From a virus: a DNA stretch of 64,000 bases. Where the stretch lies: the UHGV virus genome UHGV-0091736; one strand, 5' to 3'. The notes under the pieces are model-generated. The model was given only the letters and a program-made list of their open reading frames with translations. It was not told where the DNA came from and did no database searches. Below, piece after piece: positions 1 through 64,000 of this stretch. Position 1 is the first letter of the stretch, and every line of letters starts with the position of its first letter. A program made the position numbers and the translations under genes.

Positions 1-527
1 GCTTCGAGGGTTTCCCTGTTAACCCCCTACTCCCGCAGGATAGTCTCTACACTTTCCACTTTCGAATCCATCTACAAGCGATTCCAAAGCTCACACCAAA
101 CCTTTCTGCAAGAGCAACACCAGTGCATTCATTGTTAAGCCAGAACTCTTTAGCAGCATCCTGTCTTTCTCTATTTCTGCCAGTGTTTGATTCAATAGCA
201 TGTGCACTACCTTCTAAGATTTCTAGATGGTCAGTATTACAACAAGCTCTATTCTTGCATTTATGGTTAACTTCATAACCGTCAGGAATTTTTCCAAATT
301 CCTCTTCCATGACGTATCTGTGATACATGACCCATTTGCCATTTATCACTTTTCGAAAGTAACCGTCTTTATTTAATTTGTGTGAGATAGGGATGATACA
401 TCCTGTGCTAGTTGTTTCTAGCACTAGATCTTTCTTAGCCATATCACCTCCTAATAGCTTAGCTCGGTATTGCCCTCAACTTAATGGTCGGGTTTCACCG
501 AGTTCACCAACTTTTACATGCACAATG
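1..527 (-). mobile_element. putative group I-type intron in the DNA polymerase gene (partial, runs off window start); carries HNH ORF 47-442
   Basis: Pol ORF loses similarity to T7 gp5 just before motif C (HDE) and ends HCACKSW*; DNA at the break (TGTGCATGTAAAAGTTGGTGAACTCGGTGAAA...GAGCTAAGCTA) closely matches DNA at the primase-helicase break (12440-12548). Confidence 0.5.
47..442 (-). CDS. HNH homing endonuclease (intron-encoded)
   Basis: 131 aa; His-Me finger motif EVNHKCKNRACCNTDHLE; SD AGGAGG upstream; sits inside the polymerase insertion. Confidence 0.7.
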   Translation of the reverse strand: MAKKDLVLETTSTGCIIPISHKLNKDGYFRKVINGKWVMYHRYVMEEEFGKIPDGYEVNHKCKNRACCNTDHLEILEGSAHAIESNTGRNRERQDAAKEFWLNNECTGVALAERFGVSFGIACRWIRKWKV

Positions 528-2225
528 AAGTTTATGCATATCAATTACCTTAGCACAACGAACTCCATCCTTCTCAATCCACTTGTTAAGGAACATCATA
601 GCGTATTTCATAACAACAGCACCAGCACATTGCAGGAGTGTGTTAAGTGCTTTATGAACCATAACTTTACCAGTGGCATCTCGTCTCATTGTAATCTTGC
701 GACCATCAACACCAATCAAGTACCCTTGAGCAGCTTTCTCTGTCATGCGATCAATGAGGATTGCAATACATGGGTTCTCTGCCAAGAAACGTGCTCGCAT
801 CACTGAACCTTCATCAGCCCCGCCACCTACAATTGAACCAAGCTTAGCATCACCAGCACCATAGTTGAATGCATAGATAAATGTCTTAGCATTGTCACGA
901 GTAGGGAGACCAGCAAGTTTCTGGTTGTGGGAGTGGATATCCCCTTCGAGGAGAATATCACGATACATAATAGCAGAAGCTAAACCGCGTTCTGCCAGAG
1001 CTTTCTTAGCTGGATTATTCTCTTCGATTGCTTCAGCAAGCATATCTCTACATTCTTTGATGAGGTAGTGAGCGAGCATACGAAGTTCAAGTCCAGAACC
1101 ATCATACCCTAAGAATACTTCTTTACCAGCGGGTATGTAATATTTGTAAGCACCTACAGGTTTGTCTTTCTTCCCCGGCTTACCTTTCTCGTAAATTACG
1201 TTAGTACCTTTTCGTATATAACAACCATCAGGAACAACGTTAGTAATAACGAAAGGACGAGAGTGATCACTGTCTGAGTTATAGTCAGACTCAAACAAAC
1301 TGCGACACTCGTGACCAAACAAACCACGGGAGGGAATATTAACCACGATACGATGTTTGAATCGAAAAGTCGGCGTAGCGCAGCTGTTAGCTTCTGCCGA
1401 AAGTTTACCATCTTCGCGTTCCTTTGCTATAAGTCCACTGATAAGACCTAGCCTGTGAGCCGCTACAACACGTCTCTTAAGCAAACTTCCAACACTCCCT
1501 AGCTCACCCCCTAACCCTTCTTCAAGAGTCTCCTCGAGGTTTGTAGGAGCTGTAGGCCACTTGTTTGATGTAGCTAGTGCTTTCTTAATCTCATCAAACG
1601 TTACAGGGTTACGGCGATTAGGGTTTAATCCCAAACCAAACACGTAAGCCTTCATGTAATTCTTAGTCTTAAACCTAAAATGCTTTTCTAAGAATTTCTT
1701 GATATCAGCGTCAACCATCTCGGCTGTCTGCTTCTGCTTAGCACTGCCTCTCATCCAAGCAGTGTACCAAGCCTGATATGTTCCATACTTTCGCATGTCT
1801 TTCTTAATTTCGAAAGTATTCCAAGGCTTCTTAGATACGTTAAACTCTGGAGGAAGAAAGCCCTCATCCATAAGAGCTTCTTTAACTCGTGCATCTTTCG
1901 ATGGGTCAAAGTCTACATATTCTACACAGGTGAATGCTCCACCAATGTCTTCTCTCTTCAGCCCAACCCTATCACAATAAGCTTGAGGCCACTTCTGCAA
2001 AGCACCAGACTTCTTAAACGGCTTCATGTAAGTAGAGCCATCTAATCTCATCTTAGGTAAGAGAGGAATCAACTCTCTATCAATATTAACAATAATCTCT
2101 TTAAGGAGGTGAACATACCACCGAGCATTTCTTCGGTTGAAACTCACTCCGTGCTTTGCTTGCTTAGAGATTATATCAGCGACAGTCATCTCTGTCAAAA
2201 ATGGAAGAGCGTCCGGGTTGCTCAC
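504..2225 (-). CDS. DNA polymerase, family A, T7 gp5-like polymerase domain (5' exon; exon probably ends near 525, motif C lies beyond window)
   Basis: 573 aa; motif A YDGSGLELRMLAHYL; motif B RDNAKTFIYAFNYGAGDAKLG; GVDGRKI...HKALNTLLQCAGA matches T7 gp5 C-terminal region; thumb region alignable to T7 thioredoxin-binding segment. Confidence 0.9.
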   Translation of the reverse strand: MSNPDALPFLTEMTVADIISKQAKHGVSFNRRNARWYVHLLKEIIVNIDRELIPLLPKMRLDGSTYMKPFKKSGALQKWPQAYCDRVGLKREDIGGAFTCVEYVDFDPSKDARVKEALMDEGFLPPEFNVSKKPWNTFEIKKDMRKYGTYQAWYTAWMRGSAKQKQTAEMVDADIKKFLEKHFRFKTKNYMKAYVFGLGLNPNRRNPVTFDEIKKALATSNKWPTAPTNLEETLEEGLGGELGSVGSLLKRRVVAAHRLGLISGLIAKEREDGKLSAEANSCATPTFRFKHRIVVNIPSRGLFGHECRSLFESDYNSDSDHSRPFVITNVVPDGCYIRKGTNVIYEKGKPGKKDKPVGAYKYYIPAGKEVFLGYDGSGLELRMLAHYLIKECRDMLAEAIEENNPAKKALAERGLASAIMYRDILLEGDIHSHNQKLAGLPTRDNAKTFIYAFNYGAGDAKLGSIVGGGADEGSVMRARFLAENPCIAILIDRMTEKAAQGYLIGVDGRKITMRRDATGKVMVHKALNTLLQCAGAVVMKYAMMFLNKWIEKDGVRCAKVIDMHKLHCACKSW

Positions 2226-2241
2226 TTTATACTCCTTTGAA

Positions 2242-2646
2242 TTATTGGTAAAGTAAATCTGTAAATGCTTGGTTGTCAGTTATTGCATCTAGGTCATTAT
2301 GAGATACTCGGATAACATTACCTTCAACTCTCCACGGAGTTGGCGTAGGTGAAGACCTAACTTCAAGAGGCTGCTCTCTGACTAAATGGGCCATGACCCT
2401 CTGATTGGCAACTTCCTCTCTTTCTCGAATAGCTCTTTGGATGTAGGCCAGCTTCATGCCCCAAGCTTCTTCAAACTCTTGAGGATGTTTGTCACTGATA
2501 ACCACATACTGACGCTCAGGGATACCAGATCGAATCTCTGATAATAATTCATGGAACAAATCAAGTTCATGTTCAGTGAGATTCATTTCGATATCATCCC
2601 ACTTGAGAACTAAGAAACGGTTTTGATATCTAGTTGGTAATGGCAT
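2242..2646 (-). CDS. hypothetical protein
   Basis: 134 aa ORF, tightly packed with neighbours. Confidence 0.5.
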   Translation of the reverse strand: MPLPTRYQNRFLVLKWDDIEMNLTEHELDLFHELLSEIRSGIPERQYVVISDKHPQEFEEAWGMKLAYIQRAIREREEVANQRVMAHLVREQPLEVRSSPTPTPWRVEGNVIRVSHNDLDAITDNQAFTDLLYQ

Positions 2647-2649
2647 AGC

Positions 2650-2934
2650 TTAACCTTTTGGGAATGGCATTAAAGACTCCATAGCAGATTTAATTTTGCT
2701 ATTGATTCGAGCATCTCTATAAGAGATAAACTTACCTTTGCTATCTCGTAACATCACATGAGTTCTGGCTGTTGTGTTAGGAAGTAATGTAATCCCAGTT
2801 GGGATATTGTCAACCCCCACAGGGAGTTTGTGAATAGTCTTACTTTCAGTTAATAGGTAAGACCAAGTAATTGGTTTACGATCTGTTCGATTAGGATATG
2901 TGTCTCGAATCTGAACCATAGCTAATTTATTCAT
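2650..2934 (-). CDS. hypothetical protein, tandem paralog of 2936-3187
   Basis: 94 aa; shares RDSKGKFISY...PFPKG with neighbour (ADGKFISY...PFPKGV). Confidence 0.55.
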   Translation of the reverse strand: MNKLAMVQIRDTYPNRTDRKPITWSYLLTESKTIHKLPVGVDNIPTGITLLPNTTARTHVMLRDSKGKFISYRDARINSKIKSAMESLMPFPKG

Positions 2935-2935
2935 A

Positions 2936-3187
2936 TTAAACTCCTTTAGGGAATGGGATGAGGTTTTCTACTGCAACACGAAAAGATTTTTCTACATTCT
3001 TATTCTTATAAGAAATGAATTTACCATCAGCACCACGAAGGATTACGTTAGTACGAGCTGTATTGGAAACTAAAGTGATCATAGAGATGGTGTTATTTTT
3101 TGAGTTGTTGTAGTTGTTATCGAAAGTCCACTTATCCAGACGATCATCCATTACATCAATAATAGTTACAGTTTTTACGATAGACAT
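2936..3187 (-). CDS. hypothetical protein, tandem paralog of 2650-2934
   Basis: 83 aa; conserved GKFISY and C-terminal PFPKG. Confidence 0.55.
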   Translation of the reverse strand: MSIVKTVTIIDVMDDRLDKWTFDNNYNNSKNNTISMITLVSNTARTNVILRGADGKFISYKNKNVEKSFRVAVENLIPFPKGV

Positions 3188-3222
3188 ATTTGTTACCTAA
3201 GAAGTTTAGTTTGGTTTATATA

Positions 3223-3250
3223 AAAGAAAAGGCCACCCATTTGGGTAGCC
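3223..3250 (-). terminator. rho-independent terminator after basic-protein gene
   Basis: minus-strand GGCTACCCaaatGGGTGGCC followed by TTTTCTTTT. Confidence 0.6.
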
Positions 3251-3255
3251 TTATA

Positions 3256-3573
3256 TCATGATGAGCTTAAAGCTCCTTTGCGTGCTCCAGCTGCTTTTCC
3301 AGCTCGATCACCACTTTTGCCGCCGTTTGAACGGTTTGAGCTGACTGATTCAACACGTAAGTTGCTTGACGCATTAGAGCCTCCAGACTTGATAGCTCGT
3401 TTGTGTCCAACGTCTTTACCTCTGACAGCAGCTTTTCCATCGCGCTTTTCAACGATGCGACGTGCACGGTGGCGCTGAGCATCTCCGCTCTTGCTCCCAA
3501 TGCCTGTTTCACCACGGGCAATTGCGGTACGTCTTTCTTGTGCATAATCTCTCTTTCCTACATGGTCTGCCAT
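3256..3573 (-). CDS. small highly basic Gly/Ser/Arg/Lys-rich protein (putative nucleic-acid-binding)
   Basis: 105 aa; SD AAGGAG 7 nt before ATG; G-rich first codon position; late-type TAATGTATA motif about 37 nt upstream; terminator immediately downstream. Confidence 0.55.
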   Translation of the reverse strand: MADHVGKRDYAQERRTAIARGETGIGSKSGDAQRHRARRIVEKRDGKAAVRGKDVGHKRAIKSGGSNASSNLRVESVSSNRSNGGKSGDRAGKAAGARKGALSSS

Positions 3574-3609
3574 TTAAAACTCCTTAACATATCAGTGTAC
3601 ACTAAGGAG

Positions 3610-3618
3610 TATACATTA
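3610..3618 (-). promoter_or_regulatory. TAATGTATA promoter-like motif (minus strand)
   Basis: same 9-mer occurs at 47721 and 63306 about 35-40 nt upstream of start codons. Confidence 0.4.
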
Positions 3619-3629
3619 TAAGTTACTGT

Positions 3630-5348
3630 TTAAGCTTTCTTTTCCATTGCTTTAACAATCGCCTTACAGAAACCAGAACGAACAATATCATCTGATTCAC
3701 CATCTACAATCTCAGCAAACTCATACAGATCATGTTCATCAATAAAGTTAGTAGCCCAAGTAAGACCACTCTCACGACCACGCATATCATGCTGGTTAGT
3801 ATCACCCATGCAGAACAGCTGAGAGGTTTCTCCCAATCGAGTCATGATTGAGAAGGCTTCATCTTTAGTTGTGTTCTGGAACTCATCCACGATAACAATG
3901 GCATCATTGAAAGAGCGACCACGGAGATATTCCAGAGGTACAAATTCAATGTTACCATTTCCGATTTGGCATTCATAGAACCCCTTACCATATCGCTGAG
4001 TAATAACATCAATGATAGGCATCAGGTATGGTTCAAACTTCTCACGCATCCCCCCCGGAAGTAACCCAAGAGAGTTACCCATGCCGACCGAAGGGCGACT
4101 CAGAATGATCTTCTGAATCTTACCACTCTTCAGTGCATCAATAACTGTGGAAGTGATTACAAAGGTCTTACCACAGTTACCTGTCACGAAAATGTTATCA
4201 TCTCGACGGAGCAACAGAGCACCTGTTGAGGTTGTAAAGCAATATTTAAAACCATCCTCCGTCTTCATCTTTGTGATCACAGCTTTCCCAGATTGTGGGT
4301 TGTTTGGGGTAATACTGATATGTGTCTGTTTAGAGAAATAAACACGATACTCTAGAGATTTACGAGTATATCCACCATACTCCCGACCAACTCTGTCGTA
4401 AGTTATGATAGATGATTTGTAACCACACTGCATTCCTACAAACTGGATATAGTCTGCATCATCTTTATCGGAAGTAAAGAAAGGTGGTAGTCTATTTCCT
4501 TGTAGGGCAAAACCCCCGTCCCAGAATTTAATCTCATCAAAGATGATTTTAGCATCACTCTTGTTACACAAAGGCCAGTCTTTATACCTTTTAGTCGCAC
4601 CTAGAAGAGAGAAAGATATTACATGAAACCCTGTATCATCTGACTTTTCTGAGTAATCTAAATGGAGAGTATCCAATAACTCTTTGAGTCGAGAAATCTT
4701 CCTCTCTTTCTTTAATCTGAAGACGAATCGCGAGGTGGACTCTGTTTCCAAGTGGGCATCAGCCTTGATGGCAACATGAAGACGTAATTCAGGTTCAGAT
4801 AGACCTAAACTTTTCCCTGAAACAAAGTTGGATGTAGTTTTAATTAGACCCTCAAACCCTATCTTCTTCTTGTGGTGCCTTGAAAGAAGATCAGATACCT
4901 TGATTTTGTTCGCTTTGTCTTTATCTCCCTTACGATAATAAACGACATTATGGTCATCACATAACGCCTGAGATATCCCACGGTATGTTTTAAACAAGTT
5001 CAACTCTTTACACTCTTGTTTAATATAAGCTACAGGTTTTTCTAAATGAGACTCTCCTGTGGTTAAGTTTACTGCTGTTATTAAATCACCTTCCACATAG
5101 TCAGAAATCTTTTTCCATCCAAACTCTGAGAGAAACTCGGTATCCTTATCAACACAGCCCGCAGGAGCGTCTGTGAACACAACTTGTTTAGTCTTAATAG
5201 CATTGAGTAGCTCAGACTGAAACTGGTTCTGAGGGACTACAGGCTTTGCTAAAACCACCTCTTCATACTCTCGCTTACCCTTACGAGTAACAAGTGCTTC
5301 CCGACGAAGGTCTTTCCGTGATTCTTTCCTTGATTGACGACGACTCAT
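3630..5348 (-). CDS. phoH: PhoH-like ATPase interrupted by an intein
   Basis: 572 aa; P-loop reconstituted as DAPAG + CGKT across the insert; PhoH motifs LSRPSVGMGNSLGLLPGG, VIVDEFQNTT, MGDTNQHD. Confidence 0.8.
   Translation of the reverse strand: MSRRQSRKESRKDLRREALVTRKGKREYEEVVLAKPVVPQNQFQSELLNAIKTKQVVFTDAPAGCVDKDTEFLSEFGWKKISDYVEGDLITAVNLTTGESHLEKPVAYIKQECKELNLFKTYRGISQALCDDHNVVYYRKGDKDKANKIKVSDLLSRHHKKKIGFEGLIKTTSNFVSGKSLGLSEPELRLHVAIKADAHLETESTSRFVFRLKKERKISRLKELLDTLHLDYSEKSDDTGFHVISFSLLGATKRYKDWPLCNKSDAKIIFDEIKFWDGGFALQGNRLPPFFTSDKDDADYIQFVGMQCGYKSSIITYDRVGREYGGYTRKSLEYRVYFSKQTHISITPNNPQSGKAVITKMKTEDGFKYCFTTSTGALLLRRDDNIFVTGNCGKTFVITSTVIDALKSGKIQKIILSRPSVGMGNSLGLLPGGMREKFEPYLMPIIDVITQRYGKGFYECQIGNGNIEFVPLEYLRGRSFNDAIVIVDEFQNTTKDEAFSIMTRLGETSQLFCMGDTNQHDMRGRESGLTWATNFIDEHDLYEFAEIVDGESDDIVRSGFCKAIVKAMEKKA
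4176..5156 (-). mobile_element. intein (327 aa) inside PhoH Walker A motif
   Basis: Begins C-VDKDTEF (block A like), TGESH (block B TxxH), ends FVTGN followed by +1 Cys of CGKT; in frame, no stops. Confidence 0.6.
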
Positions 5349-5530
5349 TTACGCTCTCCAATTTCTTCGTAATGACACTCAGTGGTTAAACAATCTTTAC
5401 AGATTGCTGTGTAAACCCTGACGTTAGTAAATCGTTTGTTCTTCCCTTTGGTTGGAGAGCCTTTGGCAAGCTCTCTGATAACCTTGTTACTTAAATGAAG
5501 GTTTGTTCCTTCACATTTAGAGCACTTCAT
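5345..5530 (-). CDS. small zinc-ribbon protein
   Basis: 61 aa with CSKC...CKDC pairs. Confidence 0.45.
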   Translation of the reverse strand: MKCSKCEGTNLHLSNKVIRELAKGSPTKGKNKRFTNVRVYTAICKDCLTTECHYEEIGERK

Positions 5531-5846
5531 GGTTCATATCTTTATGAATCCTGTAAACAGCTGTCGCCATACAAGCAACAGCCTCATTGTGTGGGAGGTG
5601 CATCCCTGTAGAACCATCCCAATCTTTGAACTCATTGTCAAAGACTCCAGTAGGCTCTGGATACAGAGCTTGCAGCTCCACTAGATCATTAGCAACTTGT
5701 TGCCATTTATCATCAGACCAGATAGGGTCATCCAACCAGTAATACAAATAGGAATGGATGATCAATTGCCTTCTGTGCCGATTAATTACTTCAGCGGGAC
5801 TTATTTCACTTCCATTTGAAGTCCTAAATGTATTACTGTCAATCAT
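5517..5846 (-). CDS. hypothetical protein with NAD-ligase Ia-domain-like motif
   Basis: 109 aa; HSYLYYWLDDPIWSDDKWQQV...LQALYPE resembles N-terminal Ia domain of NAD-dependent DNA ligases. Confidence 0.5.
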   Translation of the reverse strand: MIDSNTFRTSNGSEISPAEVINRHRRQLIIHSYLYYWLDDPIWSDDKWQQVANDLVELQALYPEPTGVFDNEFKDWDGSTGMHLPHNEAVACMATAVYRIHKDMNHEVL

Positions 5847-6061
5847 TTCACAACCTTAAATTTGAATGTTGTTGGGTGGTAATAGTGCAATCTATTGATA
5901 ATGTGCTTATTCTCATGATAGGTAATACAAGCATGGCACATGGAATGAGTTAAACCAGTTACAGAATTAGGTTTAAAGTTGACAATAGGCTTCTCTTTCT
6001 TACAGAAGCTACACACTTTATGTGTCATCAGTTCTCCAAAGTTTTCTTCAGAGCTGCCCAT
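5843..6061 (-). CDS. small zinc-finger protein
   Basis: 72 aa; CSFC...CHAC. Confidence 0.45.
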   Translation of the reverse strand: MGSSEENFGELMTHKVCSFCKKEKPIVNFKPNSVTGLTHSMCHACITYHENKHIINRLHYYHPTTFKFKVVK

Positions 6062-6684
6062 GAGATTGGGTAGAGCTTAGCCATCTCTTCATCCAGAGAT
6101 TGGGCAAACACTCGAACTTCATATTGAGCGTGAGAGGAGAGTCGCTGACGACACAACTCAAACCAGCCATACAAAGAACCGGTCCACACCCACTCAGTGA
6201 TCATTCCCTGAGGAAGAACAAATCGAGCTTGCTCTGGTGCAATAAATTCAATCAACTTGTCATATGCTGCTAGAGAAGCTTCATATGCATCATTAATCAG
6301 CATTAATGCTTCAGCTCGCTCTCCGTCAATGAGTTGAATCCCTGAACCTGCATGGAGGTCCGAAGGTCTCGCAAAAATCTCTTTAGGGATGAAGACTTCA
6401 ACTGCTCCATCTTTATACCGCCGGGACATTTCGTTCCACGAGAATCCAACCTGATGCTTGCCCAACTGTCTCGCAATTGCGATAGGTGCTTTGCATCGGA
6501 AACTGACTTGCGGGTGTCGGAATGGGGTAACATGCTTCTCTCTTGCGAGGAAGTTGATGAGACGTTCATCACGTTCATTTAAATCACCTTCACGGGTTAC
6601 GCCAAAGGAAACTCGAGCTGCGTTTACTACGCTACGATCACTTCCCATAGCTTCGATTAATGTTGCTTGTAGTTGTTCATTCAT
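6028..6684 (-). CDS. thyX: flavin-dependent thymidylate synthase ThyX
   Basis: 218 aa; KHQVGFSWNEMSRRY fits the ThyX RHRxxSxxxxSxRY signature region. Confidence 0.65.
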   Translation of the reverse strand: MNEQLQATLIEAMGSDRSVVNAARVSFGVTREGDLNERDERLINFLAREKHVTPFRHPQVSFRCKAPIAIARQLGKHQVGFSWNEMSRRYKDGAVEVFIPKEIFARPSDLHAGSGIQLIDGERAEALMLINDAYEASLAAYDKLIEFIAPEQARFVLPQGMITEWVWTGSLYGWFELCRQRLSSHAQYEVRVFAQSLDEEMAKLYPISWAALKKTLEN

Positions 6685-6699
6685 CCGTGAATTTCCTTA

Positions 6700-6909
6700 T
6701 TAATATTCTTTTACATAATAAATCACTAAGGTTCCCATCTCTGACAACGTTGATTTATGTAAGCTTATTTTACTATAAATCTTTGGAGCCATCTTAAGAG
6801 ATTTCTTAAAACGGCGAGCATCTTTACGAGTAGCAAAGTGCTCTGTGACAGGTATAGACTGGTCTTGGTGGAGATAATATACCACCGTCCAATATTTTTT
6901 CATAATCAA
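6700..6909 (-). CDS. hypothetical protein
   Basis: 69 aa ORF overlapping neighbours by 4 nt. Confidence 0.45.
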   Translation of the reverse strand: MIMKKYWTVVYYLHQDQSIPVTEHFATRKDARRFKKSLKMAPKIYSKISLHKSTLSEMGTLVIYYVKEY

Positions 6910-7184
6910 ACACCTAGGGCAGTAGTTAAGAATGCTTTCAGGTTTGCTTCGGTCTGCATACCAGAAATGCTGTAGTGTGCACCACTATTACGGTCAGGCA
7001 CAATGAAAGCAGGGATACTTCGTACACCATACTTAACAGCTTGCTCACGACCATCACCTTCAAGGATGTTAATCTCTTCCACTTCTACATCAAACTCCTT
7101 AACAACCTTCTCAAAGGTAGGAGCCATTGCTTTACATGGAGCACACTGATCACTATAAAACTTAATTACTTTAGACATTAACAA
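6906..7184 (-). CDS. thioredoxin
   Basis: 92 aa; CAPCK active site, KYGVRSIPAFIV, LKAFL; close to E. coli TrxA pattern. Confidence 0.8.
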   Translation of the reverse strand: MLMSKVIKFYSDQCAPCKAMAPTFEKVVKEFDVEVEEINILEGDGREQAVKYGVRSIPAFIVPDRNSGAHYSISGMQTEANLKAFLTTALGV

Positions 7185-7348
7185 TCCTCGTTAACAAATT
7201 CTTTAAGGTGGCGTTTTGTGGTAGGGATTACGATGTAATCTTTATACCCTTGAGCTTTGGCTAAATCCTCAGCTATCTTTTTAGTAGCCCCCAATGCCAT
7301 CACACACTGACAAACAATCACCGTGTGAGCTTTGTATTCGTCCTTCAT
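7178..7348 (-). CDS. small hypothetical protein (below ORF-track cutoff)
   Basis: 56 aa MKDEYKAHTVIVCQC...; weak SD; overlaps thioredoxin start by 7 nt. Confidence 0.3.
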   Translation of the reverse strand: MKDEYKAHTVIVCQCVMALGATKKIAEDLAKAQGYKDYIVIPTTKRHLKEFVNEDC

Positions 7349-7357
7349 TTAAGAACC

Positions 7358-7537
7358 TTATGCAGTCAGGAGGTGAAGCAGGAACGGGATAACAACAGCT
7401 ACGATAACCATGATAGTTGATGCTGTTTGAATCTCACCTTTCTTATCAGGAGTTTCTTCAATAAGCTTACCAGAAGCCCAATAAATACCACCACCAATAA
7501 AGATAGCCCAAATACCCCATACGATTGCTGATAACAT
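7358..7537 (-). CDS. small two-helix membrane protein
   Basis: 59 aa MLSAIVWGIWAIFIGGGIYW...MVIVAVVIPFLLHLL; SD AAGGA upstream; alternative to the 66-aa track ORF in another frame. Confidence 0.4.
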   Translation of the reverse strand: MLSAIVWGIWAIFIGGGIYWASGKLIEETPDKKGEIQTASTIMVIVAVVIPFLLHLLTA

Positions 7538-7593
7538 ACATCGATATCCTTATAAAGATAAAACCCCGTCTATTCCTAGACAGGGTTTGAGTT

Positions 7594-17122: not shown

Positions 17123-19153
17123 TTAACCTCTATTCAATGAACATTTAGGAGAATTACAATAAACTTGATTCATAGAACCAAGCGTACAACTTTCAGCATC
17201 GCGCCACGGAATCTGCTTAAAACACTCTGAGCAGTATCCGAGGGTTGACCACATGGCTTTGGTGAAGTCAGTGCTTCGGTTTCCGTCGAAGCTGACAACA
17301 GTTTTGCGGAGAGCTGTTCGTGATTCAGGAAACACACCTGCTTTCTCAGCAGGTTCCTCCTTTTTTGGCTTAGTTGAGATTGCAAAAATACTGTTGCTAC
17401 GTTTCTCAACATAAGCATCAACAACATCCTCCAGAGTGATGCCTGTTTGTTTCGCTGAGGAAGGTAATACAGTCATACGACCAATCATTTCTTCAGTTAC
17501 ACGTAAAGCAAACTCAGGACGACGGGTGTTTGTTGTATCTGTTGCTTTAATCCAGACATAACCATCTTTGATCGTAGCATTAGATACTTTCTTCTTTACT
17601 TCTACAGCGCAGACTTTACAGATATCTTCACCACGAAGACGACTAAGTTCATCATCGAACTCATTCTCTGTTTTAACCTCACCACAGATTTCACAAACAC
17701 CAATAGGAGTCTCCTCCTCTTCTTCCTCTTTAGGTTTAGTCAAACTTTCCAGACACTCTGGATGCCAGTAGCATTGATATGCGAAGACTGCTTTAGGTGC
17801 ATCCTTCCAATCAATGTGCTTGTCACAACCACCACAATCACCATGAGAGTGTGCTTCCCAGAATTTACGAGTGATAGTAACGCCATTCTTGTTGACGAAA
17901 CTATCATTCATATCAAAAGGGATATCATCATCAAAATCAGCAGTAGTTGACTCAGGCTCCTTTTTCTCCAGAGATGGGTCAACAAAACGACCTGCTGTGA
18001 TCACTAAACGAACCATAGCATTGACTTCGGAGATGCAGGATACTGTCCCACGGTAAACAATTTTAGGGTCTTTCAGGGCATCCTGATAGGCCTTAATGTC
18101 TACGTTATGAACATCACCTTCGATATACTCTTGAGATTTCTCATCGTAGATATAACCAATCATCTTACCACGAGAAGGGACAGCACCAGAAGTTGCATAA
18201 GGAACAAACTCATGCGGAGTGATTTCCACAGTCATGTCGCGGCGAATATCAATGTTTCGATCGCTTGCGATTTTGTTTTGACTTACCACTGCGTTTCTTC
18301 GACGAACATCTGCCGCCGTCACCCCCGGCTTCGTGTCGTAAGGATTGCTTGTACTGCTTTTTGAGGAGCTTTGATAGTTGCTTTGGCTGTAGTTGTTCGA
18401 GTAGTAACTGGCCCAACGATTGACTACCGTAAAAACCGGAAGCTCATGGGCGACCTCTTCAACCAGTGTCATGCTGTTATTTGACATGTCAAAGATGTAC
18501 TCTGTACCAACCTTACATTCAAAATGCTCATCAATGCGGTTCTTGTGAGACTTCGAACGCTTCAGAATCCACATCAGCATATCTTCTTCAGAAGCACCAA
18601 ACCAATCTTTATTACAACGTGCGAGATGGAAAGGACGTTCTTCGTTACGAATAATATGAAGCCGGTTATCAGAAGCATCATGCCAGATTAAAGTGAAAGC
18701 ACCATCCAACTTTTGAATAGTCTCTGCTGCACCAATGGTGTTAATAGAGTGGCAGATGTTCTCGCTGTCTACCTCGAAGTTTTTACTGTCAGGTAACAGG
18801 TCTTGGTCAATCAAGGTTCCGTTATGAACCAGAGTGATGTTACCGTGTTGGAAAGGATGGGCGTTCTTGGCGTTAACTGCACCTTTCGTTGCATGACGGC
18901 TGTGACCAACAATCCATGAAGGTGCTACAGTGTAAGATGTTTCACCAGTGGTATGCTTCTTATACTCATCTTGTAGGATGAATGCGAAAGAAGGAAGGGC
19001 TTCTTTATAAGTGAAGACCTCCTTAGTGCTCTTACGCTGACCAAAGATACCAGAAGAATGTTGTCCTCGGAATACCCCAGCATAAAAGAGTTGGTTGAAT
19101 ACGTCTAAATCGGTGCTTGACAGATTACCGCCAGCTAATACGATGCCACAAAT
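17123..19153 (-). CDS. class II (Ntn) glutamine amidotransferase domain protein with Cys-rich zinc-ribbon C-terminal region; non-ATG start
   Basis: Open frame upstream of track ORF encodes CGIVLAGG...RGQHSSGI...GHSRHATKG...HPF...LVHNG; conserved Cys preceded by ATT with SD AGGTGGA 7 nt upstream and an in-frame TAG. Confidence 0.6.
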   Translation of the reverse strand: MCGIVLAGGNLSSTDLDVFNQLFYAGVFRGQHSSGIFGQRKSTKEVFTYKEALPSFAFILQDEYKKHTTGETSYTVAPSWIVGHSRHATKGAVNAKNAHPFQHGNITLVHNGTLIDQDLLPDSKNFEVDSENICHSINTIGAAETIQKLDGAFTLIWHDASDNRLHIIRNEERPFHLARCNKDWFGASEEDMLMWILKRSKSHKNRIDEHFECKVGTEYIFDMSNNSMTLVEEVAHELPVFTVVNRWASYYSNNYSQSNYQSSSKSSTSNPYDTKPGVTAADVRRRNAVVSQNKIASDRNIDIRRDMTVEITPHEFVPYATSGAVPSRGKMIGYIYDEKSQEYIEGDVHNVDIKAYQDALKDPKIVYRGTVSCISEVNAMVRLVITAGRFVDPSLEKKEPESTTADFDDDIPFDMNDSFVNKNGVTITRKFWEAHSHGDCGGCDKHIDWKDAPKAVFAYQCYWHPECLESLTKPKEEEEEETPIGVCEICGEVKTENEFDDELSRLRGEDICKVCAVEVKKKVSNATIKDGYVWIKATDTTNTRRPEFALRVTEEMIGRMTVLPSSAKQTGITLEDVVDAYVEKRSNSIFAISTKPKKEEPAEKAGVFPESRTALRKTVVSFDGNRSTDFTKAMWSTLGYCSECFKQIPWRDAESCTLGSMNQVYCNSPKCSLNRG

Positions 19154-19232
19154 TTTCTAATCCACCTGAAGGGTAAACCCTTTCATCTAATTAACCTTTA
19201 AATTGTGCCCCTTTACCAGAGGCACCCATTGA

Positions 19233-20336
19233 TTACAGCGCTTGTTCTAACTGGTTTTCCAAATGGTCTGGAATGTACCCTGTGATATTGCTATCACTGT
19301 GACCTGACTCACGCAGCAAGTCAAAAATAGCACGGACACGTTGTTCTGGAGCGTGTCTTACTTGAGACAGGTCAGTTGTACTAAGCATAACCAGAATCTC
19401 TTGGTACAAGCTGTTAGCATTCCCTCGAACATATCCAAGGAATCCATAGAAGTCTGGAATAAGACGTAAGTCAACAAGAGCTTCTCCGTTTGGGTTGGTT
19501 CGTCGTAAACGAATACGACCAGACTGCTCTACTTCATGAGAACGGCAATACAAAACATCACGGGCCATACAATATCCTGAATGCAAATCCAACTCATCCA
19601 GATTGTAATCCAGAGGGAGATAAGGGAGCATTGGAGTGAATCGTACAGTATTTAAATGCTCAACAAACTGATCATTGCTCATATCTGCGTTATCTAAAGC
19701 CAGCTTCTTCAACATCAAGAAACGGTTAACCAAATTGAGAAGTTGACCACGTTTCCACTTAGGCTCACTGATACGGAACTCAATCGAACCATATTGGGCA
19801 AGTGGCAGAAGGTTCAGAGATGTGTATTTATCCCATGAACGAACCAGACGGTTGAAGAATTCTTCACCATCGTAGTTAAATGCGTCAGAGGCATTCATCA
19901 CCTGTGCTTGTACCACTGCAAACGCAGGGCAGAAGTTGCTACGGTAACGATGGTAGCCCGAACACTTGAACAACATCTTTTCATAGAAGGTCCAAGCGAG
20001 AATGGTTTTCTTGAGGATATTACTATCAGCATCCCTCATATCCATATGAACGTGAGTAGAGCAACGCCAAGTCCCCTCGGCGTGCGATTCAGCTACTGCT
20101 TCACTCAGGTTGTTGATAGCGTCTAACAACTCCTGTCCATTGTAAGGCCGTGAACATACCATTTCACAACCATTACGCAGGGAACCATCCTCTGTACAAT
20201 CCCACATATCTGCTTCGATATGATCGGAACCTTCGAGTTCAAGTTCAATACCGACACCGCACTGAAGTGCAATTGAACTATGCTCCTCAGTTAAACGACC
20301 TTCTCGATATCCAAAAGTTTGCGCTACAGTTGTCAT
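19233..20336 (-). CDS. COOH-NH2 ligase / amidoligase-like (glutamine synthetase / GCS2-like fold)
   Basis: 367 aa; N-terminal GVGIELELEG resembles carboxylate-amine ligase GxExE strand. Confidence 0.45.
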   Translation of the reverse strand: MTTVAQTFGYREGRLTEEHSSIALQCGVGIELELEGSDHIEADMWDCTEDGSLRNGCEMVCSRPYNGQELLDAINNLSEAVAESHAEGTWRCSTHVHMDMRDADSNILKKTILAWTFYEKMLFKCSGYHRYRSNFCPAFAVVQAQVMNASDAFNYDGEEFFNRLVRSWDKYTSLNLLPLAQYGSIEFRISEPKWKRGQLLNLVNRFLMLKKLALDNADMSNDQFVEHLNTVRFTPMLPYLPLDYNLDELDLHSGYCMARDVLYCRSHEVEQSGRIRLRRTNPNGEALVDLRLIPDFYGFLGYVRGNANSLYQEILVMLSTTDLSQVRHAPEQRVRAIFDLLRESGHSDSNITGYIPDHLENQLEQAL

Positions 20337-20950
20337 AACGAATCCACCAACGTAATATTATAATTGCTAAGGTTTTCAGAAATGTGATGAAAGTGTTCCA
20401 GAAGTCGCATCGGTTGCTGACCGTAAGAGTCACGAGGTGCTTCCAGATCTACTTGCCCTACCAGTGCACCTTTATAATGCACCTTACCATCAGTAGGGTT
20501 GATGTAAATATAACGAGTAACCAATCCCTCGAATTCAGGATTGAACAGACTGTAAACCATCTCCCCGGAGATAGCACGACCAACACCCGGAGCATTTCGA
20601 ATCTTGTTACCCATCAAACCCTTTGCTCTCTGACGAACAGGGTTAATATGAGTCCAACTTACAGTGTTACCGTTATGGAACAGATAACCAACATCAGGTG
20701 ATTCAAGAATCAAGGTTGGGTCGAACACTGGAATATTCATCGTAGTGTTTCGAAGGTGCCCTTGCTCATTCTTGTACCACTGCTCTACAACAAAATACAG
20801 AGCCTGCTCTGCTTCGTGAGAGAAGTCATCGCTGCGGAAGTTACCGCTCTGCTCAACACCAATCACAAAACATGGAAGGTTGATATTACCTGCTCGTTTA
20901 GCAATCCATGTACCATTATAGTAATGAGAAAAATCAGCTACTAAGCTCAC
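20333..20950 (-). CDS. hypothetical protein (within ligase cluster)
   Basis: 205 aa ORF, 4-nt overlap with upstream gene. Confidence 0.5.
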   Translation of the reverse strand: MSLVADFSHYYNGTWIAKRAGNINLPCFVIGVEQSGNFRSDDFSHEAEQALYFVVEQWYKNEQGHLRNTTMNIPVFDPTLILESPDVGYLFHNGNTVSWTHINPVRQRAKGLMGNKIRNAPGVGRAISGEMVYSLFNPEFEGLVTRYIYINPTDGKVHYKGALVGQVDLEAPRDSYGQQPMRLLEHFHHISENLSNYNITLVDSL

Positions 20951-20959
20951 GATAACCTC

Positions 20960-21766
20960 TTATGCTACCTGAAGGAGTTTGATCTGCTGGTCCGCTTCTT
21001 TAACGTTGTTGCCGTTAATGATTTCATGAAGCTTCTCAATCGGAAGGCGAGAGTGCAATGCCATCAGAGTGGACATATCACACTGCTGAACAACCTTGTC
21101 AACCTGATCGTAAACAAACTTACGGTTTTCACGATCGCTAATCCAGAAGTTAGACAGCGAACGATATTCGATACCATAGTCTTTATAACGGATTGCAGAT
21201 GCTTTACCGTAGAGTTCTTTACGGCGAGTATCTTTGTCCATAATTACTGCTGGGAGTGATAGGAAGTAGTCACACAGCACACCAAGCATCATCTGAGTTT
21301 GCAGAGTGATATCCAAAGCCCCAACGACACCAAGATGTACGTGACCACCGGCAGTACGAAGTCCCTTATTCTGAGAAGTTGGGGATGGGTTTTTCTGACC
21401 AGTGAAAGCGTTGAAGTCAGGAGTGCATCCAAAGATGAACGCTGATTCATTAAAGGTCTTCATCTCTTCTTCGGTGAAGATGTGAGAGCTGACACCCGGA
21501 GCTGTTTCCATATCCAGTTTGTTCAGGACTTTATTGGTGAGATCAATACCACGTTGCATGTTATCATTAAACGCTTCAAAACCGCTCTGTGGGTCAATAT
21601 CAAACTCAGCCAATACGTTGTCCTCTTGAAGACGAACATCCTTAGCCAGAGCGATCTTATCGTCCTTAGAGCAGCCTAGAAGACCGGCTACAGAGGTGAT
21701 GATGCCGTTGCTAGTACGAACGAAGAGCTCAGGGTCGCTGCCTATTAAGAATTTGCGCTTAGTCAT
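20960..21766 (-). CDS. possible second amidoligase-like protein
   Basis: 268 aa; N-terminal LIGSDPELF motif; weak. Confidence 0.3.
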   Translation of the reverse strand: MTKRKFLIGSDPELFVRTSNGIITSVAGLLGCSKDDKIALAKDVRLQEDNVLAEFDIDPQSGFEAFNDNMQRGIDLTNKVLNKLDMETAPGVSSHIFTEEEMKTFNESAFIFGCTPDFNAFTGQKNPSPTSQNKGLRTAGGHVHLGVVGALDITLQTQMMLGVLCDYFLSLPAVIMDKDTRRKELYGKASAIRYKDYGIEYRSLSNFWISDRENRKFVYDQVDKVVQQCDMSTLMALHSRLPIEKLHEIINGNNVKEADQQIKLLQVA

Positions 21767-22730
21767 TGTAATACTCCACTAGTTCAGAAAAGAGAGATGA
21801 GATTGTGTTACCAACTTCTTCAAGTGTAAGTCCAGAGCTTGGACCAGTACGTTGAATCAGTCGGGCTGTAAAGTTTTGTACTGTAATGTTTTCCAACTTA
21901 TTGTCTATTGTTTCACGTTTGTGACCATGACAGTTGGACCAGAGTTTTAACCACCCTGACATTGTTTCATACTCGTCTGGGTCTTGATCTTTATCAAGAG
22001 CAAACCCTCGTAAGGCCTCTGGGTTATGGTTACGAACATAACCATTCTCATTGTAACCAACACCGAAGGGGTTTTGAACCCATACTTGCTTCGTGTACTC
22101 ATCAGAGTCTACAACCAAAGGAAGGAATGCTGCTGCTGACATACCATTGTTGATAAGAATGGCTGTGTTCTCTCCACTCCCATTGGGGATTCCTCGTTGA
22201 GACCATCCACCGAAGAAGTCACGACCTAACCCAGCTAACACTAGAGCGATGCCTATGCGTTTACGCTTCAGCCACTCTTCCCTGTCTTCAATTCCTTCTG
22301 CTAGGAAATCCATTCCACGATACTGCCCTTCCAGAATACTACGAAAGAGCATAAGTCCTGTGAAGATCTGATCTGCTGGATGCTCACGAAGGTTGACAGC
22401 AACACTGTTCGCTGAAGTGATAGTAAATACATCACGATAGCAAGACATGGAGTTCATAATGTCTGCTGTTTCAACCAAGATCTTTTCAATCTCAGATGCA
22501 GGGTGATTGTGAAAAGAGTGAGTCCAGTAATTCAACATCTCCAGTTGCAAGTTGATACCACGGTTGAAGCGTTTATGACGCCCATCTTCCATGATATATT
22601 CGCCATTAATGTCAATTAAGAGGTGGCTTTGCATGTAGTTGTGGACACCGAAGCACCCACAACCTAAGAACTTCTGTTCCCCTAAACCCTGTTGAAGATT
22701 TAGAGGCACGATCGTTGTAGAGATTGCCAT
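21759..22730 (-). CDS. hypothetical protein
   Basis: 323 aa; own SD AAGG. Confidence 0.55.
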   Translation of the reverse strand: MAISTTIVPLNLQQGLGEQKFLGCGCFGVHNYMQSHLLIDINGEYIMEDGRHKRFNRGINLQLEMLNYWTHSFHNHPASEIEKILVETADIMNSMSCYRDVFTITSANSVAVNLREHPADQIFTGLMLFRSILEGQYRGMDFLAEGIEDREEWLKRKRIGIALVLAGLGRDFFGGWSQRGIPNGSGENTAILINNGMSAAAFLPLVVDSDEYTKQVWVQNPFGVGYNENGYVRNHNPEALRGFALDKDQDPDEYETMSGWLKLWSNCHGHKRETIDNKLENITVQNFTARLIQRTGPSSGLTLEEVGNTISSLFSELVEYYND

Positions 22731-22740
22731 AACTAACCTT

Positions 22741-23937
22741 TTATTTTCCTAAAAATAATCCGCTCATAATACCATCCCATTCAGAGGATGGAACCACTGA
22801 ATACTCCGAACTTTGGTCCAGAGTTCCACTACTAAATCGCTGAATAATGTTATAGATGTTGAACATATCCTTAGTCTCGATACGATTACCGTAGATTAAT
22901 TTGTCAGCTGTTCTTTCACCTTTAGATGCACGACGGACAAAGTTAACCAGAAGATTATCACATTTAAGTGTTTCTGACCCACTCTCTACTAAATCGGGGT
23001 GCATCACCGGCAAGAACATTGAGTTATTAACTCGTAATTCTGATGTTTCGTTATTTTCATAACTTATCCATCTAAAATCTTCATCACGGAAGTGGCCACA
23101 CCCATCTCTATACGACTGTTGACGCCAAGGCACTTTAAACGCTTCAGCATACTTGTTAGCCATACCAACTGTAAACAGTGATGACGGGAAGATACAAGCA
23201 TCCCAATCATTACCAACCAGAGTTGATTTTGTTTCCCCCAAGAGGTTAGTGTAAGTGCTAACCATTCTGGAGTAAACATAAGCCTGAAGGATTGTCCAGC
23301 CTTCAACCAACCATTTATGAAGGAAGGTTTCGACCTGACTCTCTTCTTCTTCGCAATAGAAGGTTCGATCTAACATTAAATAGAACAGACAACGGTCAGC
23401 ATGAACGTTCTCAGTTGCTACACCCATAAAACCTTTTTCGTGCCAGCGTAAACAGGAGGGACGGTCTTTGTCCACAAATGCTTCCATAGCTTCCAGTACA
23501 GCACGAGGTGTGGTTTGATATTCAGGGTTTTTGTCGTTCCAGCGTTCGATGTTATTTTTAAGCTCACCTTCGTAATCAATAGCACCCCAACCCAACCCTT
23601 TGGTTACGGGTTTTTCATCACGCCAGCTCAGAAAACCTAACATGTCTAAGTGTGTTCCAGAGTTCCAGATATGTTTGATATTGCACATATCCATCTCTCG
23701 ACTCAACAAGAAGTCTTGCCCATCAGCACTACTAATGTTAGATGCTTCGCTCCACACTCGAACGTGCATATTCCACCCATGGGTTGCCTCATAGGTGTTA
23801 GGTTCAAAATATTCATCATATTCCTCATCATCTTCATCAACGCCACCATTATAGTTGCGAAGCTGAAGGAATCCATAGCAAGGAGGATAGACCGTTAAAA
23901 CTTTACCTTCAGTATCTTCTAATGTTACTGGAAACAT
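22741..23937 (-). CDS. hypothetical protein
   Basis: 398 aa ORF. Confidence 0.55.
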   Translation of the reverse strand: MFPVTLEDTEGKVLTVYPPCYGFLQLRNYNGGVDEDDEEYDEYFEPNTYEATHGWNMHVRVWSEASNISSADGQDFLLSREMDMCNIKHIWNSGTHLDMLGFLSWRDEKPVTKGLGWGAIDYEGELKNNIERWNDKNPEYQTTPRAVLEAMEAFVDKDRPSCLRWHEKGFMGVATENVHADRCLFYLMLDRTFYCEEEESQVETFLHKWLVEGWTILQAYVYSRMVSTYTNLLGETKSTLVGNDWDACIFPSSLFTVGMANKYAEAFKVPWRQQSYRDGCGHFRDEDFRWISYENNETSELRVNNSMFLPVMHPDLVESGSETLKCDNLLVNFVRRASKGERTADKLIYGNRIETKDMFNIYNIIQRFSSGTLDQSSEYSVVPSSEWDGIMSGLFLGK

Positions 23938-23948
23938 TATACCAACCT

Positions 23949-24311
23949 CTATTGGTTTTTAATCAACTCAATTGACTTACGGATATAAAGAATATCTCGG
24001 AAGTTTCTGTAGTTGTTCATAAATTGGTGCTTCTGAAACTCAGCTTCAAGCAGAGATTCTTTAGCACTTTCGTAGTTCTGGCGGGCAAGATGTACAACCC
24101 GCTCTGGTAACGTGTTTGCGCGACGTATGACATACTTGTGAGCTTTCATATTACTTTGCTCACGAGCAATCTTACTTTTCGCTACCGTAATACCATTTGC
24201 AATCCAAGCAAGTTCTTGCTCAAGTTCTTCGTTGGACATACCACCGAGGTTTGATGCAACCTTGTTCAGAGTTTCAATATTAACGTTGCCCTTAATGGGA
24301 CGTGTATTCAT
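23949..24311 (-). CDS. hypothetical protein
   Basis: 120 aa ORF. Confidence 0.5.
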   Translation of the reverse strand: MNTRPIKGNVNIETLNKVASNLGGMSNEELEQELAWIANGITVAKSKIAREQSNMKAHKYVIRRANTLPERVVHLARQNYESAKESLLEAEFQKHQFMNNYRNFRDILYIRKSIELIKNQ

Positions 24312-24313
24312 AC

Positions 24314-24466
24314 TTACTCCTGTTGTTTACACTCGTCAATAACCCACTGATAAGTGGATTGCCCAGAAAAGAAACACTGAATAAATCCAGATGTTCTCTG
24401 CGTTACCAGTGCTAGTGCACAAATCACTATAGCTGCTGCTAGCAGTTTTAAATCTAATTTAGACAT
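24314..24466 (-). CDS. small signal-peptide protein
   Basis: 50 aa MSKLDLKLLAAAIVICALALV...; SD GAGAGGAAA; stop abuts next start. Confidence 0.35.
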   Translation of the reverse strand: MSKLDLKLLAAAIVICALALVTQRTSGFIQCFFSGQSTYQWVIDECKQQE

Positions 24467-24484
24467 ATTTCCTCTCGTTGAATT

Positions 24485-24510
24485 TAAAAAAGGACTCTCC
24501 GAAAAGAGTC
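24485..24510 (-). terminator. rho-independent terminator
   Basis: minus-strand GACTCTTTTCGGAGAGTC followed by CTTTTTT. Confidence 0.55.
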
Positions 24511-24701
24511 AAGCTTTAAACACAAAAAGATATTACCCAATATCTGTGGATAACCTGCTCTTAAAATATCTATCCGACGGATGTTTGAGGAATATCCCTC
24601 GCCCTAGCATCGGCCCCATACGGGAAATATATTAAGGTTAGGTTAGTTGAGTCAGAATAACTCACATAGCCCTCCGAAGAAGGCTATAGGCGTTACTACA
24701 A

Positions 24702-24917
24702 CTAAAAGTCACTTGATTCTACAAAAGCATCACTAAGGATTTCGTCAATTTCTTTGTTAGTCAAATCTTTCCTGAACCAACAACAAGGTACATCCACCCA
24801 TTGACCAGAGTTGTTTTCTACAGAGCATCTATTGCCTGTCTTACTCTTGCATTTATAGGTTTTACCTTTGTCTAGACGGTAGTGTATCCTGTAAACGACC
24901 GACACAAGTGTTATCAT
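24702..24917 (-). CDS. hypothetical protein
   Basis: 71 aa ORF. Confidence 0.45.
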   Translation of the reverse strand: MITLVSVVYRIHYRLDKGKTYKCKSKTGNRCSVENNSGQWVDVPCCWFRKDLTNKEIDEILSDAFVESSDF

Positions 24918-25150
24918 TACTCGCCTTTCTTAGCACGATCTTTGGCAGTTTTGCCAGTGCGGATGCGATGAGAAACGTTAACCAGAGTGCCACCATCAAC
25001 TACGGTAACGCTCTTGTTTTTAGCCAGATCAAACACAGTTTTCTCCGTGCCGCCCAAGCGAATTTGCTTAGGCTCACTGAAGGTTTGGGTTGATTTGGAT
25101 TGGAACTGGAACGGTTGACGGATTGCATCGATTGCGCTTACTTTAGACAT
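24917..25150 (-). CDS. hypothetical protein
   Basis: 77 aa ORF; SD AAGGAA. Confidence 0.45.
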   Translation of the reverse strand: MSKVSAIDAIRQPFQFQSKSTQTFSEPKQIRLGGTEKTVFDLAKNKSVTVVDGGTLVNVSHRIRTGKTAKDRAKKGE

Positions 25151-25383
25151 AGGGGAAATTCCTTAAAAAGTCATGGCTGCGTAGAGGGAATTCCCTACGC
25201 AAATTGGGCCGCCCACAGGGAGGCGTCATAGTACTAAAAGAAGGAGAGAAGAGGGCTTATTTAGCTACCTTTTCTGTCCATTTACAAACCAGATAATCGA
25301 ACCATCAGGCTGTCGTTGACCTAAGCTTTTCTGGTTAATCATATCGTCATAAGAATATGCTTTACGTCTCATTTGTTTTCCTA

Positions 25384-25596
25384 TTAACAGGCGTAGTTAC
25401 TTAGGTATACATGCCGATCTCTCAGCACCTCACCAAGAAAAGATTTGTAATCTTCTGTTATTCCAGAATAAAACTTCTCTTTAGCTTCTTCTTCAGACAC
25501 TTTCCACAACTTAGAAAGTTGATTGAACAAGACTTCCTCAGAGGAGAATAGTAGGTATGCATTCTGGATGAGTATGTCTTTCTCTTCTTGAGTCAT
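25384..25596 (-). CDS. hypothetical protein
   Basis: 70 aa ORF. Confidence 0.45.
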   Translation of the reverse strand: MTQEEKDILIQNAYLLFSSEEVLFNQLSKLWKVSEEEAKEKFYSGITEDYKSFLGEVLRDRHVYLSNYAC

Positions 25597-25603
25597 ATAC
25601 CAC

Positions 25604-25852
25604 CTACGGAGTTAAGATAATTTCAGCCTTACTAAACTTCTCACCAACAACCATATCACCAGAGATGACACGTAGTTCTCCCGTGCCCAAGTTAACAGCT
25701 CCAGCAGGTTGGAAACCTCTGCTCTTTGCTGTCAGCATGTAAGTCTTTTGAAGATGGCACTCTTGGAGAGTGAACACATCTGACATATTTAGGTCTTTAA
25801 CACGGAGGACTGTTTCCTCTTTGCTCTTAACTTTAACATGAATAGTGCTCAT
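25604..25852 (-). CDS. small paralog-family protein
   Basis: 82 aa; LRVKDLNMSDVF...GAVNLGTGEL fits family pattern L..GDVF...NL.xG. Confidence 0.5.
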   Translation of the reverse strand: MSTIHVKVKSKEETVLRVKDLNMSDVFTLQECHLQKTYMLTAKSRGFQPAGAVNLGTGELRVISGDMVVGEKFSKAEIILTP

Positions 25853-25854
25853 AA

Positions 25855-26100
25855 TTACTCCTGAACCACTGACATACGAATTACTTCAACTGGGGTATCA
25901 CTTTTCATAACACCCAGTACGCCAGTAAGAAGATTAACGGTCGTAATCCAACCCTCTTCTACAGAGATTTTGTTGGATACATTATTAACACGGATGTGGT
26001 ACTGAGGAGTTGCTGTTCCTCTCTGAACTACGAAAGGGTTTCCGGGAATAATTGTAGCCAGTGAAACAGTGTTATCTTTAATCTTTGGGATGATTTTCAT
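25855..26100 (-). CDS. small paralog-family protein
   Basis: 81 aa; IIPGNPFVV...VNLLTGVL. Confidence 0.5.
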   Translation of the reverse strand: MKIIPKIKDNTVSLATIIPGNPFVVQRGTATPQYHIRVNNVSNKISVEEGWITTVNLLTGVLGVMKSDTPVEVIRMSVVQE

Positions 26101-26348
26101 TGCGTATTATCCACCAAAAGTTCTGCTGATACAGGAACAACCTGACAACGACCAAGAGGGGCTGAAACAACCCCATCACCTAGCCGGAGAGTAGGTATCC
26201 GGTTATCTGGGATTTTGATGTTAGGACTTAAGGTAACAATTCCTTTCACATAAAGATCTTCATTGTGTGGGAATTTAAACACAGAACCATTAGCTAGAGA
26301 GCTTAGCTCTACTGCTTCTACTTCCTCTTTCTTATATGTGATTTTCAT
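26097..26348 (-). CDS. small paralog-family protein
   Basis: 83 aa; VELSSLANGSVFKF. Confidence 0.5.
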   Translation of the reverse strand: MKITYKKEEVEAVELSSLANGSVFKFPHNEDLYVKGIVTLSPNIKIPDNRIPTLRLGDGVVSAPLGRCQVVPVSAELLVDNTQ

Positions 26349-26356
26349 ATTGATTC

Positions 26357-26668
26357 CTATTTAAGTTTGAGGCTAATGTTAAGGTGCATACATGCCCTGT
26401 TCTGTACAGCAGCATAACTTCTACCGAGCATGTCAGCCATTCTCTGAATAGACATGAACCCAGCATTACGGATAAGGAACTGGTCTTCTTCTTTAGACCA
26501 CTTAACTCGGATTGAAGCTCTTGATATTCCGAATTTAGTACAAGCTGTGTTAACTGCATTCTCCGTTACATTCATAATCTGAGCAACTTCTTGAACCGAG
26601 TACTCTTTGATTAGTCTCCGAAGATTTTCAATCTGCATCGGAGTCCATATAGTTCTTCGAGCTTTCAT
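26357..26668 (-). CDS. putative DNA-binding protein with two tandem HTH-like repeats
   Basis: 103 aa; WTPMQIENLRRLIKEYSVQEVAQIMNVTENAV and WSKEEDQFLIRNAGFMSIQRMADMLGRSYAAV. Confidence 0.45.
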   Translation of the reverse strand: MKARRTIWTPMQIENLRRLIKEYSVQEVAQIMNVTENAVNTACTKFGISRASIRVKWSKEEDQFLIRNAGFMSIQRMADMLGRSYAAVQNRACMHLNISLKLK

Positions 26669-26983
26669 ACATCCTCCAATTAAACATTTATATAAGACTT
26701 GCTTAGATAAAGATTCAATAAAATAGGGGGAGGGGACGAATCCTCCCTTATCCTATTAGTCAATATTGCATGTAAGATCTAACAATCGGTTGCCTTTGTA
26801 GGAATAAGCGTTATGCTAATCCAGCACTAAACTCCCGCCCCCTTAGTGGGCTGGGTTATTAAAGGGTAACGCCCTTATGGGCTAGTTACATGAATGTTAG
26901 TTTGATAGGAGATCTGAAGTCCTATCTCAAAGGACTCTCGTAAGAATCCTTCACGATAGTCACGCTTTGAGCGTGGTAGCTCC

Positions 26984-27205
26984 TTAGTAAACTAAACCTA
27001 CAGCCTTAGCATCAGGCTGAGGGACCACCTTTGCGCTAGGGCGATAACCATCCACTGAACCATTCCAAAGATTGACACAGGTGATATATCCATCGTTTAT
27101 GATGTCTGTTTTAATCCAGAAGTGTTTATCATGACCAAAAATACTTCCGTTTGGCAGTGTGGACAGCTCAACGGTTTTAAGTGACTGCTTAGAGTCTAGT
27201 TTCAT
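26984..27205 (-). CDS. small paralog-family protein
   Basis: 73 aa; VELSTLPNGSIFGHDKHFWIK...CVNLWNGSV. Confidence 0.5.
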   Translation of the reverse strand: MKLDSKQSLKTVELSTLPNGSIFGHDKHFWIKTDIINDGYITCVNLWNGSVDGYRPSAKVVPQPDAKAVGLVY

Positions 27206-27212
27206 AATAACC

Positions 27213-27518
27213 TCAATCGTCGTAGCATGTATCCCAATACATGTAGTTAACGTACGTTCTCGGTTTGAGTCCGTACATGATAAAGTGAGTCTTCTTAATT
27301 CTTTCCTTCAAGGTATAATAAAGACCATCACTGAAGTTACCAATCTTTACTTGGAAGCGTAAGGAGCGAGCATCCATTCGAAGCATAGAGATTAGCTGTA
27401 CTCTACTGCCCCCAGCCATCTCTTCCAGAAGCTTCTTTGTGTTCCAATAATGAGCTGTCATATTACCACTCCTTACCGGTTGTAATCGTAGAACCACCAC
27501 ACCATAAGGCTGTATCAA
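27213..27518 (-). CDS. hypothetical protein
   Basis: 101 aa ORF. Confidence 0.4.
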   Translation of the reverse strand: MIQPYGVVVLRLQPVRSGNMTAHYWNTKKLLEEMAGGSRVQLISMLRMDARSLRFQVKIGNFSDGLYYTLKERIKKTHFIMYGLKPRTYVNYMYWDTCYDD

Positions 27519-27762
27519 TCACAACATTGTCTGGCGTAGACTTCTCTTCATTGATAGAAGGATTAGCATTAGAACAGGTTGCTCCGTTCCATCGCATATC
27601 AATTTCACCAGAAGGAACCTTCTCACCCTTATGCCAGCGAGATACACAAATACCATCCACTGCTACTGCACACCATCCATCAGGACGGCTCTGTACGCAG
27701 CCTGTAAGGGCCACACAGACAAGGAAGATACAGATTAAGGATATTACACCACCCCAACTCAT
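27463..27762 (-). CDS. small Cys-rich lipoprotein
   Basis: 99 aa; signal peptide MSWGGVISLICIFLVCVALTGC with lipobox LTGC. Confidence 0.5.
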   Translation of the reverse strand: MSWGGVISLICIFLVCVALTGCVQSRPDGWCAVAVDGICVSRWHKGEKVPSGEIDMRWNGATCSNANPSINEEKSTPDNVVIDTALWCGGSTITTGKEW

Positions 27763-27867
27763 AACTACCTCCTATTTGATTTGGCGCACCGTGTAGGACT
27801 CCAACCTACAACCTATTTCTTAGAAGGAAATTGCTCTCTGCAATTGAGCTAACGGCGCTTATTTCAG

Positions 27868-28092
27868 TTAGATCATATCTCGCTTTTTGATACGACCACA
27901 TATTTTACATCGAAGTATATAACGAGTTCCAGTACCTTCCAGACTACCAAAAACTCCATATTTTCTTAAAGGGTTAGATTTGATTATCTCCCATTCGTGG
28001 AGATGGAAGAGATGTTTAAACCACTTGAACACATTAACCTCAAGCACAAGCAGGGAGAGTGATGATTTTATACCGACCTTCAAACTCTCCAA
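27868..28092 (-). CDS. hypothetical protein
   Basis: 74 aa ORF. Confidence 0.4.
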   Translation of the reverse strand: MESLKVGIKSSLSLLVLEVNVFKWFKHLFHLHEWEIIKSNPLRKYGVFGSLEGTGTRYILRCKICGRIKKRDMI

Positions 28093-28339
28093 ACAAACCT
28101 AAGAATGTAGGACTGTAAGTTCCAGTGCAAACAAACTCATCAAACAACTCATTATAGCTAGGCTTAATTTTCCAAGCCCATACATAACCCATCTTGTCAA
28201 TTGCAATGTAACGGGTGTTCAGAGGAACAGTCATCATTACACCATCAACTTCGATCACTTTAGTTATTGGTGCAGCTTGGAAGTTTTTCATCCTACTCTC
28301 CTGACGTTTAGGGTAGCTTGATAAAATTTGACAGGACAA
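28040..28339 (-). CDS. hypothetical protein
   Basis: 99 aa ORF. Confidence 0.4.
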   Translation of the reverse strand: MSCQILSSYPKRQESRMKNFQAAPITKVIEVDGVMMTVPLNTRYIAIDKMGYVWAWKIKPSYNELFDEFVCTGTYSPTFLGLFGEFEGRYKIITLPACA

Positions 28340-28512
28340 CTTCTATCAAATGTAAATCTTGTTTCAGGGTTATTTATACAGATAGCATGTCTGTGCATAA
28401 CCTTCATATATAAAGGAGGTTTTGTATCCCCGTCTATCTCTAGAGAGAATACATCACCATTGCGGAGGCTGCCAAAAGTGTTATCTTTAGGCTCAGAGCG
28501 AACGATAATCAT
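28288..28512 (-). CDS. small paralog-family protein
   Basis: 74 aa; FGSLRNGDVFSLEIDG. Confidence 0.5.
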   Translation of the reverse strand: MIIVRSEPKDNTFGSLRNGDVFSLEIDGDTKPPLYMKVMHRHAICINNPETRFTFDRSCPVKFYQATLNVRRVG

Positions 28513-28685
28513 ACTTTACCTTTAATGAAAATATCATTACCACAGACACAGCATGAACGAACAACAGTAGCGCCACGCTGAACAATACGAACCTCTTCCT
28601 TAATCAGACTAATACGAGCACCGCAGCAAGGGGAGTTGACATAAGAGTAACCAGCTTGCGTATGTTTGATTGTTTGCTTAGACAT
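28509..28685 (-). CDS. small zinc-ribbon protein (below track cutoff)
   Basis: 58 aa MSKQTIKHTQAGYSYVNSPCCGARISL...SCCVCGNDIF; SD GAGGAAG; ATGA overlap with downstream gene. Confidence 0.4.
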   Translation of the reverse strand: MSKQTIKHTQAGYSYVNSPCCGARISLIKEEVRIVQRGATVVRSCCVCGNDIFIKGKV

Positions 28686-28786
28686 TTTAGCTTCCTCTTG
28701 TTAGTTTAGGTAAACCACCCCCCAATCACTGCTACACTCATTCATGTGGAATGCAGATGGGAAAAGCAATTAAAGGTGATTTACCT

Positions 28787-28822
28787 AAAACAACAAAGGC
28801 CACCCGATTGGGCAGCCTTTTA
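28787..28822 (-). terminator. rho-independent terminator
   Basis: minus-strand GGCTGCCCaatcGGGTGGCC followed by TTTGTTGTTTT; near-copy of the 3223-3250 hairpin. Confidence 0.5.
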
Positions 28823-28823
28823 T

Positions 28824-29075
28824 TTATCGATTTACTTCACGAAGTAAGATAACCTGTAAGTATGTATCATCTGCATTTGACAGAAATGCAAAGTACAACT
28901 CTTTTGCTGTATCTATTGAGCAATTAAGACATTTGGATATCTGAAGAAGCTGGATACTTCGTTCAGTGTTATCCAGAATAGCAATGCGAATAATTTCTCG
29001 CATACCGATTACATGGGTATTTTTAACCTTCATAGGTCCAATTGCCTTGCTTGTTACGGATGGCTGACATTGCAT
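28824..29075 (-). CDS. hypothetical protein (start uncertain)
   Basis: 83 aa track ORF; alternative internal start MKVKN at 29033 and an overlapping 46-aa ORF 29023-29163. Confidence 0.4.
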   Translation of the reverse strand: MQCQPSVTSKAIGPMKVKNTHVIGMREIIRIAILDNTERSIQLLQISKCLNCSIDTAKELYFAFLSNADDTYLQVILLREVNR

Positions 29076-29521
29076 GAATCCAGAAGCCTTCCAGTTTCAG
29101 AGCACCGTTAGCTACTGCATCCATACGTTCAGGGCGGTTCATACGTTTGGTTGATACTTTCATACCTATCTCTCTTTGTTAGTGGAGGCATTATTGCCAG
29201 TTGATATAAGGGATAGCCCTAGTCAGGAGACTAATTCTGACCGCGTACTCATTGCCGACCTTCTCTGCCTAAGAGTTCAGGTTCTAGAGCTATCTCTTAT
29301 TCCAACTGGTGAAGACTTCCTACCCCTAGGAAGCCTCCTGAATCCCAAACCAATACGTACCCCTACATATCGGAAAGTCTTTCGAAAATTAACAGGTTTT
29401 AGTCTAACACCGGATGTTCGAGCAAGCTCTCCCTAGCGGTGTGGCATATGCCTGAATTAATAAGTTAATGAGGAACACCCTCACATAGCCCTCTGATAAA
29501 CACAAGGGCTATAAGTCGATG

Positions 29522-29740
29522 TTACTTTTGAGTCAAATACAAATCAGGACGAGGCATAACAGTGGTTGATGGATTGAAGTTACCAACATAACCGGTGCTT
29601 AGATTAGCAGCCCTACGTAGTCCATTAGAGAGGTCATCATCCAGCATCAGCCAGAATTTTTGATCATAAGAGAAAACATCACCACTCTTAACATCTTCCA
29701 CAGTTGCATATTTAGGAGTATCAACTACTTTAATTTCCAT
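29522..29740 (-). CDS. small paralog-family protein
   Basis: 72 aa; VEDVKSGDVFSYDQKFWLML...ANLSTGYV. Confidence 0.5.
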   Translation of the reverse strand: MEIKVVDTPKYATVEDVKSGDVFSYDQKFWLMLDDDLSNGLRRAANLSTGYVGNFNPSTTVMPRPDLYLTQK

Positions 29741-29998
29741 TTACTTACCTTTATTAGTAATAACAACGTCATGAAGAAGAACAACCTTGCTCTTCGAGCT
29801 GAGCTTAATGACTTGTTTGTTTGTTAGACTGAGAACGACACAACCACCATCAGAAGGTTTGGTCTCCTCGATCTGCGATTTAAACAGTTGAACAACCATG
29901 TAGAAATCTGCTCGTGTTTCCCTGATTTGGAATACATCTCCAAGTTCAAGATCACCAACACACAAAGATGGTTCGTTTACCTTCAAATCAATCTTCAT
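29741..29998 (-). CDS. small paralog-family protein
   Basis: 85 aa; VGDLELGDVFQIRETRADFYMVV. Confidence 0.5.
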   Translation of the reverse strand: MKIDLKVNEPSLCVGDLELGDVFQIRETRADFYMVVQLFKSQIEETKPSDGGCVVLSLTNKQVIKLSSKSKVVLLHDVVITNKGK

Positions 29999-30224
29999 CT
30001 TTAACCTCTATGTTAGTTATGTGGAGATCACTGCGTACTTGGCAAACTTCATCACGATCAAAAGGGATAACCTTTCCAGTGACCACATTAACACAATTTA
30101 CACCATTTTCTGCGTATCGTGTGTCGGTTCTAATGTAAAGAGTGTCTTTACGCTCAAACAGAACCCCCGGCTTCATGTTATTTAATCGAATCATCGTACG
30201 ATCAGATTTAATATTAACTTTCAC
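29988..30224 (-). CDS. small paralog-family protein
   Basis: 78 aa; NNMKPGVLFERKDTLYIR...CVNVVTGKV. Confidence 0.5.
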   Translation of the reverse strand: MKVNIKSDRTMIRLNNMKPGVLFERKDTLYIRTDTRYAENGVNCVNVVTGKVIPFDRDEVCQVRSDLHITNIEVKDED

Positions 30225-30226
30225 TG

Positions 30227-30487
30227 TTAATCCACCTTATCAGTAAGTCGAGCATTGTTAATCTTCTTAACAATCACACTATGTCGATCTGCTGAGATCA
30301 CACCGTTTGAGAGGTTCATGTAGTTTCTACAACCATCTGATTTGTTAAATCTACAGGAAGCCATGTAAAAATCATCAGAGTTCACAAGGAATTGGAACAC
30401 ATCACCTGAATCGAGATCCCCAAGAGTTAGCTTCTTTGGTGGATGGTTCATGTCAATTATCACTGTTAATCTCCTGCTGCTTAGCAA
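30227..30487 (-). CDS. small paralog-family protein
   Basis: 86 aa; LGDLDSGDVFQFLVNSDDFYMA...MNLSNGVI. Confidence 0.5.
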   Translation of the reverse strand: MLSSRRLTVIIDMNHPPKKLTLGDLDSGDVFQFLVNSDDFYMASCRFNKSDGCRNYMNLSNGVISADRHSVIVKKINNARLTDKVD

Positions 30488-30749
30488 TAGCTACTCGCAA
30501 GTCTTCATTAGCACGAGCAAGGCGCAACACTTCATGATTGAGATTCTGAAGACGCTTGTTTCTGTCCTCTACTTGCATAATAAGATCGTTGAGTGTTACT
30601 TTAACTTTCTCATTATACATCTCATCCACTCGGACTAGGGATTTATACATTCTCTCCCAGCTTGCTGCTTTGTTTCTGAGAACAATAAATCCTATAACGC
30701 TGATAGTTAAACAGCTTACAAAAAGGAATTTATATACTTCTAAAGTCAT
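30453..30749 (-). CDS. membrane-anchored coiled-coil protein (i-spanin-like architecture)
   Basis: 98 aa; N-terminal TM FLFVSCLTISVIGFIVL then heptad-rich helical region. Confidence 0.45.
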   Translation of the reverse strand: MTLEVYKFLFVSCLTISVIGFIVLRNKAASWERMYKSLVRVDEMYNEKVKVTLNDLIMQVEDRNKRLQNLNHEVLRLARANEDLRVAIAKQQEINSDN

Positions 30750-30949
30750 ATCATTTTACCCTTTATCAGAGATTAAAAGTAATATTATTTAAGTAAGTTA
30801 TATTTAGTAAACTTATTTTCTAAGAAATTTTCAAAGGGTCTATATACAGAGCATTACCCATAGTCCCAGAATACTACCATCTTTTTCAATAAATTTACTA
30901 AGTGGTTGGTTTATAAAGGAATTTAGTTTGTCAAATCTGGCACTAGTGA

Positions 30950-31339
30950 TTATTCCCTAGAGCTATTATCGAACACTAAATCACCACAATACATAGGATT
31001 GGCATACCATTTTGGCACCCCTTCGCTCTTACTCTGAAAGTAAGTCCCACTGTACAGCGGAACATAATTCTTCTTAAGGGCACGTTTAGCTAGCCTCTCG
31101 CTTTCTCCAATGGCTTGCTTAGTCATCGGATTTTTATCACGAATCAGCTTTACATAACGTTTATAAGGTTTCTCCTGTTTTAATAGTACCGGAATCCACT
31201 CAAACTGGTTCTTTTGTCTTATCACCTGTTCAGCGGTCAGTTTTCGTTGAGCCATTCTATTTATCACGGTATCCGCAACTAAAGCCTTACATGCGGTTGG
31301 CTGATTCCCTGCCTCATAATAAATAGTCAATGTCAACAT
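30950..31339 (-). CDS. SleB-like cell wall hydrolase
   Basis: 129 aa; YYEAGNQPTACKALVADTVINR resembles the cell-wall hydrolase (Hydrolase_2) motif. Confidence 0.55.
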   Translation of the reverse strand: MLTLTIYYEAGNQPTACKALVADTVINRMAQRKLTAEQVIRQKNQFEWIPVLLKQEKPYKRYVKLIRDKNPMTKQAIGESERLAKRALKKNYVPLYSGTYFQSKSEGVPKWYANPMYCGDLVFDNSSRE

Positions 31340-31388
31340 TAGCTGTGCCGTTGTTATCAGAACTTGATACCTCCTGTTTTACGGGCAT

Positions 31389-31413
31389 AAAAAAGCCCCA
31401 GCCGTAGCCGGGG
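31389..31413 (-). terminator. rho-independent terminator
   Basis: minus-strand CCCCGGCtacGGCTGGGG followed by CTTTTTTAT. Confidence 0.6.
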
Positions 31414-31475
31414 TAAACCTGAAAGCAACACATGACCGTTGCTATAAATACACTCGTAAATGCACTTATAGCAAC

Positions 31476-31498
31476 GCAAAAAGCCGCTCAAAGGCGGC
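31476..31498 (-). terminator. rho-independent terminator
   Basis: minus-strand GCCGCctttgaGCGGC followed by TTTTTG. Confidence 0.5.
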
Positions 31499-31579
31499 TA
31501 TGCGGAAGCTTCAAATGGGAAGAGGGCACGACGCGACAGAAAGAGCGTCATAGTACTAAAAGAGGGGGATATATTCCTA

Positions 31580-32023
31580 CTACTTAACTCTTGCCTCTTT
31601 GATAGGGTCAATGTATTTCCCAACACCCCACTTGTGTTTACTATCTGCGTAGAAAACATCAGGTGCACACTGGCTTGTCTTAGGGAAAGCCTGCGGGTCT
31701 TTCGTGCTACCCTTAAACTTCTGTTTACCACGGGTGCGACCATTACAGAAGATTTCTAACTTCTTCTCTTCTTCTGTTTTAGCGCCCCCGCTCTGTAACA
31801 AAGAACGTTTATGATCAGCTAACAACAACGCATCAGCACGATGGACACGATGGCCTACACGTTTTGCCACACTAGAAGGGATATGAGATTCAGCTTCAGC
31901 CTTTGCAGCACGACGTTTTAAACTGCGCTTGCTGACGTGATTGGTTGCCTTTGGCTTCTCTTTCTCCAGTTCAGAGATAGAAAAACAACGCCCGCCCTTC
32001 ATGCTGATTTTAGATTTAGCCAC
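31580..32023 (-). CDS. basic hypothetical protein
   Basis: 147 aa Lys/Arg-rich ORF; two terminators downstream. Confidence 0.5.
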   Translation of the reverse strand: MAKSKISMKGGRCFSISELEKEKPKATNHVSKRSLKRRAAKAEAESHIPSSVAKRVGHRVHRADALLLADHKRSLLQSGGAKTEEEKKLEIFCNGRTRGKQKFKGSTKDPQAFPKTSQCAPDVFYADSKHKWGVGKYIDPIKEARVK

Positions 32024-32092
32024 AATCTTATTCCTTTCAGTGATAAGTTATATCGGGCAAGCCCATCAAGGCGATAGGCTTGAACAAATAAC

Positions 32093-32302
32093 TTAATCGA
32101 GTAAACTAAATGACTTCCAACTGCGTAGCAGGATTGTACCGTCATCCATAGTCACACACAGCTTTAGTAGTTTCTTATTAGCACTGCTTACTGTTGTAAT
32201 TCGTCCGATTGTGCATTTACCCTTATTACTATAAAGATACACTACACGACGACCTAACAAACGAGAGGGAGCTTTCTTAAACTCTGAAAGATTAGTGATC
32301 AT
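32093..32302 (-). CDS. hypothetical protein
   Basis: 69 aa ORF. Confidence 0.4.
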   Translation of the reverse strand: MITNLSEFKKAPSRLLGRRVVYLYSNKGKCTIGRITTVSSANKKLLKLCVTMDDGTILLRSWKSFSLLD

Positions 32303-32520
32303 TATCCGTAAAACTCCAAATGGTTAGCACGTTTATCTTTAAAGTAGGAGCATTCGATACCCCTTGCTTTTATCTCTTCTTTGCGCTGGTTAGTATGTAC
32401 AGTATCCCAATGCTCACTATTACGTCGGCGCTGTAGTATCTTACTACATTTGCGATGGTTTCCGGTGCTGCGATGTTTCTCACAAATAGGACACTTACCA
32501 AAATTACTACTGAATATCAT
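32302..32520 (-). CDS. small zinc-finger protein
   Basis: 72 aa; GKCPICEKH...NHRKC. Confidence 0.4.
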   Translation of the reverse strand: MIFSSNFGKCPICEKHRSTGNHRKCSKILQRRRNSEHWDTVHTNQRKEEIKARGIECSYFKDKRANHLEFYG

Positions 32521-32744
32521 TTTCTCAATCCTAGCTTACGTAATACACGGCCCAAAATTGTTTCTTGCGTGATGATATAACTAATCGCTTCACGTTCTAA
32601 CGTCTCAATTTTCATTGGCGACGGATACCATTCACCGGTAAGAATACACTTACATTCAACGCCATACTTTTTAGACAGGCGGTAATGTTGACCGTTACGA
32701 AGGTTTCTGTAGATCGTGGTATGTGTAGTTAACATAATCATCAC
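32517..32744 (-). CDS. hypothetical protein
   Basis: 75 aa ORF. Confidence 0.4.
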   Translation of the reverse strand: MMIMLTTHTTIYRNLRNGQHYRLSKKYGVECKCILTGEWYPSPMKIETLEREAISYIITQETILGRVLRKLGLRK

Positions 32745-32846
32745 CTTTGATTAGATTCTTTGATGAGCACACTGAATCAATGCACTGATAAAAGAAAAGG
32801 CGCTACCCGTTAAGATAGCGCCTTATATTTATTCAAATTGTCTTAC

Positions 32847-33755
32847 TTATGCCGCTTGACGTGCTGCCATAATCTCAGCTGCCTTGCGTAATACTTCTTC
32901 TTCTTCTGCTTTCGCCGCTTGTTCAGTACGGGTAGCAACCGTTGAAGAGATACGACCGCGCAGGTTATCTAACTTCTCCTGCATAGCTGAAACAGCTTTT
33001 TCCATTTCATCAGCATAGGAGTCTAGAGATTCCAGTTCCTTGCTTGATGCGTTCATCAGATAATCATCGGAGATCGCTACCGTTGAAGCCGTAACTTTCT
33101 TGATGAGTGAGTCGAAAGACTTTTTAACCTTCCCAACTTCTTCACTCAAGGCAATAGTGTTATCGCTAGTTGCGCCGTTGCGCTCATCTGCCAGCAATTT
33201 AGATTCAATACGGATGGCATTCAAGCGTTCAACCAAAGCGTAAATATCTTGGTTAAAATCTTCCTTGTTTTTCGCCGGAATTTGCAGGTGTGCCGCCACG
33301 TTGTCATTGCAACCTTTGTAGAAGTTAGGATTATCCACTTCAATTGCACGACCTAAAGCAAAGTTTTCGAAAGCATTTGACCAGCGAGCGCGGTTTTGTT
33401 CCATTTTGGTTTTAATTTGCGCTTCTTTCGCATCTTCTTTCGCTTTCGCTTCACCTTCCAGATTAATCCACTTCTTACGACCGTTCGCCGCATCAGTGTT
33501 AAACTTGATAGGAGTTAAGAAAGTGATCGCGGTAGAAATAACATCCATATCGCGGAAACGTTCAGTTAACAGAAAATCAACAGCCGCTTGTAATACGTCC
33601 AGCTTCTTACCGTTGCTGCGGAAGTGCTGTAAGTGCCCTAACAGGAAGTTAGAAACATCTTGCTTAATCGCTGCGTTATTGCTGCGGATGTTGTTAGCCA
33701 GAGCGTTAAAACCAGATTCGTTAACCAGATTAAAGATTTTAGCCATGATATTCAC
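32847..33755 (-). CDS. hypothetical protein (first gene downstream of long non-coding region)
   Basis: 302 aa helical ORF; SD AAAGGTGA. Confidence 0.55.
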   Translation of the reverse strand: MNIMAKIFNLVNESGFNALANNIRSNNAAIKQDVSNFLLGHLQHFRSNGKKLDVLQAAVDFLLTERFRDMDVISTAITFLTPIKFNTDAANGRKKWINLEGEAKAKEDAKEAQIKTKMEQNRARWSNAFENFALGRAIEVDNPNFYKGCNDNVAAHLQIPAKNKEDFNQDIYALVERLNAIRIESKLLADERNGATSDNTIALSEEVGKVKKSFDSLIKKVTASTVAISDDYLMNASSKELESLDSYADEMEKAVSAMQEKLDNLRGRISSTVATRTEQAAKAEEEEVLRKAAEIMAARQAA

Positions 33756-34570
33756 CTTTCAATTGTAAGGGCGCTATTGCCCCGCTCTCTATGAGCTTGT
33801 TTAAGTCACTATTAACTTAACTCTAACCACTCACTTTTTAAGTAGTTACAGGTAAGCGGGGCGGTCTTATCAGGAGTTAACCTTGCCGCCCCCTTATCCG
33901 TGATGTTTCATCTGGTATCTTTAATTAGTCGCTATAAATAAAGCCGACCTGATAGCGATGATCAATCATCACAATAAGGCAGTGCGTCCGACTCTAATTA
34001 GTTACGTTTATTGTAACCGTCGGCAATATCGTCTACTTTGCTTTCGCTCTCGCCTATCCTTTTGTATTAACTCTCAATCGCTAGTCATCGCCCACTACGG
34101 GATACTATTGCGAAAGAGTCATTAACCGTCTAATATTCCGACGTTTTATATCTTTCAGCGAGTTTACTACATAAACCGACTATGTACTTTCATCATAAGA
34201 CGAATCTCAAGCCGTTCACATCGTAAACGTTCACACTAAACCTTATTGTTAAATAGCAATTTGCCACTTTTTAACCGCTCCCCGCCGCCCTCAATTGGGC
34301 GTTAATTTGTCGGACTTGTCTACCCTGATTAACTTCTTTCACTGTAGCGCCTTGTTAGCGATGACCGCCGCTACCCTTAACCGTGGGCGATTAGCTTAAG
34401 CCTTTGCGTGCACTCAGTGAATCCGTTTATCAGTGGTGACGTTTCCAGTAAGGGATTGCAAGACTGTTTCCTCTGATAGTTTAGAGAGCCTTACATCGTT
34501 TTATCTGGTACGCTTTCCGATGGTTATTATCATCAAGCATATTCAACCGATATAGAAGAACGTTTAAATT

Positions 34571-35056
34571 GTTAAAGAGCGGTAAATCTATCAGCGTGTT
34601 TACTCACGCTATGCAACTGTTAGCCGTTGTCTCGCTTTTCACTTAAGCGGTGATTTGCTTAGTGAGTGCTCATTATGAATCATGTTGTTTTAGCTGTCAA
34701 CCACTTTTTTAATCTTTTTCGTCGTTCCCATTATCGGGAGGATATACCAATCAGCTTTATTTGATTGGAGATTAAGCGGTGATGCTTAACTTATGATTCA
34801 TATTGTTAAAGAGCGGTTACTACATTCACAGCTTAACACATCGTGTTAGCTTGTCAACTCTTTCTATCGTCTTCTTTTTCTCTCTCTCCCTCTGTCTCGC
34901 GTGAATCTATGCGAAAGGGCAAGACGATCAGTTTTTAAAGAGCGGGGATTTTTTAAGTCATCGCTGACTGAGTGCTCATTATGAATCAGGCTTTTTCCGG
35001 TGTCAATACTCTTTTTAAGAATATTTTCACTTTTTAGCCTGATTTTTAAGGAGCGG
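34571..35056. repeat. dispersed direct repeats inside the 1.8-kb non-coding region
   Basis: TTAAAGAGCGG at 34571, 34805, 34935, 35046 (variant TTAAGGAGCGG); GAGTGCTCATTATGAATCA at 34664 and 34970; TTAAGCGGTGAT at about 34643 and 34773. Confidence 0.6.
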
Positions 35057-35495
35057 TTGAAGTCTCTCTCTTCACGGGGTATTGCGTAGTTCCCAACGTT
35101 CTCTGCCACCGCGCTATAGGTAGTGGCTTAGTATCCGACAATCAGACCTTCTTCACTCGGTGAAGCCCGGCCCCTCAATTTACTGTTAGTGAGGCGGTTA
35201 CAGTGTACCTGCTACCGATTCCGTGGTGGCGTCTTACTGCTTGTTGCTTACTGCTTACTACGGGATTCATATTACTATACAGGAAAACCCTGTCAATACC
35301 CTTTTTTCAAATTATTTTTCATCTCACTGTTTTCTAAAGGAATTTATTTTATTGTCAGTAGGACACCGGAAGGAATCAGGAGGTAAAAGAGCGGGAGCGC
35401 GTGATACATCACAGGAAACGGCTTGTAAAGCAGTAATAAGCGTCCTAAAACGCATCACAACGAGCTAAAAGGGAGTAAGGCATACAATCACCTTA

Positions 35496-35526
35496 GAAAA
35501 TAGAAAAGCCTCTTAATGAGGCTTAC
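35496..35526 (-). terminator. rho-independent terminator
   Basis: minus-strand AAGCCTCattaaGAGGCTT followed by TTCTATTTTCT. Confidence 0.55.
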
Positions 35527-35600
35527 AGGAAGGATTTAAAGCATCAGATAGATTATGACCATAGGCATGACCACGGCACAATACAGGAGAAAGATTAAGC

Positions 35601-36053
35601 CTATGGATTTACACATTGACCGTTACCGGATTCTACTTCGTTCATGGACTCATCAAAGAGTGTCAACGATGAGCGCATCAGGTGATCGACCGTGATTTGT
35701 TTACCAGTGGTTTCATTTACTAATAGAATAGTTTTACTATCTGATTGCACATGTTCGAAATCATTTACATGTAAAATAATAACTTTAGGTGACTTTTTAC
35801 CAGTGTCATAATTCTCAATCAAATAGGTGCACTGTAAACCGTCAACCGTAGCAGGGGAAAACGTTGCAGCCCTTACGCTACCCAAAGATGATAGCAGGAC
35901 ACCTAACAGGAGAACAACCAGAAAGAAGCCTACAACCATTTTAACTAAGAATTTAATAAACCACATAGCAATCAACCTTTTAGTTAAAGAACGTAAGAGT
36001 AAAGCATATCGGCGACGAATAGCGCCACTGTAGCAACGAATAAACACCGCCAA
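35601..36053 (-). CDS. early membrane-anchored protein
   Basis: 150 aa; hydrophobic segment FLVKMVVGFFLVVLLLGVLLSSL; start may be internal Met. Confidence 0.5.
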   Translation of the reverse strand: MAVFIRCYSGAIRRRYALLLRSLTKRLIAMWFIKFLVKMVVGFFLVVLLLGVLLSSLGSVRAATFSPATVDGLQCTYLIENYDTGKKSPKVIILHVNDFEHVQSDSKTILLVNETTGKQITVDHLMRSSLTLFDESMNEVESGNGQCVNP

Positions 36054-36059
36054 AAATAA

Positions 36060-36323
36060 TCATTCTTCATCATTGCCTTTACCTTCAAAGAGTGATACTC
36101 TAAGCAATTTAATTTCTTCCAGTGACAGAAGAATCCCACGTTGCGCCAGATAATGACCAGCTTTAACATCATCCATAATTAGAGCGACGGCAGGAAATTC
36201 TACCGCATTAATATTATCGCCACCAACAAACAAGATCAGACACTTGTCAGAATTGTCAGTATATGAGAAATCAATATCCCCATAGTTATGAGTAGGGATA
36301 GTGTAACTATGTTCTTTAGCCAT
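36060..36323 (-). CDS. hypothetical early protein
   Basis: 87 aa ORF. Confidence 0.5.
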   Translation of the reverse strand: MAKEHSYTIPTHNYGDIDFSYTDNSDKCLILFVGGDNINAVEFPAVALIMDDVKAGHYLAQRGILLSLEEIKLLRVSLFEGKGNDEE

Positions 36324-36333
36324 GTATTAATCC

Positions 36334-37206
36334 TTACTTATTAGCCTTAATGCAGTTGGCTAGATTAACGTGAACAGTATAAACAGCATTATCAGCGTTA
36401 TTATAAACGGTAGTGGCGATCATCGACTCCTTAACCGGACCATAACTCACTAGATTGGTTACAGCTTTAACGTCTTCATAACGTTGTACAGTACCAAATG
36501 TCACCATATCCGCATCATTATCAGTGCGCTTAAGCACCAAATCATTGTTAGGCTGATTATCTAGTGTTTTAGACTGAAAGAGAACGCCTTCATTTGTTAC
36601 GTTGCTAAACTTCATTTTTAAGACAATAGTATTGCCGTCACTATCCGCACCGTTGCAAATCATCCAACCTTTATTGATGGAACTAGAGAAGACACTAGCC
36701 GCATCAGTTGCAGGAGCAGGACTAGCAACAGCCTTATCAGAAAGAGATGTGACCAGTGCACTAACACCGATCGCTGCAACCAGTGCATAACTTGCCAGAT
36801 TAACAGACTTCATAATCTTACTTGCAACAGTAGGCTTGATTGGCTGTTTCTTGTTTTTCTTGTTCCATGCTTCAACCATGACAGACAAGCGGGATAATTC
36901 AGCTTTCACATCACGGCATGACTCAGGCCAATCTTTCTGATTCCAGCTATCTAAATTTGCTTGAATGTAGCAATTAATAGCGTCCTGCATATCGGTAAAA
37001 CCGTTCTCTTTGAACGTGCTTTCATCTTCACACTGTAAAGCGTTCGCAGTAGAGTTAATGATCAAGCAAGCCAGCATTACAGAGTTTTTGAATCCTTTAC
37101 GTGCACTTTCGTTTTCCATCCACGCATCAGGACTACCAACGGTTAAGCCTAAAGATGAAAGGTTTTCGTTTGCTTTGTTCAAGTGGTTAATTGCTACTTT
37201 AGACAT
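36334..37206 (-). CDS. early protein with central transmembrane helix
   Basis: 290 aa; TM VNLASYALVAAIGVSALVTSL; first gene after strong sigma70-like promoter; SD AAGGAA. Confidence 0.55.
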   Translation of the reverse strand: MSKVAINHLNKANENLSSLGLTVGSPDAWMENESARKGFKNSVMLACLIINSTANALQCEDESTFKENGFTDMQDAINCYIQANLDSWNQKDWPESCRDVKAELSRLSVMVEAWNKKNKKQPIKPTVASKIMKSVNLASYALVAAIGVSALVTSLSDKAVASPAPATDAASVFSSSINKGWMICNGADSDGNTIVLKMKFSNVTNEGVLFQSKTLDNQPNNDLVLKRTDNDADMVTFGTVQRYEDVKAVTNLVSYGPVKESMIATTVYNNADNAVYTVHVNLANCIKANK

Positions 37207-37250
37207 TTGATATTCCTTATGGTTGATGAAAACTACAAACTACAATCGCA

Positions 37251-37278
37251 ACTATATAATAAAGGAAAAGGCTGTCAA
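37251..37278 (-). promoter_or_regulatory. sigma70-type early promoter (leftward)
   Basis: minus-strand TTGACA, 16-nt spacer, TATAGT; about 45 nt upstream of ATG at 37206. Confidence 0.6.
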
Positions 37279-37421
37279 CCATTTATTTTCTAACTTTCCT
37301 ATAACTTACTGAAAACTAAAGGAATTTAATTTACTAAACTTTCCATACTCAGAGAATCAGCTTACTGGATATTGTTACTTTATAACACTAATCCTACGGG
37401 TAACAGACCAACAGACCAGGG

Positions 37422-37852
37422 CAAACGGGGAACACACAACCGCAGGATAGACCACGGGGAAACATAGCCAGATAGTGCGGTAGTAATATACCACTTAAAT
37501 AATTAGTTAACTATTAATAGCATTACTCAAACATCAAAGACCATTCGCTACGCTCATGCACGCTGAAAAAGAAAAGAATAAAAAGAATATAATAACCATC
37601 AAACATAATCTTTCCACTTAATTAATACATATATCATTATTGCACTCATAATAACAACTATTGAAACTATTTACACTCAAACTATGGGGGATGGGATGGT
37701 TACTATACGGTATTATTAGACCTGTTATTATCACGCCTTAACAGAGTCTAGCCTTTCATCCACTCAGTAAAGGGGAACTAAATAAACGGGTAGGTAATGT
37801 AATAGATGACATATACGGGGAAAGAATAACGGGGAGTAGGCACGGGGAAGGT
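37422..37852. repeat. ACGGGGAA direct-repeat copies in divergent intergenic region
   Basis: AACGGGGAAC 37422, CACGGGGAAA 37452, TACGGGGAAA 37813, AACGGGGAGT 37827, CACGGGGAAG 37840. Confidence 0.55.
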
Positions 37853-38000
37853 TAGAACGTGGGAGGAGGTGTAAAGGCATTGCCAATAACCCTTTTTTAA
37901 ATGAGGACTCCCCCTTTTTAGGAATTCGTCGCAGAGCGCCTAGCCCCACTCGGTCAAATCAGAATTTTAAACTCTTATATATAAGGTTGAAAGAGAACTT

Positions 38001-38165
38001 ATGTGGAAAATTAAGTTAATCATTAAGCAATTCAAATGTGATCATGAGTACTATCGGATACGCAAAGCTTACGGGGATGAAAGAGTTCACTCCCTTTATA
38101 AGTCCACTTGGAGATGTAGTGAATGTGGTAAGCTTAAGCACAGCACATGGATGGATAGGCCTTAA
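38001..38165 (+). CDS. small zinc-ribbon protein (below track cutoff)
   Basis: 54 aa MWKIKLIIKQFKCDHEYY...RCSECGKLKH; alternative to track ORF 38038-38241. Confidence 0.3.
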   Translation: MWKIKLIIKQFKCDHEYYRIRKAYGDERVHSLYKSTWRCSECGKLKHSTWMDRP

Positions 38166-38375
38166 CGTGACATGGCCTTTATGGGGGTGCCTTAATGTGA
38201 AGTCCCTTTTATGTTTTAACTTTTATCAGAGGGATGTATGACTGAAGATGAATATGGTAGCTTCTCTGAAGAAGACTACGAAAATGAATACAGGTATACT
38301 CACGGGTGTTAATGTGAGGTGGCCTTTACGGGTTAGATAGCCATCAAAGATGACGATATGACTAGCCCTTTATAC
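38161..38375 (+). promoter_or_regulatory. four copies of a 25-nt promoter-like repeat
   Basis: CTTAACGTGACATGGCCTTTATGGG 38161; CTTAATGTGAAGTCCCTTTTATG 38191; GTTAATGTGAGGTGGCCTTTACGGG 38308; ATATGACTAGCCCTTTATAC 38356. Confidence 0.45.
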
Positions 38376-38395
38376 TTTACTCAGAGGACAAAAGT

Positions 38396-38506
38396 ATGGG
38401 ATGGTTCCTGTTGGTTTTAATTCTTTTTACCACTGTTCCTATTGTTGCTGTGTTTGGTTGCATAGCCGCTGACTTATTAGGAATAAAGAAAGGAGATGAT
38501 TTATGA
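38396..38506 (+). CDS. small hydrophobic single-helix peptide
   Basis: 36 aa MGWFLLVLILFTTVPIVAVFGCIAADLL...; SD GAGGA; ATGA overlap with next gene. Confidence 0.35.
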   Translation: MGWFLLVLILFTTVPIVAVFGCIAADLLGIKKGDDL

Positions 38507-38859
38507 GGTTGGATTTAAGAGGTTGTACTAGGTCAGTTATATTGTTCAGAGGTTATGCTATCAAGATTCCTACTTTTAAATCTTGGAAGCTTTTCTTAAA
38601 AGGGATTCTTGCTAATCTACAAGAGAGACATTTCTCTGAGATGAAAGACCCCAACCTTTGTCCTGTAGTCTTCTCTGATAAGTTAGGTTTCTTAGTAATA
38701 ATGAAGAGGTGTAAAGAGGTTGAGCACATAGGATTGTGGATGGCAGAGATTCACACCTTGAAAGGTTCCCTTCCTAAAGAATTTTACCTGTCAGATCTTA
38801 AGCCAGAAAATTATGGATACCTAGGCGGGCGGTTGGTTAAATTAGATTATGGAGATTGA
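38503..38859 (+). CDS. minimal protein-kinase-like protein (T7 gp0.7-like catalytic motifs)
   Basis: 118 aa; YAIKIPTFK (VAIK-like), DLKPEN catalytic loop, KLDYGD (DFG-like); strong SD AAAGGAGA. Confidence 0.45.
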   Translation: MRLDLRGCTRSVILFRGYAIKIPTFKSWKLFLKGILANLQERHFSEMKDPNLCPVVFSDKLGFLVIMKRCKEVEHIGLWMAEIHTLKGSLPKEFYLSDLKPENYGYLGGRLVKLDYGD

Positions 38860-39083
38860 TCATGAATTTAATACTAGACTTTTTATCAGAGTTGGTGCCT
38901 CGGTTCAGAACAGAAACTTGTGCCTTTGTTAAGATATCCCCTGAAGAATTAGAATGCATCGGTCGTCTGGTTGACTTGGATGATGATGAAGAATTTGATG
39001 CAACGATGGAAGTTAGTAGCCTAGGATGGTTATTCTTCCGAGCGTTCACCACTATCAAACCACACACTTATAAGGAATATTAA
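38856..39083 (+). CDS. hypothetical protein
   Basis: 75 aa acidic ORF. Confidence 0.45.
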   Translation: MIMNLILDFLSELVPRFRTETCAFVKISPEELECIGRLVDLDDDEEFDATMEVSSLGWLFFRAFTTIKPHTYKEY

Positions 39084-39086
39084 TTT

Positions 39087-39488
39087 ATGTTAGACTTAAT
39101 CCACACTACTCGCCCTAATTCTAAAACTAAAACACAACCATCTACTCTGGAAGTAGTTGAATATGAATCTACTAAACATGACCACCTCCCTGACTATGCT
39201 CGTGCAATGATTGAGATGATTGAAGAAGCTGAATATGAAATGCTCCATGATTACATTACCTCCAAAGATGAATGGCATCGTGATGTTCGAATAGAAGAGG
39301 ATGGTACAGAAACAATTACGTGGATTCACAAGAGTGAGCTAGTAGACGACGCACTGCGAGACTACGAAAAATTTTTGGTCGACGGCTCTATTCTTTTAGA
39401 GGAAGGGAAGGGTGCAGAACTTCCGTGGGAAGGCGAGACGATTGCTCTTGGTAAGATGTTTAACCTGTCCGTTGGTGATTGTAAGTAA
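39087..39488 (+). CDS. hypothetical protein
   Basis: 133 aa acidic ORF; terminator downstream. Confidence 0.5.
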   Translation: MLDLIHTTRPNSKTKTQPSTLEVVEYESTKHDHLPDYARAMIEMIEEAEYEMLHDYITSKDEWHRDVRIEEDGTETITWIHKSELVDDALRDYEKFLVDGSILLEEGKGAELPWEGETIALGKMFNLSVGDCK

Positions 39489-39493
39489 TATTT

Positions 39494-39516
39494 GCCTCCG
39501 TTGGGAGGCTTTTTGT
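39494..39516 (+). terminator. rho-independent terminator
   Basis: GCCTCCgttgGGAGGC followed by TTTTTGTGTT. Confidence 0.6.
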
Positions 39517-39544
39517 GTTGTTGATAATGTAGAAGGAGTATAAA

Positions 39545-40018
39545 ATGTTTGGAGAAAACGGAGAACTCACGCCTGCACAGGTAGCTGAGATTACAGGAAG
39601 ATTACCCGGAGTAACGGAAGAACTTGAAGGCCGTGGTATGAACCCAAGCAATGGGAAGTTTCAAAAGGGGAATAAATTCGGACGACCCAAAGGTAGTAGA
39701 GGTAAACTGACACAATTAATGTTGGACCGTGTTGCTGCAAGTCATTTGTCTCCTGATGAAGTGTTAATTCAAATTTACGAAGATCCTAATATTCCACCTG
39801 ATCTTAGATTCAAGGCTGCATCAAAAGTTGCAGATCTGGTATATCCTAAGGCGGCCTCCGTTGAAGTTAAGATTGAGGAAGAGAATGTAATCAACGAAGA
39901 ATCATTGAATGCACAAATCAAGGACTTCTTGACTGGAGCACTTGGTATCGACGTTATGCCTCCAGAAGAAGACAACTCTGAGGACGCTGAAAAGGGGGAG
40001 GAAGCGGACGAGAGTTAA
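39545..40018 (+). CDS. putative small terminase subunit (positional call)
   Basis: 157 aa; basic GRPKGSRG segment, acidic C-terminus; immediately upstream of large terminase; SD AGGAGT. Confidence 0.35.
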   Translation: MFGENGELTPAQVAEITGRLPGVTEELEGRGMNPSNGKFQKGNKFGRPKGSRGKLTQLMLDRVAASHLSPDEVLIQIYEDPNIPPDLRFKAASKVADLVYPKAASVEVKIEEENVINEESLNAQIKDFLTGALGIDVMPPEEDNSEDAEKGEEADES

Positions 40019-40087
40019 GTAAAGGAAAGAAGGGGAGGTTCTTTGACGAAGGGACTTTCCCTTTTCTATTTTTAAACTGGAGGAAGT

Positions 40088-40699
40088 ATGTCACTAGATA
40101 AACAAATTTATGAAGCTCTAACTGGTAACAATCTTAGTGTAGATGAAAAGAAAGCACTATTGAATATGTTGAAAGAGCGTGACCAATGGAGGAAGTATAA
40201 TAGGATTTTGTCTTTCAAGGCGTATGACTTCCAAAAGAAATTTTATGCAGCAGGATTGAAGCATAGGTTCAGGTTTCTCTGTGCGGCTAACCGAGTTGGG
40301 AAAAGTTACAGTGAAGCGTACGAATTCGCATGCCACGTTACCGGAAGATATCCAACATGGTGGACCGGTCATAAGTTTAAGAGGCCAATACTTGCGTGGG
40401 CTGTAGGGATTACAGGGGACTCAACAAGGAAAGTATTGCAAAAAGAATTATTTGGTACACCAATTGGAAAGGACACTAATCTGCTAGGTACTGGAGTTAT
40501 TCCACGAGATGCAATAGTAATAGATACTATAGAAAGGGATGGTAATAAGCTACAGATAGTACAGATTAAGCACCAGAATGAAAGGGGTGAGTTTGATGGA
40601 TTAAGTACGTTAGAATTTCGATCAACACAACAGGGTGAACATACACTGATGGGTGCTACTGTTGATTATATATGGCTGGATGAAGAGGATTGTATATAA
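40088..40699 (+). CDS. terminase large subunit, 5' exon (ATPase Walker A/B)
   Basis: Walker A AANRVGKS; Walker B YIWLDEE; ORF stops 5 codons after DEE. Confidence 0.8.
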   Translation: MSLDKQIYEALTGNNLSVDEKKALLNMLKERDQWRKYNRILSFKAYDFQKKFYAAGLKHRFRFLCAANRVGKSYSEAYEFACHVTGRYPTWWTGHKFKRPILAWAVGITGDSTRKVLQKELFGTPIGKDTNLLGTGVIPRDAIVIDTIERDGNKLQIVQIKHQNERGEFDGLSTLEFRSTQQGEHTLMGATVDYIWLDEEDCI

Positions 40700-41479
40700 C
40701 ATAGCTAGAAGTGTTGGTCCTCTATAAACTCGGTGAATTGCTGGAACCTCTGACCCTTAAGTGGAAGACAATCAGCAGCGAAGATAATGTATAACTTACT
40801 CATGATACATTATAACGTTCAACGACTATCGAAAGCATAGCCCGTATGGGTGAAGAAGCAAGTAGAGTAGATACCAAGTGGTATCGAAGTGCCGAGCAAA
40901 ACTAAGGAGTGATACATTGGGTAGACCTAACAAATCATTAGATTCAACCAAAACATGTTCAGTGTGCTCTGTAACAAAAGACATAGAATCTTTTGCAATA
41001 AGAACAAGAGCAATATCCACTGGAGAGGTTAGAATCTACCGTAAGTCTCAATGCAAAGAGTGCATGGCTGAGATGAGAAGGGATTGGGGTAAGAATAATC
41101 CAGATAAGATTCGTGAGAATAATAATTCTCCAAATAAGAGAGCTTGCGATAATGCAAGACGGGCTGGATTAGAAACTGCTTCTATTATCAGAGATGATGA
41201 GTATAATAAATTTGTTATGGAAGAAATGTATGAACTTCGAAATCTTAGAACAAAGGAAACTGGATTTCAATGGCATGTAGATCACATAATCCCTTTAAAA
41301 GGTAATAACGTATGTGGTTTTCATGTCTGGTATAACTTGCAGGTAGTTCCTGCTGTTTTCAACCTATCTAAGAGTAATAGTTTTGATGATATAGTCTGCT
41401 CTGCATGGAAACATGCAGCTGGAGAAATCCGGGATGAGATTAACGATCTTGTCTGAACAACACGCCATATGAGTCTATG
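40691..41479 (+). mobile_element. putative group I-type intron splitting the large terminase gene; carries HNH ORF
   Basis: ATPase motifs resume at AIFAQCV...TATPENG in 41477 ORF; no SD before exon 2; insert has AAACTCGGTGAA block shared with the polymerase and helicase insertions. Confidence 0.6.
40878..41456 (+). CDS. HNH homing endonuclease (intron-encoded; start may be TTG at 40917)
   Basis: Zn-finger CSVCS...CKEC plus HNH core [38 protein letters not shown]. Confidence 0.7.
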
Positions 41480-42403
41480 GCTATATTCGCACAGTGCGTC
41501 ACACGTACACTCACAACTAAAGGTCTAGTTACAATTACAGCTACACCAGAGAACGGTTTAACTGAACTGGTAGATAAATTTATGAAAGGTGAAGGGGATG
41601 AGAACACAGGTTCTCTATATTTCCAGAATGCTTCTTGGTGGGATGCTCATGCAGACCTAGGTGGACATATCACTGACCAAGATATAAAAGATATGACTGA
41701 AGGTATTCCAGCGTGGCAGTTAGAGATGCGTTCGAAAGGTATGCCATTGTTAGGAAGTGGTTTGATATATGATGTATCGGATGACACAATTAAATGTGAA
41801 CCATTCGAAATTCCTGATACGTGGAAACGTGTCTGTGCAATTGATATTGGTATTGATCACCCAACTGCTGCTGTTTGGACAGCTTACGATGCAAACACGG
41901 ATACTGTCTATGTTTACGACTCATATAAAGAAGGTGGCTTTACTCCAGTGTATCATGCTCCAGCTATTAATGGTCGTGGTCAGTGGATTCCTGTCATCCT
42001 ACCGCATGATGCGGACAATATTGAGAAAGGTAGTGGATCATCTGTTGCTCAATTCTATAAGAATGCAGGAGTTAATGTACAGAGTGAGACCTTCTACAAC
42101 AAAATTGGAATGGATGGTAAAAAGAACTTCTTTGTAGAACCCGGAATCACAGATATCCGAGAAAGAATGATGAGTGGACGCTTTAAAATCTTTAACACAG
42201 CTGCTAACGCTAAGCTATTCGAAGAGAAAGCTAGATATCACCGCAAGGTTGGTAAGATTATTAAAGAACATGATGACTTAATGGATGCAATGCGCTATTC
42301 AGCGTGCTCTGTTACACATCGTGGTCGCTCTAAGCATGACGTTAGCTACGGAAGTGCTTCTCTGTATGAGGCAAACGTAAGCAGATGGAATCAGAGTTAC
42401 TAA
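41477..42403 (+). CDS. terminase large subunit, 3' exon (ATPase motif III and nuclease domain)
   Basis: TATPENG coupling motif; CAIDIGIDHPTAAVWTAYD...VYVYDSY nuclease-type acidic motifs. Confidence 0.8.
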   Translation: MAIFAQCVTRTLTTKGLVTITATPENGLTELVDKFMKGEGDENTGSLYFQNASWWDAHADLGGHITDQDIKDMTEGIPAWQLEMRSKGMPLLGSGLIYDVSDDTIKCEPFEIPDTWKRVCAIDIGIDHPTAAVWTAYDANTDTVYVYDSYKEGGFTPVYHAPAINGRGQWIPVILPHDADNIEKGSGSSVAQFYKNAGVNVQSETFYNKIGMDGKKNFFVEPGITDIRERMMSGRFKIFNTAANAKLFEEKARYHRKVGKIIKEHDDLMDAMRYSACSVTHRGRSKHDVSYGSASLYEANVSRWNQSY

Positions 42404-42406
42404 AGT

Positions 42407-42438
42407 AAGGGGGAGGTTTGTCCTCCCTTCTTTTATTT
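42407..42438 (+). terminator. rho-independent terminator
   Basis: AAGGGGGAGGtttgTCCTCCCTT followed by CTTTTATTT. Confidence 0.6.
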
Positions 42439-42464
42439 AAGCTATCAACCGAGGGAGAGAATCG

Positions 42465-44708
42465 ATGGCTAAGCAAAAATATAGTGAAGAGGTGTTGGAC
42501 GAGTTACGTGTTGACCTTCAACGTCGTTTTAATTACGCTCAAGGCTACGTGGACATGGCTGTTAAGGGCTATGCTCGTGAAGCTTGGGAATATTTCTATG
42601 GTAACTTACCTGCACCAGTAACTGCTGGCAGCTCTAGTTGGGTAGATCGTACTGTTTGGGAATCTGTTAACGGTACATTGCAAGATATTATTAACGTATT
42701 CTGTTCTGGTGATGAAGCAGTTACTTTCGTAGCTGACAACCAACAGGATTCTGATGCTGCTGATGTAGCAACTAAATTAGTCAACCAAATTCTTCTGCGT
42801 GACAATCCGGGATACAATATTATCTCTTCTGCTGCACAAGAATGTCTGGTTACTCGTAACTCTTTTATCAAATATTATTGGGATGAGCACACTTCTACTC
42901 AAACTGAAGAAGCTGAAGGTGTACCACCGGAAGCATTGGCTGCATATGTTCAGGGATTAGAAGCTGGTGGACTCAAGAATCTGGAAATCTTCACTGAAGA
43001 TAATGAAGACGGTACAGTAGATGTTAAAGTTACTTATGAACAAACTGTTAAACGTGTGAAAGTTGAATATGTTCCTTCAGAGCAAATCTTTGTTGATGAA
43101 CATGCTACCTCTTTTGCAGATGCACAATACTTCTGTCATCGTGTACGTCGTTCTAAAGAAGATCTGGTTGCTATGGGCTTCCCTAAAGATGAGATTGAAG
43201 CATTCAACGACTGGACAGACACGATGGACACCACTCAATCTACAGTTGCTTGGTCTCGTACTGACTGGCGTCAGGATATTGATGCTGATATTGGTACAGA
43301 TACCGAAGATATCGCTTCTATGGTTTGGGTTTATGAGCACTACATCCGTACTGGTGTTCTAGATAAGAATAAAGAGTCTAAACTCTATCAGGTTATTCAA
43401 GCTGGTGAGCATATCCTTCACACTGAAGAAGTAACTCACATTCCGTTTGTAACCTTCTGCCCGTATCCGATTCCGGGTTCCTTCTATGGTCAATCGGTCT
43501 ATGACATTACGAAAGATATTCAAGATTTACGTACCGCGTTAGTTCGTGGTTATATTGATAACGTCAACAATGCTAACTATGGTCGATACAAAGCTCTTGT
43601 TGGTGCATACGATCGTCGCTCTCTGCTTGATAACCGTCCCGGTGGAGTGGTTGAAATGGAACGTCAGGACGCTATTGACCTGTTCCCATACCATAACCTA
43701 CCTCAAGGTATTGACGGCCTCCTAGGCATGTCTGAGGAGCTTAAAGAGACACGTACAGGTGTAACCAAACTAGGCATGGGTATCAACCCTGATGTGTTTA
43801 AGAATGATAACGCTTATGCAACCGTAGGCTTGATGATGAATGCTGCACAGAACCGTCTCCGTATGGTATGTCGTAACATTGCTCACAATGGTATGGTTGA
43901 ATTGATGCGTGGTATTTACAGTCTTATCAGAGAAAACGGTGAAGTTCCTATTGAGGTACAAACACCTCGTGGTATGGTTCAGGTTAACCCTAAACAATTA
44001 CCAGCTCGTCATAATCTTCAAGTTGTTGTAGCTATCTCTCCTAATGAGAAAGCAGAACGTGCACAGAAACTGATTAGCTTGAAACAGCTGATTGCAGCAG
44101 ATGCACAGTTAGCACCTCTCTTTGGTTTGGAGCAAGATCGTTACATGACTGCACAGATCTTTGAGTTGATGGGTATTAAGGACACTCACAAATACCTTCT
44201 GCCTCTGGAACAGTATCAGCCTCCAGAACCTTCTCCGATGGAAATCCTCCAGCTCGAGATGACTAAAGCACAGGTTGAGAACGTACAGGCTTCTTCTCAG
44301 AAGATGATTGCTGATGCATTCGACCAACGTGAACGTACTACATTTGAACAGCAGAAAGCTGCGGATGAATTGAGTCTGCGTCAGGAAGAGTTGCAGTTCA
44401 AGCAAGAAAATGCAGCAGATGTTATGACTCTGGAAAACCGTAAAGAAGATAACAGCGCTACTCTGGAACAAGCTAAGCACAAGTTAGCTCTTATGCAACA
44501 GCAGGTCCGTCAATATGAATCTGTACTGAAAGAGTTGCAGATGGTTATGGAACATCAGGTTGACCAAGAGAAGCTTAATGAACAATCACGCATTCAAAAC
44601 AAGACTTTGGAACTCCAAAAGAAAGAAGCTAATGTAACTAAGAAAGAGCAACAAGCTTCTCTCAAAGATTCACGGATTCCAGGCAAACGTCTTGGAAGTA
44701 AAAAGTAA
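42465..44708 (+). CDS. portal protein (positional and size-based)
   Basis: 747 aa directly after terminase; C-terminal coiled-coil; SD GAGGGAGAG. Confidence 0.55.
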   Translation: MAKQKYSEEVLDELRVDLQRRFNYAQGYVDMAVKGYAREAWEYFYGNLPAPVTAGSSSWVDRTVWESVNGTLQDIINVFCSGDEAVTFVADNQQDSDAADVATKLVNQILLRDNPGYNIISSAAQECLVTRNSFIKYYWDEHTSTQTEEAEGVPPEALAAYVQGLEAGGLKNLEIFTEDNEDGTVDVKVTYEQTVKRVKVEYVPSEQIFVDEHATSFADAQYFCHRVRRSKEDLVAMGFPKDEIEAFNDWTDTMDTTQSTVAWSRTDWRQDIDADIGTDTEDIASMVWVYEHYIRTGVLDKNKESKLYQVIQAGEHILHTEEVTHIPFVTFCPYPIPGSFYGQSVYDITKDIQDLRTALVRGYIDNVNNANYGRYKALVGAYDRRSLLDNRPGGVVEMERQDAIDLFPYHNLPQGIDGLLGMSEELKETRTGVTKLGMGINPDVFKNDNAYATVGLMMNAAQNRLRMVCRNIAHNGMVELMRGIYSLIRENGEVPIEVQTPRGMVQVNPKQLPARHNLQVVVAISPNEKAERAQKLISLKQLIAADAQLAPLFGLEQDRYMTAQIFELMGIKDTHKYLLPLEQYQPPEPSPMEILQLEMTKAQVENVQASSQKMIADAFDQRERTTFEQQKAADELSLRQEELQFKQENAADVMTLENRKEDNSATLEQAKHKLALMQQQVRQYESVLKELQMVMEHQVDQEKLNEQSRIQNKTLELQKKEANVTKKEQQASLKDSRIPGKRLGSKK

Positions 44709-44717
44709 GGACGTCGA

Positions 44718-44954
44718 ATGAACATTAGGCATCAATTCAATAAAGAGCACGCCGCCGCTTTGGCGGCTCTCAATCTTAACGGCAGTCTTGACGCAGCATT
44801 AGAGGCATTGAAAGAAAGACTCATGACAGAGATAGTTCAAACAGAACCTCATGAGAATAAGAAACGCGAAGATTGTTATCAAAAGTATAAAATGGTGGGT
44901 AGCTTAAAAGAGGTCATAAAAGCTGCTATCAATAGTGCAGGAGATGTTTCATAA
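44718..44954 (+). CDS. hypothetical protein
   Basis: 78 aa helical ORF. Confidence 0.45.
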   Translation: MNIRHQFNKEHAAALAALNLNGSLDAALEALKERLMTEIVQTEPHENKKREDCYQKYKMVGSLKEVIKAAINSAGDVS

Positions 44955-46039
44955 TGCCACAAGATAATTATATTGACCCGAACGATTTTAAATCTTTCCT
45001 CCAACTGGATGACCTGAAAGGTTCTTTCAAAGAAGAACTCGGTCGATTAGAATCTGAACAAGAACCAGAAGTGGACATTGACGATGAGTTCCCGGAAAAA
45101 GACGGTGACGATTTCGACTTTGATACCGACCTTCTCGGTGAAAGCGATGAGCTTAAGTTCGAAGATGAAGATGGTTGGGAAGATCGTGAAGAGGAAGGCG
45201 AAGTCGAAGAAGATGAGGAAGAATTTGATGAATCAGATGAAAACTCTGAAGCAGATGAGGACGACTCAAGCGATGCAGGATATGAAGATGATTCTGCTGA
45301 CGGTGAAGGTGAAGTCTTTGATGTAGACTACGAAACCGTTATCACCCTTCCTGATGGACGTGAGATGACTATTGAAGAACTTTCTAATGGCTATCTTACT
45401 GGTGCTGATATGACAGAACGAGAATCAACTCTTCAGCGTCATATGGAAGCATTTGAGGAACGTGTAGTAGGTTTGAAGGATGTATTAGAACTAGCGTCTT
45501 TAGAAGCAGACCGAGTAATTGAAGATTATAACGGTTTTGATTGGGACAAGCTTGCAGTAGAAGATCCTCAAGCATATGTTGAAAACAAACGTTTCCTAGA
45601 GAAGTACACAGCTCGCCGTCAACAGCTTGAACAGGCTCAGGTCCGTGTTAAGCAGGAAGCAGCAGCTAAAGAACAGGAAGCTTTCCAAGCCAAGAGCATT
45701 GAATGTGTTAATATTCTGAAACGTGAGATTCCAAATTGGGATGAAAACTTATATCAAAACTTAATGCAATACGCAATTGACTTAGGTGCTACTGAAGAAG
45801 AAGTATTGAAGGAAAACCGTCCGTCTATTTTCCTAGCTCTCCATAAAGCATACCAATTTGATAAAGGTAAGCAACAGGTGATGGCTAAGATTAAACGTCC
45901 CGGTGCTCCACGCAAGGTTGTGAAGTCTGATGCTGCAAAGTCTCGCACTTCCAATAAGCCCGACAACGCTAAGGTTGCCAAGGCATTCGCAGAGGGTCGC
46001 GTTAGTCACGAAGACGCATTCAAATTCCTCGTAGATTAA
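44954..46039 (+). CDS. putative scaffolding protein
   Basis: 361 aa; long Asp/Glu-rich stretch then coiled-coil; sits between portal and capsid genes. Confidence 0.5.
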   Translation: MPQDNYIDPNDFKSFLQLDDLKGSFKEELGRLESEQEPEVDIDDEFPEKDGDDFDFDTDLLGESDELKFEDEDGWEDREEEGEVEEDEEEFDESDENSEADEDDSSDAGYEDDSADGEGEVFDVDYETVITLPDGREMTIEELSNGYLTGADMTERESTLQRHMEAFEERVVGLKDVLELASLEADRVIEDYNGFDWDKLAVEDPQAYVENKRFLEKYTARRQQLEQAQVRVKQEAAAKEQEAFQAKSIECVNILKREIPNWDENLYQNLMQYAIDLGATEEEVLKENRPSIFLALHKAYQFDKGKQQVMAKIKRPGAPRKVVKSDAAKSRTSNKPDNAKVAKAFAEGRVSHEDAFKFLVD

Positions 46040-46079
46040 TCGACAAATTAATTATTAATAGTATAGGAGCTAACATAAC

Positions 46080-47138
46080 ATGGCTAATCCAACTTTATTT
46101 GTATCGTATGACCAGAATGGTAAAAAACTTTCTTTTGCTAACTGGATTTCTGTTCTGTCCCCTCAGGATACCCCGTTCGTATCCATGACCGGTAAAGAGT
46201 CTATCAACCAGACTATCTTTAGCTGGCAGACCGATGCACTGGCAAGCGTTGACGGTAATAACGCACACGTCGAAGGCTCTCGTGCTGAAGACGGCGAAAT
46301 GAAACCGACTGTTATCAAGTCTAACGTTACTCAGATTCTGCGTAAGGTTGTTCGTGTTTCTGATACTGCTAACACCACCGCTAACTACGGTCGTGGTCGT
46401 GAACTGATGTATCAGCTGGAGAAGAAAGGTAAAGAGATCAAGCGTGACCTCGAGAAAATCCTTCTGTCCGGTCAGGCTCGTACCGACGTTCTGGCTGACC
46501 AGTACCTGACTAACTCTGCAACTGATCCTGCTGTTGTTGGTCTGAATGACACCCATGCAGCTCGTAAGACTGGTGCATTCCAGTTCCTGTGTGCTCACGG
46601 TGGTCTGGCTGGTGGTGTTGTTGACAAGACCAAGAATGGTCCTGCTGACCCGGATACTGGTGCAGTAACTGTTAAAGTTGCACAGAATGCTTCTAACCTG
46701 ACCACTAACATTGGTTTCGACGAAGCTGATATCTTTGATATGACTCTGCAACTGTATACCGCTGGTTCTGAAGCAGATATCATCATGATTAACCCGGCTC
46801 ATGCTAAGATCTTCGCTGGTCTGCAAGAAAATACTCAGGGTTCACGTAAGCGTATCTTTGAGAACACCAAGCAGTTCATCTACGAAGTTAACAGCATCAC
46901 TGACCCGCTGGGTCAGAGCTACAAAATCATCGTTAACCGTTGGATGCCTACCGATGCAGTTTACTTCTTCCGTAGCGCTGACTGGACTCAGATGGTTCTC
47001 CGTGCTCCGAAACGTACTGAACTGGCTAAGGACGGTTCTTACGAGAAGTGGATGATTGAAATGGAAGTTGGTCTGCGTCACCGCAACCCATATGCTTCCG
47101 GCGTTCTGTTCACTGCTGCGGGAAAGGTGGCGGCGTAA
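46080..47138 (+). CDS. major capsid protein
   Basis: 352 aa; strong codon bias; flanked by scaffold and Ig-like extension; terminator after 47662. Confidence 0.7.
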   Translation: MANPTLFVSYDQNGKKLSFANWISVLSPQDTPFVSMTGKESINQTIFSWQTDALASVDGNNAHVEGSRAEDGEMKPTVIKSNVTQILRKVVRVSDTANTTANYGRGRELMYQLEKKGKEIKRDLEKILLSGQARTDVLADQYLTNSATDPAVVGLNDTHAARKTGAFQFLCAHGGLAGGVVDKTKNGPADPDTGAVTVKVAQNASNLTTNIGFDEADIFDMTLQLYTAGSEADIIMINPAHAKIFAGLQENTQGSRKRIFENTKQFIYEVNSITDPLGQSYKIIVNRWMPTDAVYFFRSADWTQMVLRAPKRTELAKDGSYEKWMIEMEVGLRHRNPYASGVLFTAAGKVAA

Positions 47139-47662
47139 CAGTAGACAGTGTGACTGTTAGCCCTGCGTCTTTAGCAAGTCTAGAGACAGGGGCTACTCGG
47201 CAGTTCACTGCAAGCGCGGAGAAAAGTGATGGTTCTACCGAAACAACTGGCTTTACTTGGTCAGTGACAGGAGGTGGTTCTATCACTCAGTCGGGTTTGT
47301 ATACTGCTCCGAGTGCGTCTCAATCCACTGATGTATCCATTACTGCAACTTTAGAAGGTGTTTCTGGTACAGCAACCATTTCTGAAATTGTTGCTCCTGC
47401 TCCTACTATTGTGAGTCGTGGGCCAATTACAGGTAAAGTAGGTGGTACTACCACTAACTTCAACACCATGTTTACTGTAACTAATTCTATTGCTGATGAT
47501 TATACACTTGTTGTAACTCCCGCAGAAGCTGGTACAATAAGCGCTAATAATTCGTTAAAATTAGATGCTGCTGCAAGTGGCGAAGTTACTGTTCAAGCTA
47601 GTTTGACAGCCACTCCGTCTATCAATGCAACATGCACTTTTACTGGTGTAACACCTGCTTAA
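47126..47662 (+). CDS. Ig-like (Big_2) C-terminal extension of capsid protein, reached by programmed -1 frameshift
   Basis: Slippery heptamer G_GGA_AAG at 47120-47126, 10 nt before capsid stop; -1 frame stays open and encodes VSPASL...TRQFTASAEK...FTWSVTGGGSITQSGLYTA. Confidence 0.6.
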   Translation, partial: GGGVTVDSVTVSPASLASLETGATRQFTASAEKSDGSTETTGFTWSVTGGGSITQSGLYTAPSASQSTDVSITATLEGVSGTATISEIVAPAPTIVSRGPITGKVGGTTTNFNTMFTVTNSIADDYTLVVTPAEAGTISANNSLKLDAAASGEVTVQASLTATPSINATCTFTGVTPA

Positions 47663-47667
47663 AACTA

Positions 47668-47698
47668 GACCCTGCCTTCGGGCGGGGTTTTTCGTTTT
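47668..47698 (+). terminator. rho-independent terminator
   Basis: CCCTGCCttcgGGCGGGG followed by TTTTTCGTTTT. Confidence 0.7.
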
Positions 47699-47720
47699 AA
47701 GACCTATACAAGCTAGTGTG

Positions 47721-47729
47721 TAATGTATA
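47721..47729 (+). promoter_or_regulatory. TAATGTATA promoter-like motif
   Basis: 34 nt upstream of ATG 47763; same 9-mer at 63306 and on minus strand at 3610-3618. Confidence 0.45.
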
Positions 47730-47762
47730 TTCTTTGTCTACATATAACAAGGAGGACAACCT

Positions 47763-48515
47763 ATGGCAATGCCAGACGTTCAAAACCCAATCAATACCTA
47801 CGGATGGCTTAAGAAGGCTGTGTCCCTCTGGGCTGACCGTGATGACTCTGAATTTATCAATCAAATTCCAAACTTTATTAATTTTGCAGAGAAAGAGATT
47901 TATCGTAACTTACGTATTCCTCCTCTGGAAAAAGAAGTCTATCTAGGGATTAAAGATGGTATAGCTTATATTCCACCAGATTATCTAGAGGCTCAATGGA
48001 TGATGAGAGCTGTGGATGGTTCAATATTTCAAGTGACTTCTCCAGAAGAGATAAGCTATCGAAGACAGCATGGGGCTATTAACTCTTCACATTGGAATAA
48101 CCAACCTGTTAATTTTGCACGGTTTGGAGCACGCTTCTTATTCTACCCTAGAATCAATGCAGATGTTCCACATTACCCTGATGATGGTAGTCCGATTGTT
48201 CCAGCAGAGAACTCCGTAATTTTAAGCTATTATGCAGATCCTCCGGAGTTTCATGAAGATGGTGATACAAGTGCGATTCTCACTATTGCACCAGAACTTC
48301 TTTTGTATTTTACTCTGAGGCATGCATGTTTATTTGTTCAAGATGATAATGGGGTTCAAAAGTGGTCTGCTTTAGGTAAGGCTATTCTTGATGAGCTAGT
48401 AGAACAAAGTAAGAAACAAGAATACTCTGGTTCTCCAATTGCTATACCTAATAACATGTCTAGGCTCCAGAGCAGCTTGCCAGATGTTTATGGAATACGT
48501 ACCTCACGAATATAA
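47763..48515 (+). CDS. virion structural protein (putative)
   Basis: 250 aa in late structural block; SD AGGAGGA. Confidence 0.5.
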   Translation: MAMPDVQNPINTYGWLKKAVSLWADRDDSEFINQIPNFINFAEKEIYRNLRIPPLEKEVYLGIKDGIAYIPPDYLEAQWMMRAVDGSIFQVTSPEEISYRRQHGAINSSHWNNQPVNFARFGARFLFYPRINADVPHYPDDGSPIVPAENSVILSYYADPPEFHEDGDTSAILTIAPELLLYFTLRHACLFVQDDNGVQKWSALGKAILDELVEQSKKQEYSGSPIAIPNNMSRLQSSLPDVYGIRTSRI

Positions 48516-48524
48516 GGAGATTTT

Positions 48525-51500
48525 ATGATCAGTTATAACAACTCAGCACCTACATCTGTTAACAACGTAGGTCAGTTTGGTGCTACGGAAGGTTCTATTG
48601 GTGCTTATAAGTCAGCAGCTGAGTATGCGGCTGATGCTAAATATTGGGCGCTTCTCTCACAGACTAAGTATTCATCTGTAGAAGATATTCTAGCCGAAGT
48701 GGAACGTCTTTATGCTCAAGGACAGTTACTTGAGAGTGATATTAAACAGCTTAGAGATGACTTTGAAGCACAGGAACAAGTACTCTTAGGTTTGATTCAA
48801 TCCACAGGGACTGCAATTGACAATACCAATGCAGCTACAGAACTATCTAGAGAAGCTACACAAGAAGTACTTGCTCAGTTAGATATCATCTCTAACATGA
48901 CAGTTCAGACTGCACTACTCCCTCCGGGAAGCTTAGCAACTGGTTCCTATGATAACTCAACAGGCGTCTTTACTTTTGGTATTCCAGAAGGGCAACCCGG
49001 CCGTGATGGTACTGATGGAACAGTTAGCGATATTGGAAATGTTCCCGTTGGTGTTCCAGTTGTTGATGACTATGGATTCTATGTAGACAAGGACGACGGT
49101 GGGTTATACAGAGCTAATATGTCAGATATTGCCAATCTTGTTCCTTCTATCAGATCTATCTCTATCAATGGCGGCGCTGAGCAAACAGGTTCAGTGGTTT
49201 TTGATTCTGTCTCCACATTCAATGGACGTAAGGGTGCTGTAGTTCCTGCTACTGGAGACTACACAGCTGCTCAAGTGGGAGCTTTTAGTGTAACTAATAA
49301 CCTATCCGAAATAACCGACACAAGTGCAGCTATTACAAATATTGGACTCGCTGAGTATGGGATTGGTAGCCCTACCTTAACCACAGTGGAGGCTCTGGAC
49401 TGGCAAACATTTAATTTTGTCAATGGAGGTAACTATTCAACATTAATGTCGAATATTACAAATGCCCCTGCTGAGATAGCATATCCTGCCAATTTTGGGT
49501 TATATATTGAAGTCATTGGCGTACTTACAGGAGGAGGTGAGGTACGAGTGGTGCCACGGACAAACAATAATAACTACTACTCAGTTTTCTCTGTAAGGTG
49601 GACTGGAATAGTTGGTTCCCGAGTATTTACAGTACGAGAAGAGCTGTCTTCCGCTCGCCCTGTGACTATCTCTCAGGGTGGCACTGGATCTACTTCAGCA
49701 GAGAATGCTCGACTAGCTCTAGTTGCTGCAAAGAGTGGAGATAACTCTGATATCACCTCTATGACTAACAAGGTTACTTTCACACAACCTCCAGTGGTTC
49801 CCGATGCTGTAGATGATAATAATGCAGTTACTTTGAGACAATTGCGTAATAGTAGCGATTCTGATGGAGTCATAGCTAACAAACAAGCCATTGCCCGTAA
49901 GTTTGGTGTTGAGCAATCAGAGGTTGTTTACTTCTCCGCAGGAGCTGCACTAAGCGGCTATAAAGTCATCTATGACAAAGAGTCACAGAAGGCTTATTCT
50001 TTACCTACTGACCTTGATTCAGATGTTACTGCTATTAGTCTTAGTACTGCTGGGGTGCTAGTTCATTCTGCTGGTAATGTGGACTTGGGTGGATTAGCAG
50101 TTACTCGTGAAGAGTATGTTACTTTACCAGGTTCATTTTCTACCGGGGTAACTGTTAATACTAAGAACGAGTTGGTTGTGTTTACTGATGGTAAATATCG
50201 TTGGGAAGGTACTTTACCTAAAGTGGTTGCTGCTGGTTCAACTCCTGCATCAACGGGGGGTGTTGGTTCTGGTGCTTGGGTCAGTGTTGGTGTTATTTCA
50301 CTAAGAACAACGATTTCTTCCACTACAGGTTCCACACTAGTTGGATATAAATATAAGTTGGAAAATTCTGCAAGTATCCGTAATGTTGCTGATGTTCTAA
50401 ATGAACGGGTCAGTCTTTGGGATTTCCACTGTGACTCATCGGGTAATATTATTCAGCCGGGACCTTCCATTGACAGTCGCCCGTATTTGCAGAATGCAAT
50501 TGATTTTGTTAGTTCTGTTGGTGGGGGTACTTTACTCATTCCTCAGGGTTACACTTGGTATCTGAATAGCATTAGCACAGGCCCCGTCTCTGGGCATAGC
50601 GGACTCATCCAGCTTAAGAGCAATGTAAGCATCAAGCTGGACGGCACAGTTAAAGTAGGTCCTGCCTTAGCTAACAGTTCCTTCCAAGTCTTCGTGGGAT
50701 TCACTGATGGTAATCCAGCTAACTCTGGTAACCTAGATAACTGCCATATATTTGGTGAAGGTAGTATTGACTTCGGGGGTTATGACTTCGCTGACGCAGG
50801 TCACTTGCGTAATGGTATCGCGTTTGGTAAGGGGTACAACTGTTCAGTAGACGGTATTACGTTCGTTAACGGTGACGTTACATGGGGTATAACTCTTGGA
50901 TGGAACGGTTACGGTTCAGACTCGCACGTCCGCAACTGCCGCTTCATTAACCTTATCCAGAGTGAAGTTAACCGTGACCATAGTACTGTTTACGTTAACT
51001 GCCCATTCAGTGGAGTTAGCAACTGCACATTCCGTGCAAGCTCTGCGCGTGCCAAGGTAATTGCGTGTACGGTGGAACTGCATCAGCAGAACACCTACTA
51101 CCGCAACAGTATCATCTCAGGTTATACACGTGGATGTTATGTAGCCCTGCATGGTGCTGAGTCTGCTGGTGCAGGTGCCTATCTGTATAATGCCGAAGTA
51201 TCTGGGGTCATCGGAGATATCTCTGGTCAGGCTGTCATATTAGCGGCAGGCCCAGATGATACAGCTACTACATACATTAATGGTCTTACGGTATCTAACT
51301 GTCGATTCACTGCTGGAAACCACCCGGGTATGTGCAGCTTCATCGACTTCTTCCAAGACGATAACTCTGACTCAAGTCAGTACCGCATCAATCACGTTAC
51401 GGTTAAAGGGTGCAGCTTCATTGTCGATAGGGGCCGTTCTCTTAGTGCAGCCATTACCCTGAACGGTAGCATTCAAGGCATCACCTTCCAGGATAACTTC

Positions 51501-52091
51501 TTCGATGTTAAGCAGGCTATGGTATCAGAACTCCCTAGCGGACGCACTGTACAGTTAGAACGCTTTAACTGGGATGCCAGCAATATCATCGGCGACGATA
51601 ACACTGGTACTCGTACTGGCCTGAACCTGTTTGAGACTCAGAGAGTATCCAGTATGTCGCGCTGTAACATTCAGGTGCATATGCGACAGCCTAGTTCGGA
51701 CCTGTACTGCTTTATGTATTTCAGGCCAAATGATACAACATTCAGTGACTGTACCTTTGAGGTATTGCCATATAATTGGTCTTGTACATCTGGTAATCCT
51801 ATATTTTTTGGCAGTACAGGCGTCCCAGCGTCTGGAATGCGCGTCAGGTTTCCTAAACAAATTTCGTTCACGTTGTCAGCCGGGAGTAACGTCCAACGCG
51901 TTACTGCTTCGGGAAGTTATGCTTGGGTGGCCCGGGCGGATGCTCTTGACCCCCGCAGTATTTCTGGGCAATTTGATGCTCCCGCATCATATACGGGGGC
52001 AAATAACGGGCAGTTGGTAGGTCTAGGCTGGCAGCTTGACGGTATAGAGCATGTTTATGATCATAATGTGTATCTTCAGAATTTCAACTGA
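48525..52091 (+). CDS. tailspike / tail fibre protein with beta-helix-like region
   Basis: 1188 aa; repetitive Asn/Gly/Cys-containing rungs (NCHIFGEG, NCSVDGITFVNG, RNCRFINL, SNCTFRAS) typical of right-handed beta-helix folds. Confidence 0.6.
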   Translation: MISYNNSAPTSVNNVGQFGATEGSIGAYKSAAEYAADAKYWALLSQTKYSSVEDILAEVERLYAQGQLLESDIKQLRDDFEAQEQVLLGLIQSTGTAIDNTNAATELSREATQEVLAQLDIISNMTVQTALLPPGSLATGSYDNSTGVFTFGIPEGQPGRDGTDGTVSDIGNVPVGVPVVDDYGFYVDKDDGGLYRANMSDIANLVPSIRSISINGGAEQTGSVVFDSVSTFNGRKGAVVPATGDYTAAQVGAFSVTNNLSEITDTSAAITNIGLAEYGIGSPTLTTVEALDWQTFNFVNGGNYSTLMSNITNAPAEIAYPANFGLYIEVIGVLTGGGEVRVVPRTNNNNYYSVFSVRWTGIVGSRVFTVREELSSARPVTISQGGTGSTSAENARLALVAAKSGDNSDITSMTNKVTFTQPPVVPDAVDDNNAVTLRQLRNSSDSDGVIANKQAIARKFGVEQSEVVYFSAGAALSGYKVIYDKESQKAYSLPTDLDSDVTAISLSTAGVLVHSAGNVDLGGLAVTREEYVTLPGSFSTGVTVNTKNELVVFTDGKYRWEGTLPKVVAAGSTPASTGGVGSGAWVSVGVISLRTTISSTTGSTLVGYKYKLENSASIRNVADVLNERVSLWDFHCDSSGNIIQPGPSIDSRPYLQNAIDFVSSVGGGTLLIPQGYTWYLNSISTGPVSGHSGLIQLKSNVSIKLDGTVKVGPALANSSFQVFVGFTDGNPANSGNLDNCHIFGEGSIDFGGYDFADAGHLRNGIAFGKGYNCSVDGITFVNGDVTWGITLGWNGYGSDSHVRNCRFINLIQSEVNRDHSTVYVNCPFSGVSNCTFRASSARAKVIACTVELHQQNTYYRNSIISGYTRGCYVALHGAESAGAGAYLYNAEVSGVIGDISGQAVILAAGPDDTATTYINGLTVSNCRFTAGNHPGMCSFIDFFQDDNSDSSQYRINHVTVKGCSFIVDRGRSLSAAITLNGSIQGITFQDNFFDVKQAMVSELPSGRTVQLERFNWDASNIIGDDNTGTRTGLNLFETQRVSSMSRCNIQVHMRQPSSDLYCFMYFRPNDTTFSDCTFEVLPYNWSCTSGNPIFFGSTGVPASGMRVRFPKQISFTLSAGSNVQRVTASGSYAWVARADALDPRSISGQFDAPASYTGANNGQLVGLGWQLDGIEHVYDHNVYLQNFN

Positions 52092-52097
52092 TAATAT

Positions 52098-52123
52098 AAA
52101 AACCCCGCTTCGGCGGGGGTTTA
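52098..52123 (+). terminator. rho-independent terminator
   Basis: CCCCGCttcgGCGGGGG followed by TTT. Confidence 0.6.
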
Positions 52124-52186
52124 GTAGTAAGTGTGTTCAAGAAGTAATGAAACTAGTATATCACAAAAGGAATACACATAGGAGAT

Positions 52187-52411
52187 ATGAAGATGAAAAT
52201 GATGAAACAAATCAGTTATGGATTAGCTTGTGTTGCTACTGGTTTTGCTGTGTCAGTGGCTGTTCCTGTTAACGCAGTGCATCCTCTGGCAACGCAACCT
52301 GCACCAGTTGAGAAATTGAGTGCATCCTGTAAGCAGCGTACAATTCAAAATAATCTTGTGGTTATTTGTCCGGACTCTGATTCTAGTGCTCTGAGAAATA
52401 TGCTTCAGTAA
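52187..52411 (+). CDS. small secreted/membrane protein next to endolysin
   Basis: 74 aa; signal-like MKMKMMKQISYGLACVATGFAVSVAVPVNA. Confidence 0.4.
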   Translation: MKMKMMKQISYGLACVATGFAVSVAVPVNAVHPLATQPAPVEKLSASCKQRTIQNNLVVICPDSDSSALRNMLQ

Positions 52412-52441
52412 TTTAGGGCTGGCTAGAAAGGGAGGTGAAAG

Positions 52442-52933
52442 ATGGATAATGTCGCATTGCCGCCGATACAACGGAGCTTAAGCCCAGAAGGGATGGAATT
52501 CATCATGAAGCATGAAGGCATGAGAACTCGTGCTTACCAAGATTCCGCAGGTATCTGGACAATATGTGTTGGGGCTACGCGCGATATGAATGGGTATCCA
52601 GTTAGACAAGGATTAACGTATTCTATAGAGGATTGTCTAGCTCTGCTAGATAGAGACACACAAGACTCTGTTCGTGCTACTCAAAAGAACATAAAGGTTC
52701 CTTTACTAATGCATGAGTTTGATGCACTCACTTCTTTCAACTTCAATGTTGGCAGTGGGGCTTTGAGCACATCTAAGTTAAGGAAGGTTATCAATGGAGA
52801 AGTGAAAGGAGATGTTTATTCAGAATTTCTTCGTTGGGATAAAATCACGGTTAAAGGGGAGAAACGGAGAAGTCAGGGTCTTCATAACAGAAGGGTTGCA
52901 GAAGCCGATCTTTATACCGAAGCTAAATATTAA
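52442..52933 (+). CDS. endolysin, phage lysozyme (GH24-like)
   Basis: 163 aa; EGMRTRAYQDSAGIWTICVGAT and HEFDALTSFNFNVGSGA match the phage lysozyme family. Confidence 0.8.
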   Translation: MDNVALPPIQRSLSPEGMEFIMKHEGMRTRAYQDSAGIWTICVGATRDMNGYPVRQGLTYSIEDCLALLDRDTQDSVRATQKNIKVPLLMHEFDALTSFNFNVGSGALSTSKLRKVINGEVKGDVYSEFLRWDKITVKGEKRRSQGLHNRRVAEADLYTEAKY

Positions 52934-52945
52934 TGGAGGTGCCTC

Positions 52946-53749
52946 TTGGCTATTGAAACTAATGCGGTAGTAGTTACCGACTTAAACCCTCTCTATCCTC
53001 GTGATAGAGATTATATTTATGAGGGTGCAGCTCAGCTGCGCCTAGTTAAACAGGTGTTACAAAACACTTTTCCTAATCTGACAGAGCCTATGACTGTTGA
53101 TTCTGATACTCTAGCCGCCATCTCTGACAAAATCTCTTTTGCTGGAGATTATATGGACGTTGGCGGTCTTATGATTAAGAATGGTACAGCGGGTACTGGT
53201 AATAATGACTTTACCACCAAAGCTCAAATGGAATCTTTTATGCTCAACTGGATGCAAAACAAGATCTATAGGGTTGGCTCTTATTACATCACTGAGGAAG
53301 ACATTAACCCGGGAGATTCTACATCTTTAGGATTCGGTATATGGACAGCTGTTACTGGTGTTATCATGGGTGCTGGGGTTGTGAACCCTGATGGAACAGT
53401 TCCTAATGCTCAACGTGTGGAATTTACTGCTGGTGCTACCGGTGGTCGTGTTTACAATACAGTTAAGACAGAGAACCTGCCTTTAACTACAATCTCTGGT
53501 TCTAGTTTCTCTCTTTCTAATTACACACACTCCCACACAACAACGTTTGGACGGGGGGATGCTAGTGGTCATAACAGCTCACCTAACTGGTACAGCCCGG
53601 GTAGTGGATATTCTGCTGTTACAAGTTCTGATACTCACACCCACTCTATCACGGGCAGTGCAACATTTGGTTATGATGACGTATCTCGTCAACCTATAAA
53701 TACGTTACCACCTTTCCGTGCAGCATATATCTGGAGACGTATTAGTTAA
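52946..53749 (+). CDS. tail fibre-like protein with His-x-His repeats
   Basis: 267 aa; HSHTTTFG and HTHSITGSATFG repeats. Confidence 0.45.
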   Translation: MAIETNAVVVTDLNPLYPRDRDYIYEGAAQLRLVKQVLQNTFPNLTEPMTVDSDTLAAISDKISFAGDYMDVGGLMIKNGTAGTGNNDFTTKAQMESFMLNWMQNKIYRVGSYYITEEDINPGDSTSLGFGIWTAVTGVIMGAGVVNPDGTVPNAQRVEFTAGATGGRVYNTVKTENLPLTTISGSSFSLSNYTHSHTTTFGRGDASGHNSSPNWYSPGSGYSAVTSSDTHTHSITGSATFGYDDVSRQPINTLPPFRAAYIWRRIS

Positions 53750-53758
53750 GGAGGAAGT

Positions 53759-56716
53759 ATGGCTCTCTACCCAATAAAATCTTTGGGTGCGGTTGGTGTT
53801 ATTGCCGACCAATCTCCTACGGATCTGGCTCCTAATGCATTTACCAATGCAATCAACGCTCGGTTTGTAGAACAACGTGTTTTTAAAACGGGGGGCTCTG
53901 CCCCTCTTTCTTACGTCGAGAGTGATAAAGAAATAAAACCATTATCATTCACTTCAATGCCTTTTGACTACTTCAGTGCTAACAATAGTTTCTTACTGGT
54001 AGGTACAGATAAGAGTATTTTTAGATTAAATAATGAATCTATGGTTGATGTTAGTCGAAGAGTGGCTACAGTCACCAAAAAAGCCGTGTCTTATATTAAG
54101 ATAAATCCTGTATTAACAGAGATTGTCCCTAAAGAAACATCTGTCATTATGAATTTTAATGAAAGCAAGGTTCTCGAGGTATCTCTTCTTCCAGAGGGTG
54201 TTACTACTCCATCTCTTGTGTGGGAGGTTAGTAACCCTTCTTATGGCTCAATACTAGTTGATCCTGATGACAGTAAGAAAGCTACATTGAGTGTCTTGTC
54301 TAATGAGGGAAGTTTCACTGTCACTGTCTCCAATGAAGATGAATCTGTGACTGCCAGTATTTCTATAAAGGTAGTTGATTCAGATTCTGGTATCTTCCTT
54401 AATCGAGACTCTGTCCAACTCCGGAAAGGTGGAACAACCACACTTACAGCAACAACAAGTAAGACCCCTCTGACGTGGACTTCTTCTAACCCAGCTATTA
54501 TCTCTGTATCACCTAATGGGGATACTACTACGGCTGTACTTACTGCTCAGGGGGTTGGAAACGCTCTTATTACTGTAAGCAACGGTTCCAAAACCTCAGA
54601 ATGCTCTGTTATCGTTATTAATCAGATTGACAGTATCTCTTTGAGCCAAACAGATTTACAAATTAACCGAGGGACGTCTTATGTCCTATACGCTAGTCTA
54701 ACTCCATCAAATGCTGCAAATCAGAAGATAACTTGGACTTCTTCTAACCCCAATATTGCCACTGTTTCAGGAACGGGTCTTCAAGGCACTGTTTCTGGTC
54801 TCACAGCCGGGTATACAGTTATAACAGCAACTACTGAAGAAGGTGAAAGGACAGCCACCTGTACTGTTAGGGTTGATTTATCAAGCAGGATGCTTTTTGC
54901 TGCTGCATCAGTTCCTTCTGAAGAACCAAGTTCTATGAATTCAGATATTGACACTTCGGCTATGTCAGAGGGAAACTCTTTTTATGACTACTCTATGGTT
55001 GATGGTGTCGAAGCCTATTCCATAAACGAAGTCATGTCAAGATCTACTCAACTCGAAACACTAACTTTAGACATTGTGGATACTGAAATTAATGTTGGAG
55101 ACGAGCTAGTGATAACCGCAACAGCGGCCCCTGAAGGGGATTACCTTTATACTTGGGTTGTTGATCAACCGGGGTATATATCTTCAACTTCTACTACAGA
55201 TTCTTCTTTTACTTTAACTGCTATTAAGACTGGTAAGGTGAAAATAACCTGCACTGCTAGTCAAGTGGCCCAGAGGGATTATGAAGCTTTTGAGGAGTAC
55301 CCTTGGTATAATACGATTATTTCTAACTGCGCTGTATTCACTACTCACTATGAAACTCCTCAGGTAAAAGAGTTTGCCTCTGAGTATTTCACAGATCTTC
55401 CGGGGTGGGGAGAACAGACGATAGTTGATGCTGATGGGAACCCATCTGTTGTGAAGTACAATTGGAAATGTGAAAGGGTTCGTGCTTTTAACAATCGCCT
55501 ATTTGCTCTTAATATGCGAGAGTCTAATGCATCAGGGGTTACCACTCATTACCCTCTTCGCCTTCGCTGGTCTAACTATGCTAATGAGAATAAGGCACCT
55601 ACCTTATGGGATGATTTTGCTTACGATAGGTATGTGACTTCAGACTTAGCGGCAAATGTTGTAGGACAAACTGAGGCTCTAGAAAATGGATATGCTGGGT
55701 ATATAGACTTAGCTGATTCAAACGGAAGTTTAGTTGAAGTTCTTCCTCTTAAGGATTACCTGTTTATCTATACAGAGTTTGAAACTTACATCGGATCCCC
55801 AACTAACAACACATATCAGCCTTTAATGTTCAAGAAGCTTTTCAACGATTCTGGAATCTTAGCACCTGAGTGCGTAGTTGAAGTTGAGAGTGGTCATTTT
55901 GTGGTTACTCAGAACGATGTTATTCTACACAATGGAGCAACCAAGAAATCTATTGCATCAAACAGGGTTAAGAATCTTCTCATTAATGAGGTGTGCTTAG
56001 TAAACCCTTTGGCTACTAAAGTTCATCTTCACCAAGACAAGAAGGAAGTGTGGATTCTTTATGTAGGACCCGGAGAACCTGCTGGGAGCTTTGCTTGTAC
56101 GAAAGCCGCTGTATGGAACTATGAGTTTGATACGTGGTCTTTCCGTACAATCCCATTCTCTCATTGTATTGGTTTAGTCGATCCTCCTACTTTAGAGAAA
56201 GGTCCTACTTGGGTTGATTTCCAAGAGTACACTTGGGATGACCCTTCAATCAGTGAACTTGTGTGGAGAAAGGATTCTACTAACTTCCGTCAGAGAGTTA
56301 CTGTAGTAGGTTCTTGGATGAAAGGTTTTTACCAAGTGGACATAGGTCCTTATGACTACTCTTATGATAGGCTGAATGATATTGTTGTCAAAAAGCCTCT
56401 AGAGATGAGACTGGAAAGAACTGGTATAGATTTTGACAACGTAACTAATGAATGGAATCAAAAGCACATAAACCGATTCCGTCCACAAGTAACAGGGTCA
56501 GGTACCTATATATTTCAAGCTGGTGGTAGTCAGTATTCTGATCAGGAAGATAGACATATTCACAGTGAAAAGTCTTATACAATTGGTGTGGACAGACATG
56601 TAGGTGTCCGACTGAACCATCCGTATCTATTCTATAATGTTATAGATAATGATGTTAACAGTAATGCAGCTATCAATGGTCTAACTATTGAGTTTGCTGT
56701 TGGCGGGCGAAGATAA
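53759..56716 (+). CDS. large virion protein with tandem Ig-like (Big_2) domains
   Basis: 985 aa; three Big_2-like segments between about residues 120 and 360. Confidence 0.55.
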   Translation: MALYPIKSLGAVGVIADQSPTDLAPNAFTNAINARFVEQRVFKTGGSAPLSYVESDKEIKPLSFTSMPFDYFSANNSFLLVGTDKSIFRLNNESMVDVSRRVATVTKKAVSYIKINPVLTEIVPKETSVIMNFNESKVLEVSLLPEGVTTPSLVWEVSNPSYGSILVDPDDSKKATLSVLSNEGSFTVTVSNEDESVTASISIKVVDSDSGIFLNRDSVQLRKGGTTTLTATTSKTPLTWTSSNPAIISVSPNGDTTTAVLTAQGVGNALITVSNGSKTSECSVIVINQIDSISLSQTDLQINRGTSYVLYASLTPSNAANQKITWTSSNPNIATVSGTGLQGTVSGLTAGYTVITATTEEGERTATCTVRVDLSSRMLFAAASVPSEEPSSMNSDIDTSAMSEGNSFYDYSMVDGVEAYSINEVMSRSTQLETLTLDIVDTEINVGDELVITATAAPEGDYLYTWVVDQPGYISSTSTTDSSFTLTAIKTGKVKITCTASQVAQRDYEAFEEYPWYNTIISNCAVFTTHYETPQVKEFASEYFTDLPGWGEQTIVDADGNPSVVKYNWKCERVRAFNNRLFALNMRESNASGVTTHYPLRLRWSNYANENKAPTLWDDFAYDRYVTSDLAANVVGQTEALENGYAGYIDLADSNGSLVEVLPLKDYLFIYTEFETYIGSPTNNTYQPLMFKKLFNDSGILAPECVVEVESGHFVVTQNDVILHNGATKKSIASNRVKNLLINEVCLVNPLATKVHLHQDKKEVWILYVGPGEPAGSFACTKAAVWNYEFDTWSFRTIPFSHCIGLVDPPTLEKGPTWVDFQEYTWDDPSISELVWRKDSTNFRQRVTVVGSWMKGFYQVDIGPYDYSYDRLNDIVVKKPLEMRLERTGIDFDNVTNEWNQKHINRFRPQVTGSGTYIFQAGGSQYSDQEDRHIHSEKSYTIGVDRHVGVRLNHPYLFYNVIDNDVNSNAAINGLTIEFAVGGRR

Positions 56717-56721
56717 TACTA

Positions 56722-56750
56722 AGGGAGCTTCGTGCTCCCTTTTCTTGTTT
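56722..56750 (+). terminator. rho-independent terminator
   Basis: GGGAGCttcgtGCTCCC followed by TTTTCTTGTTT. Confidence 0.6.
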
Positions 56751-56766
56751 ATAAGAAGGAGGTTAT

Positions 56767-57735
56767 ATGGGTGCTGGTGGCTTTCGTAAGAATACCGGAA
56801 GAAACAACACAACACAACCTTATAGTGTGGGTTTTCTAAACACCTCTGAGAGTGTAGAAACTAATAACGTTGCGATATATGATGAACTTCAGAATATTAG
56901 TACTGCAACTAATCAAATGTTCCAAGCTATAGATGAAATTCATGAGGAGATTGATGTTCGTATTAAAGCTCTTCATGCTATGAATTTACAATTCGACGAA
57001 CTAGAGAATCGTGTTACGACAGAGATTGAGACTGCCATTGCAGATATCATAACACAAATGGGTAATCTATCCACTGATGATATTTGGGATAACTCTGTTC
57101 AGCCTCCTGTTAAGTTAGATTCAACTATGTCTGGTATTAAGACTTCTATAGAAGGCAATACAGCATCTATTCAAACTGTCGAAGGCATTGTCAATGATCA
57201 AGGACAAGAGATTGCCCTTATTCAGTCTGATTTAACTAACGGGACAGGTAGTGCTTCTCAATATATGAAACTCACTGAATATGAAGCTACTTGGGGAGTA
57301 AATTCCACAGTAAATGGAAAGACAGCAGGGGTAAAACTGACAAATAATGGTTCTATAAGCCAATTCCAAGTCACAGCTGATAAGTTTGTGGTATCTGATG
57401 GCACATCAGGAAGTACTCCCTTCAAGGTTGAGAATGGAAGGGCTGTTATGGAGTTTGCTGATATTACTAATGTCAATATTACAACAGCTCAAATAGCAAC
57501 AGCTAGGATTGAATGGGCACAGATTGATAATGTCAGTATAACAAATGCACAAATCACAAGTCTCTCCGCTGATAAGATAACGGCTGGTTCTATGTCAGGA
57601 ACTAACTGGCGTCTTACAGTTGGTGGTGACTTTGTTTTAGGTGGTACAGGTGGGGCGCAGTTGTGGATGAATGGTAACAGAATAGACTTCTATGATGGAA
57701 GTGGTGCTCTGAGAATTAGAATAGGGAGTTGGTAA
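56767..57735 (+). CDS. virion structural protein (putative)
   Basis: 322 aa; SD AGGAGG. Confidence 0.5.
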   Translation: MGAGGFRKNTGRNNTTQPYSVGFLNTSESVETNNVAIYDELQNISTATNQMFQAIDEIHEEIDVRIKALHAMNLQFDELENRVTTEIETAIADIITQMGNLSTDDIWDNSVQPPVKLDSTMSGIKTSIEGNTASIQTVEGIVNDQGQEIALIQSDLTNGTGSASQYMKLTEYEATWGVNSTVNGKTAGVKLTNNGSISQFQVTADKFVVSDGTSGSTPFKVENGRAVMEFADITNVNITTAQIATARIEWAQIDNVSITNAQITSLSADKITAGSMSGTNWRLTVGGDFVLGGTGGAQLWMNGNRIDFYDGSGALRIRIGSW

Positions 57736-57736
57736 T

Positions 57737-58768
57737 ATGGCATATGGAATATGGTGTCAACCTGTAGGGCCGGGGCCAGCAACCCCCGCTCCCTTGTTTA
57801 TTGATAGCGGAAGTACTTTCCCTCAGTTCAAGAACAGCATAAGAGGAAGTTTTAACTTTAATGGGGCTGGAAGATCCTTCCCTATTAATGGGTGGGATGG
57901 TAGTGGTCAGATAGTTATTGTTCCTACCGGTTCTTTATGTTGGCAGTGGGAAGTCCCTCCTAACTTAGTTCCTGATGTTTATTGTGTGAATAACATCTAC
58001 GTAGAAAACAACTCCTCTTTTAGAGTTACTCTGAATCAGAACCCTGGCAGTAACCCATTATTCGACTGTGGGTTCAACGTATACCAAATATGGCCTAGAG
58101 CAGATAGGAATTATGGAATTACCTTTTCCAATACAGCAGACTACTTCTCAATATCTGATAGTGGGGTCGTCGGTCAATGTATTTGGGCTTGGCAGGGAAC
58201 TATAGGTAACTCCCTTCAAATACCAAATATTGGTGGTTTTAATATGGCTAATGCTGTTGTGTTTGCCAACTGGTCTGATGGAGGGATAGGACTATCTTAC
58301 ACATCCGATGACAGAATTATTCGCGTCTATCAGAATAGACCTTATGTCAATGGAAACACTAATGAAGGAGGGTCTGTCTTTGCGAGGGTTGCCGTATTCT
58401 GTAATGGAGCTGGTGTTCCTGAGCATAATGGAGGTTTGAATATTTACTCTCCGGGTACCACTCAATGCGTCTTCTCTACTAACAGAACACCTTTCACTGT
58501 GGATACTTTTATAGGCTCAGGAGGTGGTGACACTGGAATGTCATACCCTATGATACCTCTTACTTCTGGAATAGGTGCAATAAAAGGGCGAGGCAGTGGA
58601 TGGAGATATCAGCAAATGAGATCTCACACAATGAGTGGTTCTACGATAGGAACTGGCTATGGAAGGTATTTGTTTCAGTGGGATCAAAATTATGACCTAG
58701 GAGCTGATACTGTAGTTAATTTATCAGTTCCTGTAATAAATGCAGCTAAGGTTTTTGCTGGACTATAA
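57737..58768 (+). CDS. virion structural protein (putative)
   Basis: 343 aa; translationally coupled to upstream gene. Confidence 0.5.
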   Translation: MAYGIWCQPVGPGPATPAPLFIDSGSTFPQFKNSIRGSFNFNGAGRSFPINGWDGSGQIVIVPTGSLCWQWEVPPNLVPDVYCVNNIYVENNSSFRVTLNQNPGSNPLFDCGFNVYQIWPRADRNYGITFSNTADYFSISDSGVVGQCIWAWQGTIGNSLQIPNIGGFNMANAVVFANWSDGGIGLSYTSDDRIIRVYQNRPYVNGNTNEGGSVFARVAVFCNGAGVPEHNGGLNIYSPGTTQCVFSTNRTPFTVDTFIGSGGGDTGMSYPMIPLTSGIGAIKGRGSGWRYQQMRSHTMSGSTIGTGYGRYLFQWDQNYDLGADTVVNLSVPVINAAKVFAGL

Positions 58769-58780
58769 CAAGGAGATATT

Positions 58781-59563
58781 ATGGCAATTAAGATGGGTAT
58801 TGAAGAACTAGACCCAATGGTTCAACAGGCTTCAAAGAAGTATGGGATTCCTGCTGCTTTGATTCATGCTGTAATCCAAAGAGAGTCTAGTGGTCGTCCT
58901 ACAGTAGCCTCTGGAACTGGTCCTGTAGGTTTAATGCAAATCAGTAAAGGGTTGGCTAAAGACTATGGTTACAAATTAGAAGACAGACTTGACCCAGCAA
59001 AGAATATTGATATGGGTGCTCGTTATATTCGAGATAACTTAAAGGCTTTTAATGGTGATGTTAAGAAAGCAATGGTTGGTTACTCAGAAGGTATCGGCGG
59101 AGCTAAGCAAATGTTCGCTGGTAAAAAGGGATTTACACCTCAAGCCCTTGACTCAATGAACAACAAACACTTTCTCCCTTTCTATGGTGATGCAGCTTCT
59201 CAGATTGCTAACCCTGTTGGAGCTTTGCAAGCTGTTCAACCAGTCAATCAGTTTAGTCCTGACTTGTTAGATAGAGAGAAGGCCGCACAAGCTCCAACTC
59301 AGGCAGAGATTGCTGCTTCTAAGACCGGTGCTTTAGGTGGTAATCCAGTAGAGTTTTACTCTGATGAAGTACAGGAAGGTGAAAACCAGAAACCTCAACA
59401 GAACTTTGGTAATGCAGTATTAGGGGTAGCTGCTATGCTTGCTGGTAAACCTCCTACTTCTCAAACAGTTCAGAGGGCGAGTGCACCACATGCAGCAGGT
59501 TCTCAGTACAGTCTACAAACACAAGCAGTGCTCAGACGTTTGGCTAGCATTGGTGTAAAGTAA
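58781..59563 (+). CDS. lytic transglycosylase (SLT domain) internal virion protein
   Basis: 260 aa; ALIHAVIQRESSGRPTVASGTGPVGLMQIS. Confidence 0.75.
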   Translation: MAIKMGIEELDPMVQQASKKYGIPAALIHAVIQRESSGRPTVASGTGPVGLMQISKGLAKDYGYKLEDRLDPAKNIDMGARYIRDNLKAFNGDVKKAMVGYSEGIGGAKQMFAGKKGFTPQALDSMNNKHFLPFYGDAASQIANPVGALQAVQPVNQFSPDLLDREKAAQAPTQAEIAASKTGALGGNPVEFYSDEVQEGENQKPQQNFGNAVLGVAAMLAGKPPTSQTVQRASAPHAAGSQYSLQTQAVLRRLASIGVK

Positions 59564-59582
59564 TAATCTTTAAGGAGGACTT

Positions 59583-60635
59583 ATGTCTTTATTTGGAAAA
59601 TCAGCTTCTAGCAAAACCACAGTGGCCCCTTCCTCTCAGGTTGATGCCCTGCTGAAGCAGATTGTTGCTAATGCTCAGAATATGCAGAACAACGATCCGG
59701 GATTCATCTCCCAACAGCTGGCTGGGTTCAATGGCAACCAACAGGGTGCTCTGAATAACTTAGCGGCTTCTACAACTCAGAAGCAATTAGCTGATATGTA
59801 CACTCCTCGTACACAGCAAGGGTTGGACCAATTAAACTCTCTTGCACAACAGTATCAGAATATTGTCAATGGTGGTGGTCTAACTGCTGATGGTGTTAAT
59901 AACTTCAGTAAAGGATTGAATAGCTCAGCTCTTGCTCAAGCGACTAGTAAGGCAGCTTCCAATGTATCTCTCGGAAATGGTTCTGATTCAGGCTCTCTCC
60001 GTAGAGCTGCTGCTCAAGGTGCTGCTTTGAACAGTGCTAATACAAACTTAGCTCGTACTATCAGTGGCAAGAATATGGGAATCAGTGCTCTTCAACAAGA
60101 CCAAAACTTCCAGAGGGGCTTACTTGGTGCTCAGTCAGGGTTGGCTGGACAGAACCTCAACCTAGGTGCTCAAGGTGTTCAGGCAACTCAACAAGCTATC
60201 CAGAATCAACTCATGGCTGGTAATCTACAACAGCAACAAGCTCAAGCTCAAGCTGATATTAATTGGCAGAACGCTATTGGCTCTCAGCAGTATGGGTGGA
60301 ATCAGCTTAACAACCAACTTAATGTATTAAATAGTGTAAGCCCAATGGCTGGGTACACGATTAAGAATGCTGCTCCGGGGGTTAATACTGGACAACAGCT
60401 CCTAGGTGCTGGTATCACTGGATTAGGTATTGCAGGGCGTATGGGTGCTTTCTCTCCTAATCAACAGACTCAGAATGCTTGGAGTTCCTATAACAACTCA
60501 GGTGGGCAATCTGGAATGGCTGGACCTATGATTGGAGGTTCTAATCTTTCTCAACAGAGAGGTCAGTCTAACTGGTTATCCACAGCAGGTAGTAATATCT
60601 TAGGTGGTGTCTTAGGGGCATTTGGAGCAAACTAA
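59583..60635 (+). CDS. Q/N/G-rich internal virion protein, tandem paralog A
   Basis: 350 aa; MSLFGK start, QQ/NN-rich, C-terminal Gly-zipper-like hydrophobic tail. Confidence 0.5.
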   Translation: MSLFGKSASSKTTVAPSSQVDALLKQIVANAQNMQNNDPGFISQQLAGFNGNQQGALNNLAASTTQKQLADMYTPRTQQGLDQLNSLAQQYQNIVNGGGLTADGVNNFSKGLNSSALAQATSKAASNVSLGNGSDSGSLRRAAAQGAALNSANTNLARTISGKNMGISALQQDQNFQRGLLGAQSGLAGQNLNLGAQGVQATQQAIQNQLMAGNLQQQQAQAQADINWQNAIGSQQYGWNQLNNQLNVLNSVSPMAGYTIKNAAPGVNTGQQLLGAGITGLGIAGRMGAFSPNQQTQNAWSSYNNSGGQSGMAGPMIGGSNLSQQRGQSNWLSTAGSNILGGVLGAFGAN

Positions 60636-60647
60636 AGGAGAATATCT

Positions 60648-61616
60648 ATGTCACTTTTTGGTGGAGGCGGAAGTAAAACTACTTCCCAAATGATTCGCCC
60701 TGAATACATTCAACAGTATATTGACCAGCTTAACCAACAGATTGGTAATACTAGTTCAGGGGATTATGTTTATCGAGATAATGTAGGGTTTAATAACAAC
60801 CAGACAGAGGCACTTAACAACTTAGCACAATCTGGTGCTCTAGGAACTCTCTCACAGCAATACATGGATGCAGCAGGTCAAGGCTTGGGTTATCTAGATA
60901 ATGCCTATAAAGGCTATCAGAGCCTATCTGGACAAGGTGGGATTACTGGAGAACAGATTGGTGCTCTCGCTGGTCAACTGTATGATGATGACGCTGTGCA
61001 AGCAGCCATTACAGCTAATAATGAACAAGTTCAACAGAACTTGGCACGTAATGCTCTTCCTCAGTTGGCTCAGCAGTATGCTGGTCAGCAAGGTTCAGGT
61101 GCTCGTATGGCTAAGTCTTTTGCCCAAGGCGATGCTCTGAATCAGATGCAAGGTCAAGCAACAGATATTACCAACAGTGCCTATAACTCAGCTATTAGTC
61201 AAGCTGAAAGCATTCTCTCTGGTAATAGACAGAATCAGGCAGCTGCTCTTTCTGGTCTTTCTAATATTGGTTCTAACCTTTCTAACCTAGGTCAGCAGGG
61301 TGCTAATTTGTCTCAACAGCAAATAATGAATCAATGGAATGCAGGGTTGCAGCAACAACAGCAACAACAGAATGAATATGACAATGCCTACCAGAATGCT
61401 CAGAACGCAGCTAATTGGGGATGGCAAGATATCAATAACCAACTCGGTGCAGCAGGTGTGCTTAACGGCGCTCTCGGACAAACCACAACTACTAAAACAT
61501 CTGGTGGCAAAGGTGGTTTCCTTGGTGGAGCTATGAGTGGTGCAGCAGCTGGCTCCTCCTTTGGGCCTTGGGGTGCATTAGCTGGGGGTGTAATCGGTGG
61601 GTTGGCTAGTACTTAA
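60648..61616 (+). CDS. Q/N/G-rich internal virion protein, tandem paralog B
   Basis: 322 aa; MSLFGGGGSKTT start; C-terminal GFLGGAMSGAAAGSSFGPWGALAGGVIGGLAST. Confidence 0.5.
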   Translation: MSLFGGGGSKTTSQMIRPEYIQQYIDQLNQQIGNTSSGDYVYRDNVGFNNNQTEALNNLAQSGALGTLSQQYMDAAGQGLGYLDNAYKGYQSLSGQGGITGEQIGALAGQLYDDDAVQAAITANNEQVQQNLARNALPQLAQQYAGQQGSGARMAKSFAQGDALNQMQGQATDITNSAYNSAISQAESILSGNRQNQAAALSGLSNIGSNLSNLGQQGANLSQQQIMNQWNAGLQQQQQQQNEYDNAYQNAQNAANWGWQDINNQLGAAGVLNGALGQTTTTKTSGGKGGFLGGAMSGAAAGSSFGPWGALAGGVIGGLAST

Positions 61617-61629
61617 TTAGGAGATAAAT

Positions 61630-63285
61630 ATGCAACAGACAACTTACGCTCAGGTCAGAAGTCGTGACCCGAGAAATACTTTCTATGGTATTAATCCGGG
61701 AGCGGCTTCGGCCTCTCCTTATATGGCTAGACCTACTCAGACAGCGGATGTTTCTATGTACCAACGTCCTGCTGTACCTTCATCTCTTGCGGGTCTTGTC
61801 TCTCAGGCAGAAGAAGATCAGAATGCTATGGTTAATCCGGGATTCCAGCAACGTCTTATGGAACAGCAGAATCAAGGAACTCCTACAAGTCTTCAGGGTA
61901 TTGATATTGGAGCACCGGCCCCTGTAGTGGCTAACCCTAACCTATCCACTGATCAAGGTTTACAGGATGCTGGACTTATGCCTAGTGACCCTCTTCCGGT
62001 AACACCTCCTACTAAACCATTAGAAGCTGGCCCTATGGAGTTTACTCCTTCTCAAGTGGAACAGGCACAGGGTGTTATTAATACTCTTGCTCAAGGTCAG
62101 GATACTGGTGATGGAATGACTGCTGCTACTCGTGCTAAAGATCAGGAACGTGTTAACTCTGATATTGTGCAAGTTGCGAAAGCTAAAGACCCTTCAGAAG
62201 CTTGGAACAAACTACAGAAAGAACCATTCTATCAGAACTCTAGCTTCTATACAGGTTTGATGGGTGTAGGTCTTTCAATCATGTCAGGTAAGTCTCCTAT
62301 CGAAGCTTTCCAGATTGGTCAGGGAATGGCTAATCAAGATGAGACTAAGAAGCAATTGGAAGCTAACCGTGATGCTCTGATTGAACAAGGTTTCTCTCAA
62401 GACTCAATCGCAGCTGCTATTGCTAACGGAGACCCATCCCTGCTGAAGATGAAAGCTGTAGACCCTGCTCAGAAAGAGGCGTTGTATGCTGCTCGTGAAG
62501 AACGGCAGAATGCTGAATGGGATAGACGTCAACAGATTCAAGAGCAATCTATGCGTGAACGTGCCGAGGAGACTCGTCGTGCCGCTGAAAAGAGGACTGA
62601 CATGAACTTTGAACGTCAGAAAGAGTTGATTAGTTATCGTGATAAGGTTAAGGCTGAACGTGCTGAACAAGCTGCTCAGAGTTTTAACTTTAACCCGAAA
62701 GAAGTTCGTCTTGCTCAGAACACAGCTGAAGGTACGGTTGCTAAGCAGTGGGCAGAGAAAGGTGGTCTGTTTAATCAGTCCAACAAAGACTTGGATTTGG
62801 CTGACAAAGCAGTTAAAGAGAAAGACTATCAGACAGCTCGCTCTGCTTACATGCAGGCTATCATGAACTCCGCAAGGGCTGAAATCGGTGCTACTCGTTC
62901 TCTTACTGAAGAAGACTTGGGACATTTTGCAGAAGACCCATCAATCTTTGTTCGTGTTGGTAACAAGTTTGCGCTGAAGTCAGGATGGCGTCCTACTGAT
63001 GCTGCTCTTTCTTATGCTCGTAAGCAGGCTAACGTTGGTCACACCTCTGCAATGAAAGGTGTTTCTGATGCTAAGAAAGCTACTATCGAAGCGTACATCG
63101 GTTCTGGTATGGATAAGAAGAGAGCTACTGCATTGGTTAACCGTGCGATTCCTTCTGGTGGTTTCTATGATCCTCTAGGAGTTTTCTCTGAACAAGCGGA
63201 AGAATCCGTTGGTGGTGCAGCAACCAATCCTAAGCTTAATGGTGCTTTATCAGCTGTCGAAGATACTAGCTGGTTCGCCCAATAA
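61630..63285 (+). CDS. virion protein with long coiled-coil region
   Basis: 551 aa; SD AGGAGA. Confidence 0.5.
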   Translation: MQQTTYAQVRSRDPRNTFYGINPGAASASPYMARPTQTADVSMYQRPAVPSSLAGLVSQAEEDQNAMVNPGFQQRLMEQQNQGTPTSLQGIDIGAPAPVVANPNLSTDQGLQDAGLMPSDPLPVTPPTKPLEAGPMEFTPSQVEQAQGVINTLAQGQDTGDGMTAATRAKDQERVNSDIVQVAKAKDPSEAWNKLQKEPFYQNSSFYTGLMGVGLSIMSGKSPIEAFQIGQGMANQDETKKQLEANRDALIEQGFSQDSIAAAIANGDPSLLKMKAVDPAQKEALYAAREERQNAEWDRRQQIQEQSMRERAEETRRAAEKRTDMNFERQKELISYRDKVKAERAEQAAQSFNFNPKEVRLAQNTAEGTVAKQWAEKGGLFNQSNKDLDLADKAVKEKDYQTARSAYMQAIMNSARAEIGATRSLTEEDLGHFAEDPSIFVRVGNKFALKSGWRPTDAALSYARKQANVGHTSAMKGVSDAKKATIEAYIGSGMDKKRATALVNRAIPSGGFYDPLGVFSEQAEESVGGAATNPKLNGALSAVEDTSWFAQ

Positions 63286-63292
63286 GACCTAA

Positions 63293-63337
63293 GTCCTGCC
63301 TTCTATAATGTATATAGGGGGTAGGACATTTTTATTT
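63293..63337 (+). promoter_or_regulatory. hairpin enclosing TAATGTATA motif followed by T-run
   Basis: GTCCTGCC...GGTAGGAC stem with loop TTCTATAATGTATATAGGG (motif 63306-63314), then ATTTTTATTT. Confidence 0.4.
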
Positions 63338-63352
63338 ATAAAAGGAGACGTT

Positions 63353-64000
63353 ATGGCTAACATTAAACCGTGGGAAGAAGCTTCCAAAGCTCCTGCGTAT
63401 CTGAATGCCTCTCCGGAGCAACAAGCTCGAATGAGAGAACAATATAAGGCAGCAGGTGGCTCTATTCCTGAGGAACAGCCAGTAGCACAACCACAACAAG
63501 AAGAACGTGGTGCTATAGGTGAGTTTGCTCAAGGTGTGTCAAATGCTCTTCAATCTGGTGGTGCAAATATTGCAGCTAGTGCTGCTAAAGGTATTGGTGG
63601 TTTAGTTGAGATTGGTGAGAATCTAGCTGGAACACAAACTAGTTATGGTAAGCGTATCCAAGAGAACTCTCAGAACCTTCTGAAAGAACGTATGGAGAAG
63701 ATTGAGGACGGGATTGGTAAATCTGCTGGTCAGTACGCTGGAGTGGCTGCCGATATCGGTTTGACTGTTGCTAACCCATTAGCTGCCGCTGCTATCATCG
63801 CAGGTCGTGAGACAGGTCGTGCATATGCGGACCAAACCCCTGAAGATGGAGAAGATAAGTCTATCCTAGATGCAGCCTTAGTTGGTGGTGCTAACTATGC
63901 GGCTCAGAGAATCCTTCCGGGTGCTGTTGGTACAGCTGAGTCCGCACTTGGACGTATCGGTCAGAACGTTGCTAGTAACGCAGTGGCTGGTGCTAAAGGT
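63353..64000 (+). CDS. partial CDS (5' end of a large virion protein; continues past window)
   Basis: Open frame from ATG 63353 (SD AAGGAGA) to window end, 216 codons; Ala/Gly-rich; not in ORF track as no stop in window. Confidence 0.55.
   Translation, partial: MANIKPWEEASKAPAYLNASPEQQARMREQYKAAGGSIPEEQPVAQPQQEERGAIGEFAQGVSNALQSGGANIAASAAKGIGGLVEIGENLAGTQTSYGKRIQENSQNLLKERMEKIEDGIGKSAGQYAGVAADIGLTVANPLAAAAIIAGRETGRAYADQTPEDGEDKSILDAALVGGANYAAQRILPGAVGTAESALGRIGQNVASNAVAGAKG

Follow-up and report, generated by a model that had tools for sequence, protein, structure and literature searches.

The window analysed here, a stretch of 64,000 nucleotides from the virus genome UHGV-0091736, carries two adjacent genes whose products we call A and B. 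We think it highly probable that A and B are paralogous internal virion proteins of a Kuravirus, ejection proteins that would help to build a conduit for the DNA through the host envelope. No parts of short-tailed phages are less well understood than the ejection proteins, which have to exit the head via a narrow channel and then reassemble into a conduit across the envelope. That A and B are ejected virion proteins is already known from phage SU10 and is not new, so the evidence supports the interpretation given in the initial annotation.

The locus

By its sequence the window comes from a Kuravirus, a coliphage of the phiEco32/SU10 type. Its nucleotide identity to phiEco32, SU10 and their relatives is 94-96%, and the gene order SLT - 350 aa - 322 aa - 551 aa - 1473 aa is common to the window, phiEco32 and SU10:

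58781..59563, + strand: SLT lytic transglycosylase, 260 aa; orthologue of SU10 gp20 and phiEco32 gp22
59583..60635, + strand: paralogue A, 350 aa; orthologue of SU10 gp21 and phiEco32 gp23; PHROG 4287 ejection protein
60648..61616, + strand: paralogue B, 322 aa; orthologue of SU10 gp22 and phiEco32 gp24 ('putative DNA injection protein'); PHROG 4287
61630..63285, + strand: 551-aa protein; orthologue of SU10 gp23 and phiEco32 gp25 by synteny; PHROG 12130, function unknown
63293..63327, + strand: terminator-like hairpin from a consensus scan, with a 15-bp stem and a T-run after it, located between the 551-aa and giant genes
63353..64000, + strand: start of the giant ejection protein (first 215 codons; SU10 gp24, 1473 aa), which runs past the window end

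The initial annotation described two adjacent ORFs that both start MSLFG and directly follow a protein with an SLT domain. The ORF translations bear out the first part and the domain search the second. The gene at 58781-59563 opens the ejection-protein block; its product matches Pfam PF01464 (SLT) at E 1.2e-23 (83 bits, cut-off 21.3) and also PHROG 12507 transglycosylase. Its assignment draws on synteny with phiEco32 and SU10, and SU10 gp20 has been named as an ejection protein with transglycosylase activity (PMC9509320). A Shine-Dalgarno sequence lies a few bases 5' of each ORF, AAGGAGG for A and AAGGAG for B, and a promoter scan of 58-64 kb returned sites at no more than the number expected by chance. 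Further downstream, the translation of the giant gene has nearly every residue the same as SU10 gp24. Gene order places the 551-aa protein in a tunnel-like slot, similar to that of T7 gp15, and SU10 gp23 is a virion component that is ejected (PMC9509320, PMC4281155). BLASTP found no similarity between the 551-aa protein and LUZ24 gp51, which corresponds to the Pa223 tunnel protein, so the equivalence of these two is one of gene order and size alone.

Virion content and ejection in SU10

The case for internal virion proteins is carried by SU10. A shares 97% protein identity with SU10 gp21 and B shares 99% with SU10 gp22. The lengths are the same (350 and 322 aa), as is the slot between the SLT gene and the 551-aa and 1473-aa genes, and only a few substitutions separate the proteins, 11 in A and 2 in B; the B orthologue of SU10 begins MGLFGG whereas that of the window begins MSLFGG. 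The conserved N-terminus reads M-[GS]-L-F-G-G. At the codon level A has 58 synonymous and 11 non-synonymous differences from the SU10 gene and B has 39 and 2, respectively; both genes are under purifying selection.

Mass spectrometry of SU10 virions gave 53% coverage of gp21 and 49% of gp22 (PMC4281155), and Supplementary Table 1 of the SU10 cryo-EM study lists ORF 21 (350 aa) and ORF 22 (322 aa) as present in the virion and detected by mass spectrometry (PMC9509320). SU10 gp20-24 are ejection proteins because they are present in virions and missing from the genome-release intermediate (PMC9509320). Near-identical orthologues of A and B are packaged with the DNA in the prolate head and leave the particle at genome release, and RefSeq labels both proteins DNA ejection proteins. 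No density is resolved for gp21 and gp22 in the SU10 maps, and the building of a channel by the ejection proteins is inferred in the cryo-EM paper too (PMC9509320).

A and B as paralogues

Both proteins had been called rich in Gln, Asn, Gly and Ala, and they are when the 25 other long ORFs of the window serve as background. Q makes up 14.3% of A and 15.2% of B (background 4.0%), N 12.0% and 9.9% (5.9%), G 13.4% and 15.2% (7.4%), and Ala 13.1% and 13.4% (7.8%), while charged residues make up only 6.6% and 8.7% (23%). The suggestion of tandem paralogy also holds up in alignment. BLASTP with compositional adjustment finds 32% identity over 275 aa (E 6e-13), and the Smith-Waterman score of 274 stands against 93.6 +/- 12.8 for 300 shuffles (z = 14). 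We take A and B to be true paralogues, with a similarity that exceeds what their composition would give.

Glycine-rich tails and predicted structure

The ends of both proteins had been described as Gly-zipper-like hydrophobic tails. Both do end in glycine-rich stretches, which are uncharged, but strict GxxxGxxxG repeats are found in B and not in A, and the hydrophobicity is only moderate. Three segments are of interest:

60396..60458, + strand: A, first glycine-rich uncharged segment (aa 272-292), the QLLGAGITGLGIAGRMGAFSP region; Kyte-Doolittle hydropathy (KD) 1.16
60573..60632, + strand: A, C-terminal glycine-rich uncharged segment, the second of the two (aa 331-350), WLSTAGSNILGGVLGAFGAN; KD 1.03
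61503..61613, + strand: B, glycine-zipper tail (aa 286-322), GGKGGFLGGAMSGAAAGSSFGPWGALAGGVIGGLAST; GxxxGxxxG motifs

The first segment of A is the top hydropathy window of that protein and its sequence is preserved in the six A-clade tails compared. The second is preserved in close relatives and variable among distant members of the A clade. Both contain small-xxx-small repeats only, whereas the B tail has five overlapping strict GxxxGxxxG motifs, at aa 286-317. The PWG core of the motif GPWGALAGG in the B tail is kept in 39 of the 42 B-clade proteins, and the glycines of the tails hardly vary in either clade. Tail hydropathy is 0.9-1.2 over 19 aa, below that of a classical transmembrane helix. 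Neither A nor B matches the Pfam models Gly-zipper_Omp or Gly-zipper_YMGG at E <= 1; among relatives in the family, three proteins match Gly-zipper_YMGG and two match Gly-zipper_Omp.

A first AlphaFold2 run, whose shallow alignment comprised 76 close relatives, reached only pLDDT 45 and was not usable. With a diverse alignment B is predicted to be all-alpha (pLDDT 76, 254 residues at >= 70), with helices at 19-34, 50-61, 63-95, 101-111, 114-143 and 150-275 and a tail (aa 286-322) that is unstructured, with pLDDT below 50. Fold searches with this model returned generic long helical hairpins and no specific solved relative, and sequence searches of solved structures with A, B and a family profile of 111 sequences found no relative.

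The family and its link to LUZ24

A and B match the PHROG 4287 profile, 'DNA ejection protein', at E 2.8e-117 (profile positions 1-392) and E 1.6e-109 (positions 1-321). An exhaustive profile search recovers 503 representative proteins at E <= 1e-3; these represent clusters at 50% identity, and the number is a lower bound for the family. It spans hundreds of other phage lineages, is often fused to cell-wall hydrolase domains, and has conserved positions along the entire length of its alignment. The A and B clades are sister groups with one copy each per genome and with single-copy relatives outside them, and the pair stems from one old duplication. The retention of both copies, with tails that diverged, points to joint action, for instance in one mixed ring or two stacked ones.

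One relative with a proposed function is in the Bruynoghevirus phages LUZ24 and Pa223. The family profile aligns with LUZ24 gp53 over 249 columns (hhalign probability 98.4%, E 9e-15), and gp53 itself matches PHROG 4287 at E 2e-10. Like A and B it has a GSSR-type motif, poly-Gly after a Thr-rich stretch, and a tail rich in glycine. At 313 aa it is near them in size, and it comes first in a series of small, ~500-aa and ~1000-aa genes; the order small, ~500 aa, ~1000-1500 aa is common to Kuravirus and Bruynoghevirus. Unlike A and B, it is single-copy, has an N-terminal extension of ~25 aa, belongs to PHROG 7477 and ends ...GGLLF. The Bruynoghevirus protein (LUZ24 gp53, Pa223 gp56) is a virion protein, and Pa223 gp56 (313 aa) has been proposed as an outer-membrane channel, with an AlphaFold3 model of a nonameric channel (bioRxiv 10.1101/2025.06.11.659172). 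That Pa223 gp56 acts in the outer membrane is itself predicted. We infer that LUZ24 gp53 is its counterpart because size and gene order are identical and the protein is conserved in the genus, not from the Pa223 sequence. Specialists may find it useful that A and B are homologous to a protein of LUZ24-type therapeutic phages for which an outer-membrane channel role has been proposed.

A proposed mechanism and its rivals

We propose that A and B traverse the portal-nozzle channel in an extended state, a passage that their low charge and helical Q/N/G/A-rich sequence would suit. Outside the particle they would refold and oligomerise into a long helical tube extending the nozzle, and their glycine-zipper C-terminal tails would pack together and insert into a host membrane. 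Because of gene order and the homology to Bruynoghevirus gp53, we place them in the membrane-proximal 'gp14-like' slot of the ejectosome, where the membrane would most likely be the outer one. The SLT protein would cut peptidoglycan, and the 551-aa and 1473-aa proteins would complete the periplasmic and inner-membrane parts. Several things count against this proposal. The tails are only moderately hydrophobic (KD ~1) and are disordered in the AlphaFold2 prediction. A and B match neither the Pfam glycine-zipper models nor P22_gp7, and they have no detected whole-length similarity to T7 gp14 or to P22 gp7, gp20 or gp16. The precise role in the conduit, outer-membrane pore or periplasmic tube, is put forward here as a proposal.

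The most serious rival accepts ejection and moves A and B deeper into the envelope. The 28-nm nozzle and needle of SU10 may already cross the outer membrane, in which case A and B would form a periplasmic tube or make the contact with the inner membrane. The predicted helix 150-275 would be ~19 nm long if straight, far exceeding the thickness of a membrane, and with 320-350 aa the proteins have about twice the length of gp14-like outer-membrane proteins. On attachment the tail of SU10 becomes 28 nm longer, and the description of the ejection proteins goes no further than a 'putative extension' (PMC9509320). However, A and B precede the 551-aa and 1473-aa genes just as gp14-like proteins precede theirs, the homologous Bruynoghevirus protein is assigned to the outer membrane, and the tail motif of B is common to P22 gp7, an outer-membrane ejection protein. 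We regard the deeper placement as possible, though the less probable of the two.

Two further rivals were weighed. A and B could be internal core or scaffold-like proteins that mainly serve to assemble the head, or to organise or retain DNA in the prolate head, their loss at ejection being incidental. The SU10 orthologues are abundant in virions (PMC4281155), and the phages with the known single-copy relatives (7-11, GAP52, Privateer) have prolate heads as well. LUZ24-type phages and hundreds of other lineages carry the family too, however, often fused to cell-wall hydrolase domains, which argues for action at the cell envelope, and a separate scaffolding protein was detected in SU10 virion preparations (PMC4281155); we consider this explanation improbable. 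It is harder still to believe that the two proteins are low-complexity, prion-like or disordered filler without a defined fold, alike in composition only. Q and N together at ~25%, the scarcity of charged residues and the pLDDT of 45 in the shallow run would fit such an idea. It is rejected because the similarity of A and B withstands both compositional correction (E 6e-13) and shuffling (z = 14), the diverse alignment gives a confident helical model (pLDDT 76, 254 residues >= 70), and conserved positions run throughout the length under strong purifying selection. A and B as paralogous ejection proteins is the reading that we believe explains the whole best.

Relatives with a Peptidase_S74 domain and a possible wider reading

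The single-copy 'DNA injection/ejection protein' of the Grimontviridae (7-11, GAP52_022, Privateer gp018) belongs to the same PHROG 4287 and is 27-29% identical to A and B over the helical body; Privateer gp018 is a verified virion protein. It exists as one copy of ~410 aa, in contrast to two copies of 350 and 322 aa, and its glycine tail is followed directly by a self-cleaving Peptidase_S74 domain, which A and B lack (no Pfam match to it in either at E <= 1). In GAP52_022 the domain scores 22.1 bits against a Pfam cut-off of 22, and catalytic-Ser motifs are seen in relatives. Peptidase_S74 corresponds to the last ~70 positions of the PHROG 4287 profile and occurs in 14 of the 111 aligned relatives; the giant fusion proteins of the family likewise have it directly after the glycine tail.

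These observations allow a wider reading that we offer tentatively and would not bet on. A and B would belong to a large class of podophage ejection proteins, not yet described and separate from T7 gp14 and P22 gp7, that descends from a self-cleaving polyprotein. With Peptidase_S74 directly after the tail ('...G-x-F | SDxRxK'), cleavage would yield a helical module with a free glycine-zipper C-terminus and part it from downstream cargo such as a cell-wall hydrolase or gp23-like segments. In Kuraviruses a stop codon would have replaced the cleavage site, the cargo would have been split into separate genes, and the module would have been duplicated to give a two-component channel matched to the extendable nozzle. 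The GPWGA..GG..G tail, present in P22 gp7 as well, would be a membrane-insertion or ring-closing device common to otherwise unrelated ejection proteins. A family of at least 503 clusters, with S74 recurrent exactly at the end of the glycine tail and a tail motif in P22 gp7, may be of use to specialists, and this context leads to testable ideas on the construction of the channel and on the reason for two copies in Kuraviruses.

Comparison with T7 and P22

T7 gp14, the outer-membrane pore of the T7 ejectosome, is a functional analogy only. It too is an internal protein, small and helical, whose gene opens its operon and which is the first to be ejected, but it has 196 aa and no glycine-zipper tail, and hhalign detects no sequence similarity to the family (probability 0.3%).

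P22 gp7 (Pfam PF25688, outer-membrane ejection protein) is closer in character. Neither A nor B matches PF25688, and profile-profile comparison of gp7 with the family (hhalign) aligns only 13 C-terminal columns, at a probability of 22-42%, with nothing significant elsewhere. A longer homology was rejected, as the forced alignment is collinear but statistically unsupported, and profile comparisons with P22 gp20 and P22 gp16 found no whole-length similarity. P22 gp7 is also shorter, 229 aa against 322-350 aa, and its N-terminal 20 residues are removed by a host protease. Like A and B, however, it is rich in Q, N, A and G, has few charges and a glycine-rich C-terminal tail, and occupies the first small-protein slot of the ejection operon. 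The motif GPWGALAGG of the B tail also ends P22 gp7, where TPWGAAIGGGIG aligns with GPWGALAGGVIG of B at the extreme C-terminus.

The tandem genes and their products

The initial annotation suggested that two tandem genes directly after an SLT-domain gene encode internal virion proteins forming a DNA-ejection conduit. We believe this interpretation is right, since the orthologues of both proteins in phage SU10 are found in virions. The ejection role is already known from SU10 and is not new. What we add is modest and lies at the family level: homology to a Bruynoghevirus protein, fusion to S74 at the end of the tail, a tail motif like that of gp7, and how old the duplication is. These links are worth specialist attention. 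The genes, with their phiEco32 and SU10 counterparts, are:

58781-59563, + strand: SLT transglycosylase gene upstream of A, 260 aa (SLT domain, E 1.2e-23); phiEco32 gp22, SU10 gp20
59583-60635, + strand: paralogue A, ORF of 350 aa; phiEco32 gp23, SU10 gp21 (97% protein identity to SU10)
60648-61616, + strand: paralogue B, ORF of 322 aa; phiEco32 gp24, SU10 gp22 (99% protein identity to SU10)
61630-63285: 551-aa protein; phiEco32 gp25, SU10 gp23
from 63353, cut by the window end: N-terminus of the 1473-aa giant protein, first 215 codons nearly identical to SU10; phiEco32 gp26, SU10 gp24

A Shine-Dalgarno sequence precedes both A and B, and both proteins begin MSLFG, as had been noted. Their composition is unusual within this genome. 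Set against 25 other long ORFs, glutamine makes up 14.3% of A and 15.2% of B (background 4.0%), asparagine 12.0% and 9.9% (5.9%), glycine 13.4% and 15.2% (7.4%) and alanine 13.1% and 13.4% (7.8%); charged residues (D, E, K, R) make up 6.6% and 8.7% (23%). The earlier description holds throughout, with the nuance that the tails, noted as glycine-rich and hydrophobic, are hydrophobic to a moderate degree only (Kyte-Doolittle about 1). The last 37 residues of B form a glycine-rich tail that holds five overlapping GxxxGxxxG motifs. In A, which lacks this strict zipper motif, two uncharged segments rich in glycine (residues 272-292 and 331-350) flank a Q/N/S-rich linker. The two proteins are real paralogues, as proposed, and their likeness goes beyond composition: BLASTP with compositional correction aligns them at 32% identity over 275 residues (E 6e-13), and their Smith-Waterman score lies 14 standard deviations above shuffles (n=300).

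Orthologues in the Kuraviruses

The block 58781-63285 has 94-96% DNA identity to Kuravirus Escherichia phages, including phiEco32 and SU10. The codon differences from SU10 are 58 synonymous and 11 non-synonymous in A, and 39 and 2 in B, so both genes are under strong purifying selection. Mass spectrometry of SU10 virions covered 53% of gp21 and 49% of gp22 (PMC4281155). In the cryo-EM study of SU10, ORF 21 (350 residues) and ORF 22 (322 residues) are likewise listed among the virion proteins seen by mass spectrometry, packaged in the head and gone after genome release. Its authors conclude that these are ejection proteins and propose that they lengthen the nozzle into a channel crossing the periplasm and that gp20 degrades peptidoglycan; the maps hold no density assignable to them (PMC9509320). 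RefSeq labels both genes 'DNA ejection protein', and their PHROGs family is 4287.

A strong terminator-like hairpin (63293-63327, + strand; a 15-bp stem, then a T-run) separates the 551-aa gene from the giant gene, 8 bases past the stop of the former and 26 ahead of the start of the latter, so the ejection block may be two transcripts, or read-through may be attenuated. Elsewhere in the window, a 1188-aa tail protein (48525-52091, + strand) has the look of a mosaic tailspike, with Pfam matches to Tail_spike_N TSP1/Gp66, Phage_spike_2 and HK620_9_C; phiEco32 has in its place a pair of tail-fibre genes, located upstream of its lysis genes. A host-range module has probably been exchanged. The GC skew changes sign at about 37-38 kb, and long ORFs lie on the - strand up to 37206 and on the + strand from 39545. 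Here the early/replication genes give way to the structural module.

A probable old duplication in a wide family

An exhaustive search with a profile built from both the A and B clades, the A-type and B-type proteins of the family, yielded 503 representative proteins out of 1.84 billion (E <= 1e-3). Members open with an M-[GS]-x-F-G-G N-terminus and a run rich in Thr and Ser, continue with a body of some 270 residues that includes a GSSR-like motif, and close with a Thr-rich stretch, poly-Gly and a glycine-rich uncharged tail. In loose form the N-terminus with its Thr/Ser stretch is kept far beyond the Kuraviruses, in 77 of the 131 representatives of at least 285 aa from this search. B-clade proteins most often start MGLFGG, and A-clade proteins MSLFGS (counted over P0001-P0097). 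A packaging signal, a processing site and the first part to exit are candidate roles for this N-terminus.

In a neighbour-joining tree (without bootstrap) the A-type and B-type proteins form two sister clades, one copy of each per genome, and the single-copy proteins of 7-11, GAP52 and Privateer fall outside both. This points to one old duplication, retained since. Among Kuravirus relatives, at 41-50% identity at the lowest, A-like and B-like proteins are reported on longest contigs of equal size, which suggests that they share contigs. A distant Kuravirus-like contig associated with Enterobacter (L003; Logan SRR24679947, 59.9 kb, Enterobacter cloacae run) has at 8025-15838 the order SLT (291 aa), A-like (333 aa), B-like (322 aa), 490 aa and 1108 aa. 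One source also lists this B-like protein on a contig of 317 kb, perhaps a misassembly, perhaps an element that is integrated or carried.

The tails of the two clades have diverged. GPWGALAGG keeps its PWG core in 39 of the 42 proteins of the B clade and in none of the 51 of the A clade. Six A-clade tails were inspected; they share a conserved first segment (QLLGAGITGLGIAG) and vary in the C-terminal one.

Peptidase_S74 fusions

Peptidase_S74 is a self-cleaving intramolecular chaperone domain, as in endosialidases and tail fibres. A and B lack it, but it stands directly past the glycine tail in the single-copy relatives (about 410 aa) and in many longer ones (800-1600 aa), and the Pfam model matches 14 of 111 aligned relatives. 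In the 18 representatives with both a glycine tail and an SD...K motif, the tail stops immediately before the serine, for example ...GGPWGAGVGAVLGGVGSIF followed by SDQRYK. We take this serine and lysine to be the catalytic Ser-Lys dyad of the S74 family, with the putative scissile bond here. If S74 cleaves here in the manner known from tail fibres, the freed module would finish with a glycine zipper and then Phe. The encoded C-termini of LUZ24 gp53 (...GGLLF) and P22 gp7 (...GSLF) resemble this predicted end.

Some long relatives carry a cell-wall hydrolase domain further on (Hydrolase_2 in family member P0164), and residues 736-784 of P0164 match the motif FYTGLMGVGLSIMSGKSPIEAFQIGQG of the 551-aa protein (E 5e-4; P0156, E 0.015). 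The phages concerned may therefore produce several ejection functions within a single polyprotein. The motif occupies residues 206-236 of the 551-aa protein, and its match lies in the C-terminal extension of the S74-fused relatives; a similar stretch, AVLGVAAMLAGKPP, is found at residues 212-225 of the SLT protein.

Proposed position within the conduit

From a diverse 111-sequence alignment, AlphaFold2 confidently predicts an all-helical B (mean pLDDT 76, 254 residues at 70 or above) with helices at 19-34, 50-61, 63-95, 101-111, 114-143 and 150-275; it leaves the first 14 residues and the glycine tail without structure. The model is a monomer of a protein expected to act as a refolded oligomer and should be read with caution. 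Fold searches of solved structures gave only generic long helical hairpins and sequence searches of them found no relative, so the family has no solved relative.

We consider it quite likely that A and B are ejected components of the conduit. Extended during their passage through portal and nozzle, they would then refold as an oligomeric tube of helices, with glycine-zipper tails that pack together and insert in a host membrane. This tube would be the conduit's membrane-proximal part; the SLT protein would open the peptidoglycan and the 551-aa and 1473-aa proteins would supply the rest of the path. That both paralogues are retained with diverged tails suggests they act together.

Which membrane is a harder question, and we hold the outer membrane only tentatively, at a little under even chances. 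The main alternative puts A and B in the periplasm or at the inner membrane, given that the nozzle and needle of SU10 may by themselves span the outer membrane and that very long helices are predicted.

Comparison with characterised ejection proteins

The family profile matches LUZ24 gp53 of the Bruynogheviruses (313 aa; hhalign probability 98.4%, E 9e-15, 249 columns), which independently matches PHROG 4287 (E 2e-10). In phage Pa223, a close relative of LUZ24, gp56, also 313 aa, is a virion protein proposed as the outer-membrane channel of the ejectosome, and AlphaFold3 gives a hollow channel only with nine copies (bioRxiv 10.1101/2025.06.11.659172). We equate LUZ24 gp53 and Pa223 gp56 on their identical size, on neighbouring genes that also agree in size (505 and 1055 aa) and on a conservation of at least 94% among Bruynogheviruses of P. 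aeruginosa, rather than on the Pa223 sequence.

Profile comparison found no similarity of the family to T7 gp14, P22 gp20 or P22 gp16. In P22 gp7 the extreme C-terminal motif alone aligns (PWGAAIGGGIG against PWGALAGGVIG, hhalign probability 22-42%). The Pfam P22_gp7 model weakly matches one relative (E 0.0027), and a few of the Foldseek matches in predicted viral structures are 'DNA transfer proteins' (E 2e-3 to 2e-2), next to many proteins with S74. These matches are suggestive of a shared tail device, not an established homology. The gp14-like, gp15-like, gp16-like order of T7, P22 and others matches the order small, ~500 aa, ~1000-1500 aa (PMC8954989); the Kuraviruses differ in that their transglycosylase is a separate gene, placed in front.

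Follow-up and report, generated by a model that had tools for sequence, protein, structure and literature searches.

The stretch of DNA analysed here, referred to as the window, comprises 64,000 nucleotides of the virus genome UHGV-0091736 and, judged by its sequence, derives from a Kuravirus (a phiEco32/SU10-like coliphage). Its last part, 61000-64000, matches 99 phage records at about 95% identity, nearly all of them Kuravirus-group Escherichia phages (phiEco32, SU10, Paul, and others). From about 38 kb onward the plus strand carries late structural genes, including those for the portal, two "DNA ejection" proteins, and the phi32_25 orthologue, with a transglycosylase also present according to the SU10 annotation. 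The phi32_25 orthologue (SU10 gp023; phrog_12130), identified from the list of open reading frames and from the SU10 and phiEco32 annotation, occupies 61630-63285 on the plus strand and encodes 551 amino acids of unknown function. Its TAA stop codon (63283-63285) lies 8 nt 5′ of a hairpin, and the next gene begins with an ATG at 63353, the position given in the original prediction. This gene is the orthologue of phi32_26 and SU10 gp024 and encodes a 1473-residue protein of the virion or ejection type; its Shine-Dalgarno (SD) sequence AAGGAG (63342-63347) and its start codon, together spanning 63342-63355 on the plus strand, are both outside the hairpin. The 69-nt spacer between the two genes (63284-63352) is 100% identical in phiEco32 and 61 other records, and in phiEco32 it sits between phi32_25 and phi32_26. 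Four related contigs were found in IMG/VR, and a metagenome scan with a pattern of ribosome-binding site plus start codon, which proved too generic, gave two kuravirus contigs among the 120 stretches listed. A tblastn search with the gene 26 protein found no homologue beyond the same 99 records, and therefore distant lineages such as 7-11 and GAP52 were not comparable.

Positions 63306-63314 of the plus strand read TAATGTATA, an exact match to tAATGTAtA, the core (-10-like) element of gp36-dependent promoters. The window holds four exact copies of TAATGTATA against 0.61 expected, and none of 100 shuffles reaches four. Six gp36 promoters are described in phiEco32, of which P6 (TAATGTAgA), P13, and P26 are late and P40, P58, and P68 are middle (PMC8948821). 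They are read by the host core polymerase with the phage sigma factor gp36 and have tAATGTAtA as their lone consensus, as Pavlova et al. 2012 is cited in PMC8948821, with transcription starting 6-8 nt 3′ of the element. The supplement of PMC8948821 places the gp36-dependent late promoter P26 between phi32_25 and phi32_26, and the SU10 paper gives the same sequence as a late promoter. In vitro, P26 is transcribed by RNAP-gp36 from linear PCR templates with 4-fold stimulation by gp79, a protein that activates the gp36 holoenzyme and shuts off sigma-70 transcription (PMC12276001). With 69 identical nucleotides, the same position between gene 25 and gene 26 orthologues, an exact consensus, and a phage family that encodes both gp36 and gp79, the site shows no promoter-level difference from phiEco32 P26, and we consider it with high confidence to be the orthologous promoter. 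The original prediction of a promoter-like motif was therefore correct and also already known, since the spacer is identical to that of the published P26; the promoter by itself adds nothing new. For the trans-acting partners, tblastn located a gp79 homologue at 15231-15476 on the minus strand (100% identical to phiEco32 gp79), and the same search found no match to gp36 within the 64-kb window. The gp36 gene should lie just past the end of the window, given that phiEco32 gene 36 is found at about 34.5 kb, just beyond gene 26.

The published cryo-EM numbering assigns promoter bases -14A, -13A, -12T, and -11G and melting from -11 to +2. On this numbering G63310 is -11, the first unwound base, and together with the spacing of 6-8 nt downstream of the element it puts the predicted P26-like start (+1) at 63321 on the plus strand, with a range of 63320-63322. 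In the -35 region, P68 is contacted at -37G and -34A; the P26-like site has A at both -34 (63287) and -37 (63284). A candidate -35-like upstream element, TAAGACCTA, covers 63283-63291 of the plus strand, -38 to -30 from the predicted start. Three exact copies of TAAGACCTA occur in the window, two of them exactly 14 nt 5′ of TAATGTATA, at the P13-like (47698-47706) and P26-like (63283-63291) promoters. The TAAGACC portion (-38 to -32) is kept 5′ of both promoters in most lineages, with NJ01 and ev_rybdy8 one base off each. The other gp36-type promoters of the window, assigned from sequence and context, are P6-like (39525, plus strand), P13-like (47721, plus strand), P58-like (3610, minus strand), and P68-like (8520, minus strand), and P40 falls outside it. 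Neither TAAGACCTA nor the TAAGACC block is present at the P6-, P58-, or P68-like sites, and we regard TAAGACCTA as a candidate element specific to the P13-like and P26-like late promoters.

The spacer also contains a perfect sigma-70 -10 hexamer, TATAAT (63304-63309), by which the host holoenzyme could use the site in addition to gp36 or instead of it. The hexamer is conserved in most lineages, and the SU10 authors propose dual sigma-70/gp36 use for some promoters. Against this, no acceptable -35 accompanies it (the best, ATAAGA, matches at 3 of 6 positions), a consensus scan made no call, and three phages have CATAAT in its place. Gene 26 also belongs to the late class, and gp79 shuts off sigma-70 transcription. 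Use of the site by sigma-70 is accordingly very improbable.

The hairpin into which this promoter is built is larger than first proposed. The original prediction described an 8-bp stem enclosing a 19-nt loop with the promoter motif inside the loop. The two arms of that stem, GTCCTGCC (63293-63300) and GGTAGGAC (63320-63327), are indeed complementary with one G-U pair, but they make up only part of the helix. The two halves of the supposed loop pair with each other (TTCTATA with TATAGGG, including two further G-U pairs), and the structure is therefore a single uninterrupted 15-bp stem with a 5-nt loop. Folding, a terminator scan, and pair-keeping substitutions define the 5′ arm, GTCCTGCCTTCTATA, at 63293-63307, where it also forms the promoter spacer from -28 to -14; folding and the scan place the loop ATGTA at 63308-63312 and the 3′ arm, TATAGGGGGTAGGAC, which holds the predicted transcription start, at 63313-63327, all on the plus strand. 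The stem has six G-C, six A-U, and three G-U pairs. The dyad centre is G63310, and TAATGTATA, which does lie between the 8-bp arms, runs across the helix tip, taking in the uppermost part of each arm together with the loop between them, rather than residing in a loop alone. Immediately 3′ of the stem is the T-rich run that had been noticed, ATTTTTATTTAT at 63328-63339 of the plus strand, recognised by sequence and by the terminator scan; it would serve as the U-tract of a putative terminator and as positions +8 to +19 of the P26 leader.

The RNA minimum free energy in context is -22.9 kcal/mol compared with -11.0 +/- 2.7 kcal/mol for dinucleotide shuffles (z = -4.33), and 1 of 200 shuffles folded as well as the hairpin. 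Across calculations the hairpin ranges from -21.3 to -22.9 kcal/mol (about -21 to -23). The plus-strand RNA hairpin (-21.3 kcal/mol) is much stronger than its minus-strand counterpart (-12.3 kcal/mol) because three of the pairs are G-U. In a terminator scan of 50-64 kb, this hairpin was the first-listed terminator-like site and the one with the longest stem. An RNA initiated at P26 (GUAGGACAUUUUUAUUUAUAAAAGGAG...) folds to -2.4 kcal/mol and is essentially unstructured. An Rfam search at the hairpin site returned no family match.

The combination of a stem-loop and a T-run on the coding strand, after a stop codon and just before a late promoter, is shared with canonical intrinsic terminators. 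Compared with these, the P26 hairpin has an atypically long stem of 15 bp, with A/U-rich pairing in the upper half and three G-U pairs in all, and the U-run begins one A off the stem and is interrupted. The bases 3′ of the stem are A, then TTTTT A TTT A T, so that the U-tract A UUUUU A UUU, with a stem-to-run spacer of 1 nt and an interrupted run, passes a simple scan. A rough d'Aubenton-Carafa-type score, calculated with modern energies, gave a borderline outcome: -7 when applied strictly and +27 with the A skipped, relative to about +32 for the terminators 5′ of P6 and P13. In terms of annotation, no terminator is recorded here in the kuravirus GenBank records and papers examined (those for SU10, SU7, and Paul having been screened with predictors), and a literature search for kuravirus transcript-end mapping gave nothing usable. 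Whereas the promoter is well described, the overlap of hairpin and U-tract at P26 apparently is not, as far as the papers and records examined go.

Both other late promoters in the window lie directly behind plus-strand terminator hairpins. The one before the P6-like promoter consists of GCCTCCGTTGGGAGGC (39494-39509) followed by TTTTT, spanning 39494-39514; it ends 15 nt 5′ of the P6-like element and overlaps the P6 -35 region. The one before the P13-like promoter consists of CCCTGCCTTCGGGCGGGG (47667-47690) followed by TTTTTCGTTTT, spanning 47667-47698 and abutting the TAAGACC block. The P13 terminator is annotated in the 4E8, WFI101126, and Paul records, and its stem shows compensatory changes between phages. 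Unlike these two, the P26 hairpin does not precede its promoter but covers the core entirely, and it looks like the fully overlapped end of a P6-P13-P26 terminator series that runs from abutting to overlapping. The 9-mer CCTGCCTTC occurs twice in the window (0.38 expected), at 47671-47679 and 63295-63303, and both copies are 5′ hairpin arms next to late promoters, one in the P13 terminator and the other in the P26 hairpin. The shared 9-mer may be a hint that the P26 structure originated as a duplicate of the P13 terminator with the promoter core placed in its loop. An own promoter for the last gene of an operon would also make most sense if upstream transcription were cut at that point. Elsewhere among the late genes, the P13 spacer region of some relatives harbours an inserted gene for an HNH endonuclease. 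A terminator-like hairpin at 56721-56741 sits in a 50-nt gap after a 985-residue gene with no gp36 motif behind it, and this hairpin would have to let polymerases through if the late genes beyond it rely on P13. The 350-nt gap at 52092-52441, after a 1188-residue gene, contains a hairpin (52103-52118) that looks like a better terminator on the minus strand than on the plus strand.

Comparison between phages was carried out on the retrieved loci, whose 10 distinct sequences were aligned; in 62 records the entire spacer is identical. A diverged lineage (23 records, e.g., SU7, ECBP2, 4E8, TH42, and PAS59), in which the flanking genes are about 78-80% identical, differs at five stem positions. All five differences are pair-keeping transitions: G-U to A-U, C-G to U-G (twice), U-G to C-G, and U-G to U-A. 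When random substitutions were simulated, all 15 pairs were kept in 0.2-4.6% of cases depending on transition bias (P = 0.002-0.05). In three phages, EK5, Bas93, and Bas94, T63304>C opens one pair and leaves a hairpin of -16.7 to -17.5 kcal/mol; the same change turns TATAAT into CATAAT just 5′ of the gp36 element. Overall, 98.7% of stem cells in the alignment are paired, five pairs vary on one side and remain paired, and a single pair is lost in two of the 10 distinct sequences (the three phages above). The 3′ arm is invariant across the retrieved loci and the 62 identical records except for G63319>A, which converts U-G to U-A. Variation in the tail is limited to a 1-nt T deletion or one T>C, each in a single lineage. 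A formal covariation count is zero for pairs changed on both sides, and its shuffle control was uninformative; the test is silent because no pair changes both sides, and informative substitutions are few because the whole spacer is unusually conserved.

These patterns bear on the simplest alternative, that the promoter is the only functional element and the hairpin has no action as RNA. The extended dyad would then be a by-product of the core element, as TA-ATGTA-TA is itself a small inverted repeat. Promoter function is the sole experimentally supported one at this site, and the absence of double-sided covariation, the natural variant that breaks a pair, the borderline terminator score, and the lack of a terminator annotation in the records and papers examined all agree with this explanation. 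However, at the other gp36 promoters the dyad stops at the 2 bp that the consensus itself provides, and the extended one is lacking. All five lineage-specific changes keep pairing, and they do so only if G-U is allowed, as it is in plus-strand RNA. The P13 promoter spacer, compared between the same lineages, shows many differences, including transversions, with only TAAGACC and the core element kept; it varies freely, and therefore the 5′ arm is under more constraint than the promoter alone would explain. The 3′ arm, which has no match to the promoter consensus and no resemblance to other promoters, is conserved together with the T-run in the absence of a known promoter requirement, although a leader role for gene 26 would likewise account for the conserved tail. 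Taken together, a promoter-only site is a serious explanation that we nevertheless think improbable.

The dyad could alternatively act as DNA, with an extruded cruciform exposing ATGTA (-13 to -9) as single strands and aiding opening by gp36 in the manner of N4. The dyad centre coincides with -11G, the first unwound base, and the top strand folds as a DNA hairpin of -8.9 kcal/mol (z = -4.8). In DNA, though, 3 of the 15 positions are G-T mismatches, which become A-C on the other strand (-5.8 kcal/mol), and the substitutions between phages preserve RNA wobble pairing and not DNA pairing. Other gp36 promoters function without such a repeat, and P26 works on linear PCR templates, on which there is no supercoiling to drive extrusion. 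On the grounds of wobble-only conservation, absence elsewhere, and linear-template activity, a cruciform promoter was rejected, and it is the kind of explanation to which we give almost no credence. The hairpin promoters of the N4 virion RNA polymerase have 5-7 bp stems and 3-nt loops, are extruded in DNA, are read by a single-subunit polymerase, and need supercoiling and SSB. P26 resembles them in having its promoter sequence centred on an inverted repeat; unlike in N4, a sigma-like factor on the host core reads both duplex and melted DNA, and gp36 promoters as a class do not share the repeat.

Another proposal was that the element acts after transcription, as a processing site. In this case the hairpin would stabilise a 3′ end against exonucleases or would be an RNase site that splits the gene 25 and gene 26 messages. 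The RNA hairpin is stable, strand-specific, and located straight after a stop codon, and its U-tract is imperfect, all of which would fit such a role; in the related phage 7-11, the published account describes a probable processing or RT-stop hairpin at another locus. The architecture of hairpin plus T-run and the pairing of terminators with promoters at P6 and P13 favour termination instead. RNase III substrates typically have about two helical turns, about 20 bp or more, of (interrupted) double-stranded RNA. The 15-bp helix is below this length and has no Rfam match, and an RNase III site was rejected for these reasons, leaving the processing-site proposal without support. A stabilising role is partly non-exclusive, given that a terminator hairpin would stabilise the 3′ end anyway. 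As an account of the element, post-transcriptional action is unlikely. Translational sequestration of the gene 26 ribosome-binding site was likewise rejected: the SD is outside the hairpin, and the probability of being unpaired from the SD to the start of gene 26 is 0.50 in read-through RNA and 0.46 in initiated RNA.

The evidence leans, without being strong, toward a terminator or attenuator acting on the upstream RNA. The termination half of the original prediction is in this sense plausible, with the structure, the tail, the pair-preserving substitutions, the strand asymmetry, and the P6/P13 analogy in its favour and the borderline discriminant against it. We therefore somewhat prefer a model in which 47 nt (63293-63339) hold two overlapping signals, the late promoter P26 in DNA and an intrinsic terminator or attenuator in RNA. 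At the DNA step, core RNAP with gp36, aided by gp79, would recognise TAATGTATA, melt the duplex from G63310, and start at about G63321; published experiments with an identical sequence demonstrate this promoter step. At the RNA step, polymerases reading through from a P13-type late unit (start near 47736) would produce a transcript that folds the 15-bp hairpin followed by AUUUUUAUUU. We infer that this hairpin ends the gene 13-25 transcription unit 8 nt past the gene 25 stop codon. With the predicted P26 start within the 3′ arm, RNA begun there would have no 5′ arm and could not fold the hairpin, which is possible in read-through RNA only. P26 transcripts would thus pass the U-tract into gene 26, and the last late gene would be expressed independently of the upstream operon, at a level governed by its own promoter. 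Termination at +10 to +19 of P26 would mean that upstream polymerases traverse the promoter before release, and the element would consequently not shield P26 from occlusion, unlike the terminators at P6 and P13.

A parallel is offered by the T4 late promoters located inside hairpins, those of the gene e lysozyme and of I-TevI in the td intron. In both, the hairpin hides the ribosome-binding site and controls translation. The shared logic is a start inside the hairpin, such that only read-through RNA can fold. At P26, with the SD outside the hairpin and a U-tract following it, control would be exerted on transcription termination, unlike in T4. If the terminator overlay is real, the element would be a very compact insulator that closes one transcription unit and opens the next within 47 nt, the start position providing the escape from termination. 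It would account for the last late gene, encoding a 1473-residue virion protein, having its own promoter. It would also give a finer transcription map for phiEco32-type phages, which are under development for therapy, and offer a small part for the design of synthetic operons.

A version closer to T4, in which the ribosome-binding site is hidden, seems to be present at the P58- and P68-like promoters. At the P58-like site (3573-3620, minus strand), a 13-bp hairpin pairs ACTCCTT, just 5′ of the predicted start, with the SD AAGGAG, and the probability of being unpaired is 0.18 in read-through RNA versus 0.56 in initiated RNA. At the P68-like site (8479-8545, minus strand), the helix joins TAACTCTC, which immediately precedes the element, to GAGAGTTA in the region of the SD and start codon, and the corresponding probabilities are 0.27 and 0.51. 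In KBNP1711 the P68 helix is TCACTCTC / GAGAGTGA, with one true double-sided compensatory change. As the 5′ arms of the P58 and P68 helices lie upstream of the predicted starts, it is in read-through RNA alone that these helices hide the SD and start codon. It is tempting, though still speculative, to propose that kuraviruses systematically nest gp36 promoters in RNA structures and let the transcript start decide the fate of the RNA, through a terminator at P26 and through helices over the ribosome-binding site at P58 and P68. If so, temporal class would be enforced by RNA folding in addition to the sigma switch, with the read-through RNA at P58 and P68 being early RNA made by sigma-70. If the overlay at P26 is real, it suggests, along with the structures at P58 and P68, that RNA folding could be part of the reason for the so far unexplained differences in timing between gp36 promoters.

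A separate observation concerns the terminase large-subunit gene, which is interrupted by a group I intron at 40672-41418 on the plus strand (Rfam RF00028, 45 bits against a gathering score of 50, E = 6e-10, full-length model). The open reading frames in the region are 40088-40699, 40878-41456, and 41477-42403, and the intron carries one for an endonuclease VII/HNH-like protein. About 77 nt at the 3′ end of the intron match the group I intron cores of T4-like td and phage DNA-polymerase genes, and none of the other kuravirus records in the collection has the insert. The fourth exact TAATGTATA of the window is on the plus strand inside this intron (within 40785-40812), about 90 nt 5′ of the endonuclease open reading frame, and it is not among the six published gp36 promoters. 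An inverted repeat, TAATGTAT..N12..ATACATTA, has this copy as its 5′ arm, and its opposite arm reads TAATGTATC on the minus strand. The copy may drive the homing endonuclease as a late promoter of the gp36 type, comparable to that of T4 I-TevI, or it may just be part of an intron helix.
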